In this document: piece by piece, positions 1 through 50,958 of the stretch
Position numbering within the stretch: position 1 is the first letter of the stretch
Layout: every line of letters begins with the position of its first letter
NCBI GenBank assembly: GCA_029838195.1
Contig: JALGVJ010000026.1
Span: 1 to 50,958, forward strand
Length of the DNA stretch: 50,958 bases
Source of the DNA: Promethearchaeota archaeon
Lineage (GTDB): Archaea; Asgardarchaeota; Lokiarchaeia; Sigyniarchaeales; SOKP01
Reading direction: 5' to 3'
Position numbers and translations under genes: made by a program
The notes under the pieces: generated by a model
Database searches by the model: none
The model's input: only the letters and a program-made list of their open reading frames with translations
What the model was told of the DNA's origin: nothing

Positions 1-490
1 GGTACATTTCGCAAGGAATCCGTGGCGAGCAGTAATCCGGGCTTTATCGTGCGGGGGAGAGGTCGTTTTTTTTTACCTTCACCGATTTAAAGGTCCCGTC
101 CAAGGAAAGAAAGCTTGAGAAATTAGGAAGGAGTGTCTCCTCACTTAAATCGATGGGAAGATAGTTTCTAGTTCCCTATTCGTTGACCCATCACTGAACC
201 GTGGATTGCGACACTTTAACCAGATGAAACTACTTTAAATCTTGCCACACCCGTCTAATCGATTCCCCTATTTTGAGCACGCGGGTGATTATATATTCTA
301 TAACTCCCGGTATGAAACGGGTTCCAATTGGGATGAGCGGGTGCTCTCCCAAATCCTGGATCTCTCTCATTCTATAAGAGAGTCTCCTGATATGGGATGA
401 TTTACAGTGGGGATAGTGTTCCGGGAAAAAATCTGCATCGGAATGTTCCCGAATTTCTAATTCAATCCCCTCATCAACATTTTCTTTCAC
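1..490 (-). pseudogene. Degenerate transposase remnant (ISL3-like N-terminal Zn-finger; runs off the window edge)
   Basis: ORF 230..490 has a decayed CPxCxS..Y.R.IQDLG motif (YPHCKSSHIRRLSYRMREIQDLG). Beyond the stop it continues with more stops and a frameshift into a HTH-like VSQSTVQ*WV and a DDE-like SLDGTFKSV. GC is higher than the flanks. Confidence 0.55.
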
Positions 491-770
491 ATGATTACTT
501 GGTTTTCTCCATGCTTAAATCTTTTGGTCCTTAAGGGAGATAGAATAGAGAGAGGGGTGAATTCACTGGATAGTGCTCCCCAACGGTTCAAAGTAAGAGA
601 TTGAAAAGATTCTTTCTGGAGGAAATGTAAGCTTTCCACAGATTTAATCGTCATCGTTGAAATAGCTCCAAATGGAAGCTATCATGTTTAATTCATAGTC
701 AAAAATTTAAGAAAGATTTGAAAAAAAAAGATCATGAAAATGAAAAATAATAAAAATGAATATTAAAGTA

Positions 771-2165
771 TTATAAACCTAATTCTTTAATTTTTATCTT
801 ATTCTTCTCAATTTTTTGAGGCGTTAAATCATACCATTTCCAGAAAAGTAATACTGCAATGAGCATGTAAATCCCAGGAGCAAGACCTACTTGAAGATGT
901 ATGCCCCAGACTGCATTTGCAGTTTGCTCTATTGAACCTTCTTTAAATCCTGTCATTGTATGGATGATGGCAAACGTTATGGATTGAATTACTATTGCTA
1001 ATCTTGAAAAAAATTGGCGAAGCCCGTAATAAACACCTTCTTCATGTTTCTCATGTCTTGCTATTGACTCATCAATTACATCTCCCATAACAGGAGGCAG
1101 TATGACATAACATCCACCCAACCCTATCCCCCAAAAAATTAACACGATGAAATACCCCAATAATGTATTAATAAAAATAAATGGAAACGTAAAAATCGTT
1201 AATATAACAGAGGCAAGTATCAAGGTTTTTTTATTATCATTTAATTTTTGTGCTAACTTAATCCATAGAGGAATGGATAGGATTGCCCCCAAAAGAAAGG
1301 GGATTTGAAGGAAAACTTGAATGGAGGCAGGCATATTCAAGATGAATCGAACAATGTAAGGGACTGAGGTTTGAATACATATGGTTAAACTTATAAATAA
1401 CATGTACATGAGTAAAAATGTAATAAAGGATTTTTGTCTAAGGGCAGACTTAAATGCTTGAAAAACAGATTCTCCTTCCTCTTTTTTCTTTTCTTTTGAA
1501 TAAAATATTGTTTTCATTACTGGATCATCTCGAAATCCCGGTAAAGCAATTCCTAAAAGAATTAAAGCAATGATGATGACAGCACCAGCTTGAATTATAT
1601 ATGATTGGCGTACGCCATAAGTGACAAACATTGGGGGAATAATGCCACCAAATATGATCCCTATAATTCCCATGGGCACGGAAATTCCCGAGGCAATTCT
1701 ACGTTCTTTTACTGAGCGAAACTTGTTTGGAAAAAAAGCATAGAAATTTACATCAAAAATGGAGGCAAAAGTATCAAATAGAAAAGTCGATAATATTAAC
1801 CAACCAAAAATAACCCAAGGATTTTCCTTAGGATTCGTATTAGGAGGAGTAAAAATTAAAAGATAACAAAAAATCCAGGGAATCCCTCCAAAAAGCAACC
1901 ATGGAAAGAATCTTCCGAATTTTTTGTTAAGTTTACTTGTTTTATTCGTTAGAACACCAATGAGAGGATCGTTTACGGCATTCCACACCCCATACAATAT
2001 AAAGGCTAAACTAGTTAGAACCACATTGAGACCTACTTCCGTTTCGTAAAAATAAAAACCAAAAGCGATAAATGCATTAGCTACAAATTGCCTGGCACAT
2101 CTTCCCAAGCCATACGATATCATGCTAATTTTTGATGAGGCACGCTCTGATTCATTTGTGTTCAT
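771..2165 (-). CDS. MFS transporter, GPH/MelB-like (MFS_2) family
   Basis: About 12 TM segments; family motifs WNAVNDPLIG, KFGRFFPW, GDVIDE..EGVYYG. Confidence 0.9.
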   Translation of the reverse strand: MNTNESERASSKISMISYGLGRCARQFVANAFIAFGFYFYETEVGLNVVLTSLAFILYGVWNAVNDPLIGVLTNKTSKLNKKFGRFFPWLLFGGIPWIFCYLLIFTPPNTNPKENPWVIFGWLILSTFLFDTFASIFDVNFYAFFPNKFRSVKERRIASGISVPMGIIGIIFGGIIPPMFVTYGVRQSYIIQAGAVIIIALILLGIALPGFRDDPVMKTIFYSKEKKKEEGESVFQAFKSALRQKSFITFLLMYMLFISLTICIQTSVPYIVRFILNMPASIQVFLQIPFLLGAILSIPLWIKLAQKLNDNKKTLILASVILTIFTFPFIFINTLLGYFIVLIFWGIGLGGCYVILPPVMGDVIDESIARHEKHEEGVYYGLRQFFSRLAIVIQSITFAIIHTMTGFKEGSIEQTANAVWGIHLQVGLAPGIYMLIAVLLFWKWYDLTPQKIEKNKIKIKELGL

Positions 2166-2218
2166 GTTTATTCACGTTTTTTCTTTATTTTTTATTAAGA
2201 AAGGTAAATTAATGAATA

Positions 2219-2250
2219 TTAAATATTAATTGTATACAATTTCTATTTAA
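2219..2250. promoter_or_regulatory. 32-bp palindromic operator/promoter, copy 1
   Basis: TTAAATA-TTA-ATTGTATACAAT-TTC-TATTTAA upstream of the MFS gene; same layout recurs at 2963..2994. Confidence 0.6.
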
Positions 2251-2318
2251 ATATTTCTATATTAAAATTTAAATTTATTCTAAAGAGAACTAGAAAAAGA
2301 ATGAATTTGTTTGAGAAC

Positions 2319-2933
2319 CTAGGCGGTTTCATTTTTTTTTAGTTTGAACGTTAAGAGAATTTTATTTTCACCTAAATTTTCGTGGATCAAGTGATATGAA
2401 TGAGATTTTAGAAAATTTAAGAGATAGTATTTAACATAGAGAGAAAATTTTTCATTAAAACCGTGATTTCCGCCAAAGATTAAGAGATCTTTGTTAAATA
2501 GGTATTTAACAGAATTAAACCAATTTTGACCATCATATTGAAAAATATTATTTTTAAGAATATTTAGTAGTGCTCTGGGCTTAATTTCTAAAGGATTAAC
2601 TTTTTCACCATAAATAGTTAAGAAATATCCTTGGATCCCTTGAAGGGTGTTTTCATAAGATTTTTTGGCAAATTCTTTTATTTCTATTTCATCAAGACAA
2701 TTTATCATAAATTTAAAATCTTCTTTATTGATAATTATTTTTGGCAAGACATAAGAGATATTTTTATCATCTCTATGAGCAAATTTAAGATAATATCTTA
2801 TTGCTTTGCGTACAAGTTTGCTATTTGAGAGATCATAATTCTGACAATATTTCTTTAAATATTGAAAAGTTCTGAAACTAACTCGTGTGGATACTATTAT
2901 TTCTTTTTTTTCTGCCATCTCAATATTCACCAA
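2319..2933 (-). CDS. Putative transcription regulator, N-terminal ribbon-helix-helix plus uncharacterised C-terminal domain
   Basis: N-terminus IIVSTRVS..FQYLKKYC..DLSNSKLVRKAIRYYL fits the RHH strand-helix-helix pattern. Confidence 0.6.
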   Translation of the reverse strand: MVNIEMAEKKEIIVSTRVSFRTFQYLKKYCQNYDLSNSKLVRKAIRYYLKFAHRDDKNISYVLPKIIINKEDFKFMINCLDEIEIKEFAKKSYENTLQGIQGYFLTIYGEKVNPLEIKPRALLNILKNNIFQYDGQNWFNSVKYLFNKDLLIFGGNHGFNEKFSLYVKYYLLNFLKSHSYHLIHENLGENKILLTFKLKKNETA

Positions 2934-2962
2934 AATTTAATGGATTTTATTTAAAAAAAGAT

Positions 2963-2994
2963 TTAAATATGTATTGTAAACATTATATATTTAA
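2963..2994. promoter_or_regulatory. 32-bp palindromic operator/promoter, copy 2
   Basis: TTAAATA-TGT-ATTGTAAACATT-ATA-TATTTAA in the divergent spacer between the RHH gene and the FabK-like gene. Confidence 0.6.
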
Positions 2995-3051
2995 ATTATA
3001 TTTTTTATTTATTCAAGTAATGAATCATAATACAATTAAAGAAAGTATAAA

Positions 3052-4098
3052 GTGAAAAAAATCATGGTAATTGAAACCAACATTACAAGAATGCTTGGAA
3101 TTAAAAATCCAATAATAGCTGCACCCATGGGACCTTTTTACACTACAGAACTCACGGTGGCAGTTTCTGAGGCTGGTGGTTTAGGAGTGTTAAGTCATAC
3201 GAATTTATTCGGGAAAAGTTCACTTGAAGAAATGAAAAAAAATATGGAATATGTAATAGAACATACGGATAAACCTTTTGGTTTTAATATCAGGACAGCT
3301 CGCTTGCAACCGGATGCTCCTACTCTCTGTAGAAAAATTCCAGAATTTATAATGAAAAATCCAAGATTACGGGAGCAAGTGCGCTATGTTATCACGAGTG
3401 CTGGCACTCCCAAAATGTTAAAAACAAAATCTTTTGAAAAATTGAAGAAAAGTAGTTCACAGATCAAGCATTTTCATGTAGCTCCATCTTTACGGTTAGC
3501 AGATAAATGCATTGCAGCAGAGGTAGATGGTCTTGTTTGTACGGGCACAGAGGGGGGTGGTCATCAATCATATGAGAAAGTAACCACGTTAGTTTTGATA
3601 CAACAAGTGGCTCAAAAATATCCCAACATTCCTCTTATTGCTTGTGGAGGTTTTGCAACTGGACAAGGATTAGCAGCAGCTCTTTCAATGGGAGCAGGTG
3701 CCATAGCAATGGGTTCCAGATTCATTGCTTCAAAAGAGAGTGAGTTTCATGAGAATTATAAAAACATAGTTCCTAAAGCAAAAGCAGAGGATACCATTTT
3801 AGTTACAGGCACCTTTGGCCCCATAAGACTATGGAAGAATAAATATGCCCTTCAACAGAATTTAGTTGCAAGTAAAGAAGAAAAATTGGCTTTAGAGGCA
3901 CAAATGACGGCGGAAGAAATGGTAAAAAAATTAAAAGGTGGAGAACTCGCATATAAAGGAGATATTGAAAATGGGAGCGTTCTGTTAGGACAGTCAATAG
4001 GAATAATAAATAGCATAGATCATGTTCAAGATATTATAGACAAGATAGTTAAAGATGCAGAAAAATGCTTAAAAAATGCCGTTTCATTAATTAAATAA
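3052..4098 (+). CDS. Nitronate monooxygenase / FabK-like flavoenzyme
   Basis: NPIIAAPMG, AVSEAGGLG, GTEGGGH, IACGG, MGSRF motifs. Confidence 0.9.
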   Translation: MKKIMVIETNITRMLGIKNPIIAAPMGPFYTTELTVAVSEAGGLGVLSHTNLFGKSSLEEMKKNMEYVIEHTDKPFGFNIRTARLQPDAPTLCRKIPEFIMKNPRLREQVRYVITSAGTPKMLKTKSFEKLKKSSSQIKHFHVAPSLRLADKCIAAEVDGLVCTGTEGGGHQSYEKVTTLVLIQQVAQKYPNIPLIACGGFATGQGLAAALSMGAGAIAMGSRFIASKESEFHENYKNIVPKAKAEDTILVTGTFGPIRLWKNKYALQQNLVASKEEKLALEAQMTAEEMVKKLKGGELAYKGDIENGSVLLGQSIGIINSIDHVQDIIDKIVKDAEKCLKNAVSLIK

Positions 4099-4141
4099 TT
4101 ATGATTGAAAAAAAGAAATAAAAAAGGAGGTTTTAGTTAGA

Positions 4142-4912
4142 TTGAGTGAATTCATCATTACTGAAACTTTAGAGAGAGTATTGCGCATCGAGATCAAGAG
4201 ACCAGAAAAGAAAAATGCTTTAACCATGGAAATGTATGCGGCCATTGCTAAAGCCATTAATCAAGGGGAACAAGATCCTTCCATTCGCGTTATATTAGTT
4301 CATGGCCAAAAAGAATTTTTCTGCGTGGGAAATGATATTAGAGAATTTCAAAGTGTTTCCGTTCCCAAAGGGACGAATCCAATCGCAGATTTTAGTGCTG
4401 CTCTTAGAACATCTAAAAAACCACTTGTAGCCGCAGTAAATGGATATGCTGTTGGAGTGGGAATGACGATGCTCCTCCATTTCGATTTAGTATATGCTGG
4501 ATCTAACGCAAAATTTAGAGCACCTTTTGTAGATTTAGCATTATGTCCGGATGCGGGATCAACATATATCTTACCTCGATTATTAGGGCACCAGAGAGCA
4601 TCGGAAATATTCCTATTAAGTGATTATTTTACAGCAGAAGAAGCTTATCAATTTGGGCTTGTTAATAAAGTATTTCCTACAGACGAGGTATTAGAACAAG
4701 CATTATCAATATGCAACCAATTATCTTTAAAACCTCCAGCCTCTGTGAGATTAACTAAAGAGTTATTGAAACGGTATACAGCTAATCCAATAAATGAGGC
4801 AAGAATGGTGGAATTAAAGAATTTCACCAAAAAACTTCGCTCTCGTGAGGCTCGTGAAGTTTTTAAAGCATTCGTGGAAAAACGAAAACCCGATTTTTCA
4901 AAATTCAAGTAA
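4142..4912 (+). CDS. Enoyl-CoA hydratase/isomerase (crotonase family)
   Basis: RPEKKNAL, FCVGNDI, KPLVAAVNGYAVGVG; TTG start with an AGGAGG SD. Confidence 0.92.
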   Translation: MSEFIITETLERVLRIEIKRPEKKNALTMEMYAAIAKAINQGEQDPSIRVILVHGQKEFFCVGNDIREFQSVSVPKGTNPIADFSAALRTSKKPLVAAVNGYAVGVGMTMLLHFDLVYAGSNAKFRAPFVDLALCPDAGSTYILPRLLGHQRASEIFLLSDYFTAEEAYQFGLVNKVFPTDEVLEQALSICNQLSLKPPASVRLTKELLKRYTANPINEARMVELKNFTKKLRSREAREVFKAFVEKRKPDFSKFK

Positions 4913-5056
4913 ATTTCGAAATAATTGACACCAGTCGAAACAATAGAATTTGTAAAATTGAATTTTTACCTGATTATTAAAAGAAATTTTTCATCTCATA
5001 AAAGAGAAAAAATATAGACGATTTTTCATTTTTTCTTTTTTATAATATTTTTTTTT

Positions 5057-5311
5057 GGGAAAGCATCCGGAAAAAAGCATGATGCGAAGAAAGAATCGCG
5101 CATTCGTTCCAAAATCGAAGCTTTTTTCTGAAATCTTCAAGGGAATTATAATTTTGGGCGGATCAAGGTGCGTGGTTTAAAAAACATGAGAATTGAAATG
5201 GGGTTAAAGGTGAGTGCGTGGAATCTTTATTCTTTTCTTTCCCATGTGGAAGGGCATTTTAAAGATCGGATCAGTTTAAGAAAATTTTTTCATGAAAATT
5301 TAATAAAGTAG
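5057..5311 (+). pseudogene. C-terminal fragment of a DDE transposase (IS4/IS5/IS1182-like)
   Basis: Hand translation RIRSKIEAFF*NLQGNYNFGRIKVRGLKNMRIEMGLKVSAWNL matches the R..IE..F / RGL / A.NL tail; one internal stop and no N-terminus. Confidence 0.65.
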
Positions 5312-5365
5312 GATTCTAATAATTATTCAATAGCCTTTTTAATTTAAAATAGTATTACATATTCC

Positions 5366-6070
5366 ATGTATTTTCCCATTCCAAAAATAAATGAATTTTT
5401 CCGATTATCTACACCAATAAATGGAATAATTTCAATTTATGGTGATTTTGGAGTCGGTAAGACAACGCTTGCCCTCCAAGTGGCCCTAAAGGCAGTTGAA
5501 AAGGGAGCAAGAGTTATTTTTTTATATACTAAACCCATTTTTCCCCTTCAAAAATTACATGACTTGTCTTTTAAGTTTAGAGAACTGAATACCCTTAGTA
5601 GTTTGAATGACATTCTGTTCATAAAGGTTCAAACATTTGAAGAATTAAGCGATTTAATTCTAAAATTGGAGTTTCAAATTCTCTCAGATAAGAAGTTTAA
5701 TAAAACTCAGAATCCCGTACTCATCTTGGATTCACTTACAGATTTGATGCGATTAAAATGGAATCCAAAAACTAAAAAAAAAAATTTTCAAATTTATTAC
5801 CAATTAAATCGAACCTTAGCAACCTTATCTCATTTAAATCAAGAATATAACATGTTAGAAATAGTCATTAATGAAGTTAGTAAAATCCAAAAAGACAATA
5901 TAGCATTAGAAGTTCAGAGTGGAGGAAAAGTAATGGAATATTGGATTCCTTTTTCCCTTCATTTAAAACGCGTAAAAACATTAAAAAAAAGAATGTTAGT
6001 GTTAAAAAATCAAAAATTATCCCAAAAGAATGTACTTACGGTAGAACTTACCAAAAATGGTTTTATGTGA
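5366..6070 (+). CDS. RadB-like RecA-family ATPase
   Basis: Walker A YGDFGVGKTT, Walker B LILDSL, INEV and GGKVMEYW. Confidence 0.75.
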   Translation: MYFPIPKINEFFRLSTPINGIISIYGDFGVGKTTLALQVALKAVEKGARVIFLYTKPIFPLQKLHDLSFKFRELNTLSSLNDILFIKVQTFEELSDLILKLEFQILSDKKFNKTQNPVLILDSLTDLMRLKWNPKTKKKNFQIYYQLNRTLATLSHLNQEYNMLEIVINEVSKIQKDNIALEVQSGGKVMEYWIPFSLHLKRVKTLKKRMLVLKNQKLSQKNVLTVELTKNGFM

Positions 6071-6227
6071 AAAATATAACCCAATACAATAGAAATCCAT
6101 TTTAATTTTAATCTATCGCCTTGTTTTCTTGTTTTAATGTTTAATTATTCAGTGAATTGTTCTGCTGGGCTTTTTTTTCTTAATTTGGAGAAATTTTATT
6201 TCACATCATTCCTTTTAGTAAAATGGG

Positions 6228-7211
6228 ATGGAACATTCTGAACAAATAAAATTAACCCGCTTCTTAGAAAGAGAGTTACCTCATTATTTTCCCAATAAGG
6301 GAGATTTAATTGAAATTATTGAAACCATAGCCGAAGCTACCATACCTATCAGGGGATTACTCGAAAAAGGGATTACTTCCAGAGAAATCCATTTAAGAAT
6401 GAATATTAGAGAGCCTGAAAAAGGAACCAAGAATATCTATGAAGAAGAACAAATTCATGAAGATATATTAACGCATTCTATAATTCTAAAGGCGCTAGTG
6501 GAGAATAAAGTTAATTTTTCTTTTATCGCTTCCGAAGAGGCAGAACCAATTTTTGGTACGGGAAAATATGGAATAACCACGGATCCTGTAGATGGATCTT
6601 CTAATGTTGCTGTGAATCGCACCGTAGGAACGATAGTGGGAATATGGGATGAAAATGGAAATATTATTTGCTCTTTTTACGTGCTTTATGGAATTTTTAC
6701 AAACTTAGTGATAGCTGTTAATGGTAAAGTTGCAGAATTCATTTTGGATACGACGCCTTATAGCATGAATTTTTATCACTATATCTTACACGACTATTTA
6801 ACCTTGCCGGATAAAGATAGAGGTGGTATTCGTTGCATGGGTGGAGATAATGAGACGTGGTCAGAAAAATGTAAGAAATATGAGAGAGAGCTCATGAAAA
6901 GAGGCTATAAAGATAGATATAGTGGCAGTTTTGTTGGAGATTTTCACGCTATATTATATTATGGGGGGATCTATTCTTATTTCCCTCAAGAAAATAAAAC
7001 TAAATTGCGCCTCTATTATGAATGGCTCCCATTGGCCTTTATAGCAAAAACTCTAAAAGGAGAATTTTTTATCATAGAACCCAATGATGAAATCATGGAA
7101 ATGGCCGATACTGAACCCTTAAAAAAAAATAATGTCAAAAGAATTCATGCTACCACCTGCGGGGGCTTGATTGGAAATAAAAAAGCAGTAGAATTATTTA
7201 GACTAATTTAA
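6228..7211 (+). CDS. fbp: Fructose-1,6-bisphosphatase class I
   Basis: ASEE, DPVDGSSN, VGTI, RYSGSFVGDFH, KLRLYYE motifs. Confidence 0.88.
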   Translation: MEHSEQIKLTRFLERELPHYFPNKGDLIEIIETIAEATIPIRGLLEKGITSREIHLRMNIREPEKGTKNIYEEEQIHEDILTHSIILKALVENKVNFSFIASEEAEPIFGTGKYGITTDPVDGSSNVAVNRTVGTIVGIWDENGNIICSFYVLYGIFTNLVIAVNGKVAEFILDTTPYSMNFYHYILHDYLTLPDKDRGGIRCMGGDNETWSEKCKKYERELMKRGYKDRYSGSFVGDFHAILYYGGIYSYFPQENKTKLRLYYEWLPLAFIAKTLKGEFFIIEPNDEIMEMADTEPLKKNNVKRIHATTCGGLIGNKKAVELFRLI

Positions 7212-7212
7212 A

Positions 7213-8448
7213 ATGGATAATAAAAAGAATTTAAAAAAAATTAAAGAACATACAACTAATTTTCTCATTCATGGAGAAGATTATAATTCTACTCCCTCAA
7301 AATCCATGAAGGTTTTCTATAACAAGAAAATGATCCTAAACCGAGATATTACTTCTCTTGCAATAAATGCATACGCTCAAATGTTTAATAAAAACGCTCT
7401 TACCGTTTTAGATTCGATGGCTGCAACGGGAATAGGAGCTATTCGTCTCATTAAGGAATGTAAAAATATTTCTACCGTTTATATTAATGATATTAATCCT
7501 TTAGCCATTGAAATGGCTCGTGAAAACTTAAAGTTAAATGATTTGCCAAATCATAATTTAAAGATACGCATTTTTAATGAAGACGCCAATTTATTATTTA
7601 ACAAAATTAAAAAATGGGCTCATGAATCCAAAAAGAAAAATATTCACTTTCCGGATATTATTTTAATTGATCCCTTTGGGACTCCTAATCTCTATCTTGA
7701 TGCAGCTTTTAAAGCCATAAAGAAAGAGAAAGGGTTAATCTGCATAACCGCAACAGATACACCTGTTTTATTTGGGGTCCGTCCTAAGGCGTGTTATAGA
7801 AAATATTTAGCCAAACCATTACACGTAGAATATTGTAAGGAAATTGGTAGTAGAATTTTGATTTGTTTTTCATCAAAAATTGCAAATATTAATAATTTAG
7901 GAGTGGCCCCCCTCTTAACTTTTTATTCCAATCATTTCGTGCGCATCTTTCTCTTGACTTTTAAAAATAAAAATCAAATTCATGAAAACTTTAAAAATTA
8001 CGGTTATATCCTTCATTGTCAGTGTAATCATCGATTTATACTTGAGGACCCATTAAACCTTCCAGATATGTGCCCCGCTTGCTATGAGAAAAATCATTTT
8101 AAATTGGCGGGCCCTCTCTGGCTAGGAGAATTACATGATGTGGCTTTTTTAGAAAGAGTGAGAACACTTAATGAAACAGAACATTTTCCCAATAAAAAAA
8201 AAATTGCAAAAATCCTTGAACATGCTAAGGCGGAAATAGGGATGCCTCCTTATTATTACAATATTCATAAAATCTGTCAAGAATTAAATATATCTACCAT
8301 TCCTAAATTGGAGGCTCTGATTAACCTCATCCAATCTAAAGGATTTAAAGCTACTAGAACACATTTCGATTTCGTGTCCATTAAAACAACCATGAGCCAT
8401 GAACAGCTTAAAGTTACATTATCCGAAATCGCTTCTCAAATTAGGTGA
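7213..8448 (+). CDS. trm1: tRNA (guanine26-N2)-dimethyltransferase
   Basis: VFYN..M.LNRD, DSMAATGIGAIR, IDPFGTP, TATD, Zn-binding CQC/CPAC, GPLWLG. Confidence 0.95.
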   Translation: MDNKKNLKKIKEHTTNFLIHGEDYNSTPSKSMKVFYNKKMILNRDITSLAINAYAQMFNKNALTVLDSMAATGIGAIRLIKECKNISTVYINDINPLAIEMARENLKLNDLPNHNLKIRIFNEDANLLFNKIKKWAHESKKKNIHFPDIILIDPFGTPNLYLDAAFKAIKKEKGLICITATDTPVLFGVRPKACYRKYLAKPLHVEYCKEIGSRILICFSSKIANINNLGVAPLLTFYSNHFVRIFLLTFKNKNQIHENFKNYGYILHCQCNHRFILEDPLNLPDMCPACYEKNHFKLAGPLWLGELHDVAFLERVRTLNETEHFPNKKKIAKILEHAKAEIGMPPYYYNIHKICQELNISTIPKLEALINLIQSKGFKATRTHFDFVSIKTTMSHEQLKVTLSEIASQIR

Positions 8449-8452
8449 TCTC

Positions 8453-9082
8453 GTGAAAGAATCTCAAAAAAAACACAAGAAAGAGCATTATTATAAAAAA
8501 GCAAAACTTGAAAATTATCGAGCAAGAGCCGCGTATAAGCTCTTGGATATTCAAAAAAGATTTAATATCTTCAAGCGCGCGTTTTATATTTTGGATATTG
8601 GTTCAGCTCCGGGCTCATGGCTACAAGTTTCAAAAAATTTTGCAGAAGAAAATCTCAATAAGTATAATGATGCCTATTATTATCGAAACCACTATAAAAT
8701 AATGGGAATTGACGTCAAGAATATCACACCTATCGAAGGAGTCGTGTTTCTTAAAAAAGATATCAATGAACCCTCTATTGAATCAGAAATTTTTTCTTAT
8801 TTTCAAGATAAACTCGACTTATTATTATCTGACGCTTCAATTAAGAAAAGCGGTAATCAATTTAGTGATTGTCTCAGACAAATACACTTATGTGAAAGAA
8901 TCGAGCATTTAGCATTAAATTTATTAAAGGAAAAAGGCGTTTTAATAATGAAACTTTTCCAAGGAGAAGATTTTAAAAAATTTCATGACCACTTGAAAAA
9001 GAAATTTAGATCGGTGAAATCTTTTAAGCCCCCCTCATCGAAAAAAGAAAGCAATGAAATTTATTTAATATGTAAGAAATGA
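8453..9082 (+). CDS. rlmE: 23S rRNA 2'-O-methyltransferase RlmE/FtsJ
   Basis: YRARAAYKL, LDIGSAPGSW, KLFQG, KP.SS.KES.EIY. Start moved to GTG 8453 (SD AGGTGA) to avoid overlapping trm1. Confidence 0.92.
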   Translation: MKESQKKHKKEHYYKKAKLENYRARAAYKLLDIQKRFNIFKRAFYILDIGSAPGSWLQVSKNFAEENLNKYNDAYYYRNHYKIMGIDVKNITPIEGVVFLKKDINEPSIESEIFSYFQDKLDLLLSDASIKKSGNQFSDCLRQIHLCERIEHLALNLLKEKGVLIMKLFQGEDFKKFHDHLKKKFRSVKSFKPPSSKKESNEIYLICKK

Positions 9083-9144
9083 ACCATGAATCAAAAAAGT
9101 AAGAAAAATTTATTTTAAAAGGAGTTCAATTGCTCTCAGACGTT

Positions 9145-9762
9145 TTACTGGTTAAATTCCTCTTTAAACCGCTCAAAATCCACGCTATATTCTTTACCCT
9201 CTAAAGAAGTGGCGATCCATTGAGATAACCACGGACAATGATATGGATTGAATTGGTCATAATTTGTATCATTACATTTATCTGTAAAAGGACAAATAAA
9301 ACAAGGCTGACGCCCAAATATATTCCAAAGAAAATCTTTTCTGTTCATGTCGATTTTCTGCTCAGGAAGGCTCACTTCATTTTCATAATTCTCGAGAGCA
9401 AAAATACGCTTCCTCCATGCACTATCAATTAATTCTCGATTCACTTTTACCATGGAGCGCATGATTAACAAATCTAAAATGTTCTCTACTTGATCCCTAC
9501 GCAACCCCGATTTTTCCACTAAATCTTCAAACATAAGCTCTTTTTCTCTATTAATAATATTTAATATCTTATTTTCATCTTTTTTTAACGTGCGTGAAAT
9601 CTCCTTTCTCTTTTCTTCAATTAGTTCCATTCTCTTTTTTGATATGGATTCATCATCCGCTGAGGCTTCTACTCTTTCTTTAATCTTGCATTTGTGCCGA
9701 GATAATTGCACAAATGCCCTCCCACAATAGGGACAGACTTCTTTCTTCTTTTTAGATGGCAT
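9145..9762 (-). CDS. RPC34/TFE-beta-like protein (winged helix plus C-terminal 4-Cys FeS motif) with an extra N-terminal Zn finger
   Basis: wHTH (ENKILNII..FEDLVEKSGL..VENILDLL); C-terminal PCFICPFTDKC..NPYHCPWLSQW; N-terminal CPYC..HKC. Confidence 0.8.
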   Translation of the reverse strand: MPSKKKKEVCPYCGRAFVQLSRHKCKIKERVEASADDESISKKRMELIEEKRKEISRTLKKDENKILNIINREKELMFEDLVEKSGLRRDQVENILDLLIMRSMVKVNRELIDSAWRKRIFALENYENEVSLPEQKIDMNRKDFLWNIFGRQPCFICPFTDKCNDTNYDQFNPYHCPWLSQWIATSLEGKEYSVDFERFKEEFNQ

Positions 9763-9971
9763 GTTCTTTTCAAATAAATTGAAAAAATGATAGAGAGAAG
9801 AATTAATCTCGATATGTTTCCACTCTTATTATACTGAAATTATTATTTGAAAATTAATTTTATGTTTTTATACAAAAATTAAAAAATATAGATACAAATT
9901 TTATCGCTTCCTAACATCTTCATGAAAATTAATGATCAAGAAATTTTTCTTTAACGAGGATACAATCTACT

Positions 9972-10781
9972 ATGTCTAAACATCCCCCCTGGTTACATGA
10001 CCATCAAGTATCGGATTTTCCCTTGTTCATGAAACAATTAAAAGAACAACAAGCCAAGCAATTCACTTTACCTACGGGCTGTAAAAATTTAGATGAGATT
10101 TTACAAGGCGGATTTAGGTCTGGAACCAAATACTTAATTTTTGGTCAAAATAGGACCGGAAAAACGCAATTATGTCATCAATTATGTGTTCAAGCCTTTC
10201 TCTTGCAAGAAAAAACGAAGATCACGGAAAATAACGTTCTTACCTATTATTTTGATGCAGAGAATACTTTTCGACCGGAAAGAATTGAAGAATTAACTCT
10301 TGAAAGGGGCCTAAATGTTAAAAAAGTTTTAAAAACCATCCAAGTCTCCCATGTTAGAAGTAATACCGCTCTCTTGTTAAAATTAAAAGAAGTTGCTCAA
10401 TACGCCCAAGCTAACAAAATTCTTCTCTTGATTATTGATTCCATGAATAATCATTATAGAGCGAACCTGGCTAATGAGCAAGAATCGTTCCTCGCCATGA
10501 AATCGGAATTTTTAAACATTTTATCGCTTCTTCATCGATTAACCCTTCAATTAAATGTCATATTCATCGCTACTGCTCAAATTACTCCAAATTTCGCGGA
10601 AAATCCCATTGTAAGCGAAATCCCAGTGGGTAATAATTTATTAAATCATTTCTTTTCAGAATATCTTTATTTAAAACTCCAAAAAAATAATACAGGAACA
10701 GCCATGATAATTAATTCGCACTATTTACCCGAAAATATGGCTTCTTATCAAATTACAGCTAAAGGGATAACGGATTCCTGA
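9972..10781 (+). CDS. RadA/Rad51 paralog lacking the N-terminal HhH domain
   Basis: TGCKNLDEILQGG, GQNRTGKTQLCHQL, DAENTFRPERI, LIIDS. Confidence 0.88.
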   Translation: MSKHPPWLHDHQVSDFPLFMKQLKEQQAKQFTLPTGCKNLDEILQGGFRSGTKYLIFGQNRTGKTQLCHQLCVQAFLLQEKTKITENNVLTYYFDAENTFRPERIEELTLERGLNVKKVLKTIQVSHVRSNTALLLKLKEVAQYAQANKILLLIIDSMNNHYRANLANEQESFLAMKSEFLNILSLLHRLTLQLNVIFIATAQITPNFAENPIVSEIPVGNNLLNHFFSEYLYLKLQKNNTGTAMIINSHYLPENMASYQITAKGITDS

Positions 10782-10787
10782 AATCAT

Positions 10788-11636
10788 TCAAAAATCATTG
10801 ACCAATGTCTCTCTAAATTGATCAAGCGAGATGTTCTTAACCTCTCTCATTTTTACCATTGAATTTACAAAATAGATTTTATTCTCCATTCTTTTTGAGA
10901 TCCATCTTACTAATTGAAGGCCATATTTTAACTTCTTTTTCTTCATGGGATGAGCCTCTTGATTTTCTTGTAAGTAAGGTTTTGAATATTTTCCAATAAT
11001 ATCGTTAAAATCCATGCCTATTAAAAATAACTCGTGATAGGATTGTAATAACGGTCTTAAAAAAAATAATATTCGATCTCCATCCGTAAATCCTCCTGGG
11101 TTAAGTAAATTCTCAGAAGGCTCTATTTGAGTCGTTCCTATGATATCATGAAAATTAAGAATTACCTCCTTAAACTGCTCTAATTTATCAATATTATCTG
11201 CATGGGCATGAACGATAATATATTTTGTAAATTCAAATTCCTTCGGCGTGATTCCATCTAAATCCGTAAAAATCGCTGTAATAGGAATATCTTTCTCCTC
11301 CAAAAATACTGCAGCTCCATCAGCTACCAAATTTACGGTATCCTTTAGGAGATACCTTCCATCTATCGCATCTAATTCCTTTATTGTTGTTTCCAATGTT
11401 GGACCACATCCATATATGATAATATTCCGTCTTTCTGCCAGTGTATTGCGAAAAGAATGAAGGATTTTACTTGCTCTCCATCGATTTTCCTTTAATTTCA
11501 AGATTTGAGATAAATAATCACGTGCTTTACTCTCTTTTAAAGAATTAAACTGAAAATCTCGAAAAATTTTCAAATACCATTTATGAAATTCCTCAAAATA
11601 GTTCATGGAATTCCATACTTCATCTGGCATGCTCAT
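10788..11636 (-). CDS. mptE: 6-hydroxymethyl-7,8-dihydropterin pyrophosphokinase MptE-like
   Basis: GCGPTL, ADGA, TDLDG, VHAHADN, GTTQ, GGFTDGDR, GMDF, KKKKL. Confidence 0.88.
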   Translation of the reverse strand: MSMPDEVWNSMNYFEEFHKWYLKIFRDFQFNSLKESKARDYLSQILKLKENRWRASKILHSFRNTLAERRNIIIYGCGPTLETTIKELDAIDGRYLLKDTVNLVADGAAVFLEEKDIPITAIFTDLDGITPKEFEFTKYIIVHAHADNIDKLEQFKEVILNFHDIIGTTQIEPSENLLNPGGFTDGDRILFFLRPLLQSYHELFLIGMDFNDIIGKYSKPYLQENQEAHPMKKKKLKYGLQLVRWISKRMENKIYFVNSMVKMREVKNISLDQFRETLVNDF

Positions 11637-11774
11637 TACAAATCATTTAATGGTTGTTTTCTAATAAACAAATTTTATATTTTGGATTATATTATTTAAA
11701 TCATACATTTAAAATTCAATATTTTTCCACATAAAAAAGAATCTGAATTAATTAAAAAAAAAGTGATTTAAAAA

Positions 11775-12191
11775 ATGTCGGTTCCAGATAATTTGTATTA
11801 TACTAAAACCCATCAATGGTTCGACCCTTCCACAAAAAGAGTAGGAATCACTGCTTATGCAGCCGAACAACTCGGAGAAATAAGTTTCGTAGATGTTGAA
11901 GGTATTGATGGAGTGGAATTAACTCAAGTACAGATGTCCGGAGATGAGCCTACTTCCGATCCAATTGATGCAACTGTCGAATCAAGTAAAGCAGTTGGAG
12001 ACATTTATTCTCCTGTTTCGGGAAAGGTAATAGAAATTAATGGCAGTTTAATGGATGAGCCGGAAAAAATCAACGAAGATCCATATGGAGAAGGCTGGCT
12101 ATTTGCAATTGAACCTTCAAATTGGGATGCTGAAAAAGGCAATTTACTTTCTGGCGCTGATTACAAAGCATTCATTGAAAGCTTAAAATAA
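11775..12191 (+). CDS. gcvH: Glycine cleavage system H protein
   Basis: YTKTHQW, GITAYAAEQLG, lipoyl site VESSKAV, SPVSG, NEDPYGEGW. Confidence 0.95.
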   Translation: MSVPDNLYYTKTHQWFDPSTKRVGITAYAAEQLGEISFVDVEGIDGVELTQVQMSGDEPTSDPIDATVESSKAVGDIYSPVSGKVIEINGSLMDEPEKINEDPYGEGWLFAIEPSNWDAEKGNLLSGADYKAFIESLK

Positions 12192-12252
12192 ATCATCCAA
12201 TCATCTTGAGAAAATTTTAATTTTTTCTTTTTTTTCTATTTTCATTATTATA

Positions 12253-13401
12253 ATGGACGAGCAAAATATTTTTGAATTAGGCCTCATTATAAACCCGATC
12301 GCAGGAATGGGTGGCCCTGGAGCGCTAAAAGGGACGGATTCAAGAGAGATTTTAGAAAAAGCGATTTCAATGGGTGCTAAACCTACGGCTTTAGAAAGGG
12401 CCAAGGAATTATTACAAAATTTAACATCTGTCAAGAGTAAAATTAAGTTTCTTACGTGTCCTTCCTATATGGGAGAAAATAGTTTAAGAGAAATGGAGTT
12501 TAATCATTCACTCATTCATGATCCGCTTTTTGATGGAGTGTCTTCTCCCTATGATACGACTAATGAGCACACGAAAGTAGCTGCGAAAAAGCTAATTCAG
12601 AACCCAAATTTGAGGCTTTTAATATTCATTGGGGGGGATGGGACTGCTAGAGATATTTTAAATGCGATAGACAAACAGATTCCTTGCTTGGGCATTCCTG
12701 CGGGGGTTAAAGTTTTTTCCAGCGTATTTTCCATGAATCCTCGAGTAGGAGCTCGGCTCATTCTTCAATATTTATGGGATGAAACACCTCTCAGGGAGTC
12801 GGAAGTCTTAGACGTGGATGAGGAGGCATACAGAAAGGGTACTCTTGACGTCAAAATATACGGCTATATGCTGGTTCCACACGTTCCCGAGTATTCTCAA
12901 GCCTCTAAAATGGGAACGCCCTCTTCCGATTTGGATAATCAAGAAAGAATTGCCAAAATGATAATAGAAAGTATGGAGGATGATACGTATTATTTATTAG
13001 GTCCCGGAACGACGATTAAAGTCATAACGGATGAGTTAAAACAAGAAAAAACGCTTCTTGGCGTGGATTTGATGCATAATCGTAAAATTGTTGCTAAAGA
13101 CTTGAATGAACAACAAATCTTGGAATATCTCAAGAAAGGTAAGAAGGTTAAAATCATCCTCTCTCCCATCGGAAAACAAGGCTTTATTTTAGGGAGGGGA
13201 AATTTACAATTTAGTCCTACAGTATTAAAAAAAATAGGTCCTAAAAATCTCATTATTGTCTCCACTAAGTATAAATTAAGCACCATTAAAAACGGAGTGC
13301 TGAAAATAGACACGCGGGATTCACAATTGGATGAAGAATTCAAGGGATTTTATCGCGTGATCGTGGATCAAGATGAAATTAAAATTTGCGAAGTAAAATA
13401 A
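12253..13401 (+). CDS. ATP-NAD/AcoX kinase family protein
   Basis: INPIAGMGG..LKGTD, GGDGTARD, GIPAGVK, GRGNLQ. Confidence 0.85.
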   Translation: MDEQNIFELGLIINPIAGMGGPGALKGTDSREILEKAISMGAKPTALERAKELLQNLTSVKSKIKFLTCPSYMGENSLREMEFNHSLIHDPLFDGVSSPYDTTNEHTKVAAKKLIQNPNLRLLIFIGGDGTARDILNAIDKQIPCLGIPAGVKVFSSVFSMNPRVGARLILQYLWDETPLRESEVLDVDEEAYRKGTLDVKIYGYMLVPHVPEYSQASKMGTPSSDLDNQERIAKMIIESMEDDTYYLLGPGTTIKVITDELKQEKTLLGVDLMHNRKIVAKDLNEQQILEYLKKGKKVKIILSPIGKQGFILGRGNLQFSPTVLKKIGPKNLIIVSTKYKLSTIKNGVLKIDTRDSQLDEEFKGFYRVIVDQDEIKICEVK

Positions 13402-13456
13402 GCATGTTTTATTTTAGAACGAAAATAAATAATATCCTTTAGTTCACATCCATCCC

Positions 13457-13990
13457 TTAGTCAAATATTGTCTTGACCCCGATCTTGTAGGAAATCATGT
13501 ATTGTAAGGCAATGAAAGTCGTCAAAATCAAAATGATGCCCAATATTAAAATCCGTTGGGCAATCGCTTTATTATACACGTATTTAGAAGCATGATATAA
13601 CAAGATATAGCCTAATGAACATAAAAATATTAGAGTAGAGGCAACAATTCCTTCAATAATGAAACTTTCGTGAAGATCTTGATATAAAAATTGAGGCTCT
13701 CCTTGTACTGTGGCTCCTAATGCGGGAGGATCACGGTAAAGTAAATAGATTATTCCTGTTTGTAAGACAAATAAAGCCGCATAAATGAGAATAACGCTGA
13801 AAGTTTTTACCGGCATGGGTATGTTCACTTTTTTTACCTTGCTAAAATCAGGAAAGATGATTTTCGGTTTCCGTATTTTCTTTCCGAGAATCCACGGCGT
13901 TCTTTTCTGGAGCATTTCTAAAACCGTTTCAGAGCCCGAAACCCCTGCTTTTTCTTGACTTCTTCCTCTAATTATTTTTTTTTTCGTCAT
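13457..13990 (-). CDS. Oligosaccharyltransferase accessory subunit, OSTC/DC2 (OST3/6 family)-like
   Basis: Three TMs with loop DPPALG...FIIEGIVASTLIFLCSLGYILL, resembling the OSTC/OST3 PP..G..Q/F..EG signature. Confidence 0.75.
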   Translation of the reverse strand: MTKKKIIRGRSQEKAGVSGSETVLEMLQKRTPWILGKKIRKPKIIFPDFSKVKKVNIPMPVKTFSVILIYAALFVLQTGIIYLLYRDPPALGATVQGEPQFLYQDLHESFIIEGIVASTLIFLCSLGYILLYHASKYVYNKAIAQRILILGIILILTTFIALQYMISYKIGVKTIFD

Positions 13991-14117
13991 GAGTGCATAT
14001 TTGAACTACTTCTTTCTCCTCACGATCTTAAATTTTCAAATCTAAAAATAATCTATTTATTATATTTTTTCTGTAGATAATTATACATGTTTTATTAAAT
14101 TTATAGGGGTAATAATC

Positions 14118-15404
14118 ATGAATTTTGAAAAAATTTTCAAGGAAGTAGATGAGTTAAAGAAGCAAGAGATCATGGCGCTCTTGAAAGAATTAATCGGCGT
14201 TCCTACTATCGTTCCACCGGGGGATAATTATCAAGATTATGTAAATACCATCTCACCCTATTTTAAAGAGTTAGGATATGATCTGAAAGAAGTCGTCGTG
14301 CCGGAAAAATTCGTGAAAGAAATCCCGTATGATTTGAAAGGTCCACGGGTCAATCTCGTGGCTACAAAAAATTACGGTGCAGATAAAGATATTTCTTTTT
14401 ATGGCCATATGGACGTGGTCCCCGCTCCAAATGAGGGTGCGAAAAAATGGCGGTTTCCCCCTTTCGAAGCAACCATTATAGGCAGTGGAAAAATATATGG
14501 AAGAGGTGTGGCGGACATGAAAGGATCTATGGTCGCCCTCATTCTTGCACTCCAATTAATTGAAAAGCTCGACCTCACGCCTAAATATAACATTAATGTC
14601 CTAAATTGTACAGACGAAGAAATAGGTATATATCCGGGAGTTCGCTATTTGGCAGAACAAAATTACGTGAAAGGAACCATATTCTGCATGGAAGGCATCA
14701 TAGACCCCATCATTTTCGCCGGCTGTGCAGGTGCATTGAATATCATCGTTGAAGCCATGGGAAGGAGCTGCCATTCCGGAATGAATTTCATGGGAATTAA
14801 TTCAATAGAAGAAATGATACCGATTCTCGTGGAATTAATGAAATTGAAAAAAATTGTAGAATCTCGAGAAAGTAAGGACATCCCTGGATTTCCACGACCT
14901 GGCACCGATAGACAATGGAACATGACCCCCATGTTCAATTTAGACATTATAAAAGGAGGAGAAAAACCCAATATAGTCCCTGATCTCTGTTCCTTGACCA
15001 TTAATCGACGCATCATCCCGGATGAAAAATATGAAGATGTAAAACAAGAAATCCTCGATGCTATTGAAACAGGAAAGGCTAATAGTAAATTATTAGATGT
15101 TAAAACTACCTTCATTTATGATTATCCTGCGGTCAAAATGAATGTCAATTCTCCTGATGTCCTCAAATTAAAAGAAATCATGAAAATAGTGCAAGACATC
15201 CCCGAAGAAAAAATTAAAACCGTGGGAATGTCCGGCTCCACGGATATGGGCTACGTGTCTGAAATCCTAAATACAAATGATATTATCTTTTATGGAGTGG
15301 GAAATGCGGGAAGCAATCCCCATGGCGTCAATGAGACTATAAAATTACGTGATTTAAAAACCTATATTAAAGAACTTATCTTGTTTCTCTGTTCAGATTT
15401 CTAA
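14118..15404 (+). CDS. M20 metallo-hydrolase (ArgE/DapE family)
   Basis: GHMDVVP, GRGVADMKG, DEE, C-terminal HGVNE. Confidence 0.92.
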   Translation: MNFEKIFKEVDELKKQEIMALLKELIGVPTIVPPGDNYQDYVNTISPYFKELGYDLKEVVVPEKFVKEIPYDLKGPRVNLVATKNYGADKDISFYGHMDVVPAPNEGAKKWRFPPFEATIIGSGKIYGRGVADMKGSMVALILALQLIEKLDLTPKYNINVLNCTDEEIGIYPGVRYLAEQNYVKGTIFCMEGIIDPIIFAGCAGALNIIVEAMGRSCHSGMNFMGINSIEEMIPILVELMKLKKIVESRESKDIPGFPRPGTDRQWNMTPMFNLDIIKGGEKPNIVPDLCSLTINRRIIPDEKYEDVKQEILDAIETGKANSKLLDVKTTFIYDYPAVKMNVNSPDVLKLKEIMKIVQDIPEEKIKTVGMSGSTDMGYVSEILNTNDIIFYGVGNAGSNPHGVNETIKLRDLKTYIKELILFLCSDF

Positions 15405-15613
15405 TCTCTTCTCATTTTTTTTTTAATTAAATTATCGTGAATAGCTCCGGAGTTATTTGAAAATGAAAATTAGGGCGTTTGAGTAAGTAGCTATTTTCAT
15501 CGAATTCTCCCATTTTCTCAAAATTAGAAATTATGAAAAAAAAAATCAGAAATTAAAAATCTTTAGCCGTGAAGAATCTTCACTCTTTTATCTCTTAATT
15601 TTTCACCCTTATT

Positions 15614-15811
15614 TTATTCTTCCGTTATCGTAATTGCTTCCTCGGGACATTGCGTTTCACATGCCCTACAGCCGACGCAGTCTTCACGATTTTCTTCAAG
15701 AACATTTACTTTGCCACCTTCAGGCTCGCCGAAACACTCACTTGGGCAGACCTCATAGCATGTGCCGCATCCCGTGCATGCGTCCATATCAATTTCGATT
15801 TTAAAACTCAT
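15614..15811 (-). CDS. 2x[4Fe-4S] ferredoxin
   Basis: Two CxxCxxCxxxCP motifs. Confidence 0.95.
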   Translation of the reverse strand: MSFKIEIDMDACTGCGTCYEVCPSECFGEPEGGKVNVLEENREDCVGCRACETQCPEEAITITEE

Positions 15812-16749
15812 GATTTCATTCCTTTTTTTGTTTTTTTAATTTTTAATTAAAGATAGTCGATTATAGAAATGGGTTAATAATTGAAATATTCCAAATTATT
15901 TAAAAAATATTTTTATTAACAAAAACGATTTCTCTGAATTTAATTAATTCTCGTAAAGCAAAAGTTTTAAAGGAGGAAAGATCGAGGAAAAAGGCGTGTT
16001 TGAAAGTAGGAATTTCATTAAAATGTGTGAAAGCTTTAAGGAATTAAATTTTGGAAAATTTCCGGATCCATTTTTTAAAGTAATAAATTTTAGAAGAAGG
16101 GGAACGAGGGAAGGAAAAAAAGAATGATTTTACTTTTTTTAAACTCTTTTTCTAATGGATTGAATTTCTAAAGATTTCCTAAATAACAAGGTTTACTTTC
16201 ATTGTTATCAGGAATACAATTATACTCTAAAAAGACAATAAGATATTTTTAACAATTTTGCGGAATACACGTGGTGCATTTTATTTAACATTTTGCAAAA
16301 TACTCGCCAAATAGAATAGGTTCTTAGAAATCATGAATTAATTTATCCTATTTGTTTTTATGGAAGGGATATGTTTAATAATAAGCGCACGAAATATTCT
16401 CAAGAAGATAGATTCATGAATTAAATGATTTAGAAAAACTTAACTACTCTCATTTTTTTCCCACTCTTTAGTTGTAAAACTCACTTATGATTTAGAATCA
16501 AAATTAGGGTTTTTTTCTCCTATCGGAACTTAAAATTATAAGAGGTAACCTTCCATTCTTATTTTAAAATATTGAAGAGGTGTTATAAATTAATTCCATT
16601 TGCCCTTGTCCAAAAATGAAATGTAAGAATCATGGAAAATGTGAAGCATGTGAAAATAATTATGCGAAATTCACTAATTCACCCTTTTGTAAAAGAAATC
16701 ATAGTCTATTTACCGGGATTGTTCTCCGTAAAAATTATCTTTTAACTAA

Positions 16750-17215
16750 ATGAGTGAAGCGCCAGGGATTCTCATGAAACGGGTCTTATTTCTCCATGAA
16801 TTTCTGAATGGAGTCATGGAAAAAATTGCAATGGTATTGAATAGAGGATTAAAAGAAGGAGGGTTTAACGTGGATTGTAGTTCCATTTCAATTATTCAAT
16901 TAAATAACTTTAATATTCATGATATGCTTGGAATTGTAGTCTCTGAAAATGAGCCGGGGAAATCTAAAAATTTAGACAATTTCTTATCTAAACTAATGCG
17001 AGAAAAACTTGAAAATAAATTAGGTATCATGCTTTAGTACAAACTAATGAAAATTCAGCAACATAGGTGAAGAATCGAATAACTCATTATTTTAATAAAA
17101 TCGGAATGAAAAACCTTCCTTCCATCATTGTTAATGGTCTTCTTGAAAAAGAGAGTTTCATAAAAAACTCTATATTAAATTGAATGGAACAAATCATGAA
17201 ATCTTTAAAGATTTA
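16750..17215 (+). pseudogene. Decayed flavodoxin-like gene
   Basis: EKIAMVLNRGL..VDC..DMLGI..SK..FLSKL follows the flavodoxin fold, but the FMN phosphate loop is lost and several stops follow 17037. End is approximate. Confidence 0.5.
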
Positions 17216-17308
17216 AACTATGACAAATTTCCATAATAAAGTGCAAGTAAATGATAGATAAAATGCCACGGATTCATGTTAAATAAAAGGATTCATGACG
17301 TGTGAACC

Positions 17309-18049
17309 ATGTGTCGCATGTTTTTTCAATGTTCGGAGGAACCTTTTCAAGTGGATGAAATGGTTTTAAAAAGATTCATTTCTTCTTGTCATTGGACCTA
17401 TTTTCGGCGTTATAATTTAATAGGACACCATCATTTAGGATTTGGAATAGCATTTATTCCAGAAGGAAAGAATCATTTGATCATTAAAAGATCTCTCACA
17501 CCGATATACAAAGCGGATTGGAAGGGATTGCTAAAAATTAAGACACGTTTTCTTTTAGTTCATGCTAGAAAAGCGTATCCATGGAAGAAATCTCATGAGG
17601 ATATTCATCCAATTGATATTAAGGAAAAATTTCTCATTACACATAATGGTACCATTCATGTCAATTCTTTTCCTCCCTTGAAAGATAAAAGATTAGAAAA
17701 GATAAAGAATTCTACATCATTAGATACGAGAAAATATTTATGCTACATCATGGATGTTTTGAAAAGAAAGAAGAAACTTAAAGAATCGTTGGAAGAGGTG
17801 TTGAGAAATATTAAAATAGGTATTGCGGCAAATGCATTTCTTTTCAATACTCATCAATGCAACGTGATTAATTATCATGCAAGTAAATTTACAGGAAGAC
17901 ATAGAACGTTATTCCTTCATGAAAAGGGAAACATGATACTCGTGGGCACGACTCCTTTAAGAAAAGATGCTCATGAAATTCCGAATAAAACATTAATTCA
18001 AATCAATCTAAACTCTCTTTCTATGCGAATGCAAGCATTACACTTTTAA
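17309..18049 (+). CDS. Class II (Ntn) glutamine amidotransferase-like protein
   Basis: N-terminal MCRM, H..GFG, VHARKA, HP, HNGTI, DT. Confidence 0.85.
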   Translation: MCRMFFQCSEEPFQVDEMVLKRFISSCHWTYFRRYNLIGHHHLGFGIAFIPEGKNHLIIKRSLTPIYKADWKGLLKIKTRFLLVHARKAYPWKKSHEDIHPIDIKEKFLITHNGTIHVNSFPPLKDKRLEKIKNSTSLDTRKYLCYIMDVLKRKKKLKESLEEVLRNIKIGIAANAFLFNTHQCNVINYHASKFTGRHRTLFLHEKGNMILVGTTPLRKDAHEIPNKTLIQINLNSLSMRMQALHF

Positions 18050-18294
18050 AGGTCTTACTGAGAGTTTATTCTATAAAAATCTATAGAATTGTTAGTTCAT
18101 GCAATTATTATTAGAAAAAAAGAGGGTTATTTTCATTAATAATAAAAATAATATTTTAATTCTAAATTTTATAGAGAGGTCATGAATTTTCAATTTTCCA
18201 TTTTTTAAGGGATGAATTTATCATCCTAGCGAAGTAAAAAAATAAAAAATTTAATAGAAAAAAATAGATAAAATGAATAAATTGAAAGACTAGT

Positions 18295-18645
18295 TTAAGA
18301 TTTCCCTTCTTCTATTTCTTCTTCCTCTTCCTCTTCGGCCTCTTCTGCAGCAAGTTCTTCTTCAAGTTCCTCTAAAGGAACTGGAGCCGGAGTCGTTAAC
18401 ATGGAATAACCGATCCATACGGCGATAACACAGACGAGAATGATGATCAACCACATCGGAGCTACAACAAAAAGCCTCCAATCCAAGAGGTCAACACCGA
18501 GCCAGTCCGTCGTCATATCAATTCCGTTTGGTTGCTTTCCAATAGTAGCCATGAACAAATCTACGACTGAGCCGAGAGTATAGATAATAGCAATTATAAC
18601 ACCAGCAATCATTACGATTAAACCAATAATTTTATCTTTTGCCAT
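18295..18645 (-). CDS. Two-TM membrane protein with acidic tail, DPM2-like
   Basis: DKIIG...IYT and P...WIGYSML patterns resemble eukaryotic DPM2. ATG 18645 preferred over TTG 18654. Confidence 0.6.
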   Translation of the reverse strand: MAKDKIIGLIVMIAGVIIAIIYTLGSVVDLFMATIGKQPNGIDMTTDWLGVDLLDWRLFVVAPMWLIIILVCVIAVWIGYSMLTTPAPVPLEELEEELAAEEAEEEEEEEIEEGKS

Positions 18646-18883
18646 TTTCTTCAACCTATTTTATTTTTAATTTTTAATAGAAATGATAATGCGATATATA
18701 AACTTGGGGAATCCAAGTTTAATTATGTAAAAATATAAAATATTAAAATAAAAACCATTCGAAAAATTTGATAAATTTATTTAAAAGAGGAAAAAAATAA
18801 AAAGCATGATTTAGAAATAATGAAAATCTTTATTAATTATTCACGAGCAATTATAATCATTCTTAAATGGAATTCAAAACGAG

Positions 18884-19876
18884 TTGGTGACCAGCATGCC
18901 ATCCAATAAAAAAAATAATTACGTCGTGATCGTCGGATCTAGTAACATGGATTTAAACATCTATATTGAACAATTTCCAGCTCCAGGGGAAACAGTTACT
19001 GGAGGGATGTTCAGACAATTCTTAGGGGGAAAAGGAGCAAATCAAGCAGTTGCTTCCATTAGAAGCGGTGCATCCACCACTTTTTTGGGACGAATTGGTA
19101 TGGACGCATTCGGTGAGCAAATGGTAGCGCAGCTTTCCTCTGAAGGAATTGACACTTCTCGAATAGTTAAAGATCCGGAAGAAATGAGTGGGGTTGCATT
19201 TATTTTGATTGACGCTAAGGGAGAAAACATGATTTCCGTCGCCCCAGGTGCGAATAAAAATTTATCAATAGCGGATATCATGAAAAATGCAGAATTAATT
19301 GAACAAGCAAGGGTAGTAATAGCTCAAATGGAGATTCCCTTGTCGACCCTTGAAAAGGTATTCGAAATCGCTGCTAAAGGAAAAGCAATAAAAATTCTAA
19401 ATCCTGCCCCTTTAAAACCATTTTCACCCGATTTATTAAAAAATATTGATATAATCACGCCGAATAAAGGAGAGTTACTTAGATTACACGCGTTATTTCA
19501 ATTAGGAGAATTACCTCAAAATAAAGATAAGCAAATCATTGAAGCTTCCAAAAATTTATCAAAACTGGGAGTAAATACCATCATTACCACTTTAGGATCA
19601 GAAGGAAGTTTATTGTTCGATAAGGATATGGGTATTTATTCCATTAAATCCTTTCCAGTTAATACCGTAGATACGGTTGGGGCTGGAGATTGTTTTAATG
19701 GGGTTTTAGCAAGCAAGAGATGTCAAGGAGAAAATTTGTTAGATGCTTTAAAACATGCTACAGCAGCAGCTTCTATTGCCGTAACTCGTAAAGGCGCCCA
19801 AGCTTCAATGCCTTATTCCCATGAAATAGAAGAAAAATATAACCACTTTTCCGATGATATGATTAAAAAATGGTGA
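18884..19876 (+). CDS. rbsK: Ribokinase (PfkB family)
   Basis: GSSNMDL, GGKGANQAVA, NPAP, DTVGAGDCF. Confidence 0.93.
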   Translation: MVTSMPSNKKNNYVVIVGSSNMDLNIYIEQFPAPGETVTGGMFRQFLGGKGANQAVASIRSGASTTFLGRIGMDAFGEQMVAQLSSEGIDTSRIVKDPEEMSGVAFILIDAKGENMISVAPGANKNLSIADIMKNAELIEQARVVIAQMEIPLSTLEKVFEIAAKGKAIKILNPAPLKPFSPDLLKNIDIITPNKGELLRLHALFQLGELPQNKDKQIIEASKNLSKLGVNTIITTLGSEGSLLFDKDMGIYSIKSFPVNTVDTVGAGDCFNGVLASKRCQGENLLDALKHATAAASIAVTRKGAQASMPYSHEIEEKYNHFSDDMIKKW

Positions 19877-20550
19877 TGATAATAATACAAGAATCTCTTA
19901 CTCCTGAAAGAGGTACGTGTTTAAGGGTTAATGATTCCACACCGTTAAGAATTGAATTAGATCCTCCCATAAAAGAAAATATTTTAATAATAAATGGACA
20001 AGAGTTTTTCTATGGAAAACTTTCAGAAGAGAAACTAAAAATTGCGCCCAATACCCCTTACATGATAATCAACAAGAGTAAAATGACAATTACATTAAGG
20101 TACAACAAAGAGATCTCCACTCATTCCATTCTTTACAATCCCTACAAATTTGAAAACAACAATTTAAAAATCATTGATTCCACAGAATTCCAAAAAACCC
20201 ATGAAATACCCGAAGGATATGTTGATATTCTCGCAAAATGGTATAGTATTAAATTTACTTATCCTCAATATAATTTAATTTATATTAAACCCGAAATGGG
20301 GATTTCCATCCAAAAACATGCTCTTAGAGATGAGATTTGGGAAGCGTTAGGCGGAAACCCCATTATTCTTTCCGGAAATAAAGTATATTACTTCGTAAAG
20401 GAAGGGGAAAAATTCACGAACAAGAAAGGGGATTTTCATGCTATTTTTAATCCAAATACAGACCGTTACGTGATACTAAAAGAATATTGGAGCGGTCATT
20501 TTGATGAGGAAGACATAGAACGAGTATTCAATCCAAATAAATATGGATAA
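19870..20550 (+). CDS. Cupin protein, type II phosphomannose-isomerase C-terminal-like
   Basis: ISIQKHALRDEIW, FHAIFN, DEEDIERV. Confidence 0.7.
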   Translation: MVMIIIQESLTPERGTCLRVNDSTPLRIELDPPIKENILIINGQEFFYGKLSEEKLKIAPNTPYMIINKSKMTITLRYNKEISTHSILYNPYKFENNNLKIIDSTEFQKTHEIPEGYVDILAKWYSIKFTYPQYNLIYIKPEMGISIQKHALRDEIWEALGGNPIILSGNKVYYFVKEGEKFTNKKGDFHAIFNPNTDRYVILKEYWSGHFDEEDIERVFNPNKYG

Positions 20551-20760
20551 AATACCCACTCGAGTTCTTGGAATTCTATTTTGTACTGCTGCCTTGAAAA
20601 AGTCCGCATGCGATCCACAAGGACTCCTTTTAAAGTTTTTGTTTTTTTCTTGTTAGACCTTATTTTCTAAGTTTCTATCAATAAATTAAAATGGAAGCTT
20701 TCATTTTTCATCTATAAACAATATTAGTTACGATAATTAAAATTAAAAAAAAATAATGGT

Positions 20761-21309
20761 ATGAACATGGCTCCGGAAGAAAAGAAAAACGGCGAAGATT
20801 TAGAAAATATTACGGAAAATGAAGATCTCGAAGAAGAAGGAAAAGGAAAGGAAGAAAAAGAATTAAGAAGAGACGATGAGGAATTAGACACAGAAAGCGA
20901 ATTGGATAGACTTCGCTTTAAATATCGAGGATATACCTTGGATGAGCTCAAGCGCATGAACATGGATCAATTCATTCAATTACTTCCAGCAAGAGCAAGG
21001 CGTTCTCTGAAACGAGGTTTACCTCAAAGGCAAAAAAAATTATTAGAAAGGCTAAGAAGGGCTTATAGGGCTAAGAAAAGAGGCAAGGATTTAATCACGA
21101 GAACTCAGGTAAGAGATATGATCATCTTTCCCGAAATGGTAGGTCTTAAAATTGCCGTGTATAATGGTAAAGAATTTCAAACTGTTGAAATCTTACCGGA
21201 TATGATAGGTCATTACCTTGGAGAATTTTCCCTTACCCGAAAACGAGTACAACATGGAAGCCCAGGCATCGGAGCGACCCGGAGCTCAAAATACGTACCA
21301 TTAAAATAA
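20761..21309 (+). CDS. rps19: 30S ribosomal protein uS19 with acidic N-terminal extension
   Basis: [36 protein letters not shown]. Confidence 0.97.
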
Positions 21310-21328
21310 AATAAATTAAGGATGGAAA

Positions 21329-21805
21329 ATGCCTAATTGGGGATATTCATTCGTAGAACAGGACTATGATGCAGAGCGTCTCGCAAAGGCTTCAGGAAGA
21401 GATTTAAGAATCAAACCGAAGGATGCTCGAGAAATTTGTGCTGTTATTAAGGGCATGCGCGTGGAACAAGCAAAAAACTTCTTGGAAAAAGTAATTTTAA
21501 TGAAGCAATCCGTTCCATACAGGAGATACAAGAAAAAGTTAGCTCATAAGAAAGATTTAAAACAATTCAAGTGGTATGCTGGAAGATATCCAAGAAAAGC
21601 AGCAGCTAGGATTTATGAAGTATTGACTGCGTGCGAATCTAATGCCGAATTCAAGGGATTAGACGTGGATGTCTGTAGAATAATCCATGCGGCTGCGCAA
21701 AGAGGCAGAATCATCAAGAGATACATTCAGAGAGCCCATGGACGCTCCACCCCGAAATTTAAACATCTTACGCACATTGAAATCGTGATTTATGAAGTTC
21801 CCTGA
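21329..21805 (+). CDS. rpl22: 50S ribosomal protein uL22
   Basis: GRYP.KAA, NAEFKGLD, RAHGR; operon position. Confidence 0.97.
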   Translation: MPNWGYSFVEQDYDAERLAKASGRDLRIKPKDAREICAVIKGMRVEQAKNFLEKVILMKQSVPYRRYKKKLAHKKDLKQFKWYAGRYPRKAAARIYEVLTACESNAEFKGLDVDVCRIIHAAAQRGRIIKRYIQRAHGRSTPKFKHLTHIEIVIYEVP

Positions 21806-21852
21806 TAGGTATGAATCTATTAAAAAATTAAAAATACAGGTGCAAGTTAAAA

Positions 21853-22653
21853 ATTCCACTAGCCAAGCATTTTATCGAACAAGGAATAAAGCTAACAACG
21901 ATAGATGAATTATTACGAGCAGAGTTGATGCGTGCGGGATTTGCGGGCATAGATCTTCAAAAAACTCCCCTTGGAACCCGTATAGTTCTCAAAACAAGCC
22001 GACCTGGGTTAGTTATTGGGAAGGGAGGAAAAAGAATACAAGAAATTACCGATCTCTTGAATGAAAAATTCGATATGGACATGCTTCAAATTGAAGTCGA
22101 AGAGGTAAAGAAACCCGATTTAGATGCTCAAATCATGGCTGAACGCTTAGCATATTCTTTAGATAGAGGAAGACACTATAGAAGGGCAGGCTATTATATT
22201 TTAAGAAAAGTCATGGATGCGGGAGCTAGAGGGGTAGAAATCATTATATCTGGTAAAATTACTTCTCAAAGAGCTCGTACACAAATCTTTAGAGCGGGTA
22301 CAATGTCAAAATCCGGCCAAATTGCCCAAGAAGGGGTAGATAAAGGGGTTGCCCAATGTATTCAGAAATCGGGAGTTCTGGGAATCATCGTCAAGATCAT
22401 GAAATCAGACGTTAAATTCGGAGATGACGTTAAGATTAAAAAGGACTTGCTAGAAAAAGCTCAAAAAGAAGCTGAAGCACGAAAAAAGAAAACAGAAGCC
22501 GAAAAAGTAATGGAAAAAGAATATGAGATTACAGAAGAAGAAGGCGTTTTGAGTGAAGAAGATGCTGCATTATTGGACGAGGTGGACATGGATGATGTTT
22601 CAGAAATGTCAGTAGACTCTGATTCTAAGAATGAAACTAAAAATAATTCCTAA
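21853..22653 (+). CDS. rps3: 30S ribosomal protein uS3 (probable ATT start; acidic C-terminal tail)
   Basis: RPGLVIGKGG KH motif and GARGVEIIISGK. The conserved N-terminal helix (KHFIEQG..IDELLRAEL) lies upstream of the track's TTG 21925. Confidence 0.95.
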   Translation: MPLAKHFIEQGIKLTTIDELLRAELMRAGFAGIDLQKTPLGTRIVLKTSRPGLVIGKGGKRIQEITDLLNEKFDMDMLQIEVEEVKKPDLDAQIMAERLAYSLDRGRHYRRAGYYILRKVMDAGARGVEIIISGKITSQRARTQIFRAGTMSKSGQIAQEGVDKGVAQCIQKSGVLGIIVKIMKSDVKFGDDVKIKKDLLEKAQKEAEARKKKTEAEKVMEKEYEITEEEGVLSEEDAALLDEVDMDDVSEMSVDSDSKNETKNNS

Positions 22654-22679
22654 AATCAAATGCTGGGAGAAGGTCTACC

Positions 22680-22883
22680 ATGAAAATACTTAAAGCGAAT
22701 GAGATCCGGAACATGAATCAAAGAGAGCGTCAGCGAGCATTAAAAGATTTGCGAGAGGAATTAATGCTTCTCTATAGCAATCAAACAGGAGGAGGAGTTT
22801 CGGACAATCCTGCAAAAGTAAAATTACTTAAAAAACAAATTGCTCGTATATTAACAGTAATGAACGAGGAGAAGCAAAAATGA
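22680..22883 (+). CDS. rpl29: 50S ribosomal protein uL29
   Basis: LKANEIRNM, NPAK..LKKQIARILT. Confidence 0.95.
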   Translation: MKILKANEIRNMNQRERQRALKDLREELMLLYSNQTGGGVSDNPAKVKLLKKQIARILTVMNEEKQK

Positions 22884-23212
22884 ATGAAATCATGCTCTCA
22901 CCCCGTTATATTATGTATCATGATCTCATCGGTTTTCATTTATTGGCTAAAGCAAAATCAAAATTAAGATCAAGATCAAATATTTCTGAATTTAAAGATA
23001 TAGGGATTGTAATAGACGAATCCCGAAACATGATCATTACAAAAAAAAATAATAAAATCAAGAAATATATAAAAAAGGATTATATTTTTAGAGTTATTGT
23101 CCCTAATTCAAAAAAATATGGAAAGGAACCCGTATTGGAAGTCGATGGAGAAAAGATTGTAGGACGTCCTGAAAATCGACTTAGAAGTTTAAGAAAAAAG
23201 AGGAGAATTTAA
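22880..23212 (+). CDS. rnp1: RNase P protein component 1 (Rpp29/Pop4)
   Basis: HDLIG, GIVIDESRNM, VDG..IVGRPENRL. Confidence 0.92.
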   Translation: MNEIMLSPRYIMYHDLIGFHLLAKAKSKLRSRSNISEFKDIGIVIDESRNMIITKKNNKIKKYIKKDYIFRVIVPNSKKYGKEPVLEVDGEKIVGRPENRLRSLRKKRRI

Positions 23213-23216
23213 AAAA

Positions 23217-23567
23217 ATGAGTGCTAGAAATATAGGTATTCCCGGTGTAAACCTTCCAAAAAATAAAGAACCATGCAAGGATGTGAATTGTCCCTTTCAT
23301 GGAACGTCAAGAATAAGAGGAAGGATTTTAAAAGGAGTAGTTGTAAATAAAAATTCAAAAAATACCGTTATCATTAAAAGAGATTATGTTCATTTTATTA
23401 AAAAATATCAAAGATATGAAAGAAGAAATACGAGATTGGCTTGTCATCTACCGGAATGTTTAGAAAATGAAATAAATGTTGGAGATCTCGTGCGAGTGGG
23501 AGAATCGCGTAAGATCTCAAAAACAAAAGCTTTTATTGTACTAGATAAACTTTCCCGAGGTGAATAA
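23217..23567 (+). CDS. rps17: 30S ribosomal protein uS17
   Basis: CPFHG, KYQRYERR, ISKTK. Confidence 0.97.
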   Translation: MSARNIGIPGVNLPKNKEPCKDVNCPFHGTSRIRGRILKGVVVNKNSKNTVIIKRDYVHFIKKYQRYERRNTRLACHLPECLENEINVGDLVRVGESRKISKTKAFIVLDKLSRGE

Positions 23568-23570
23568 TGA

Positions 23571-23996
23571 ATGGGAACGAGACGAAAGTTAGGAAGGAAG
23601 AAAATCGCTAAGGCTCGAACGAGTTATGGCGTTCAAAATGGAACACGATTATTAATTACCGATAATTCAGGAGCTAAGATTGCTGAAATCATTAACGTGG
23701 ATCATGGAAAAACTCGCCAAAGAAGGTTGCCAAAAGCAACAGTCGGAAGTGTATGTACCGTAACTGTAAAAAAGGGAAAACCAGAATTACGGGGCCAAAT
23801 TTTTAAGGCAGTTGTCGTTCGACAAAAAATGATTTTTAGAAGAAATGATGGCACGCGCTTATGTTTTGAAGATAATGCTGGTGTTTTGATAACTAAGGAG
23901 GGAGACCCTAAAGGCTCTGAGATACGGGGCCCTATAGCCAAAGAAGCAGCAGAAATGTTCCCAAGATTAGCATCAATCTCATCTTTAATCGTTTAA
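23571..23996 (+). CDS. rpl14: 50S ribosomal protein uL14
   Basis: DNSGAK, FEDNA, GPIAKEAAE. Confidence 0.97.
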   Translation: MGTRRKLGRKKIAKARTSYGVQNGTRLLITDNSGAKIAEIINVDHGKTRQRRLPKATVGSVCTVTVKKGKPELRGQIFKAVVVRQKMIFRRNDGTRLCFEDNAGVLITKEGDPKGSEIRGPIAKEAAEMFPRLASISSLIV

Positions 23997-24004
23997 TTAA
24001 TTTA

Positions 24005-24460
24005 GTGAAAGAGAAAATCATGAAAGTAGCATCAAAAAAACCACGAAAACAAAGAAAAGCATTATTTAATGCTAAAAATCATCATAGGTCGAAATTGATG
24101 ACCACGCGATTAGCAGATTTTTTAAGAGACACTTATGGGATTAAAAGGGTACCGGTAAAAGTGGGAGATAGTGTGCGAGTAATCAAAGGTGAATTTAAAA
24201 ATTTTGAAGGTACTGTTTTAGAAGTGTTACCCAAAAGACAGCGCGTTAAAATTAAAGAATGCGTGTTCGATAAAGCAGATGGTACGCAATTTAATCCCCC
24301 GATTCACGTTTCTAATTTAATTATTACCAAGTTTGGGGATGAAAAAAAAATGGATCCTTGGCGCGTAAAACTCATTCAACGAAAAGAAGGATTTGTTGCC
24401 GAGGAAATATTAACAACACCAAAAAAGAAAAAACAAGGTAAAGAGGAAGAATATATATGA
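24005..24460 (+). CDS. rpl24: 50S ribosomal protein uL24
   Basis: SKKPRKQRK, KOW GDSVRVIKG, IHVSNL; ATG 24020 is an alternative start. Confidence 0.96.
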   Translation: MKEKIMKVASKKPRKQRKALFNAKNHHRSKLMTTRLADFLRDTYGIKRVPVKVGDSVRVIKGEFKNFEGTVLEVLPKRQRVKIKECVFDKADGTQFNPPIHVSNLIITKFGDEKKMDPWRVKLIQRKEGFVAEEILTTPKKKKQGKEEEYI

Positions 24461-25209
24461 CTCGCCATGGTGGACAGAAAGTCTTAAAACGATTAAATAC
24501 TCCAGGGTTCTTGCAAATTCAGAGGAAACACGGGAAGTTTTTTGTGAAACCTTCTCCTGGGCCTCATCCTAATAGGTTTTGCTTACCTTTACTTCACGTC
24601 GTACGAGATTTATTAAAAATTGTTGATTCTTACCGAGAAGCAAAAAAATTAATTGGCCAGGGATTTTTCAAGGTGGATGGACGATTTATCCGGAATATTA
24701 AGTTTCCGCTGGGATTAATGGATGTACTCTCCATTGAGAGAATGGATAAATATTATAGAATTCTTCCCGATTCCCATTATGGTCTAATTTTACACGAAAT
24801 TTCTAAAGAAGAAAGTAATTTTAAGCTGTGTAGGATTTCTAATAAAACAACCGTAAAAGGAGGGCATGTTCAATTAAACTTGCATGATGGGAGAAATATC
24901 TTAATTAAAGTTGAAGATTCTAGAAACCCCAAAGAAGATATCTATAAACGCATGGATGTACTTAAAATTACGGTTCCGGAACAAGAAATTCTAAAATTAT
25001 TAAAATTTAAGGAAGGCAACTTGGCAATAATCGTTTCTGGTAAAAACATTGGTCAGATGGGAAAAATTATAGTCATTTCAAAAAGATTTGGCCCTAACGC
25101 TAGCACGGTATCCATTCAGAGAGACGGTGAACTGACCGAAACATTATATGATTATACTTTTGTGATAGGTGAAAATCAACCTGAAATTAGCCTCCCGACC
25201 CATGAATAA
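24457..25209 (+). CDS. rps4e: 30S ribosomal protein eS4
   Basis: LKRL..P, PSPGPH, GLMDV, QLNLHDGRN. Confidence 0.97.
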   Translation: MTRHGGQKVLKRLNTPGFLQIQRKHGKFFVKPSPGPHPNRFCLPLLHVVRDLLKIVDSYREAKKLIGQGFFKVDGRFIRNIKFPLGLMDVLSIERMDKYYRILPDSHYGLILHEISKEESNFKLCRISNKTTVKGGHVQLNLHDGRNILIKVEDSRNPKEDIYKRMDVLKITVPEQEILKLLKFKEGNLAIIVSGKNIGQMGKIIVISKRFGPNASTVSIQRDGELTETLYDYTFVIGENQPEISLPTHE

Positions 25210-25227
25210 AAAATACATCTAATCTAA

Positions 25228-25827
25228 GTGATCAAAATGTCCGTAAAAACTAAAAAGAAAGAAATGGCCTTAAAAACAAATTACCAAGAAATTTGGAAAA
25301 ACCCCATGAAATGCCCATATTTAGAAAAAATCGTTTTGAATATTGGGGTGGGGTCTAGTGGGGAAGAATTAGAACGAGCAGCAGCAGTATTACAAACAAT
25401 TACGGGAAGAAGGCCTATAAAAACCCTTTCAAGAAAAAATATAAAAGAATTTGGCTTAAGAAAAGGGAAAAGTATTGGAGTTAAAGTCACGGTTCGAGGA
25501 GAAGAGGCCAAAAAACTTCTAAAGAGATTATTGATCGTGAATAATAATAAAATATTACGTCATAGTTTCGATAATTATGGAAATTTTGGATTTGGAATTA
25601 GAGAGCATATTTCCATCCCAGGGGTAGAATATGATAATACTATTGGAATTTTTGGTCTTGATGTTTGTGGAAGAGTCGTGCGACCAGGGATGCGGGTGAA
25701 AACAAGAAGGTTAAAGCGTTCAAAAATTGCCAAGCATCATTATATTTCTCGTGAAGAAACTCAAGAATACCTTAAACAAGAATTTAATGTAGATATTGTA
25801 AAAAAATTAGATTTAGAATACATGTAA
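25228..25827 (+). CDS. rpl5: 50S ribosomal protein uL5
   Basis: NPM, LNIGVG, GNFGFGI.EHI, IGIFGLD; exact start uncertain. Confidence 0.97.
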   Translation: MIKMSVKTKKKEMALKTNYQEIWKNPMKCPYLEKIVLNIGVGSSGEELERAAAVLQTITGRRPIKTLSRKNIKEFGLRKGKSIGVKVTVRGEEAKKLLKRLLIVNNNKILRHSFDNYGNFGFGIREHISIPGVEYDNTIGIFGLDVCGRVVRPGMRVKTRRLKRSKIAKHHYISREETQEYLKQEFNVDIVKKLDLEYM

Positions 25828-25863
25828 TTAATTGAAATTAAAAAAATATAGAGTGAATCGAAC

Positions 25864-26013
25864 TTGCCTCAAGGAAAAAAATATGGAAAAGGAATGCGCA
25901 CGTGTAGAAGATGTCATACCCATCGAGGTATCATCAGACGATATGGACTCTATATCTGCCGCCGATGTTTTTATGAAATTGGAAAGGACTTGGGATTTAA
26001 AAGATATGAATAA
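25864..26013 (+). CDS. rps14: 30S ribosomal protein uS14 (Zn-binding; not in the ORF track)
   Basis: Hand translation from TTG: MPQGKKYGKGMRTCRRCHTHRGIIRRYGLYICRRCFYEIGKDLGFKRYE*. Confidence 0.95.
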   Translation: MPQGKKYGKGMRTCRRCHTHRGIIRRYGLYICRRCFYEIGKDLGFKRYE

Positions 26014-26042
26014 CATCATGTCAAAATACGATTAAAAGAGGA

Positions 26043-26438
26043 GTGAGAAAAAAGATGGTTAATACACTGGCCGATGTCATGAACATGATAAAAACTGCCG
26101 AAATGGCCCGTAAAAAAGAAGTTATCGTGAGTCCAGCCTCCAAATTAATCCAGCGGATCTTACGCATTTTTCAGGCTCATGCTTATATTGGAGAATTTGA
26201 GAGATATGATGATGGACGGAAAGGAAAATTTCGAATAGCTTTATTAGGAAAGATTAATGAATGTAAGGCCTTATTGAGATTAAATTATAAAGTATCACAA
26301 TTCGATACTTTAGAAAGAAAACTACTTCCGGCTCCTGGATTAGGATTAATAATCATTTCTACTAATCAAGGAATTATGACGACACGGGAAGCTAAAGAAA
26401 AGAATGTAGGCGGCATTGCTTTATGTTATATATATTAA
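26043..26438 (+). CDS. rps8: 30S ribosomal protein uS8
   Basis: PASKL, YIGEFE, DDGR.GK, STNQG; ATG 26055 is the likely start. Confidence 0.97.
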   Translation: MRKKMVNTLADVMNMIKTAEMARKKEVIVSPASKLIQRILRIFQAHAYIGEFERYDDGRKGKFRIALLGKINECKALLRLNYKVSQFDTLERKLLPAPGLGLIIISTNQGIMTTREAKEKNVGGIALCYIY

Positions 26439-26460
26439 TTTCTCATGAGGTTAGAATAAA

Positions 26461-27042
26461 ATGGTAAAAGTAGCATTTTTTCGAGAAAAAATAGATATTC
26501 CCGAAGGAGTAAAAATAGAATTAACGGAAGATAATAAAATCACGATAAGTGGGCCAAAAGGAGGCCCCATAACGAAAGATTTTTCCCATGCAAGAGGTAT
26601 TCGGGTATGGATAGAAAATGATGCAATATATTTCGCTACTGATTTTCCCAGAACCAATACACTTGCTTTAATAAATACCATGATGAATATTATCAATGGC
26701 TTGATTATAGGAGTTCAAGAAAATTATAAATATATCTGTAAAATTTGTTATAGTCATTTTCCTTGTTCCGTACGAATTGATGAGAAAAAAAAAGAAATTC
26801 TAATTGAAAATTTTCTGGGTGAAAGAGCACCCCGAAAAACAAAATATTTAGATAACGTGGAAGTAAAAGTAGAAGGGGAAGATGTTATTTTAATCGGTCC
26901 TGATAAAGAGACACTGGGACAAACTGCTGCCAATCTTAAACGAGTATGCCGAATAAGGAAAAAAGATCCACGAGTTTTTCAAGATGGAATTTATCTCTAT
27001 AAAAAATTAGCTGGCGAAGAAGTTCTCTGGGAAATAAAATAA
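26461..27042 (+). CDS. rpl6: 50S ribosomal protein uL6
   Basis: IPEGV, YSHFP, NFLGE, DPRVFQDGIY. Confidence 0.97.
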   Translation: MVKVAFFREKIDIPEGVKIELTEDNKITISGPKGGPITKDFSHARGIRVWIENDAIYFATDFPRTNTLALINTMMNIINGLIIGVQENYKYICKICYSHFPCSVRIDEKKKEILIENFLGERAPRKTKYLDNVEVKVEGEDVILIGPDKETLGQTAANLKRVCRIRKKDPRVFQDGIYLYKKLAGEEVLWEIK

Positions 27043-27052
27043 ATTATAAGAA

Positions 27053-27571
27053 ATGGTGTATCATATGCAGAAAGAAAAAGAAAGATTATTGCGTGTTCGT
27101 AAAGTAATGAAAAAGAAAAAACCTAAATTCAGAAGAGTAGAATCTTGGAGATATAAGCGAGTTAAACCATCATGGAGAAAAGCCAGAGGTATCGACTCGA
27201 AAACAAGAAAAAAGTTAAAATCAGGAGTAAAATCTCCTACAGTAGGATATAGAGCACCAAAAAAAATAAGGGGATTGCATCCTTCTGGATATGAAGAAAT
27301 TAATATCATGAATATTGATGAAGTTAAGAATTTAGATAATAAGAAACATGCAATTAGAATTTCTGCTAAATTAGGAAATAGAAAACGCGTGATGCTAATT
27401 GAGCAACTTCATAAAATGAAATTTAAAATCTTAAATGTAGGAACTTCTTACAAAGCATTAAAAGAATTTGAAGAAATGCTTGAAACGCCTATTGAAGGCA
27501 TAGAAGAAGAAGATCAATTCGAAGATGTTGAAGATTTAGAAGAAACTTTAGAAAAATCAGAAGAGGAATAA
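27053..27571 (+). CDS. rpl32e: 50S ribosomal protein eL32 with acidic tail
   Basis: KKPKFRR, WRKARGIDSK, RGLHPSG. Confidence 0.96.
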   Translation: MVYHMQKEKERLLRVRKVMKKKKPKFRRVESWRYKRVKPSWRKARGIDSKTRKKLKSGVKSPTVGYRAPKKIRGLHPSGYEEINIMNIDEVKNLDNKKHAIRISAKLGNRKRVMLIEQLHKMKFKILNVGTSYKALKEFEEMLETPIEGIEEEDQFEDVEDLEETLEKSEEE

Positions 27572-27599
27572 TTGATTAGAGAGGTGCCAATTAAAGAAA

Positions 27600-28055
27600 A
27601 TGAATCTAAAAGCACAAAAACGAATTGCTGCGGAAATTTTAAAATGCGGTGAAAATCGGGTTTGGTTTGACCCATATTTGACAGAAGAAATAAAATTAGC
27701 AATAACGCGGGAAGATATTCGCAATCTCATTCTAGAAGGCATCATTAAAAAAGAAACTAAAAAAGGAATTTCGAAATATCGGAAAAACTTGCGGCATGCA
27801 AGAAAGAAAAAAGGAAGAGCTAAAGGGCTTGGAAAGCGTAAAGGTACAAAACATGCGAGATCTCCTAAAAAACGAAATTGGATTAAGCACATACGATCTA
27901 TAAGAAGAGAATTAAAAAAATTGAGAGATCGAAAATTAATTACCCCTTCCACCTATCGAAAGCTCTACAAAAATGCTAAAGGGGGAATGTTCGATAGTGT
28001 GGCCCACTTGAATAGATATATTAAAGAAAATAAATTATTAAGAAGAGGAGTATAA
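27600..28055 (+). CDS. rpl19e: 50S ribosomal protein eL19
   Basis: QKRIAA, RVWFDP, AITREDIR, YKNAKGG. Confidence 0.97.
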   Translation: MNLKAQKRIAAEILKCGENRVWFDPYLTEEIKLAITREDIRNLILEGIIKKETKKGISKYRKNLRHARKKKGRAKGLGKRKGTKHARSPKKRNWIKHIRSIRRELKKLRDRKLITPSTYRKLYKNAKGGMFDSVAHLNRYIKENKLLRRGV

Positions 28056-28058
28056 CCC

Positions 28059-28649
28059 ATGGGGAGAACGCCACGATACAGAAAACCTTTTAGAAGAAGG
28101 GCTGAAGGGAAAACAAATTATTATAAACGATTAAAATTGTTAAAATCTCGCAAGTTACGTTTAGTCATTAGAGCTTCCAACAACCACATTAGAATACAAG
28201 CCGTCCAATCCGTATTAAAAGGAGATAAAATTTTAATTTCAGCTAGTTCTCAAGAGCTTTCCAAGACATTTGATTGGAAAGGAAATACGGGTAACATTCC
28301 CGCTGCATATCTAACAGGATATCTGGCGGGTCTTAGAGCAAAAAAAGCTAAAATTACCGATTTAATACCGGATTTAGGAATGATATACCATCGAAATCGT
28401 GTCCTTGCGGCTTTGAAAGGCGTTATCGATGCCGGGATTCAAGTACCTGTTAGCGAGGAATTCTTCCCCGAAAGTTTACCAGAAAGAATTAATGGGTCTC
28501 ATATAGCTAATTATGGAAAATATCTAATGACAGAAAATCCAGAAAAATATAAAAAAGTATTCTCGGGATATATTAAAAAGAAATTAAATCCCGCTAATAT
28601 AACTCAAGATTTTACTAATGCATTAAAAAAAATTGAAAATAACGCTTAA
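28059..28649 (+). CDS. rpl18: 50S ribosomal protein uL18
   Basis: RRRAEGKTNY, NIPAAYLTG, G.HIA.Y. Confidence 0.97.
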   Translation: MGRTPRYRKPFRRRAEGKTNYYKRLKLLKSRKLRLVIRASNNHIRIQAVQSVLKGDKILISASSQELSKTFDWKGNTGNIPAAYLTGYLAGLRAKKAKITDLIPDLGMIYHRNRVLAALKGVIDAGIQVPVSEEFFPESLPERINGSHIANYGKYLMTENPEKYKKVFSGYIKKKLNPANITQDFTNALKKIENNA

Positions 28650-28662
28650 TGAGTGAAAAACA

Positions 28663-29280
28663 ATGAGTCGTAGCAGAAGAATTGAGGATGCTTGGGTCCC
28701 AAAAACTAAACTTGGTGAATTAGTTCGAGATGGACTCATCACGCTTGATAAAATTTTTGAAAATAATCTAATCGTAAAAGAAAAAGAAATAATTGACATT
28801 CTTTTACCTAATTTATCCGAAGACGTCATTACAATAAAAATGGTTCAACAAATGACCGCCTCTGGTCAAAGATCAAGATTCAAGGCCGTAGTAATCGTCG
28901 GAACAGAAGGTTATATCGGCGTGGGTTCCGCAAAAAGCAGAGAAGTGGGCCCTGCTATTCGAAAAGCAATTGATAAGGCAAAAATTTCCATCATTCCTGT
29001 TCTTCGAGGATGTGGAAGTGGTGAATGTGGATGCGGCGGTATTCACAGCATTCCCTTTAAAGTTAAAGGAAAATGTGGATCAACCAGAATTACCCTGATG
29101 CCTGCTCCAGCAGGTGTAGGATTAGCATGTGCAGATACTGTTAAACAAGTATTAGGTCTTGCTGGTATCGAAGATATTTGGAGTAAAACATTTGGAAATA
29201 CGAGAACAAGCGAAAATTTAGTAAAAGCAACGATTGATGCGTTAAAAAATGCACATAAATATAATTTTGCCCCTGGATGA
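28663..29280 (+). CDS. rps5: 30S ribosomal protein uS5
   Basis: WVPKTKLG, RGCGS.EC.C, PAP.GVGL. Confidence 0.97.
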   Translation: MSRSRRIEDAWVPKTKLGELVRDGLITLDKIFENNLIVKEKEIIDILLPNLSEDVITIKMVQQMTASGQRSRFKAVVIVGTEGYIGVGSAKSREVGPAIRKAIDKAKISIIPVLRGCGSGECGCGGIHSIPFKVKGKCGSTRITLMPAPAGVGLACADTVKQVLGLAGIEDIWSKTFGNTRTSENLVKATIDALKNAHKYNFAPG

Positions 29281-29290
29281 GTGGTGAGTA

Positions 29291-29815
29291 ATGGTAATGG
29301 CAAAAAAAAAAATACAAGCAAAAGATATGAAGGAGGATTCCGCTTTATATTTTGTGGTAAGAGTCCGTGGCTCCCCAGGAATGAATCGAAAAATTTTAGA
29401 TACTTTAAAGATGTTGCGAATGCATAAAGTAAATCATGGGGTGTTGATATGGGGCACGCCTTCAAATCTAGGAATGCTTAAAAAATGTAAGGATTATATC
29501 GCTTATGGTAAAATTAATGAAAAAGCTTTAGTACGACTTTTAAGGGTTCGGGGAAGAATAGAAGGAAATAAGCCCCTTACGGATGAACACGTGAAGAATC
29601 TAACGGAATATAGCAATATCAAACAATTAGCAAGAGCTTTGCTTCAAGGAAAAATTGAATACAAGCCAAAAGACATTTATAAAATTAAACCCGTGTTCCG
29701 ACTCCATCCTCCCAGAAAAGGTTATCGTGGAACCATTAAAAGAGGGTTTCATGAAGGGGGAGCTCTTGGGCATGTTGATGAATATATCAATGAATTAATC
29801 CATAAAATGTTGTAA
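29291..29815 (+). CDS. rpl30: 50S ribosomal protein uL30
   Basis: VVRVRG, KPVFRLHPPRKG. Confidence 0.96.
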   Translation: MVMAKKKIQAKDMKEDSALYFVVRVRGSPGMNRKILDTLKMLRMHKVNHGVLIWGTPSNLGMLKKCKDYIAYGKINEKALVRLLRVRGRIEGNKPLTDEHVKNLTEYSNIKQLARALLQGKIEYKPKDIYKIKPVFRLHPPRKGYRGTIKRGFHEGGALGHVDEYINELIHKML

Positions 29816-29831
29816 ACCGAGGGAAAGAATC

Positions 29832-30305
29832 ATGAGAAAGTTTCCAAGAAAAATCAGGAAAAAAAGAGGCTCTAGAACTTGTGGATATGGAAGGGTAGGA
29901 CAACATCGGAAAACAGGTCAACGAGCAGGAAGAGGTTTGACCGCACAATGGAAAAAAAGCAAGCGTTCGTATTATCAAAAACAAAAACGCTTGGGATTCC
30001 CCGATCCGCGATGGAAAATTGGAAAATGCGGATTCAAACGACCACAAGACATGGTTCGCATTGAAAAAATAAATAGCATTAATCTTAAAAATTTAGACCT
30101 TCAAATCGATCGCTTGGTACAAGAAAATAAAGCAACTAAATCTGGAGACGTGTATGCAATTAATTTAGAGGAATTAAATATCCAAAAAATTTTAGGTAGA
30201 GGAGAAGTTAAGAAGAAACTTAACATAACCGTTAAAAAAGCTTCTAAAAAAGCTATTGAGAAAATTGAAAATGCTGGAGGTAAAATTGTTCTCCTCTCTC
30301 AATAA
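29832..30305 (+). CDS. rpl15: 50S ribosomal protein uL15
   Basis: RGSRTCGYG, KILGRG, EKIENAGG. Confidence 0.96.
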   Translation: MRKFPRKIRKKRGSRTCGYGRVGQHRKTGQRAGRGLTAQWKKSKRSYYQKQKRLGFPDPRWKIGKCGFKRPQDMVRIEKINSINLKNLDLQIDRLVQENKATKSGDVYAINLEELNIQKILGRGEVKKKLNITVKKASKKAIEKIENAGGKIVLLSQ

Positions 30306-30454
30306 ATCCAAAATGAATAAAACAGATTTTTTATTTATTAATTTTATTGGAAAAAAGCCCTTAATCCTAATAAAAACGATTAAAAAATAACCTCACTTTT
30401 TCTATTCATTAATTTAACGGGCACATGCTTTACAATATTTAATAGGGCTGGGTT

Positions 30455-30862
30455 TTAAATTTGAATTTGTTTTAAAACCGGTTCCATGATCTTGAATGCT
30501 TTGCGCATTTTATGGAAATAATACCCAAGCATGATATCTTTCTTACAATTGGTAAATAACATGAAATTATTATCTTTATCTCCCACTAAAATGAGTGTAT
30601 ATCCTTCTGTTCCACGAATAACTATTTCTTTTAAATCTCCTTGGTCTAAACCTTGACTGATTTTTTCTCCTAAAGAAATTAAGGTTGCTGGACTCGCAGA
30701 ATAGATGTCTGCTACCACATCAGCTGTTTCAGAACTGGCGATTCTAAGGCCTGTTTTTGACACGATTGCCGTGCCTTCAAGATCTGTACTGCTCTCTAAG
30801 ATTTCTAAGGATCTCATAAGATCACTTAAGACTTCTTGGGGAATGTTTAACTCAGATTCCAT
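30455..30862 (-). CDS. Roadblock/LC7 (MglB/LAMTOR-like) domain protein
   Basis: EGTAIVSKTGLRIAS..A...LGEKI..L..GDLKEIVIRGTEG..LG pattern. ATG 30862 has a GGTGG SD. Confidence 0.85.
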   Translation of the reverse strand: MESELNIPQEVLSDLMRSLEILESSTDLEGTAIVSKTGLRIASSETADVVADIYSASPATLISLGEKISQGLDQGDLKEIVIRGTEGYTLILVGDKDNNFMLFTNCKKDIMLGYYFHKMRKAFKIMEPVLKQIQI

Positions 30863-30904
30863 TACGTGATCCACCTTTTTATAGATATAATAATTCAAGA
30901 AAAT

Positions 30905-32332
30905 TTAAATCTTTTTTAAGTTGAAATGGTATAATTCTTTTAATCTCACGACATCTCCCGCCTTTATCTCATGTTTTTCTCTATTCTTTTCAATTCCCAC
31001 GATCACGTATCCTTTTGTTCCAAATGAGTCTAAAATTCTTGTATAAGGAGATTCTAATTTTCTACCAACTATTTTTTTTGCACCTTCAGCACTTTGAGCT
31101 AAACCACTACAAATAATGCCTTGAGAATGATTTGGATTGATTATTTTTCCTCTCTTAACCTTGAATCTATAAAATAAAGGAGGCGTTTGATGAATCTTAA
31201 TCACTTCCGCAGCTCCCATTATTCTAAGCGAGGTGGGAGGAAGATCAAGTCTACTTATTAATAATGTGGTTTTTTTTTTATCTATAAGAACATTTTCATT
31301 TAGCCAGATAATTGCTTGAAATCTCTCAATTTTATTTGAAACATCAGTTTTTAATCGCTTACTTTCTTCGATTAATTCATAGGGATAAATATAGCCTGCT
31401 GTGGTAAACATTCCAATAGTAACATGTATTTGGCTCCCAAATCGTACCTCGGGTTTAAATAATTTGTTTTTTTCCATTCTCACTTCTATAATAGCCCCAT
31501 ATTCAAACTCTTCAGGATTAGATGCTACATAACATCCCCTATAGAGTTTCTTTACATTTATATTTTTTAAATTTAGCCCAACTCGATCTCCGGCGATAGC
31601 CCGTTCCATGTTTTGATGAAAAATTTGTATGTTTTTCACGCGTCCTTCTTGTTTTAAAGGTAGAATCATGACCTTTTGATTTAGTTTTACCTCTCCTCTT
31701 AAGATGGTGCCCGTTAAAATAGTTCCCATTCCTTTAATGTTAAAATAGTGATCTATGGGCATGACAAGATCATCCTTAATATCTCGGTGGATTTTTAATG
31801 CTTTGATGACTTCATGAATCCCTTTTTTAAGTTCTTCAAAACCAATTCTATTTTTAGCGGAAACGGGAAAGATTGGAATATTTTTGCCAAATGAAGTCGA
31901 ACTAAAAAATTTCTTGATTTTAATTATTTCTTCCTCAAGATTTCCCTTAAACAAGTCTATTTTATTGAGAACAACAATGAGATTTTTGATTTTTAATGCC
32001 TCAATCATTATTAAATGCTCTCCTGTTTGGATCTGGGGGCCTTTATTGATATCTATGACAACCAAAGCACAGTCTATAATTTCAACAGAAGAAGCGCTAA
32101 TTTTTATTAAATCGGCATGGCCGGGGCCATCTACTAGGGTGACTAAATAGTCCCCTAAAACAAAACTAGTAAATCCTAAATCTATTGTTATCCCTCTTTC
32201 TTTACTCTGAGGATGGGCATCTATTCCCGCAGTTGATATTATTTCAGTGAGTGCTTCAGCGACAGCTGTCTTCCCAGAATCAATATGACCAAAAAGTCCA
32301 ATAGAAACTGAGATTTTATTCTTTAGATCCAT
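30905..32332 (-). CDS. selB: Selenocysteine-specific elongation factor (archaeal/eukaryotic type)
   Basis: GHIDSGKT, PQSKERGITIDLGF, DGPGHADL, NKID, EF-Tu domain II; lies near tRNA-Sec. Confidence 0.93.
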   Translation of the reverse strand: MDLKNKISVSIGLFGHIDSGKTAVAEALTEIISTAGIDAHPQSKERGITIDLGFTSFVLGDYLVTLVDGPGHADLIKISASSVEIIDCALVVIDINKGPQIQTGEHLIMIEALKIKNLIVVLNKIDLFKGNLEEEIIKIKKFFSSTSFGKNIPIFPVSAKNRIGFEELKKGIHEVIKALKIHRDIKDDLVMPIDHYFNIKGMGTILTGTILRGEVKLNQKVMILPLKQEGRVKNIQIFHQNMERAIAGDRVGLNLKNINVKKLYRGCYVASNPEEFEYGAIIEVRMEKNKLFKPEVRFGSQIHVTIGMFTTAGYIYPYELIEESKRLKTDVSNKIERFQAIIWLNENVLIDKKKTTLLISRLDLPPTSLRIMGAAEVIKIHQTPPLFYRFKVKRGKIINPNHSQGIICSGLAQSAEGAKKIVGRKLESPYTRILDSFGTKGYVIVGIEKNREKHEIKAGDVVRLKELYHFNLKKI

Positions 32333-32516
32333 CTGAATGAGAAGGGGGTAATCGAATCAAAATTTTTTTCAATTAAGATTATATTAGAAAAAAATTTCTT
32401 TCCCTAAAAAATCCAATTACTTAAAAATTGAACTCCTATAAATTTTTAATTTTTAATTGTTAATTTAAATTTAAGACCATATTAATTAAATATAACGAAG
32501 TTGAAAGGAGAAAAAA

Positions 32517-33410
32517 ATGGCTAAATTCTGCCCTTATTGTGGGAAACAAGTGAAGGAGAATGATAAGTTTTGCGTATATTGCGGAAAACCCCTTCTTTCC
32601 AGCACTTCGAAAGAAAAAAAAGTTGAAAAACAAGTTAAAAAAGAAATCCCGAAAGAAGAGCTGGTCAATGAGGAACAACAAGAAGAAATAGAAGCGGAGA
32701 CAAAGGAGGAAAGAGACGAAGAAAAAGAAAAAGAAAAAGAATTAATAAAGAAGAAAAAGGAAAAAAAGAAGAAAAAAAAAGAAAAAAAAATCAAGAGAGA
32801 ACCAAAGCCGCTTCCCGAAGATGTGAAAGAACAAATTAATTTATACATTCAGTTAAGCGAAATAAATTCGAAGAAAAAAGTATTAGCTGATAAGCTTAAA
32901 GATCTTTCTAAAATGGCTAAGAGTGAGGAATACGAATATGATGAGAGTTATCAAGAAAAAATTAACGTGCAATTAGAAGCGGTAAAAAAGCTAACTCAAG
33001 AATTAAAAGAACAAGAAAATGAACTTAAACAGAAAATGGAAGGGGAATTTATTGTTAAAAAACTTAATGAAGGCATTCGAACCAAAGAATTCCAACTTAA
33101 AAATCTAACCAGAGAATTTAAGCTCCATAAAATTGATAAAGAAACGTTTACTAAGTTGAGAGATAAATACAAGCAAGAAAGAGAAAAATTGATGGAAGAA
33201 CGAGATGAATTAAATGAAGGAATTAATATGTGGATTCAAGAAATTGAAATGGAAAAATCAGAAGTTTCTAGTATGAAAAAATTAAACAAGGGAAGGTATT
33301 CGGCTAAAGAAATCGATGAGGAAGAATTTAAAGAAAAAGATGAAAAATATACTAAGAAAATCAAAAATTTAGAGGAAAAAATTGGTGTTTTAAAAGAATT
33401 GATGAAATAA
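32517..33410 (+). CDS. Double Zn-ribbon plus charged linker plus CdvA/SHOCT-like coiled-coil protein
   Basis: FCPYCG..FCVYCG; K/E low-complexity linker; two motifs FKLHKIDKETF and YSAKEIDEEEF inside coiled coils. Confidence 0.65.
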   Translation: MAKFCPYCGKQVKENDKFCVYCGKPLLSSTSKEKKVEKQVKKEIPKEELVNEEQQEEIEAETKEERDEEKEKEKELIKKKKEKKKKKKEKKIKREPKPLPEDVKEQINLYIQLSEINSKKKVLADKLKDLSKMAKSEEYEYDESYQEKINVQLEAVKKLTQELKEQENELKQKMEGEFIVKKLNEGIRTKEFQLKNLTREFKLHKIDKETFTKLRDKYKQEREKLMEERDELNEGINMWIQEIEMEKSEVSSMKKLNKGRYSAKEIDEEEFKEKDEKYTKKIKNLEEKIGVLKELMK

Positions 33411-33597
33411 ATAAACATTTTTTATTAACACTCATTTTTTAATATGGATCATGAGAAATAAAATGATTGGGATCTTGTTATTATTAATAGCCCTTTCCTT
33501 GCTTACTTTAGGAATAATAGAAGAGCAATATTCCACCCTAAATTCTTTATATGAGAAAATGGCTTCCGTTCCTTAAAAAAGTAGCAAATATAAATAT

Positions 33598-33888
33598 TTA
33601 AAGATACGCCCCTTTATCATTGAAATCATCGAGAAATCCTTTTTGTTGATATAATTTTTCTTGGGACTTTTTTATCTTTTTTACTTTTTTATAATGGCTT
33701 TTACACAGATAGACTTTTTTATTTTTATGTTCCACTATTTTTAATCCAGCTTTTTCAATAAAGCTACCCCATTTATTTTCTGAGAGAGAACGAATCGCTA
33801 CTTGAGAACAATTCTTTACCGAACAATTTTTATTCTTTTCTGTTAAATTTAACTCTTGCTTTTCCTTAAGCTCTTTTGGAAATTTCAC
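33598..33888 (-). CDS. Small basic Zn-binding hypothetical protein
   Basis: CSVKNC...VYLCKSHYK gives a C3H ligand set. Confidence 0.65.
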   Translation of the reverse strand: MKFPKELKEKQELNLTEKNKNCSVKNCSQVAIRSLSENKWGSFIEKAGLKIVEHKNKKVYLCKSHYKKVKKIKKSQEKLYQQKGFLDDFNDKGAYL

Positions 33889-34042
33889 TTTTTCCCACTA
33901 TCGAACGTTTGATTTTTTAAAGTGCTTTAGTTTTTAAAGTACTTGATTTCTTATAATTTTTATAGTTCTGCCTTGGATCTTTTTTCTAATGTTAAATTTG
34001 ATGATTTTAAAAGGCTAATCAGATACCCATTTTAGAACAATT

Positions 34043-34730
34043 TCATTTTTCACCCTTTCTTATCCCATATAACATGTACACGCCTAATTTAGCGCTAATG
34101 TCTTCTTTTCCTACTTTTACCGAAAAACCTTTTGATGTTAATAATGCGATTAGTTTAGTTAACAAGTTAGCACCATTCTTTATATGTTCATGCACTTCCA
34201 TGGTAATTTGCTTGATCTTCTCCTTCATATAATTTCTTGAGATAAGCCCGAACAACATATTTTCTTAAAAAGAGAGGTATGATTCGAGCTATGGGAAATT
34301 CTTTACACACGGCTTCTTTATAGTGTTCCACGTATTTACTAACCTTGAATTCCATATCAAACGGAATGATTGCTGAATCCCCGGAAACTTTAGGATAAAA
34401 AATAATATTCGTGGTACCCGGTTTATCCGATAAACCAATATTAAAATTTTTAATGTCACACGATATTCTTGAAAGATTTGCTACTAGCATTTCATAAAGG
34501 AGCTTAATGGGTTCAAACGTGTAGATTTTTAATCCAGGGGCTTTTTCAGCAATGAATAATGAAAAAAGACCAATATTTGCTCCCACATCAAAAATAATAT
34601 CCTCCGGATTTACCTCAATTCCATTTCTTAAATAAATATTATCAACAAAAATCTCGTTATAAACCCAAAGGGCTGTCAATTTATCAATATAAAATATTTC
34701 TAATCCATTTGGTAAAGTAAGTTTCTTCAT
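34043..34730 (-). pseudogene. FkbM-family methyltransferase with internal deletion and frameshift
   Basis: FDVGANIG and FEP in 34188..34730; the C-terminal KIKQITMEVH is in another frame; the central LLKIDVEG motif is absent. Confidence 0.75.
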
Positions 34731-35311
34731 GATAAATATAAAAATCGATAAGGTATTAAGATTGTATTGCTAAACGTGGAATGAAATAAATCTTTTTTTG
34801 TCCCCAGTATCCACCTTCCTATTTTTCAATTATATGGCAAAATTCTCTTATTTTCTCTATGAAAGTTTTTCTCTTTGGAATTCTTGATTATGTTCTCCTT
34901 ATTAATTGGATTAAATTTTCACCTTAATTATAAAATATGCTGAAAAACCTCCAAAATACGCATTTATTATCATCCAAGGAATACCAAAATAAGAAACTCC
35001 TAAAAAACTTCCATCTTTCTTTAAATATATAAAAAATTTATTATGTTTTTTTTAATTTTTACTGAATTTTTAAAATTTTTTTAGTCCAATTTTTAATCTG
35101 CAAGCCAAAATGGTTCAAGCAAAAGAATATGAGAAATTAAATTGCCTATTTATTTATATAACTCATCCCATGAATTCATATTTCCCTAAAAATTAAGGCA
35201 TTAAATCACGATTCATAATAGTTAATTTAAAGAACTTTTTGATATTTACACTACTCAAAATAGATTAAATCATGACATTTTAATTATTTAGATGATTATT
35301 TTTTTTAAAGA

Positions 35312-36022
35312 ATGTCGTCGCTTAATTTAATTTTTAACGAAACCGAAATTAAAAATAAATTATTTCCCTGTGATTCCCCGAAACGTATCTCATTAAATGA
35401 TGTACATTTTACTAAATCGGCTGTTTTATTCCCTATCGTGCCCCTAAATAATCATTCATTCGAAATCATCGTGATTCATAGGAGTGATAAGGGTTTTAAA
35501 CATCGCGGAGAAATGTCTTTTCCAGGAGGTAAATTTGATGTGGTAAAAGACAAAACCTTAAAAGATACCGCATTGCGAGAATGCGAAGAAGAAATAGGAG
35601 TCCCTCGCTCTAAGATAAAAATTTTAGGTTGCCTTCACGATTTTCCCACTCTAACAAAATTCATCATAACACCATTCGTAGGTGTTATTGATAAAAATCA
35701 AGAATTAATAAGGGATAAACGAGAAGTCCAAGCTATTGTACGTGTACCGATAAATTTTTTTCTCGATAAAAACAATTTTCACGAGAAAGTGTTTGAAATT
35801 GAAGAAGTTAAGTTCCCAATTTTTTATTTTAATTATTTTGCCCCTCGAACTAATAAGAAATACACTATTTGGGGTGCTACGGGATACATGATCGCTGCTT
35901 TTCTTGAACTCGTGTATGATATTAGATTATCTTCCTTGAGCATCAAGCGTTTTGGGATTGATAAAATTAAATCTTTAAAAAATTATTTAAAATATCGAAA
36001 AGAAATAACTAATAATTTTTAA
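35312..36022 (+). CDS. Nudix CoA pyrophosphatase (NudL/NUDT7-like)
   Basis: HRGEMSFPGG, ALRECEEEIG, ITPFVG, IWGATG. Confidence 0.9.
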   Translation: MSSLNLIFNETEIKNKLFPCDSPKRISLNDVHFTKSAVLFPIVPLNNHSFEIIVIHRSDKGFKHRGEMSFPGGKFDVVKDKTLKDTALRECEEEIGVPRSKIKILGCLHDFPTLTKFIITPFVGVIDKNQELIRDKREVQAIVRVPINFFLDKNNFHEKVFEIEEVKFPIFYFNYFAPRTNKKYTIWGATGYMIAAFLELVYDIRLSSLSIKRFGIDKIKSLKNYLKYRKEITNNF

Positions 36023-36046
36023 TCCTTATTAAAGTGAGCAAAATTC

Positions 36047-36724
36047 ATGGCGTTTTATAATGTAATTTTCAATGAATCTTTCATCTCCTCGAAACTACGC
36101 ACTTTTTCTGACCCCAACCGCTTGTCCATGAGCCATGAAGGATTTATTAAATCGGCTGTAACGGTCTTATTAATCCCCTTAGATGATCAACCATATCAAC
36201 TCGTTTTAATTCGCAGAACAAAAAAAAAAGAAGATAAACATTCAGGAGAAATGGCATTTCCGGGAGGTTTATTCGATCCTAAAAAAGATGATTCACTTAG
36301 ATCCACTGCATTGAGAGAATTAGAAGAAGAATTAAGCATTTCACGAGATCATGTAAAAATTTTAGGTTGTCTGGACGATCACTTAACTCCTAAAGGATTT
36401 ATTATAACACCTTTTGTTGGTTATATCAATCAATCCTTGGAAATGATTAAACAAGAAGAGGAAATTGAAGAGATCCTTCAAATACCAATTACTTTTTTCC
36501 TCGATAAAAAAAATTATAAAGAACGAACGTATTTGATTAAAAATGACAAGATAGGTGTTGGAAAATTTCAATATAAAGCTCCAAATAATAAAAATTACGT
36601 TATTTTTGGTGCAACATGCCATATCATCGTAAATTATATCGATACGGTTCATGAAATTGGTCTTATGGCCCCTGGCATCCGCCGAATAAAACCTGCTGAT
36701 ATAGCTCATAGAATTGTAAAATAA
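36047..36724 (+). CDS. Nudix CoA pyrophosphatase (tandem paralog)
   Basis: HSGEMAFPGG, ALRELEEEL, ITPFVG, IFGAT. Confidence 0.9.
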   Translation: MAFYNVIFNESFISSKLRTFSDPNRLSMSHEGFIKSAVTVLLIPLDDQPYQLVLIRRTKKKEDKHSGEMAFPGGLFDPKKDDSLRSTALRELEEELSISRDHVKILGCLDDHLTPKGFIITPFVGYINQSLEMIKQEEEIEEILQIPITFFLDKKNYKERTYLIKNDKIGVGKFQYKAPNNKNYVIFGATCHIIVNYIDTVHEIGLMAPGIRRIKPADIAHRIVK

Positions 36725-36915
36725 ATTCAGTGTTTAAACGAATTATTGTAATAAATAATAAGTATTCCTTAATTTTTTATTAAAAACCTTGTAAAAGCTC
36801 ATAAATTATAATGTAACGCATGATGAATTTTTTCCTTTACAATTTATAAATATCAAAAGTCCACTAGTTTTCTTCCCATGTAATAAAAAATTTTAAGTTT
36901 CTAATATTTATTCTC

Positions 36916-36923
36916 TTATAAAA
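36916..36923 (+). promoter_or_regulatory. Putative TATA box for tRNA-Sec
   Basis: TTATAAAA ending about 25 nt upstream of G1 of the tRNA. Confidence 0.5.
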
Positions 36924-36947
36924 TTAGTTTTCTTAAAATTAATACAA

Positions 36948-37040
36948 GGCCCTTGCTAGTGGGAGTGGTCTCCAACACCAGGCTTCAAACCTGGTTATCC
37001 TGCGAAGGGATAGCGGTTCGATTCCGCGCAGGGGCCGCCA
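36948..37040 (+). tRNA. selC: tRNA-Sec (UCA), 9/4 fold, encoded CCA
   Basis: 9-bp acceptor GGCCCTTGC/GCAGGGGCC; long D stem; ACCAGG-CT-TCA-AA-CCTGGT anticodon arm; long variable arm; 4-bp T stem GCGG/CCGC; G73-CCA. Confidence 0.96.
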
Positions 37041-37642
37041 ATCCTTGATTACCCTTGAAAATATTCATCGCAAATCCTCCTATACTATTCTTTTCATCCA
37101 CATGGATCTCATCAACCACCTCTTCTTCTTTCTCTTTTCTCTCTTTAGGATCATTTGACACGCGTCCAACTTCTTGAGCTCAATCACCATCTTAAGTGAA
37201 TGCTCACCATTTTTAGTGAAAGTATTCGGACCATGATAAATGATTATCACTAATGATATATGTAGCTATTAATGCTCGAATATATTCTAAATTCTGGGGC
37301 AAATCTAAAAATACACCGATAAAATTTACTATGAAATGAAAAAGTATTGTTCCTAAGAGCTCATGGTGTGTATTATTAAAGATCTATGCATCCTATGATT
37401 ATTGATAATACAATTAATAAGAGACAATAATTCAGCCAAAATTGTTATAGGAATCCTAATACTAATTCTTCTTTCTGATAAGTTCCTTCCATGAAAAATA
37501 AATGGGATAATGATTGTATGATCCTTTTGCTTTGTTTTATTTATCTGAAAAAATGAAGAATAATGGATGAGCACAAAAAAATATTTTAAAAAAATCTTTA
37601 TATAAAGTATTCGATACATTCCAACAAGAAGGAATTATAAAC

Positions 37643-39004
37643 ATGGTAGATTTCTCTAAAATCATTGAATATTTTGAAACCATGCCAATCCCTCTAAATA
37701 TGCTTAATAGAGGGCAATTAGTACTAAATGAGTTTCTCAAACCCTTGAAAAAAATTTTTGAACAAAAAGCCGTGCCGGAGGAGGGATGGTCAGACGAGCA
37801 GATTTCTTTTCTCTTACAATTACTTTCTAACATGGATACTGATAAGGATGGAAATGCCGCTCGAGTGGGAGAGCGGGAAGCTCGTATCGCAACCAAATTA
37901 CACTTGCAAACTTCAGGAGGATTTTGTCATGGGATCGGAAGGAGCGGATATCTCACGGCCCCTCAGCCTAAAGCCCCTGGCGGCTCGGTAATGTATGAAC
38001 TTGCAAACTATTTAGCTCGCCATTTTTTGAAGAGATTTGGGCTTCCGAATATTAAAAAAGCCATCGTGGTGCCATTATGCACCGGCATGTCCTTGTCTCT
38101 CTGTCTTAGTGCTCTTAAACCTGATTGGAATGATCCTCACACCGCTCATAAACGCTCGATTTTAATCCCTCAAATTGATCATTCCTCGATTTTAAAAGCA
38201 TGTGATTTTCTTGGATTAAAAAAGATTATCATAAAAGGCAAGGTAATGGGAGATGCAGTAAGAGTTCCTATGGAAGATATTCAAGAAAGTTATGATGATA
38301 AATGTTATGCAATCCTCTCCATCACCAGCTTTTTTCCTCCCCGCGAATCCGATGATATAAAGGAAATTAGCAAGTTTGCTCAAGAGCACGATTTAGTTCA
38401 CGTTGTAATTAACGCTTATGGTGTCCAGAGTTCTGAATGGATGAAATTAATACGTTCGGCTATCGATGCAGGAAGAATCGATGCCATTATCCAATCTTCC
38501 GATAAAAATTTCCTCACGCCAGTTGGAGGGGCTATAATCGCTACACCCCACAATGAAATCATGGAAAAAATAAGCCAAACCTATGCTGGCCGAGCAAATG
38601 CAACCCCAATCGTCCAATTCCTTGCATCAGCTCTTTCCCTAGGGATAAAAGGATATGAAAATTTATTGAAAGAACAACAAGACAACCGGAAGTTATTAGA
38701 AGAAAAATTAACGGAGTTAGCTAACAAACTAAAGGAACGTATCTTAAACGTGTTTAACCCTATTGCTATTGCGATGTCTCTTTCCAATCTAAATCCAAAA
38801 AAATTAAATGCTTTAGGAGGTGCTCTTTATAATTTAAGAGTTACGGGACCGCGCGTTCAAGACCCTAATACCAAACCTTTTGGTACATGTTGCGACCATT
38901 ATCCTACTCCTTACATAGTGATGAATGCTGCTATTGGAGCACGAAAAGAAGATGTTATTCGCTCCATCCTTCAATTAGAAAAAGCTTTACACCAAATTAA
39001 ATGA
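37643..39004 (+). CDS. spcS: O-phosphoseryl-tRNA(Sec) selenium transferase (SepSecS)
   Basis: GEREAR, HGIGRSG, QPKAPG, TGMSL, NAYG, PLP lysine QSSDKNF. Confidence 0.95.
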   Translation: MVDFSKIIEYFETMPIPLNMLNRGQLVLNEFLKPLKKIFEQKAVPEEGWSDEQISFLLQLLSNMDTDKDGNAARVGEREARIATKLHLQTSGGFCHGIGRSGYLTAPQPKAPGGSVMYELANYLARHFLKRFGLPNIKKAIVVPLCTGMSLSLCLSALKPDWNDPHTAHKRSILIPQIDHSSILKACDFLGLKKIIIKGKVMGDAVRVPMEDIQESYDDKCYAILSITSFFPPRESDDIKEISKFAQEHDLVHVVINAYGVQSSEWMKLIRSAIDAGRIDAIIQSSDKNFLTPVGGAIIATPHNEIMEKISQTYAGRANATPIVQFLASALSLGIKGYENLLKEQQDNRKLLEEKLTELANKLKERILNVFNPIAIAMSLSNLNPKKLNALGGALYNLRVTGPRVQDPNTKPFGTCCDHYPTPYIVMNAAIGARKEDVIRSILQLEKALHQIK

Positions 39005-39232
39005 AAGCCCTCAGTTTTTTAAGATTTAATATAATACATTATATATTATACCCTAGCACGCTTTCACGAGAAAATAATTCCTTAGTTTTTACAAACATCC
39101 TAATGAAATATGAAGAGAAAATTATCCTAAATATTAATTCTATCCCCAAATAAAAAGGGAGGGGAAAAAAAAATAAAAATGAAAATTGATATGTACTTTA
39201 TAATTCACAAATAAAAAAATAGTCGTCTTATC

Positions 39233-39913
39233 ATGGAAAATCGACTTTTGACTCAGTTTAATAATGTTATTACTTCTGAATGGCCTTCAAAACAAATAAC
39301 TTTAAATTATGACCCCTTGACATGCAGAGAACTTTTTGAACTCGCCTATCATACCTCTAATACCTTGAGTTCTCGAAACATCTTTATAAAATTAACTCAA
39401 AATGAAAATGAAGCAGGTTCCATCGCAATCTTTTATGCAACTAATACAAAATCTTTTCAATCCATTGAAACTTTAATGGAATACCTCCAAATCACCCTCT
39501 ATTATAATAATCAAGATGGAAAAGAACTTGAAAAAAAAATCTTACCTCTACTCACCTCAAGGAAGCAAAATTACATCAATAAGCCCGATGATATTAAAAA
39601 TCAAATCCTTAAAACTATTCTCGTGGAAAGAAAATTGGATGAATGCGCTAATTTGGTCATGCTAAAAGATTTGACTAGAAAAGTTTATTTCGCCATCGGA
39701 GACGCCCGTGAAAGTGCTGCTTTAATCCCGATATTCATGCAAGCTGAAGGAGCAAGCCTCGTTCAACTAGCATTGAATAAATGGATGGAAACCACGAAAA
39801 ATCTGCCTCATGAAGAATCTTTTCCCAAATCATATAGTCCGGGATTGTTAAAAAATCTCATTCAAATTAAAAAATGGGTGCTCAATCTTATATCCACCCA
39901 TCTCGATAAATAA
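39233..39913 (+). CDS. Hypothetical protein
   Basis: 226-aa ORF with protein-like composition; no motif recognised. Confidence 0.7.
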   Translation: MENRLLTQFNNVITSEWPSKQITLNYDPLTCRELFELAYHTSNTLSSRNIFIKLTQNENEAGSIAIFYATNTKSFQSIETLMEYLQITLYYNNQDGKELEKKILPLLTSRKQNYINKPDDIKNQILKTILVERKLDECANLVMLKDLTRKVYFAIGDARESAALIPIFMQAEGASLVQLALNKWMETTKNLPHEESFPKSYSPGLLKNLIQIKKWVLNLISTHLDK

Positions 39914-40090
39914 ATTTTAATTTACTTAACTTTCTTTTTTCTTAATCTTATATTAGTAAAAAAAGCATTCATCATGGTATTTTTGGAAAAATTCTCCTTC
40001 GTTTTAACCTTTCTTAATCATTAATATTTCAAATTTATAACAACATTATAAATAAAGTTTAATTTTTAATCATAAAATGTTTAAATAGAG

Positions 40091-40298
40091 TGGTCCATCG
40101 GGGATTTACGGCAAATCTGGACGCCAGATCCTTTATTTTATATCTTTCGAACCCCGGATCTCGGGTTGTCCTCGCCCGAGAGAGCTTCATTTATTTCATG
40201 TCCTCTCGGATGTCTTATAAGACCCGCGCTTGTTGGCCAAGCGGACACACCCGTTAACCATTCCAGAGAGGTAACCCTCTTGGCTGAGCTAATGGACC
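40091..40298 (-). tRNA. tRNA-Ile (UAU), interrupted by about four introns
   Basis: Removing 40261..40281, about 40232..40254, about 40168..40215 and about 40106..40146 yields a 75-nt cloverleaf: GGTCCAT TA GCTC AGCCTGGTTA AAGC G CGGGT CT-TAT-AA ACCCG AGATC CGGGG TTCGAAT CCCCG ATGGACC A. Confidence 0.8.
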
Positions 40299-40561
40299 AC
40301 TCAAGCTTCTTAAGAACATGCATGAGTGCTTCAATTGATATCATGGTATATATTTGAAAATTTATTTAGTGAAGCTCATGCAATTGTTCTAATCTAGTGT
40401 AAGGAAAGGTAAAAAAAAAATTTTCTGGAAATATCATGGGGAGGAGATTAGTTAGGGAAAAGAAGTTGAGGAAAGTCATACATTTATATTTTGGTTCTCT
40501 TATTATAATAATAACCATAAAAAAGGAGTAGAAAATAACGAGAGGAAAGCGTGGATAGACC

Positions 40562-40993
40562 ATGGCTGAAATGTTAATGGATTTACTTCAAAATATTTAT
40601 AATCGCATTTCACAACTTGGAATGAGCATTCAGAGTTTAAAGCAATCCTTGGACGAACTAAACAAAAACATAGAACGTCAAATTACCAATTTAACAGAAA
40701 AGATGAGTGACTTTTCAAAAGAAATAGAAATCACGCAGACGAAGCACGTTTCGACAATGAAAGATATAGGAGAAGAGGTGACGAGGGAGTTAAAGGTGTT
40801 AGAACAAGATATCGGATTAGAGGCCTTTAAAGATATTATGGCAAAATTAGAAACTTTTTCGCAGATAGCAGAAGAGGTATTGAATCAAGAAAACGTGAAC
40901 TTGCTATTATCGGAAGCCATTAATTCCGTGAAAGAGATGAGAGAAAACCTCAATAAAGGTGAGGAAATAACCAAAACCGGAGAGAAAGGATAA
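40562..40993 (+). CDS. All-helical coiled-coil protein
   Basis: Continuous heptads, no Pro, no TM segment. Confidence 0.75.
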   Translation: MAEMLMDLLQNIYNRISQLGMSIQSLKQSLDELNKNIERQITNLTEKMSDFSKEIEITQTKHVSTMKDIGEEVTRELKVLEQDIGLEAFKDIMAKLETFSQIAEEVLNQENVNLLLSEAINSVKEMRENLNKGEEITKTGEKG

Positions 40994-41016
40994 AATAATG
41001 GAGGTTGAAAAGAAAA

Positions 41017-41445
41017 ATGGCTGATAATGCAGAAGAATTATTAAATGAAATGATAACAAAAATCAATCTCATAACTAATTCCTTGGATGGTACGATTGCT
41101 CAATTAAATAAGATGAACGAGTCAATAAGGGATATGAGGGAGAAGTTTAGTGAAGAGATCGTGAGTCTGACGGAAAATATTAGATTAATAGTGGAAGTAT
41201 TGAAGCAATTTCGAATTCGCTCGAGCAAGGAAATGCAAGAGCTTTCAGAGGAATTTAATAAAAAGATAAAGAAATTTTATGAACAAGAGAGAATAAAATC
41301 AATAACCCAACAAGAGCGAGAAGCTATAGATCTCATCAAGCAAGCATCGCGTGCGGTATCGAATAATTTATATTACGTGCAGTTGTTGTCCATTATTAGC
41401 ACGATTCGAGAGGAAGTTAATAGGATAATGGGCGTGATTAAATAA
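41017..41445 (+). CDS. All-helical coiled-coil protein
   Basis: Continuous heptads; ATG 41017 follows a GGAGGT SD. Confidence 0.75.
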   Translation: MADNAEELLNEMITKINLITNSLDGTIAQLNKMNESIRDMREKFSEEIVSLTENIRLIVEVLKQFRIRSSKEMQELSEEFNKKIKKFYEQERIKSITQQEREAIDLIKQASRAVSNNLYYVQLLSIISTIREEVNRIMGVIK

Positions 41446-41621
41446 AAGATATAGCCGTTTCAGGAAACCATTAGCGTGGACATTAGCATAATCTTCTTAA
41501 AGAAGGAGGATGACAATAATGGCTACAAAAAGGAAATTTATGGAGAATGATTTTTAAAAAGGTATTTAATTTTTATCTCTTTTTATATAATTAGTTTGAT
41601 ATACCAGAGCGAAATTTATAC

Positions 41622-42512
41622 ATGGCGCGAGGTTGTTTTTGTTATATTTTTTCGGATCTGAAGGTATTGGGACAATATCTCAAGAAGGAGTACTCCAATT
41701 TTAAAATTTCTAATGATCTTCTTCTCAGATTAAATTTAGATCATGAAAAGAATGCATTTAATTATCTCAAGATAAAGGACATGGCTGTTTTGTCTTATCT
41801 CCATGAAGTTACATCAAAATTACGTCGTAATCTTCCACGATTTGTTTTAGCCATACTTTTAGAGGAGGAAGAAGATCCAGAACGATTCCGACCTTCCTTA
41901 AAAAAAGCTACTAATGAACTGGAAAAATTAGATCTTATCTCTTTATCAAGAGAAGAATTTGATGAGCACCTTAAAAAAATTTATGAGGAACATGTAGAAA
42001 CGTTATTTGACATCTTAGATCCCGAAAATATGAAAGAACGAGTAATAAATCGCACGAAAAACATGTTAAATGGGGGAAGGAAGGATAGAAAAATAGCCCA
42101 AGAACTTTTAGAAAAAATTGAAGAAAAATTACCAGAAAAACTCTATTCTATCTACACGATTGCTGAACAGGCTTTTAAATCGGAAGATCATGAAAAAGCA
42201 GCAAAAAATTTTCTTAAAGCAGCGGAAGTGGCTGAAGAATTACTAGAGATGGATTTATCTAAAGCATTTAAAGAACGAGCACGCATTTCAAGAGAAATCC
42301 CCTCCTTATCGAAAAAGATGGAGGATTTTCACTCAAAGGCAAAAAATGCATTAAGAAACGAAGATTTCCATCAGTCTTACCTGTATTATAAAAAAGCTAG
42401 TGAAATTGCTAAAGAATTAATGTTGGGTGATAAAGAGGAAGAATTTCGATTAAAATCTAAAGCGTTACAAGAATTTTATCAAGTAGATCAACGCTTTCGA
42501 AAGAATAAATGA
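41622..42512 (+). CDS. Protein with alpha/beta (longin-like?) N-domain and TPR/SNAP-like helical hairpins
   Basis: N-terminal strand pattern ending in FVLAILL.EEEDP..F...L; repeated AEQAFKSEDHEKAAKNFLKAAEVAEEL and AKNALRNEDFHQSYLYYKKASEIAKEL. Confidence 0.55.
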   Translation: MARGCFCYIFSDLKVLGQYLKKEYSNFKISNDLLLRLNLDHEKNAFNYLKIKDMAVLSYLHEVTSKLRRNLPRFVLAILLEEEEDPERFRPSLKKATNELEKLDLISLSREEFDEHLKKIYEEHVETLFDILDPENMKERVINRTKNMLNGGRKDRKIAQELLEKIEEKLPEKLYSIYTIAEQAFKSEDHEKAAKNFLKAAEVAEELLEMDLSKAFKERARISREIPSLSKKMEDFHSKAKNALRNEDFHQSYLYYKKASEIAKELMLGDKEEEFRLKSKALQEFYQVDQRFRKNK

Positions 42513-42557
42513 AGATTAAGCATTCGCATGCTAATTTTTTCAATGATTTAATAAGGG

Positions 42558-43394
42558 GTGAAGATACCAATGCGAAAGACAATTGGTCTTTTGACTGATT
42601 TTGGATGGAGAGGACAGCATTATATTGCTAGCATGAAGGGAGTAATTTTAAATATTAATCCGGAAGCCACGATTATTGATGTATCTCACTCTATCTCTTC
42701 ATATTCAATAATTGAGACTCAATATATTCTTACATCTACACGGAAATATTTTCCCGGGGGCACTGTTTTTATAATTGTAATTGATCCCGGTGTAGGAAGT
42801 AATCGGGAAATATTAGCCCTAAAGACAGTTGATAATAAATTTTTCGTTGGTCCAAATAATGGTATTTTCTCGTCAATTATAAATTCAGAAATTGCTGAAT
42901 GCGTTAAAGTAGAAAATAATAAATATTTCCTACATCCCGTTTCCCATACTTTTCATGGAAGGGATATCATGGCGCCCGTTGGAGCTCAAATATCGAGAGG
43001 AATTCCTCTCAATGAAATGGGGCCTCCTTTCAATCTTGATGAAATTGTTAGAATAACGTTAATATTAGATATAAATGAAAAAAACAAAGAAATTTCATGT
43101 ACAGTGCAATATATTGATGCATTTGGAAATATCACGACGAACGTGCGATTAACGGAAGATAATCACGTAGCAAGTTCTACGCTTTATTTTCAAAAGGATT
43201 CTTTGGTTACTCTCATTCAAGAAAACCAGAAAATAACTAAAGGAAATTTTTCCACGCATTATGATAAACTTGGAAAAGGAGAACTTTTATTCATGAGAGG
43301 TTCTACCAATTATCTCGAAATTTCTAAAAATCAAGCCGATGCAGCACGAGATCTTAACATTAAAATAGGAGATGTGATTAAAGTTGTATTATAA
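42558..43394 (+). CDS. SAM hydroxide adenosyltransferase (DUF62, chlorinase/fluorinase family)
   Basis: LLTDFG, VIDPGVGS.R, GPNNG, TFHGRDI, IDAFGN. Confidence 0.93.
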   Translation: MKIPMRKTIGLLTDFGWRGQHYIASMKGVILNINPEATIIDVSHSISSYSIIETQYILTSTRKYFPGGTVFIIVIDPGVGSNREILALKTVDNKFFVGPNNGIFSSIINSEIAECVKVENNKYFLHPVSHTFHGRDIMAPVGAQISRGIPLNEMGPPFNLDEIVRITLILDINEKNKEISCTVQYIDAFGNITTNVRLTEDNHVASSTLYFQKDSLVTLIQENQKITKGNFSTHYDKLGKGELLFMRGSTNYLEISKNQADAARDLNIKIGDVIKVVL

Positions 43395-44557
43395 TGGGAG
43401 CTTATAATAAAATGGAAGAAGAAGATGAAACTATAGCTTGTATTAAAGAGGAACATATTAAATATTTAGAAACGGGGCAATTATCAAAACATGTTTTTCC
43501 TCTTTCAAGAAAAGAAGCTCATAAAAAAAAAATTTGTCACCTGATTGTTCGCGTTTTTTTAATGAGTTTAACTCCAAACGATGAGATATTGTTTCTTGTT
43601 CAAAAACGGAGTAGAAATAAAAAAAGTTATCCGAATTTCTTTTCGGATTCTTCTTCTGGACATGTAATGTATAAAGATCGATTAAATTTTGAAGAAATTA
43701 AAGAAAATGCGTTGAGAGAGATTGAAGAAGAATTAGGAATTCCTCCAAAATCGATTCAATTACTTCATTTTGAAAGAATTGAAAGGGAAAAGGATGAATT
43801 TACGGGAGAAATCGCTTATGTTTTTTTCGGATTGGTAGATTCCAATGTCAAATTAAAGCCCAATCCTAAAGAAGTAGATGTAAATGCAACTAAATTTTAT
43901 ACTAAAAATGATTTAAAAAAAATTTTAGCTCAAAGAACTGTTGTAGATTATTCGAGAAAAATTTGGAAGGAACTATTGGAATCAAACATGAAATCTCATT
44001 TTGAAAAGGTGATGGACAATAATCCTGATAATAAAGGCTTAACGGGCTTGTTTATAGGGAGATTCCAACCCTTTCATCATGGACATGTTCATGTCCTTAA
44101 TATTATGAGAAAAGAGTGTCAATTCATGAAAATTGGAATTGGAAGTGCTCAGTTATCTCACGAAAAAAATAACCCTTTTACAGCTAAGGAGCGTAGGGAA
44201 TTCATCAAAGCAGTCCTAAAGAAACGGGGCGTATCCCCAAAAACCTATGAAATTTATGAAATTCCTGATATTTTTAATGCTAATAAATGGGTTGACCATG
44301 TCATATCTATCGTAGGAAATTTTGATATACTTTATTCTAATAGTGATTGGGTGCGTGATTTATTTCAAAAAAAGGGATATAAAATAACTAAAAAGCATCT
44401 CATTTTTAAAAATAAATTTAATGGCACTCATATAAGAAATTTGATTAGTAAAAATGATAAAACTTATAGATCTTTAATTCCTAATGAAGTGATTGACATA
44501 ATAAACCAAATTGATGGCCTTGAACGCATCCGAAAATTAAATAAAATTAATAAATAG
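43394..44557 (+). CDS. nadM: Nudix hydrolase-NMN adenylyltransferase fusion
   Basis: N-terminal Nudix box ALREIEEELG; C-terminal FIGRFQPFHHGH, GIGSAQ, NPFTA.ER, NGT.IR. Confidence 0.88.
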   Translation: MGAYNKMEEEDETIACIKEEHIKYLETGQLSKHVFPLSRKEAHKKKICHLIVRVFLMSLTPNDEILFLVQKRSRNKKSYPNFFSDSSSGHVMYKDRLNFEEIKENALREIEEELGIPPKSIQLLHFERIEREKDEFTGEIAYVFFGLVDSNVKLKPNPKEVDVNATKFYTKNDLKKILAQRTVVDYSRKIWKELLESNMKSHFEKVMDNNPDNKGLTGLFIGRFQPFHHGHVHVLNIMRKECQFMKIGIGSAQLSHEKNNPFTAKERREFIKAVLKKRGVSPKTYEIYEIPDIFNANKWVDHVISIVGNFDILYSNSDWVRDLFQKKGYKITKKHLIFKNKFNGTHIRNLISKNDKTYRSLIPNEVIDIINQIDGLERIRKLNKINK

Positions 44558-44570
44558 AAAGGGCGCCAAA

Positions 44571-45635
44571 ATGAACGAAATATTAGTCATTGACGGAGCA
44601 ATGGGAGAAGGAGGAGGCTCAATTATTCGTTTGAGCGTGGCATTTTCGGTCTTATTTCAAAAACCGATTAAAATCATGAATATACGGGCAAAACGCTCGA
44701 AACCAGGATTGCGATTGCAACATGTCTTAGGAATTAAAACATTGGCAAACTTAACAAAAAGTAAAATAAGTAAATGTGAAGTTGGTACAACAGAACTTAC
44801 CTTTATACCATCAAATGCTAAAGGAGTTGTTCAAGATCAACTCAATGTAGAAATTAATACTGCTGCAAGTTTGGGCTTGCTACTCCAACCCATCCAAATT
44901 GCTGCTATGGGGTTTGAAAACGCAGAAAAAGTAGAATTACTGCTAAAAGGTGGTGCTACATTTGGAAAATGGGCTCCCAGCATTAACTATTTAGAACACG
45001 TCACTTGGGAATTATTTAAAAAAGCGGGATTAACTGTCCATGTTGAAATTAAACGACATGGATTCTATCCTAAAGGAGGGGCGTTGGTACGTGCATCGAT
45101 ACTTGCTCCAAGAGAAAAATTAAAACCGCTCCATCTAACAGATTTAGGGTCATTTGATACAATTTATGCTGAAATCACGTGTTCTAATAGCTTGAAAAAA
45201 CCAAGAGTAGCAGAGCGAATTCATGATTCCATTGTCTACAATTTGAAAAAAAAAATTAGAAAGAATCATGAAATTAAATATAAATACGTGCATGCTTTTA
45301 GTTCTGGAGTGGGAGCATGCTTGTGGGCAAAAACCGATACAGGAGCCATCATTTCAAGCGGGACGATCCTTGGGGAAAAAGGTATTTCCTCCGAAGAAAT
45401 CGGTAAGAGAGCAGTTCAAGAGTTCTTGAAATATATCCAACATGAAGTTCCGGTAGATAATTATCTGAGCGATCAATTAATTCCCTTAATGGCTTATTCA
45501 AATGAACCCTCAACGATTAAGGTATTAGAAATCACTCAACATGCAAGAACAAACATGACTCTCTTAAAAAAATTCACGCCTCATGAATATAAAATCTCGA
45601 AAAAAAATGATTATTTTCTCATTCAATATCTTTAA
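44571..45635 (+). CDS. rtcA: RNA 3'-terminal phosphate cyclase
   Basis: IDG..GEGGG, NIRA.R.KPGL..QH, GFYPKGG, VD.YLSDQL, catalytic T.HARTN. Confidence 0.93.
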   Translation: MNEILVIDGAMGEGGGSIIRLSVAFSVLFQKPIKIMNIRAKRSKPGLRLQHVLGIKTLANLTKSKISKCEVGTTELTFIPSNAKGVVQDQLNVEINTAASLGLLLQPIQIAAMGFENAEKVELLLKGGATFGKWAPSINYLEHVTWELFKKAGLTVHVEIKRHGFYPKGGALVRASILAPREKLKPLHLTDLGSFDTIYAEITCSNSLKKPRVAERIHDSIVYNLKKKIRKNHEIKYKYVHAFSSGVGACLWAKTDTGAIISSGTILGEKGISSEEIGKRAVQEFLKYIQHEVPVDNYLSDQLIPLMAYSNEPSTIKVLEITQHARTNMTLLKKFTPHEYKISKKNDYFLIQYL

Positions 45636-45806
45636 CCCCAAAGAGAATGCCTTTTTTATTAATTGTGCGCATGTAATACCTTTATTGGTACCTCAGTCCA
45701 ATAACATGATTTTAATGTGAAGAATTAGATACTTTTATAACTTTGCATTTCTATTATACGGTTAGCAATAATGCAAGTAGAAAATTAAAAATAATCTTAA
45801 AAAAAA

Positions 45807-46745
45807 ATGGCACTAACCGAAACTTTCCAAAGATGCCCCCGATGTGGAAATGAAAATCCCTCAGACTCCTTTGCTTGCAGTTTCTGTGGAAAACGATTGA
45901 GAATAGAGAGAATCGAGCAAATTAATATTTTTCGAAGAGTTGAACAAGAATGGTATGAGCCTTTACCCTTTTATTATAAACTTTTATACCTTTTCATTAG
46001 ACCAAACGTGGCCTTCTGGGACATTAATCATAGAAGAAAAAGTGCCCCGGGCTACATCGTGCTACTTTTGAATTCTTTGTTATATGGATTAATGGGAGTA
46101 GCTATTCTTTCACGTTTTAGAATTACCAAGATCGGAGGCACTTCCGTAGGATTCTTTCATCCCGCCCTCTTTTATTATCGATTAACCGTCTTCTTAGTAT
46201 TTTTTGGATTTGGATTCATTTTTCAGCTCATCTTGTTTTCCGCTTTAATTTGGCTCTTTTCAAAGGGTGCTAATTATTCCGTGGACTTTTCTGCTCGCTT
46301 GGAAGCTCGATTCGGAGAGCGAGAAGAGGGTAAAATAAAATATTCGGAAGAATACCTTAGCCCATTTAGCATATATAGAGGAGGAACCCTCTTGCAAACC
46401 CAAGAAGCGTATAAATATAAGATGATGTTTTGTGCTTTTGCGCCCTTTTTATTAATCAATGCTATCAAAATTTTCATCATTCTTATAGCATTTCCAACCG
46501 TATCAATTTCCGTTTCTGGTACAATTGACCCAATCATTTTTGAAAAAATGTTTAACTCCCCCGCATGGGCTGCCATGGATGTCTTGGATGCCCTTACTAT
46601 AGGAATATGGGTTCCCATCCTAATCACCATCGCAATAAGAGAATTGGCTAACTCCAGCACGATTCGGGTCCTAATCCCTTCTCTAATAATCGGTATTATA
46701 TTCGCAATCCTCTTTTACTTCTTAAGACCCACCATTATTGGCTAA
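45807..46745 (+). CDS. Zn-ribbon plus Yip1-like multi-pass membrane protein
   Basis: CPRCG.EN...CSFCG, then LFIRP..AF and about 5 TMs with an AFAP motif. Confidence 0.65.
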   Translation: MALTETFQRCPRCGNENPSDSFACSFCGKRLRIERIEQINIFRRVEQEWYEPLPFYYKLLYLFIRPNVAFWDINHRRKSAPGYIVLLLNSLLYGLMGVAILSRFRITKIGGTSVGFFHPALFYYRLTVFLVFFGFGFIFQLILFSALIWLFSKGANYSVDFSARLEARFGEREEGKIKYSEEYLSPFSIYRGGTLLQTQEAYKYKMMFCAFAPFLLINAIKIFIILIAFPTVSISVSGTIDPIIFEKMFNSPAWAAMDVLDALTIGIWVPILITIAIRELANSSTIRVLIPSLIIGIIFAILFYFLRPTIIG

Positions 46746-47013
46746 ATATCTTAATTCTAAGCTCTCATTTGTCCTTATAATTCTGAAAGGCCTTTCATTT
46801 CGGTTATTATATTAATTTTTTACCATTTCGTTCATATTTATGTACTCGGCAGCTACAAGAATCCTCCAGATTTTTCTCGCACCTCTAGAACCACGAAAAT
46901 TTCTCTAATTCATGCTTTTCTGAAATGATAAAATTAATATTATTTTAATCCTTTTTTTCTTTATCTCGTTACTCTTAATTTCAAATTAATTATATGAATA
47001 GTGCAAATGTACA

Positions 47014-47283
47014 ATGCCGCGACCAGGACTACGCTCAAAAAGTCAAGCTCGGCACGATGTAAAAACCCCAGGAAATCGTACCGTGACCCATTATTGGAGA
47101 AAGAAACCTAAAAAAGCCCATTGTGCCGCGTGTAAAAAACCACTTCAATCCATTCCAAGAAAAAGACCTGCCCAAATAAGAAAAATGCCTCGAACCAAAA
47201 GAAGGGCAAACAGGCCCCAAAGTGGTAGATATTGCGCACGATGCCTCCAAACCATCATCCAACAGTCCATATGGAATCAATGA
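47014..47283 (+). CDS. rpl34e: 50S ribosomal protein eL34
   Basis: MPRP.LRS, KTPG, CAAC, R..RP..G.YCARC. Confidence 0.95.
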   Translation: MPRPGLRSKSQARHDVKTPGNRTVTHYWRKKPKKAHCAACKKPLQSIPRKRPAQIRKMPRTKRRANRPQSGRYCARCLQTIIQQSIWNQ

Positions 47284-47365
47284 ACTAATCCATTGGTTTC
47301 ATTCATATTTAATAAAGGTTTTTATCTTAACTCTCGATCAGTATTATTATTTTAAGGATAAATTC

Positions 47366-47905
47366 ATGATTGTTGCTTTAAGCGGGCTCCATGGAACGGG
47401 GAAATCCACCGTTGGAAAATTGGTCGCAGATTCACTTCATCTAAAATTTTATTCAACAGGAATGGCATTCCGAGAACTCGCCAAAGAAATGGATATGTCT
47501 TTAGAAGAATTTACGCACTACGTGGAAGCAAATCCCTCTATCGATGAACAACTCGATGCTAAAATCATTGAAATTGCTAAAAAAGGAGATGTATTAATTG
47601 AAAGCCAATTAAGTGGATATATCTTAAAAGATATTGCTGATGTTAAAATTCTTTTAACTGCCCCCCTTGAAATTCGAATTGAAAGAATAGCAAAAAGAGA
47701 TGGCGTCTCAATCGAAAAAAGCCGAAATGAAACCCTCCTCCGCGAAGCCTCAGAGCACGAACGTTTTAAAAAATTATATAACATCGATTTGAATGATAAA
47801 AGCGTTTTTGATCTTATCATCGATACGAGCTCCTTAACTATTGAGCAAGTCACCAACCTAATTCTACAGTTTATAAAATCCCATTGCTCCTCTCCAACGA
47901 GCTAA
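47366..47905 (+). CDS. cmk: Cytidylate kinase (archaeal type)
   Basis: SGLHGTGKST, G.AFRELA, ESQL, RE.SE..RF..LY.ID. Start set to ATG 47366. Confidence 0.92.
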   Translation: MIVALSGLHGTGKSTVGKLVADSLHLKFYSTGMAFRELAKEMDMSLEEFTHYVEANPSIDEQLDAKIIEIAKKGDVLIESQLSGYILKDIADVKILLTAPLEIRIERIAKRDGVSIEKSRNETLLREASEHERFKKLYNIDLNDKSVFDLIIDTSSLTIEQVTNLILQFIKSHCSSPTS

Positions 47906-48031
47906 CTTCTTAACCTCTTGTTAAAAGCAAAAAATTTTATTTCTATCACTTCCTTTATTCCCATGTTTATTTAGACTAGCAATTTAACTAGTACAAATAA
48001 ATGATATAATTTAATTTGGTGACAAATTAAA

Positions 48032-48307
48032 ATGACTAAAAACATATACGATATTGGAAGAATTTGCGTGAAAACAATGGGAAGAGAAGCAGGAAAACAC
48101 TGCGTCGTCGTGGACATCATAGATAAAAATTATTTACTCATCGATGGTTTAACCATCAGGAGACGACGAGTAAATTACAAACACGTCGAGCCTCTCGAAG
48201 ATATCATTGATATTCAAAAAGGTGCTTCTCATGATGAAGTAGAAAAAGCCATTAAAAAAGCGAAATTAACCGAAAAAATGAAAAAAGTAATTTCTATCCC
48301 TGTTTAG
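48032..48307 (+). CDS. rpl14e: 50S ribosomal protein eL14
   Basis: GRICVK..GREAG..CVVVDIID, RRRVN.KH.EP. Confidence 0.96.
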   Translation: MTKNIYDIGRICVKTMGREAGKHCVVVDIIDKNYLLIDGLTIRRRRVNYKHVEPLEDIIDIQKGASHDEVEKAIKKAKLTEKMKKVISIPV

Positions 48308-48322
48308 CGAAGAAAATAAAGA

Positions 48323-48455
48323 GCAACGGTAGCGCAGCCTGGTAACGCGCTGGCTTGGAGTTGATGAAAATGACTAAAAAGCCAGTGTCCATTTGGACTC
48401 GGGGGTTCAATTTTTCCAACATGTCGTTGATAAGGAATAAATCCCTCCCGTTGCG
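48323..48455 (+). tRNA. tRNA-Ser (GGA) with two introns (37/38 and 58/59)
   Basis: Acceptor GCAACGG/CCGTTGC-G73; long variable arm GTCC/GGAC; introns 48361..48379 and 48411..48440 each form BHB motifs. Confidence 0.92.
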
Positions 48456-48502
48456 CTTTATTTTTAATATTCATTCAAAATCCCCTTTCTTTTCTTCTCT
48501 AA

Positions 48503-49161
48503 CTATAAATTTGGACAAATGTGGACAAAATTTTCTATCTCTTTTTTATTTTTCTTCCTTGGTGAACCCCGCCGCATGCGATATAGCTTTCCCATGAACG
48601 AGTAGAGAATGGCCGTTAAATCGGTGATGAGTTCTCCGTGAGGGGTGTCTTCCACGACATGAGGATGAATTAATTCAAGAGATACGTTCCAACTATTCAA
48701 GAAGGTTTCAATGAGCAGCAACCCGAAGCGAGCCAGACAGTCCTTGTAACTCACCGGCACGACGTCAAATTTCCCTGCTGTAGCATCCCGTAGTAATGTT
48801 AACAGCCCTTTCCGCTTGTCATTGAGCCCGGAGCCCACGTCTGAATACGCCTTATAGAGGTGATATCCTTTTCTCACGGCATGTCCCTTGAGAAGGGCAA
48901 GCTGTCGATTTAAATCTCCCGATGCCTTTTGTCGAGTGCCGGATACTCGTCCGTAGAGGACCACCTTCTTTTTCTCATGGGGCTTCGCTTTTTCCCGAAG
49001 GAACGCAACGCCAAGATGCGTGCTCTCTTGTATCATTGATGATTGCCGGGTGTCCGGAAATCTGCTTTAAATTTTCCCGAGCGGTCCCACCTTCTTAAAG
49101 TTTTAGTACTGACGCCGAATGAGGAGGCAACATGTCCGATAGAGAGAAAGAAAGAGCTCAT
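48503..49161 (-). mobile_element. IS607-family serine recombinase (TnpA) pseudogene
   Basis: From ATG 49161 a MerR-like HTH (GVSTKTLRRWD..RTPGNH), then an in-frame TGA and a frameshift, then YGRVS, DVGSGLN.KRKGL, LARFG, GKLY..R. No tnpB adjacent. Confidence 0.85.
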
Positions 49162-49358
49162 GAAGAATGATCAGGAAAGACAATAAAAAAACTCCTTTAT
49201 TTTTGTATTCATGTCTAATTTTGTCCAAAATTGGTTTGACTAGTCGGCGACTGTGTATATTGGACTTGTAAAACAATAATCGAAATATATTAAGGGGTTC
49301 ATGCATGAGTTATTATTAATAATTATTCATAAAAACTAATTCATTATTGAACTGAAAA

Positions 49359-49521
49359 ATGGGAAGAATAATTTGCATTCCTGCGAAAGGCCCGGAATTA
49401 ACGGATGAAATTTCAGAACATTTTGGTCATTGTCACTATTTTATGGGTGTAAAGGTGGATGAAGGGAAAACTTGAAAAATTAGGCGGGCCCAGTTGTTCA
49501 GGAGGAAACCGTCATTTCTGA
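49359..49521 (+). pseudogene. NifB/NifX-family protein remnant
   Basis: MGRIICIPAKG..ISEHFGHCHYF joined out of frame to a C-terminus-like GKLEKLGGPSCSGGNRHF*; the middle is missing. Confidence 0.6.
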
Positions 49522-49641
49522 TTTTTTTTATATTTACCAATTGAAAAAAAATTCTTAAATTCACGTTAAGAATTAATGAATTATATGAGTTAAAAACAAG
49601 AGTTAACATATCTCGATTAAAAAAGAGGCAAACATAGAACC

Positions 49642-50691
49642 TTAAAATGGGTTTTTTGGATTGATATTTTTCATGCGCAAATCATTGACAGAAACAACAG
49701 CATCAGGATCTCCCAATTGGGCACTTCTTTGGAAGCAAAATAAGGCAAATTCAAGATTATCTATTTTTTGATACGCAAATCCGAGATTGAACCAAGAAAC
49801 ACCATATTCAGGATTAATTTCAATGGCTTTTTTAAAAGAGTAAATGGCAGCATCCATATCTCCCTTTTGTTGGTGGCTAAATCCAAGATTATTCCAAATC
49901 ATGTAATTGTTCGGCTCTTTTTCTATTCCCTTTTTATATACCTCAATTGAACCTGTTAAATCATTAAGTTGTAAGCAGATGAATCCAAGATTATTCCATG
50001 CGGCGCCATACTTCGGTTCAAGTTCCAATCCTTTTTCATAAACTTTTCTTGCAGCATTGAATTCTCTCATTTTTATAAATGCCGTGCCAAGGGCAAACCA
50101 ATACAATGCTTTTTTAGGCTCCAGTTCAATCGCTTTTTCATATGCTCTTATTGCTTCATTTAACTCTTGACGGGTCTCATGAAGATATCCTATCTCATAC
50201 CAGCTGTCAGCATCATTCGGTACGAGTTCTAAGGATTTTTGGAATGCATTTATGGCTTCCTTTAAATCTCCTAAATTCTGTTTAGTGGCGGCTAAACCTC
50301 TCCAAGCAAGAAAGTAATCGGGTGAAATTTTTAATGCTTTTTCAAAAGCTTCTCCTGCATCTTGAAATTTTCCTTGATTCAATTCGGCACCTCCAAGTGC
50401 AGTCCATGCAACGGGATCATTGGGGTCAGTTTCAATAGCATTTCGAAAATCTTCAAGTGCCCTGTGGATATCTCCTTGAGCCATTCGAATTGTCCCATCG
50501 GAAATGAGCTTTTGAGTTTTTCTAAAGATTTTTCGGATCCCATCAATATAACCTATTGTCATTTTATTCTCTATTAAATTAACTAAGTTATTTATCATCG
50601 CCGTCTCGGAGATGTTAAATTGCTTAGCCAAATCTTCAATAGACACCTCTTCACCTATCTTGAGATTGGCGAGAAATTCTTTTAACTCCAT
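49642..50691 (-). CDS. TPR-repeat protein with an N-terminal PCI-like winged helix
   Basis: About 8 34-aa repeats (AW..LG....A...F.KA.E..P); N-terminal VSIEDLAKQFNIS...LI....GYIDG. ATG 50691 preferred. Confidence 0.88.
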   Translation of the reverse strand: MELKEFLANLKIGEEVSIEDLAKQFNISETAMINNLVNLIENKMTIGYIDGIRKIFRKTQKLISDGTIRMAQGDIHRALEDFRNAIETDPNDPVAWTALGGAELNQGKFQDAGEAFEKALKISPDYFLAWRGLAATKQNLGDLKEAINAFQKSLELVPNDADSWYEIGYLHETRQELNEAIRAYEKAIELEPKKALYWFALGTAFIKMREFNAARKVYEKGLELEPKYGAAWNNLGFICLQLNDLTGSIEVYKKGIEKEPNNYMIWNNLGFSHQQKGDMDAAIYSFKKAIEINPEYGVSWFNLGFAYQKIDNLEFALFCFQRSAQLGDPDAVVSVNDLRMKNINPKNPF

Positions 50692-50958
50692 TTTTCTTCT
50701 TCCCCCATGAAATTTACAAAAAACAAAATACATGGTTAATATGTTAATTACACTTAAAGAAGCAATGTTTTATTATAAAATTATGCTTAATTATTTAATA
50801 GTACAAAAATTTCTTCAGTGTTTTATTTGAAATACCGTCGTTACTAGTTAGCAAAAAAATAGGACAAACGTGGACATTCTAAAAATTATTATCAATTCCA
50901 CTTGATAAATTTAAAAAATGCATGGTCCCGTGATATTTATTTAGAAAGCGTCCTTTCT

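Follow-up and report, generated by a model that had tools for sequence, protein, structure and literature searches.

On the minus strand of the window (the whole stretch of 50,958 nt that was analysed), positions 40298..40091 constitute, with a probability of about 0.9, a tRNA-Ile(UAU) gene of a Lokiarchaeota-type Asgard archaeon that is interrupted by four BHB-type introns and whose five exons are spliced into a 75-nt tRNA. The gene spans 208 nt and consists of exons of 17, 6, 16, 22 and 14 nt and introns of 21, 23, 48 and 41 nt, the latter located at sites 17/17a, 21/22, 37/38 and 59/60 (mature tRNA numbering), i.e. two in the D loop, one in the anticodon loop and one in the T loop. The original prediction had placed a tRNA gene with about four introns (133 of 208 nt removed) and this same distribution of insertions here, and its coordinates proved exact. 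The exons, introns and associated elements are as follows.

40347..40355, minus strand: candidate TATA box AAATATATA, read from the sequence, 49-57 nt upstream of the mature 5' end
40282..40298, minus strand: exon 1 (17 nt, positions 1-17), comprising the acceptor 5' strand GGTCCAT, U8 A9, D-stem GCTC and D-loop AGCC; runs into exon 2 in orthologues lacking intron 1
40261..40281, minus strand: intron 1 (21 nt), site 17/17a in the D loop; strict BHB core, HBh' type
40255..40260, minus strand: exon 2, a 6-nt micro-exon TGGTTA (U17a G18 G19 U20 U20a A21), delimited with the help of orthologues
40232..40254, minus strand: intron 2 (23 nt), site 21/22 in the D loop; strict BHB core, HBh' form
40216..40231, minus strand: exon 3 (16 nt), comprising the D-stem 3' strand AAGC, G26, anticodon stem CGGGT and C32 U33 U34 A35 U36 A37
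40168..40215, minus strand: intron 3 (48 nt), canonical 37/38 site; relaxed hBH motif
40175..40210, minus strand: hairpin-ACA element inside intron 3, compared across 42 family orthologues
40146..40167, minus strand: exon 4 (22 nt), comprising A38, the anticodon stem 3' strand ACCCG, variable loop AGATC, T-stem CGGGG and T-loop TTCGAA (54-59)
40105..40145, minus strand: intron 4 (41 nt), site 59/60 in the T loop; relaxed hBH motif
40091..40104, minus strand: exon 5 (14 nt), comprising U60, the T-stem 3' strand CCCCG, acceptor 3' strand ATGGACC and discriminator A73

Structure and detection of the gene

The gene begins with GGTCCAT-TA-GCTCAG at its 5' end (40298), and its 3' part, GGGGTTCGAA...ATCCCCG-ATGGACC-A, finishes with the discriminator A at 40091; CCA is not encoded. 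Excision of 40281-40261, 40254-40232, 40215-40168 and 40145-40105 (18-38, 45-67, 84-131 and 154-194 in precursor numbering) removes 133 nt in total, and the remaining 75 nt are called tRNA-Ile(tat) by ARAGORN. The spliced product has stems of 7/4/5/5 bp, U8, A14, G18G19, U33, a T-loop TTCRA and a discriminator, with a C.A mismatch at 13:22. A plus-strand reading of the locus was rejected, as the tRNA features lie on the minus strand only. The five exons are colinear within the 208 nt, unlike those of split or permuted tRNA genes. The locus forms an island of 50% GC in a genome of 33.5% GC.

As had been foreseen for so heavily interrupted a gene, it escaped both scanners that were run. ARAGORN called a tRNA-Sec gene as its only tRNA in the window, and the tRNA-Sec was again the sole tRNA at Rfam gathering thresholds. 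A permissive Rfam scan of the unspliced sequence gave no tRNA match at the locus, which was also absent from the whole-genome RF00005 list (Rfam/Infernal). The gene was recovered by a blind solver, in which every BHB-like pair of cut sites was collected, all non-overlapping combinations of up to five were formed and the products were scored for a cloverleaf. From 104 BHB candidates and 10,435 combinations, the solver arrived at this same set of four introns, whose spliced product scored 29 for the cloverleaf. For comparison, the inner sequence was shuffled 120 times with dinucleotides preserved and the acceptor and T arms kept; any cloverleaf at all was obtained in 14 of these shuffles, the maximum score was 26 and none (0/120) reached that of the real sequence. 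The precursor also folded better than each of 200 shuffles (200/200, z = -3.7). A five-intron output of the solver at C69:511-776 was discarded as AT-rich junk (cloverleaf score 24).

Complementarity between a GAGT leader and an ACTC trailer, proposed originally as an extension of the acceptor stem, exists in the sequence at this locus, but the pairing is absent from all 22 orthologues checked. It is probably fortuitous, judging from this comparison, and a role of such a helix as a processing signal was rejected.

Splice motifs, orthologues and splicing machinery

Cut sites were predicted with the BHB geometry described in PMC4090602 and coincided with the comparative junctions for all four introns. 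The motif of intron 1 is a clean BHB, described exactly right in the original prediction, with a fully paired helix (TCAG/CTGG, 4/4), bulges CCA and AAT, an inner stem AGAGG/CCTCT of 5 bp and an outer helix of 1 bp. The other three introns had been credited with relaxed motifs only. This applies to introns 3 and 4, which have one helix mismatch each, but not to intron 2, whose strict core consists of the helix TGGT/GCCA (4/4) and bulges TAA and ACA, together with an inner stem of 6 bp (three G-U) and no outer helix. Intron 3 has the central helix CTTA/GAGG (3/4, A.G mismatch) and bulges TAA and ACA, with the 5-bp anticodon stem as its outer helix; intron 4 has the central helix TTCG/CGTA (3/4, U.U mismatch) and bulges AAA and AAT, with the 5-bp T stem in the same role. 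The inner stem measures 1 bp in each of these two introns, and intron 4 additionally holds an internal 8-bp hairpin.

Nesting or ordered splicing had been considered possible. The unspliced transcript allows each of the four BHBs to be drawn, and nesting is not needed. An order of removal is likely for the D-loop introns: nucleotide 40260 is both the last bulge base of intron 1 and the first base of the intron 2 helix, so that the two motifs cannot both be canonical at once, and given this overlap and the 6-nt exon between them, introns 1 and 2 are probably excised one after the other rather than together.

A mobile-element origin of the introns was rejected: a blastn-short search with each intron against the whole genome returned self matches and chance matches of 11-17 nt only, and no copies of the four introns were found elsewhere in the genome. 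A C/D-box guide in the 48-nt intron 3 was likewise discarded on inspection, which revealed no C or D boxes.

Orthologues, whose comparison had been recommended along with the original prediction, were collected by BLAST against relatives and then by a search for a 16-nt stretch (D-stem 3' strand to anticodon loop) in the 154 genomes of the order. Of the 134 family genomes, 124 have the gene, in most cases as a single copy; it occurs once in this genome, where no other UAU-anticodon gene was found. The 75-nt product was then aligned to about 45 orthologous loci with long gaps permitted. The tRNA-Ile(UAU) orthologues of the family carry one to four introns: four at the same four sites in the congener G001 and in G007 and G048, three in, for instance, G053 and G006, two in many orthologues and one in G012 and G037. 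Two further genomes (G060 and G151) also have four introns, in other site combinations (9/10, 45/46 and others). Five introns were found in none of the approximately 45 orthologues sampled, and the interruptions observed across the family fall at eight or more different sites. Among those at the two loci with other site combinations (L147 at G151:C15 and L132 at G060:C101) are introns at 45/46 and an insert of 100 nt that follows position 9.

Intron-less states define three of the four sites. Intron 1 is absent in L004, L005, L007, L023, L030, L041, L044 and others, and present in G001, G007, G048, G053 and G063, with other sequence and the same helix geometry. Intron 2 is absent in L023, L028, L030, L041, L044 and L050, and intron 4 in L004, L005, L007, L023, L041, L046 and L048. 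The D loop is an unbroken AGCCTGGTTA in the intron-less L023, and the same with C17U in L030, L041 and L044. Orthologues without intron 1, 2 or 4 thus read straight through, which fixes these junctions and identifies TGGTTA as a real exon. The 37/38 intron is present in every orthologue examined (about 45). The D-loop helices are fully paired (4/4) in nearly all orthologue copies although the intron sequences are unrelated; at the site of intron 2, 16 orthologue introns were scored, and in 15 of them TGGT is paired with GCCA, GTCA, ATCA or ATCG. Of the 12 other orthologues that have an intron in the T arm, 10 show a 4/4 T-loop helix (TTCG/CGAA, TTCA/TGAA). At the intron 3 site, most orthologues reach a 4/4 helix only in the 38/39 register, and the congener G001 has 3/4.

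These comparisons bear on the possibility that the gene has fewer introns, with the D-loop inserts forming one composite or nested intron or one of the inserts being retained as an enlarged loop. The close abutment of the two D-loop BHBs, which share a nucleotide and leave so short an exon between them, would fit such an arrangement, and tRNAscan-SE output is reported to leave D-arm inserts in 'mature' Asgard tRNAs. Against it, there are orthologues with intron 2 only (L004, L007, L048 and others), with both introns (G001, G007, G048 and G053) and with neither (L023, L030 and L041), TGGTTA is always kept in the D loop, each insert has its own 4/4 BHB core, and removal of 18-67 as one unit would delete G18 G19. 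We therefore regard fewer than four introns as very improbable and retain two separate introns in the D loop.

The enzymes expected to process such a precursor are encoded in the genome, a draft MAG with 96.6% completeness and 7.9% contamination. Three ORFs with an EndA domain were found. The alpha subunit (202 aa, encoded on contig C1) has the Tyr/His/Lys triad; its residues 24-202, nearly the full chain, can be aligned to the corresponding subunit of Aeropyrum pernix (3p1z_B, E = 6e-36), and one of its lysines aligns with K44 of the Crenarchaea-specific loop of the A. pernix protein. The beta-like subunit comprises 199 aa and lacks the His. RtcB is present (553 bits). The closest EndA relatives (69-86% identity) come from MAGs labelled Promethearchaeota or Promethearchaeia, e.g. 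'Loki_b31'; these are the current NCBI names for Lokiarchaeota. The original prediction had concluded that an endonuclease of relaxed specificity was implied, and the predicted alpha/beta EndA pair with its K44-equivalent lysine agrees with this. The Crenarchaea-specific loop has been tied to the cleavage of relaxed motifs, with its lysine K44 connected to broad specificity, and has been reported in Asgard EndAs (PMC5829648), and we assume, by analogy, that the predicted relaxed specificity of this Asgard EndA would permit cutting of the imperfect BHBs. The third ORF encodes a truncated, beta-like EndA domain of 106 aa (G000:C53:22042-22209; L020:1492-1812, minus strand) that is closely similar to the C8-encoded beta subunit; its origin could lie in contamination, or it may be a duplicate or a pseudogene.

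Splicing and its order are inferred here from the motifs and enzyme genes. Transcription would give a precursor of at least 208 nt with four protein-spliced introns. A heterotetramer-type EndA (catalytic alpha plus structural beta) would cut two nt 3' of each strand of the 4-bp helices, RtcB would ligate the five exons (17+6+16+22+14 nt) into the 75-nt tRNA, and this would then be end-trimmed and receive its CCA. Such a pathway would require that a single 208-nt transcript be cut exactly at eight places and ligated at four, with a 6-nt exon being rescued on the way. With its one to four introns, the tRNA-Ile(UAU) family offers a compact system in which to study intron gain and loss and the substrate range of an Asgard splicing endonuclease.

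AUA decoding and the hairpin-ACA element of intron 3

A search of the order for the TiaS domain TiaS_FLD (PF08489) was negative in all 154 genomes, 39 of them of high quality, whereas the domain was detected in 4/4 archaeal control genomes. ATA accounts for 23.4 per 1000 codons and 24% of the Ile codons. As no TiaS was found and AUA is common, the UAU tRNA is probably the only AUA decoder and all four excisions would then be essential. By this reading of the genome, the single-copy tRNA-Ile(UAU) would be the sole reader of AUA, as in eukaryotes, although TiaS or another AUA decoder may lie on DNA missing from this draft MAG. The proteome would hang on the correct splicing of one tRNA for a codon used 23 times per 1000. 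AUA decoding in the order at large looks eukaryote-like, with TiaS_FLD in 0/154 genomes and tRNA-Ile(UAU) near-universal in the family; a literature search on TiaS in Asgard archaea returned nothing specific and no paper stating a eukaryote-like AUA decoding.

The gene could alternatively be a decaying pseudo-tRNA whose inserts are junk that is never removed, with AUA being read by another tRNA. It shares with a pseudogene the lack of a call by standard scanners, and two of its four BHBs are imperfect; moreover, a 212-nt tRNA-Ile(TAT) of Atabeyarchaeia was flagged 'possible pseudo' by tRNAscan-SE (PMC11291895). Decay is nevertheless very improbable for a single-copy gene that is kept in 124 of 134 family genomes, in a genome with no second UAU-anticodon gene, an order with no detected TiaS and a coding sequence with 23 AUA per 1000 codons. 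Among 20 distinct spliced orthologues, 20 of the 21 cloverleaf pairs are standard save one C.C cell, the non-standard pair being 13:22, a mismatch in most of them as it is here; compensatory double changes occur at 9 of the 21 pairs, and the anticodon loop CTTATAA is invariant. On this comparative evidence, the gene is conserved and under selection and not a pseudogene. A different structured RNA (for instance an SscA-like or H/ACA-like sRNA) that resembles a tRNA by accident might be suggested by a weak SscA match at 40111-40197 and by the GC-rich island in AT-rich DNA, but is scarcely credible. With 25.5 bits (E = 0.07) in the permissive Rfam scan, the match falls far short of the gathering cut-off of 60, and it spans parts of two introns and an exon. 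The cloverleaf solution, by contrast, is the only one, outscores every shuffle and shows covariation in the orthologues. The SscA match was dismissed as a chance hit, as was a meaningless HgcG match from the same scan.

The anticodon intron of the tRNA-Ile(UAU) gene is unusually long, with 45-81 nt in 42 family orthologues as opposed to 19-30 nt in most other anticodon-loop introns of the genome, and it contains a hairpin-ACA element. The hairpin has 9 bp here (5' strand 40210-40202, 3' strand 40183-40175), and its 5' strand is directly followed by ACA (40201-40199) and then a 15-nt A-rich loop. Across the 42 orthologues, the hairpin comprises 7-10 bp with a covarying stem (GGAC/GUCC, AGAC/GUCU, AGUC/GACU, GAAC/GUUC; here GAGAGG/CUCUC). 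The ACA lies within 0-2 nt of the hairpin 5' strand in 41/42, its spacing from U36 is 16-17 nt in 39/42 (15 nt here) and it follows U34 by 18-19 nt; the remainder of the hairpin loop is variable. Elements of this kind can be found, for instance, at L007:1517-1579 and L032:1505-1569. The element is confined to tRNA-Ile(UAU) among the anticodon-loop introns of the genome and was absent from the two orthologues of other families that were inspected. Intron 3, kept in all orthologues examined, may do more than interrupt the gene.

The hairpin can stack on a GGUC/GRCC helix to yield about 12-13 bp plus ACA. In this form, it resembles the lower stem and ACA box of an H/ACA RNA, and also the T-stem/acceptor helix and CCA of a tRNA, with U34 taking the position of U55. 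The shape is also similar to what is bound by the PUA domain of Cbf5. Classification as an H/ACA guide RNA was rejected: a conserved pocket, upper stem and K-turn are lacking, the ACA follows the 5' strand of the hairpin inside the loop and not the 3' strand of a lower stem, and there was no significant Rfam H/ACA match at the locus. By analogy, the element might recruit Cbf5 (or a T-arm enzyme, e.g. Pus10) and have the UAU anticodon pseudouridylated in cis before splicing, a tentative suggestion that we consider rather unlikely. If true, the pseudouridine would stop the tRNA from reading AUG in a lineage without TiaS, and the arrangement would parallel, in an archaeon, the formation of Psi34/Psi36 in eukaryotic tRNA-Ile(UAU), for which dependence on the intron is documented (PMC9602550). 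H/ACA-guided Psi35 of intron-containing pre-tRNA-Tyr is documented in Sulfolobales (PMC2651775).

Multi-intron tRNA genes in this genome and elsewhere

The tRNA genes of the genome were surveyed with the same solver, seeded on an intact T-arm 5' half, so that the census is partial and misses genes interrupted there. It resolved 40 tRNA genes among the candidates, with a mean of about 1.2 introns per gene, distributed as follows.

0 introns: 9 genes
1 intron: 18 genes
2 introns: 9 genes
3 introns: 3 genes
4 introns: 1 gene, tRNA-Ile(UAU)

By intron number, the tRNA-Ile(UAU) gene is an outlier within its own genome in this partial census. The 59/60 site is occupied by an intron of 30-34 nt in no fewer than 12 other tRNA genes (contigs C19, C23, C38, C41, C50, C58, C69, C72 and C87); these introns are very uniform in length, but no sequence resemblance is obvious among them or with intron 4. 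At 96.6% completeness, the genome yields only about 25 tRNAs that pass the Rfam cut-off, a number that an intron-hidden gene such as tRNA-Ile(UAU) helps to account for.

The original prediction had taken three introns as the known limit and four as extreme, which does not hold. In Valentin-Alvarado et al. 2024 (PMC11291895), Supplementary Data 4 provides columns for four introns and lists genes with this number for Arg-TCT, Ile2-CAT and Leu-GAG of Freyarchaeia and Trp-CCA of Atabeyarchaeia, and a preprint (10.64898/2026.10.13.758758) gives 2.2 intervening sequences per gene in its focal families and 'up to five in a single gene'. The preprint focuses on Jordiarchaeia and Atabeyarchaeia as intron-rich classes and states that D-arm inserts are preferentially missed by tRNAscan-SE; the strings 'Lokiarchae' and 'Promethearchae' do not occur in its main text. 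Four introns are thus not a record and the splicing mechanism is a known one; the gene is a well-supported further example of the multi-intron Asgard tRNA genes reported since 2024, from an Asgard lineage (Lokiarchaeota/Promethearchaeia) outside the classes singled out as intron-rich. It shares with the Atabeyarchaeia and Freyarchaeia genes an Asgard host, BHB-type introns in both canonical and non-canonical positions, D-arm inserts overlooked by annotators, two EndA paralogues and a repeated gain of introns at different sites. The present case differs in its Lokiarchaeota/Promethearchaeia lineage, its approximately 1.2 introns per gene, a tRNA-Ile with a UAU anticodon and the lack of a detected TiaS.

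Outside the Asgard archaea, the gene resembles those of Thermoproteales in having several BHB, HBh' or hBH introns per gene and an (alpha-beta)2 EndA with the Crenarchaea-specific loop, and in that the T stem closes the T-loop intron just as the anticodon stem closes the canonical intron. To our knowledge, three introns per tRNA gene are the maximum for Thermoproteales. An example is tRNA-Pro(UGG) of Pyrobaculum islandicum, with three introns, at 25/26, 37/38 and 56/57 (Sugahara et al. 2007, 2008, cited in PMC4090602), as compared with four here; the hosts are hyperthermophilic, GC-rich Crenarchaeota, whereas the present one is an Asgard archaeon with 33.5% GC. The tRNA-Ile(UAU) of C. merolae has three introns in the same three arms (PMC9602550). 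It is the same tRNA species, so that AUA is read by a UAU anticodon and not a modified CAU, and in C. merolae intron removal and anticodon pseudouridylation are interlinked. That system is eukaryotic, with a eukaryotic endonuclease, three introns and experimental data, whereas the gene described here has four and is known from its sequence.

Two further tRNA genes lie in the window. The solver identified a second hidden one, tRNA-Ser(GGA), at 48323-48455 (plus strand, 133 nt), which was missed by both ARAGORN and Rfam and carries two introns, one of 19 nt following mature position 38 and one of 30 nt in the T loop. The tRNA-Sec (UCA) gene is located at 36948-37040 (plus strand; called by ARAGORN and by Rfam RF01852 at 53.9 bits) and fits the selenocysteine use reported for Asgard archaea.

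What the first reader, a model, noticed from the sequence alone, without database searches (positions are those of the whole stretch)
40216..40226. UAU anticodon: eukaryote-like decoding of AUA
Seen: minus-strand CGGGT-CT-TAT-A with A73, C4 and U12, consistent with Ile. Established: most archaea read AUA with agmatidine-modified tRNA-Ile(CAU) made by TiaS, while eukaryotes use tRNA-Ile(UAU), intron-containing in yeast and human. Inference: this lineage may have made the same switch. Caveat: the 37/38 BHB has one mismatch, so the anticodon depends on correct splice sites.
Basis: partly seen in the sequence, partly recalled or inferred. Interest (0 to 1): 0.7.

Follow-up and report, generated by a model that had tools for sequence, protein, structure and literature searches.

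The report
Four-intron Asgard tRNA-Ile(UAU), no TiaS
This is a real isoleucine tRNA gene, hidden from standard finders by four introns, whose UAU anticodon reads the common AUA codon in a Loki-type Asgard archaeon whose whole class lacks TiaS, the enzyme most archaea need for that codon; the strategy is already known from a few other archaea.

Summary
Observation confirmed. The minus strand 40298..40091 holds a 208-nt tRNA gene split by four BHB-type introns: two in the D loop, one at 37/38 and one at 59/60. Splicing gives a 75-nt cloverleaf that ARAGORN calls tRNA-Ile(tat). The anticodon TAT lies at 40219..40217.

The splice sites rest on relatives that lack single introns and on compensatory changes in the anticodon stem across the intron. 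The one-mismatch BHB at 37/38 is also real.

Interpretation partly supported.
- TiaS was not found in this genome, nor in any of 161 genomes of its class. It is present in 171 of 301 genomes of the phylum.
- The UAU anticodon arm occurs in 137 of those 161 genomes, mostly once per genome.
- AUA is frequent (23.5 per 1000 codons) and aligns with Ile/Val/Leu, not Met, in two protein families.

'Eukaryote-like' is only an analogy. The same TiaS-free strategy is published for Nanoarchaeum, Korarchaeum and ARMAN. I found only one TruA-family pseudouridine synthase gene, so there is no extra Pus1-like copy.

I could not complete the inventory of CAU tRNAs, because elongator tRNA-Met was not found. 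A hidden tRNA-Ile2 is therefore not formally excluded.

This scan has already reported the same thing on other DNA (66 notes, at least 54 genomes). I found no paper reporting it for Asgard archaea. It is a new member of a known kind.

The parts
40091..40298 (-). whole tRNA-Ile(UAU) gene, 208 nt, G1 = 40298, discriminator A73 = 40091, no encoded CCA
40282..40298 (-). exon 1: acceptor 5' strand, U8 A9, D stem 5' strand, start of D loop
   Evidence: intron-free D arm in relative L009/L035
40261..40281 (-). intron 1 (21 nt) in the D loop, HBh' motif (H 4/4, h' 5)
40254..40260 (-). exon 2: 7 nt of the D loop (UGGUUAA)
40231..40253 (-). intron 2 (23 nt) in the D loop. The equivalent register 40232-40254 gives the same product and the better motif (H 4/4, h' 6)
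   Evidence: relatives without this intron (L035, L041)
40216..40230 (-). exon 3: D stem 3' strand, G26, anticodon stem 5' strand, loop C32-A37; anticodon TAT = 40219..40217
40168..40215 (-). intron 3 (48 nt) at 37/38. hBH motif with central helix CUUA/GAGG (3 of 4 pairs) on top of the 5-bp anticodon stem; contains a CGAGAG/CUCUCG hairpin
40146..40167 (-). exon 4: A38, anticodon stem 3' strand, variable loop AGAUC, T stem 5' strand, T loop UUCGAA
40105..40145 (-). intron 4 (41 nt) in the T loop at 59/60. Relaxed hBH (H 3/4, h 5); contains an AUCUGG/CCAGAU hairpin
   Evidence: intron-free T arm in relative L007
40091..40104 (-). exon 5: U60, T stem 3' strand, acceptor 3' strand, A73

Best explanation
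The gene encodes the AUA-reading isoleucine tRNA of a Lokiarchaeia-type Asgard archaeon. The 208-nt transcript is probably cut at four relaxed bulge-helix-bulge sites by the archaeal splicing endonuclease and joined by RtcB (inferred). This gives a 75-nt tRNA with the anticodon loop CUUAUAA. Its UAU anticodon pairs directly with AUA, so neither a CAU-anticodon tRNA-Ile2 nor the C34-agmatidine enzyme TiaS is needed. Shown here: the gene, its exon structure by comparison with relatives, the lack of TiaS in the genome and its class, the heavy use of AUA, and that AUA behaves as Ile. Inferred: charging by IleRS, the actual splicing, and whatever modification of U34 keeps the tRNA from reading AUG.
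For: The spliced product is called tRNA-Ile(tat) with a full cloverleaf. Relatives lacking single introns fix the exon borders: an intron-free D arm in G006 and an intron-free T arm in G020. The anticodon stem, split by about 48 nt, is 100% paired in 28 distinct homologues, and pair 28:42 takes four forms (AU 19, GC 4, UA 3, CG 2). Two different BHB registers in different genera both give the loop CUUAUAA. All four introns have BHB-like motifs. The genome holds three EndA-domain genes and one RtcB. TiaS: no hit in the own genome (96.6% complete) with PF08489 or with a full-length Asgard TiaS protein. It is found in 0 of 161 genomes of the class against 171 of 301 in the phylum. The UAU arm pattern is present in 137 of 161 class genomes and 37 of 40 high-quality ones. 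Outside the order it matched only two genomes. AUA makes up 23.5 per 1000 codons and 24% of Ile codons. Columns under the own ATA codons read I 75%, V 17%, L 7%, M 0.1% in SepSecS. In distant SelB homologues they read I 32%, L 17%, V 16%, M 4%, the same profile as the ATT columns.
Against: I found only one CAU tRNA, the initiator type at C69:17043-17118. I did not find elongator tRNA-Met at all. The tRNA inventory is therefore incomplete and a hidden tRNA-Ile2(CAU) cannot be excluded by the tRNA scan. The genome is a 94-contig assembly with 7.9% estimated contamination. The 37/38 and 59/60 BHB motifs each have a mismatch in the central helix. In this copy an alternative site has a better motif but would give a 5-nt loop. 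One TiaS-positive genome of the phylum, G277, also carries an odd intron-less UAU tRNA, so TiaS and a UAU tRNA are not strictly exclusive. Isoleucine identity rests on the anticodon and on codon meaning. The body is only 61% identical to the genome's own tRNA-Ile(GAU). No RNA data are available.
Confidence: 0.85

Rival explanations
1. The UAU tRNA coexists with an undetected tRNA-Ile2(CAU) that an enzyme unrelated to TiaS modifies. Under this reading the UAU tRNA is a second reader of AUA, not the only one.
For: My scans failed to find even elongator tRNA-Met, so heavily interrupted CAU tRNAs can escape them. One TiaS-positive genome also has a UAU tRNA.
Against: No TiaS in 161 class genomes. 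The UAU tRNA is kept, mostly as a single copy, in 137 of them. Published TiaS-less archaea lack tRNA-Ile2 as well (PMC3239211, PMC8450103).
Confidence: 0.08
2. The true splice sites differ from those inferred, so the mature RNA has another anticodon loop. One candidate is the better-paired site that cuts after U36 and before A39.
For: That alternative has a 4/4 central helix and a 4-bp outer helix in this copy, against 3/4 for the 37/38 site.
Against: It would leave a 5-nt loop. In the same-genus copy it drops to 3/4. The 37/38 or 38/39 register is the conserved one in 33 distinct homologues and always yields CUUAUAA. ARAGORN accepts the inferred product.
Confidence: 0.03
3. The gene is a decaying pseudogene. 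Four introns and imperfect BHB motifs would mean it is no longer processed.
For: Two of the four BHB motifs have a mismatch. The conserved intron hairpin sequence of the family is not kept in this copy.
Against: All stems are intact. It is the only UAU tRNA found in a genome that uses AUA at 23.5 per 1000 codons. The same-genus genome shares the same BHB mismatch. The gene is kept across the class with compensatory changes.
Confidence: 0.03
4. AUA is reassigned, for example to Met as in many mitochondria, and this tRNA carries that other amino acid.
For: None beyond the formal possibility; no charging data exist.
Against: ATA columns match Ile/Val/Leu like the ATT and ATC columns, with Met at 0.1% and 3.8%.
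Confidence: 0.01

Closest known systems
tRNA-Ile3(UAU) of Nanoarchaeum equitans and Candidatus Korarchaeum cryptofilum (PMC8450103; PMC6000648)
   Same: An archaeal tRNA with a UAU anticodon that replaces the tRNA-Ile2(CAU) route. The Korarchaeum gene also has an intron.
   Different: Those were described as isolated, species-level gains. Here the trait covers a whole Asgard class (0 of 161 genomes with TiaS), and the gene carries four introns instead of none or one.
tRNA-Ile(UAU) of ARMAN-2/-4/-5 (PMC3239211)
   Same: TiaS and tRNA-Ile(CAU) are absent, and the UAU tRNA has an intron at 37/38. That intron was cleaved in vitro by a broad-specificity endonuclease.
   Different: The ARMAN intron forms a strict hBHBh' motif of 25 nt. 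Here the 37/38 motif is relaxed with a mismatch, and there are three further introns. The lineage is also different.
Eukaryotic cytosolic tRNA-Ile(UAU) (yeast, human; PMC11912914, PMC8879553)
   Same: A UAU anticodon, an intron next to the anticodon in every copy examined, and an intron that pairs with anticodon-loop bases.
   Different: Eukaryotes make pseudouridine at positions 34 and 36 with Pus1. Here only one TruA-family gene exists and no modification is known. Eukaryotes also read AUA with IAU. Common descent is not shown, since most other Asgard families keep TiaS.
[quoted passage not shown]
   Same: Multiple BHB introns per tRNA gene, with D-arm introns missed by standard annotators.
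   Different: That preprint does not mention UAU, Ile, AUA or TiaS.

Membership tests
TiaS-independent AUA decoder, tRNA-Ile3(UAU) type | Mature tRNA with a canonical cloverleaf and the anticodon UAU | tested here: met
   The spliced 75-nt product is called tRNA-Ile(tat). The loop CUUAUAA is conserved in 33 distinct homologues.
TiaS-independent AUA decoder, tRNA-Ile3(UAU) type | No TiaS gene in the genome | tested here: met
   PF08489 gives 0 hits in the own genome, with controls positive. An Asgard TiaS protein gives 0 hits at E<=1. The class has 0 of 161. The own genome is 96.6% complete, so absence is very likely but not proven.
TiaS-independent AUA decoder, tRNA-Ile3(UAU) type | No tRNA-Ile2(CAU) gene | tested here: inconclusive
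   Only an initiator-type CAU tRNA was found. Elongator Met was not found either, so the scan is not sensitive enough.
TiaS-independent AUA decoder, tRNA-Ile3(UAU) type | AUA codons are in use and mean isoleucine | tested here: met
   AUA is 23.5 per 1000 codons. ATA columns are Ile/Val/Leu-like in SepSecS and SelB alignments.
TiaS-independent AUA decoder, tRNA-Ile3(UAU) type | Aminoacylation by IleRS | not testable with these tools
   Only indirect support: A73, A35, U36 and A37 are present, and C34, the main MetRS determinant, is absent.
Archaeal BHB (endonuclease-spliced) tRNA introns | Two 3-nt bulges separated by a 4-bp helix at each exon-intron pair, in strict or relaxed form | tested here: met
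   I1 H4/h'5; I2 H4/h'6; I3 H3 of 4/h5; I4 H3 of 4/h5. All are relaxed forms.
Archaeal BHB (endonuclease-spliced) tRNA introns | Splicing endonuclease and RtcB ligase are encoded | tested here: met
   Three PF01974 matches and one PF01139 match in the own genome.
Eukaryote-type tRNA-Ile(UAU) with intron-dependent pseudouridine 34/36 | An intron adjacent to the anticodon that pairs with anticodon bases | tested here: met
   All 37 fetched homologous genes have the intron. The helix between U33-U36 and the intron is 93% paired in 28 sequences. In this copy it is CUUA/GAGG.
Eukaryote-type tRNA-Ile(UAU) with intron-dependent pseudouridine 34/36 | A Pus1-type (TruA-family) synthase in addition to the 38-40 enzyme | tested here: not met
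   There is only one PF01416 match in the own genome.
Eukaryote-type tRNA-Ile(UAU) with intron-dependent pseudouridine 34/36 | Pseudouridine at positions 34 and 36 of the mature tRNA | not testable with these tools
   This needs RNA mass spectrometry or chemical mapping.
Self-guiding (H/ACA-like) intron proposed in earlier notes of this scan | A conserved ACA at the 3' end of the anticodon intron | tested here: not met
   Only 2 of 33 distinct homologues, this copy and L008, end in ACA before position 39. The same-genus copy ends in CAA and most others in AAA.

The most novel reading that the evidence does not exclude
The anticodon intron may be more than a passenger. It is present in every copy examined and pairs with the anticodon-loop bases. 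In most of the family it carries a hairpin of conserved sequence (GGACA-UACA ... UGUCC) with compensatory changes. It could therefore be needed for an intron-dependent modification of U34 that stops the tRNA from reading AUG, as the intron of eukaryotic tRNA-Ile(UAU) is needed for pseudouridine 34/36. If so, the Asgard and eukaryotic arrangements would be functionally equivalent and possibly related.
Probability: 0.12. Interest if true: 0.8.

Novelty: new member of a known kind. Interest (0 to 1): 0.45.

Why it matters
Archaea are usually said to read AUA through agmatidine. Here a whole class of Asgard archaea, the group closest to eukaryotes, appears to have dropped TiaS and to rely on a UAU-anticodon tRNA with an intron beside the anticodon, which is the arrangement eukaryotes use. 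This bears on three things. The first is annotation: the gene is invisible to ARAGORN and to the Rfam search at its gathering threshold, so these genomes look as if they had no AUA decoder. The second is how often the CAU/TiaS to UAU swap has happened. The third is which U34 modification protects AUG from misreading. This is not a new mechanism, and most other Asgard families keep TiaS, so it does not by itself show that eukaryotes inherited the trait.

Tried and rejected
(1) ARAGORN with introns allowed and Infernal RF00005 on the whole genome both miss this gene and many others.

(2) I ran several structural scans of my own for CAU tRNAs: T arm plus acceptor pairing, D-arm-anchored, and GC-context. 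They recovered about 45 tRNA genes but only the initiator CAU tRNA. Elongator Met stayed unfound, so I dropped the claim that no tRNA-Ile2 exists. One candidate, C6:41074, turned out to be coding sequence.

(3) The search for related loci with the RtcA protein in genome contigs returned nothing. I took the organism's affiliation from the names on SepSecS homologues instead.

(4) A weak Rfam hit to SscA over intron 3 and exon 4 (25.5 bits against a gathering score of 60, E 0.06) was treated as chance.

(5) Sequence identity to tRNA-Ile(GAU) or to CAU tRNAs of TiaS-positive Asgard genomes was about 70-73% for both. It cannot tell which tRNA the UAU gene derived from.

(6) The ACA-tail / H/ACA idea from earlier notes was tested on this family and not met.

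(7) The neighbourhood of the odd UAU tRNA in G277 showed no viral or mobile-element marker among five ORFs scanned against Pfam.

(8) Names on TiaS homologues (Jord-, Frey-, Bathyarchaeia, and one labelled 'Lokiarchaeia') did not let me map the anonymous families to named Asgard classes.

Full report
THE OBSERVATION

ARAGORN finds only a tRNA-Sec in the window. The Rfam search at gathering thresholds finds the same, and a permissive Rfam search of the region gives only noise.

Read by eye and by script, the stretch 40298..40091 begins with a tRNA 5' end: GGTCCAT, UA, GCUC, AGCC. It ends with CCCCG-ATGGACC-A. The acceptor therefore pairs perfectly and the discriminator is A73. Between these ends lie 208 nt, which means about 133 nt of insertions.

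EXON STRUCTURE

A BLAST search of 40 relatives, followed by a pattern search, brought in about 40 homologous genes. Several of them lack one insertion each.
- G006 has an uninterrupted D arm.
- G020 has an uninterrupted T arm, CGGGG-UUCGAAU-CCCCG.
- Other relatives lack the first D-loop insert.

These comparisons fix five exons: 40298-40282, 40260-40254, 40230-40216, 40167-40146 and 40104-40091. They also fix four introns of 21, 23, 48 and 41 nt. Two are in the D loop, one is at 37/38 and one is at 59/60.

Joined in a script, the exons give a 75-nt RNA. ARAGORN calls it tRNA-Ile(tat) and draws a normal cloverleaf. The D stem has a C13.A22 mismatch that relatives share.

Each intron sits at a bulge-helix-bulge-like motif of the relaxed kind:
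- I1: central helix 4/4, inner helix 5.
- I2: 4/4 and 6.
- I3: 3/4, on top of the 5-bp anticodon stem.
- I4: 3/4, on top of the 5-bp T stem.

The genome encodes three endonuclease-domain proteins and one RtcB ligase. Heavily interrupted Asgard tRNA genes, including D-arm introns missed by annotators, are described in a recent preprint (bioRxiv 10.64898/2026.10.13.758758).

THE SPLICE-SITE CAVEAT

That is correct: CUUA pairs with GAGG, leaving A35.G unpaired. In this copy another site has a better motif, cutting after U36 and before A39. It would leave a 5-nt loop.

Comparison settles the matter. In 33 distinct homologues the intron lies in one of two registers. In one, UUAU pairs with RUAR just before the 3' site. 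In the other, CUUA pairs with UAGG, UAAG or GAGG. Both registers yield the loop CUUAUAA. The same-genus genome has the same GAGG with the same mismatch, and there the alternative site is no better.

On an alignment of 28 anticodon arms with their introns, the two halves of the anticodon stem are about 48 nt apart and paired in every sequence. Pair 28:42 occurs as AU, GC, UA and CG. The anticodon arm, and with it the UAU anticodon, is therefore under selection as a spliced unit.

WHAT THE tRNA DOES

The organism is a Loki-type Asgard archaeon. The neighbouring SepSecS has its best matches in proteins named Promethearchaeota or Lokiarchaeota, and earlier notes of this scan say the same.

TiaS, the enzyme that makes agmatidine on tRNA-Ile2(CAU), was not found in the genome.
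- The Pfam TiaS domain gave no hit, while the four archaeal control genomes did.
- A full-length TiaS protein from another Asgard genome gave no hit.
- The domain is absent from all 161 held genomes of the class, which span 7 families and 30 genera.
- It is present in 171 of 301 genomes sampled across the phylum, including nearly all members of many families.

The UAU anticodon-arm pattern shows the opposite distribution. It is present in 137 of 161 class genomes and in 37 of 40 high-quality ones, mostly once per genome. Outside the order only two genomes matched.

AUA is a common codon here: 23.5 per 1000, a quarter of all Ile codons, and more frequent than AUG.

To test what AUA means, I aligned two proteins of the window with homologues and tallied the residues opposite the own ATA codons.
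- SepSecS (7 columns, 119 homologues): I 75%, V 17%, L 7%, M 0.1%.
- Archaeal SelB (22 columns, 150 distant representatives): I 32%, L 17%, V 16%, M 4%, the same profile as under ATT codons.

AUA is therefore isoleucine. The only tRNA I found that can read it is this one.

LIMITS

My intron-aware scans recovered about 45 tRNA genes, many with a 30-31 nt T-loop intron. They found only one CAU tRNA, of initiator type: A1-U72 with three G-C pairs closing the anticodon stem. Elongator tRNA-Met was not found by any method. The inventory is thus incomplete, and absence of tRNA-Ile2(CAU) is not shown directly. It is inferred from the lack of TiaS.

The assembly has 94 contigs, 96.6% completeness and 7.9% estimated contamination.

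Isoleucine identity is inferred from the anticodon, A73 and the meaning of the codon. The tRNA body is no closer to Ile(GAU) than to CAU tRNAs of other Asgard genomes.

One TiaS-positive genome of another family, G277, also carries an intron-less UAU tRNA with an imperfect T stem. The two systems can therefore coexist.

COMPARISON WITH WHAT IS KNOWN

A tRNA-Ile(UAU) standing in for tRNA-Ile2(CAU) plus TiaS is published for three groups:
- Nanoarchaeum equitans and Korarchaeum cryptofilum (PMC8450103; PMC6000648).
- ARMAN-2, -4 and -5, where the 37/38 intron was cleaved in vitro (PMC3239211).
- Some bacteria (PMC3575796).

Full-text searches found no paper reporting TiaS loss or a UAU tRNA in Asgard archaea. 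The only paper holding both 'agmatidine' and 'Asgard' does not address it, and none combines 'TiaS' with Asgard names. The preprint on Asgard tRNA introns does not mention it either.

This scan has already made the same finding on other DNA: 66 notes in at least 54 genomes. I therefore file it as a new member of a known kind.

The eukaryotic parallel is real as an analogy: a UAU anticodon, an intron always beside it, and an intron that pairs with the anticodon. It is not shown as homology. Most Asgard families keep TiaS, and the genome has a single TruA-family gene rather than an added Pus1.

THE INTRON ITSELF

Across the family the anticodon intron carries a hairpin with a conserved stem and loop start (GGACA-UACA ... 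UGUCC). It is 96% paired and three of its five pairs show compensatory changes.

The copy in this window is an outlier. It keeps a hairpin at that place (CGAGAG/CUCUCG) but not the conserved sequence.

Earlier notes proposed a conserved ACA tail acting like an H/ACA guide. In this family only 2 of 33 distinct introns end that way, so that feature is not met here.

Whether the intron serves a modification step remains open. I give that reading about 12%.

Noticed in passing
window 30905-32332 (-), 36948-37040 (+), 37643-39004 (+): A selenocysteine cluster: archaeal SelB, tRNA-Sec (Rfam 53.9 bits) and SepSecS lie within 8 kb, just upstream of the tRNA-Ile gene. The Lokiarchaeota Sec system is known (PMC4989117).
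   Followed up: partly
window 48323-48455 (+): A second interrupted tRNA gene missed by ARAGORN and Rfam. It is a class II tRNA with anticodon GGA (Ser), a 19-nt intron at 37/38 that contains UGAUGA, and a 31-nt T-loop intron.
   Followed up: partly
window 44571-45635 (+) and 7213-8448 (+): An RNA 3'-phosphate cyclase RtcA and a Trm1-type tRNA methyltransferase are encoded in the same window as the two interrupted tRNA genes.
   Followed up: no
alignment A1 (L002-L047), columns 23-27 with 60-64: The anticodon intron of tRNA-Ile(UAU) has a hairpin with conserved sequence (GGACA-UACA...UGUCC) and compensatory changes across genera. The copy in this window has a different hairpin at the same place.
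   Followed up: partly
L048:1491-1563 (-) = G277:C1: A TiaS-positive genome of another family carries an intron-less tRNA with anticodon UAU. It has an imperfect T stem and no GG in the D loop (Rfam tRNA, 61 bits). The neighbouring ORFs show no mobile-element marker.
   Followed up: partly
G164:C199:7276-7290: One genome of a TiaS-positive family (f11), itself without a TiaS hit, has the Loki-type UAU arm pattern. This may be mis-binning or a real exception.
   Followed up: no
L035 versus L036-L038 (genus g6); L023-L025, L027: tRNA(UAU) genes of the family come with two different acceptor stems, GGUCCAU/GGGCCAU-type and GCUCCCG/GCUCCCA-type. Both occur even within one genus, and some have an A54 T loop. 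This hints that the gene was replaced or recruited more than once.
   Followed up: no
own genome G000, whole: No elongator tRNA-Met gene could be found by ARAGORN, Infernal or my structural scans. It is either unassembled or interrupted in a way none of them handles.
   Followed up: partly
G000:C38:15415-15488 (-): The genome's tRNA-Ile(GAU) is intron-free and has an unusual T loop, AUCGAAG, with A54 instead of U54.
   Followed up: no
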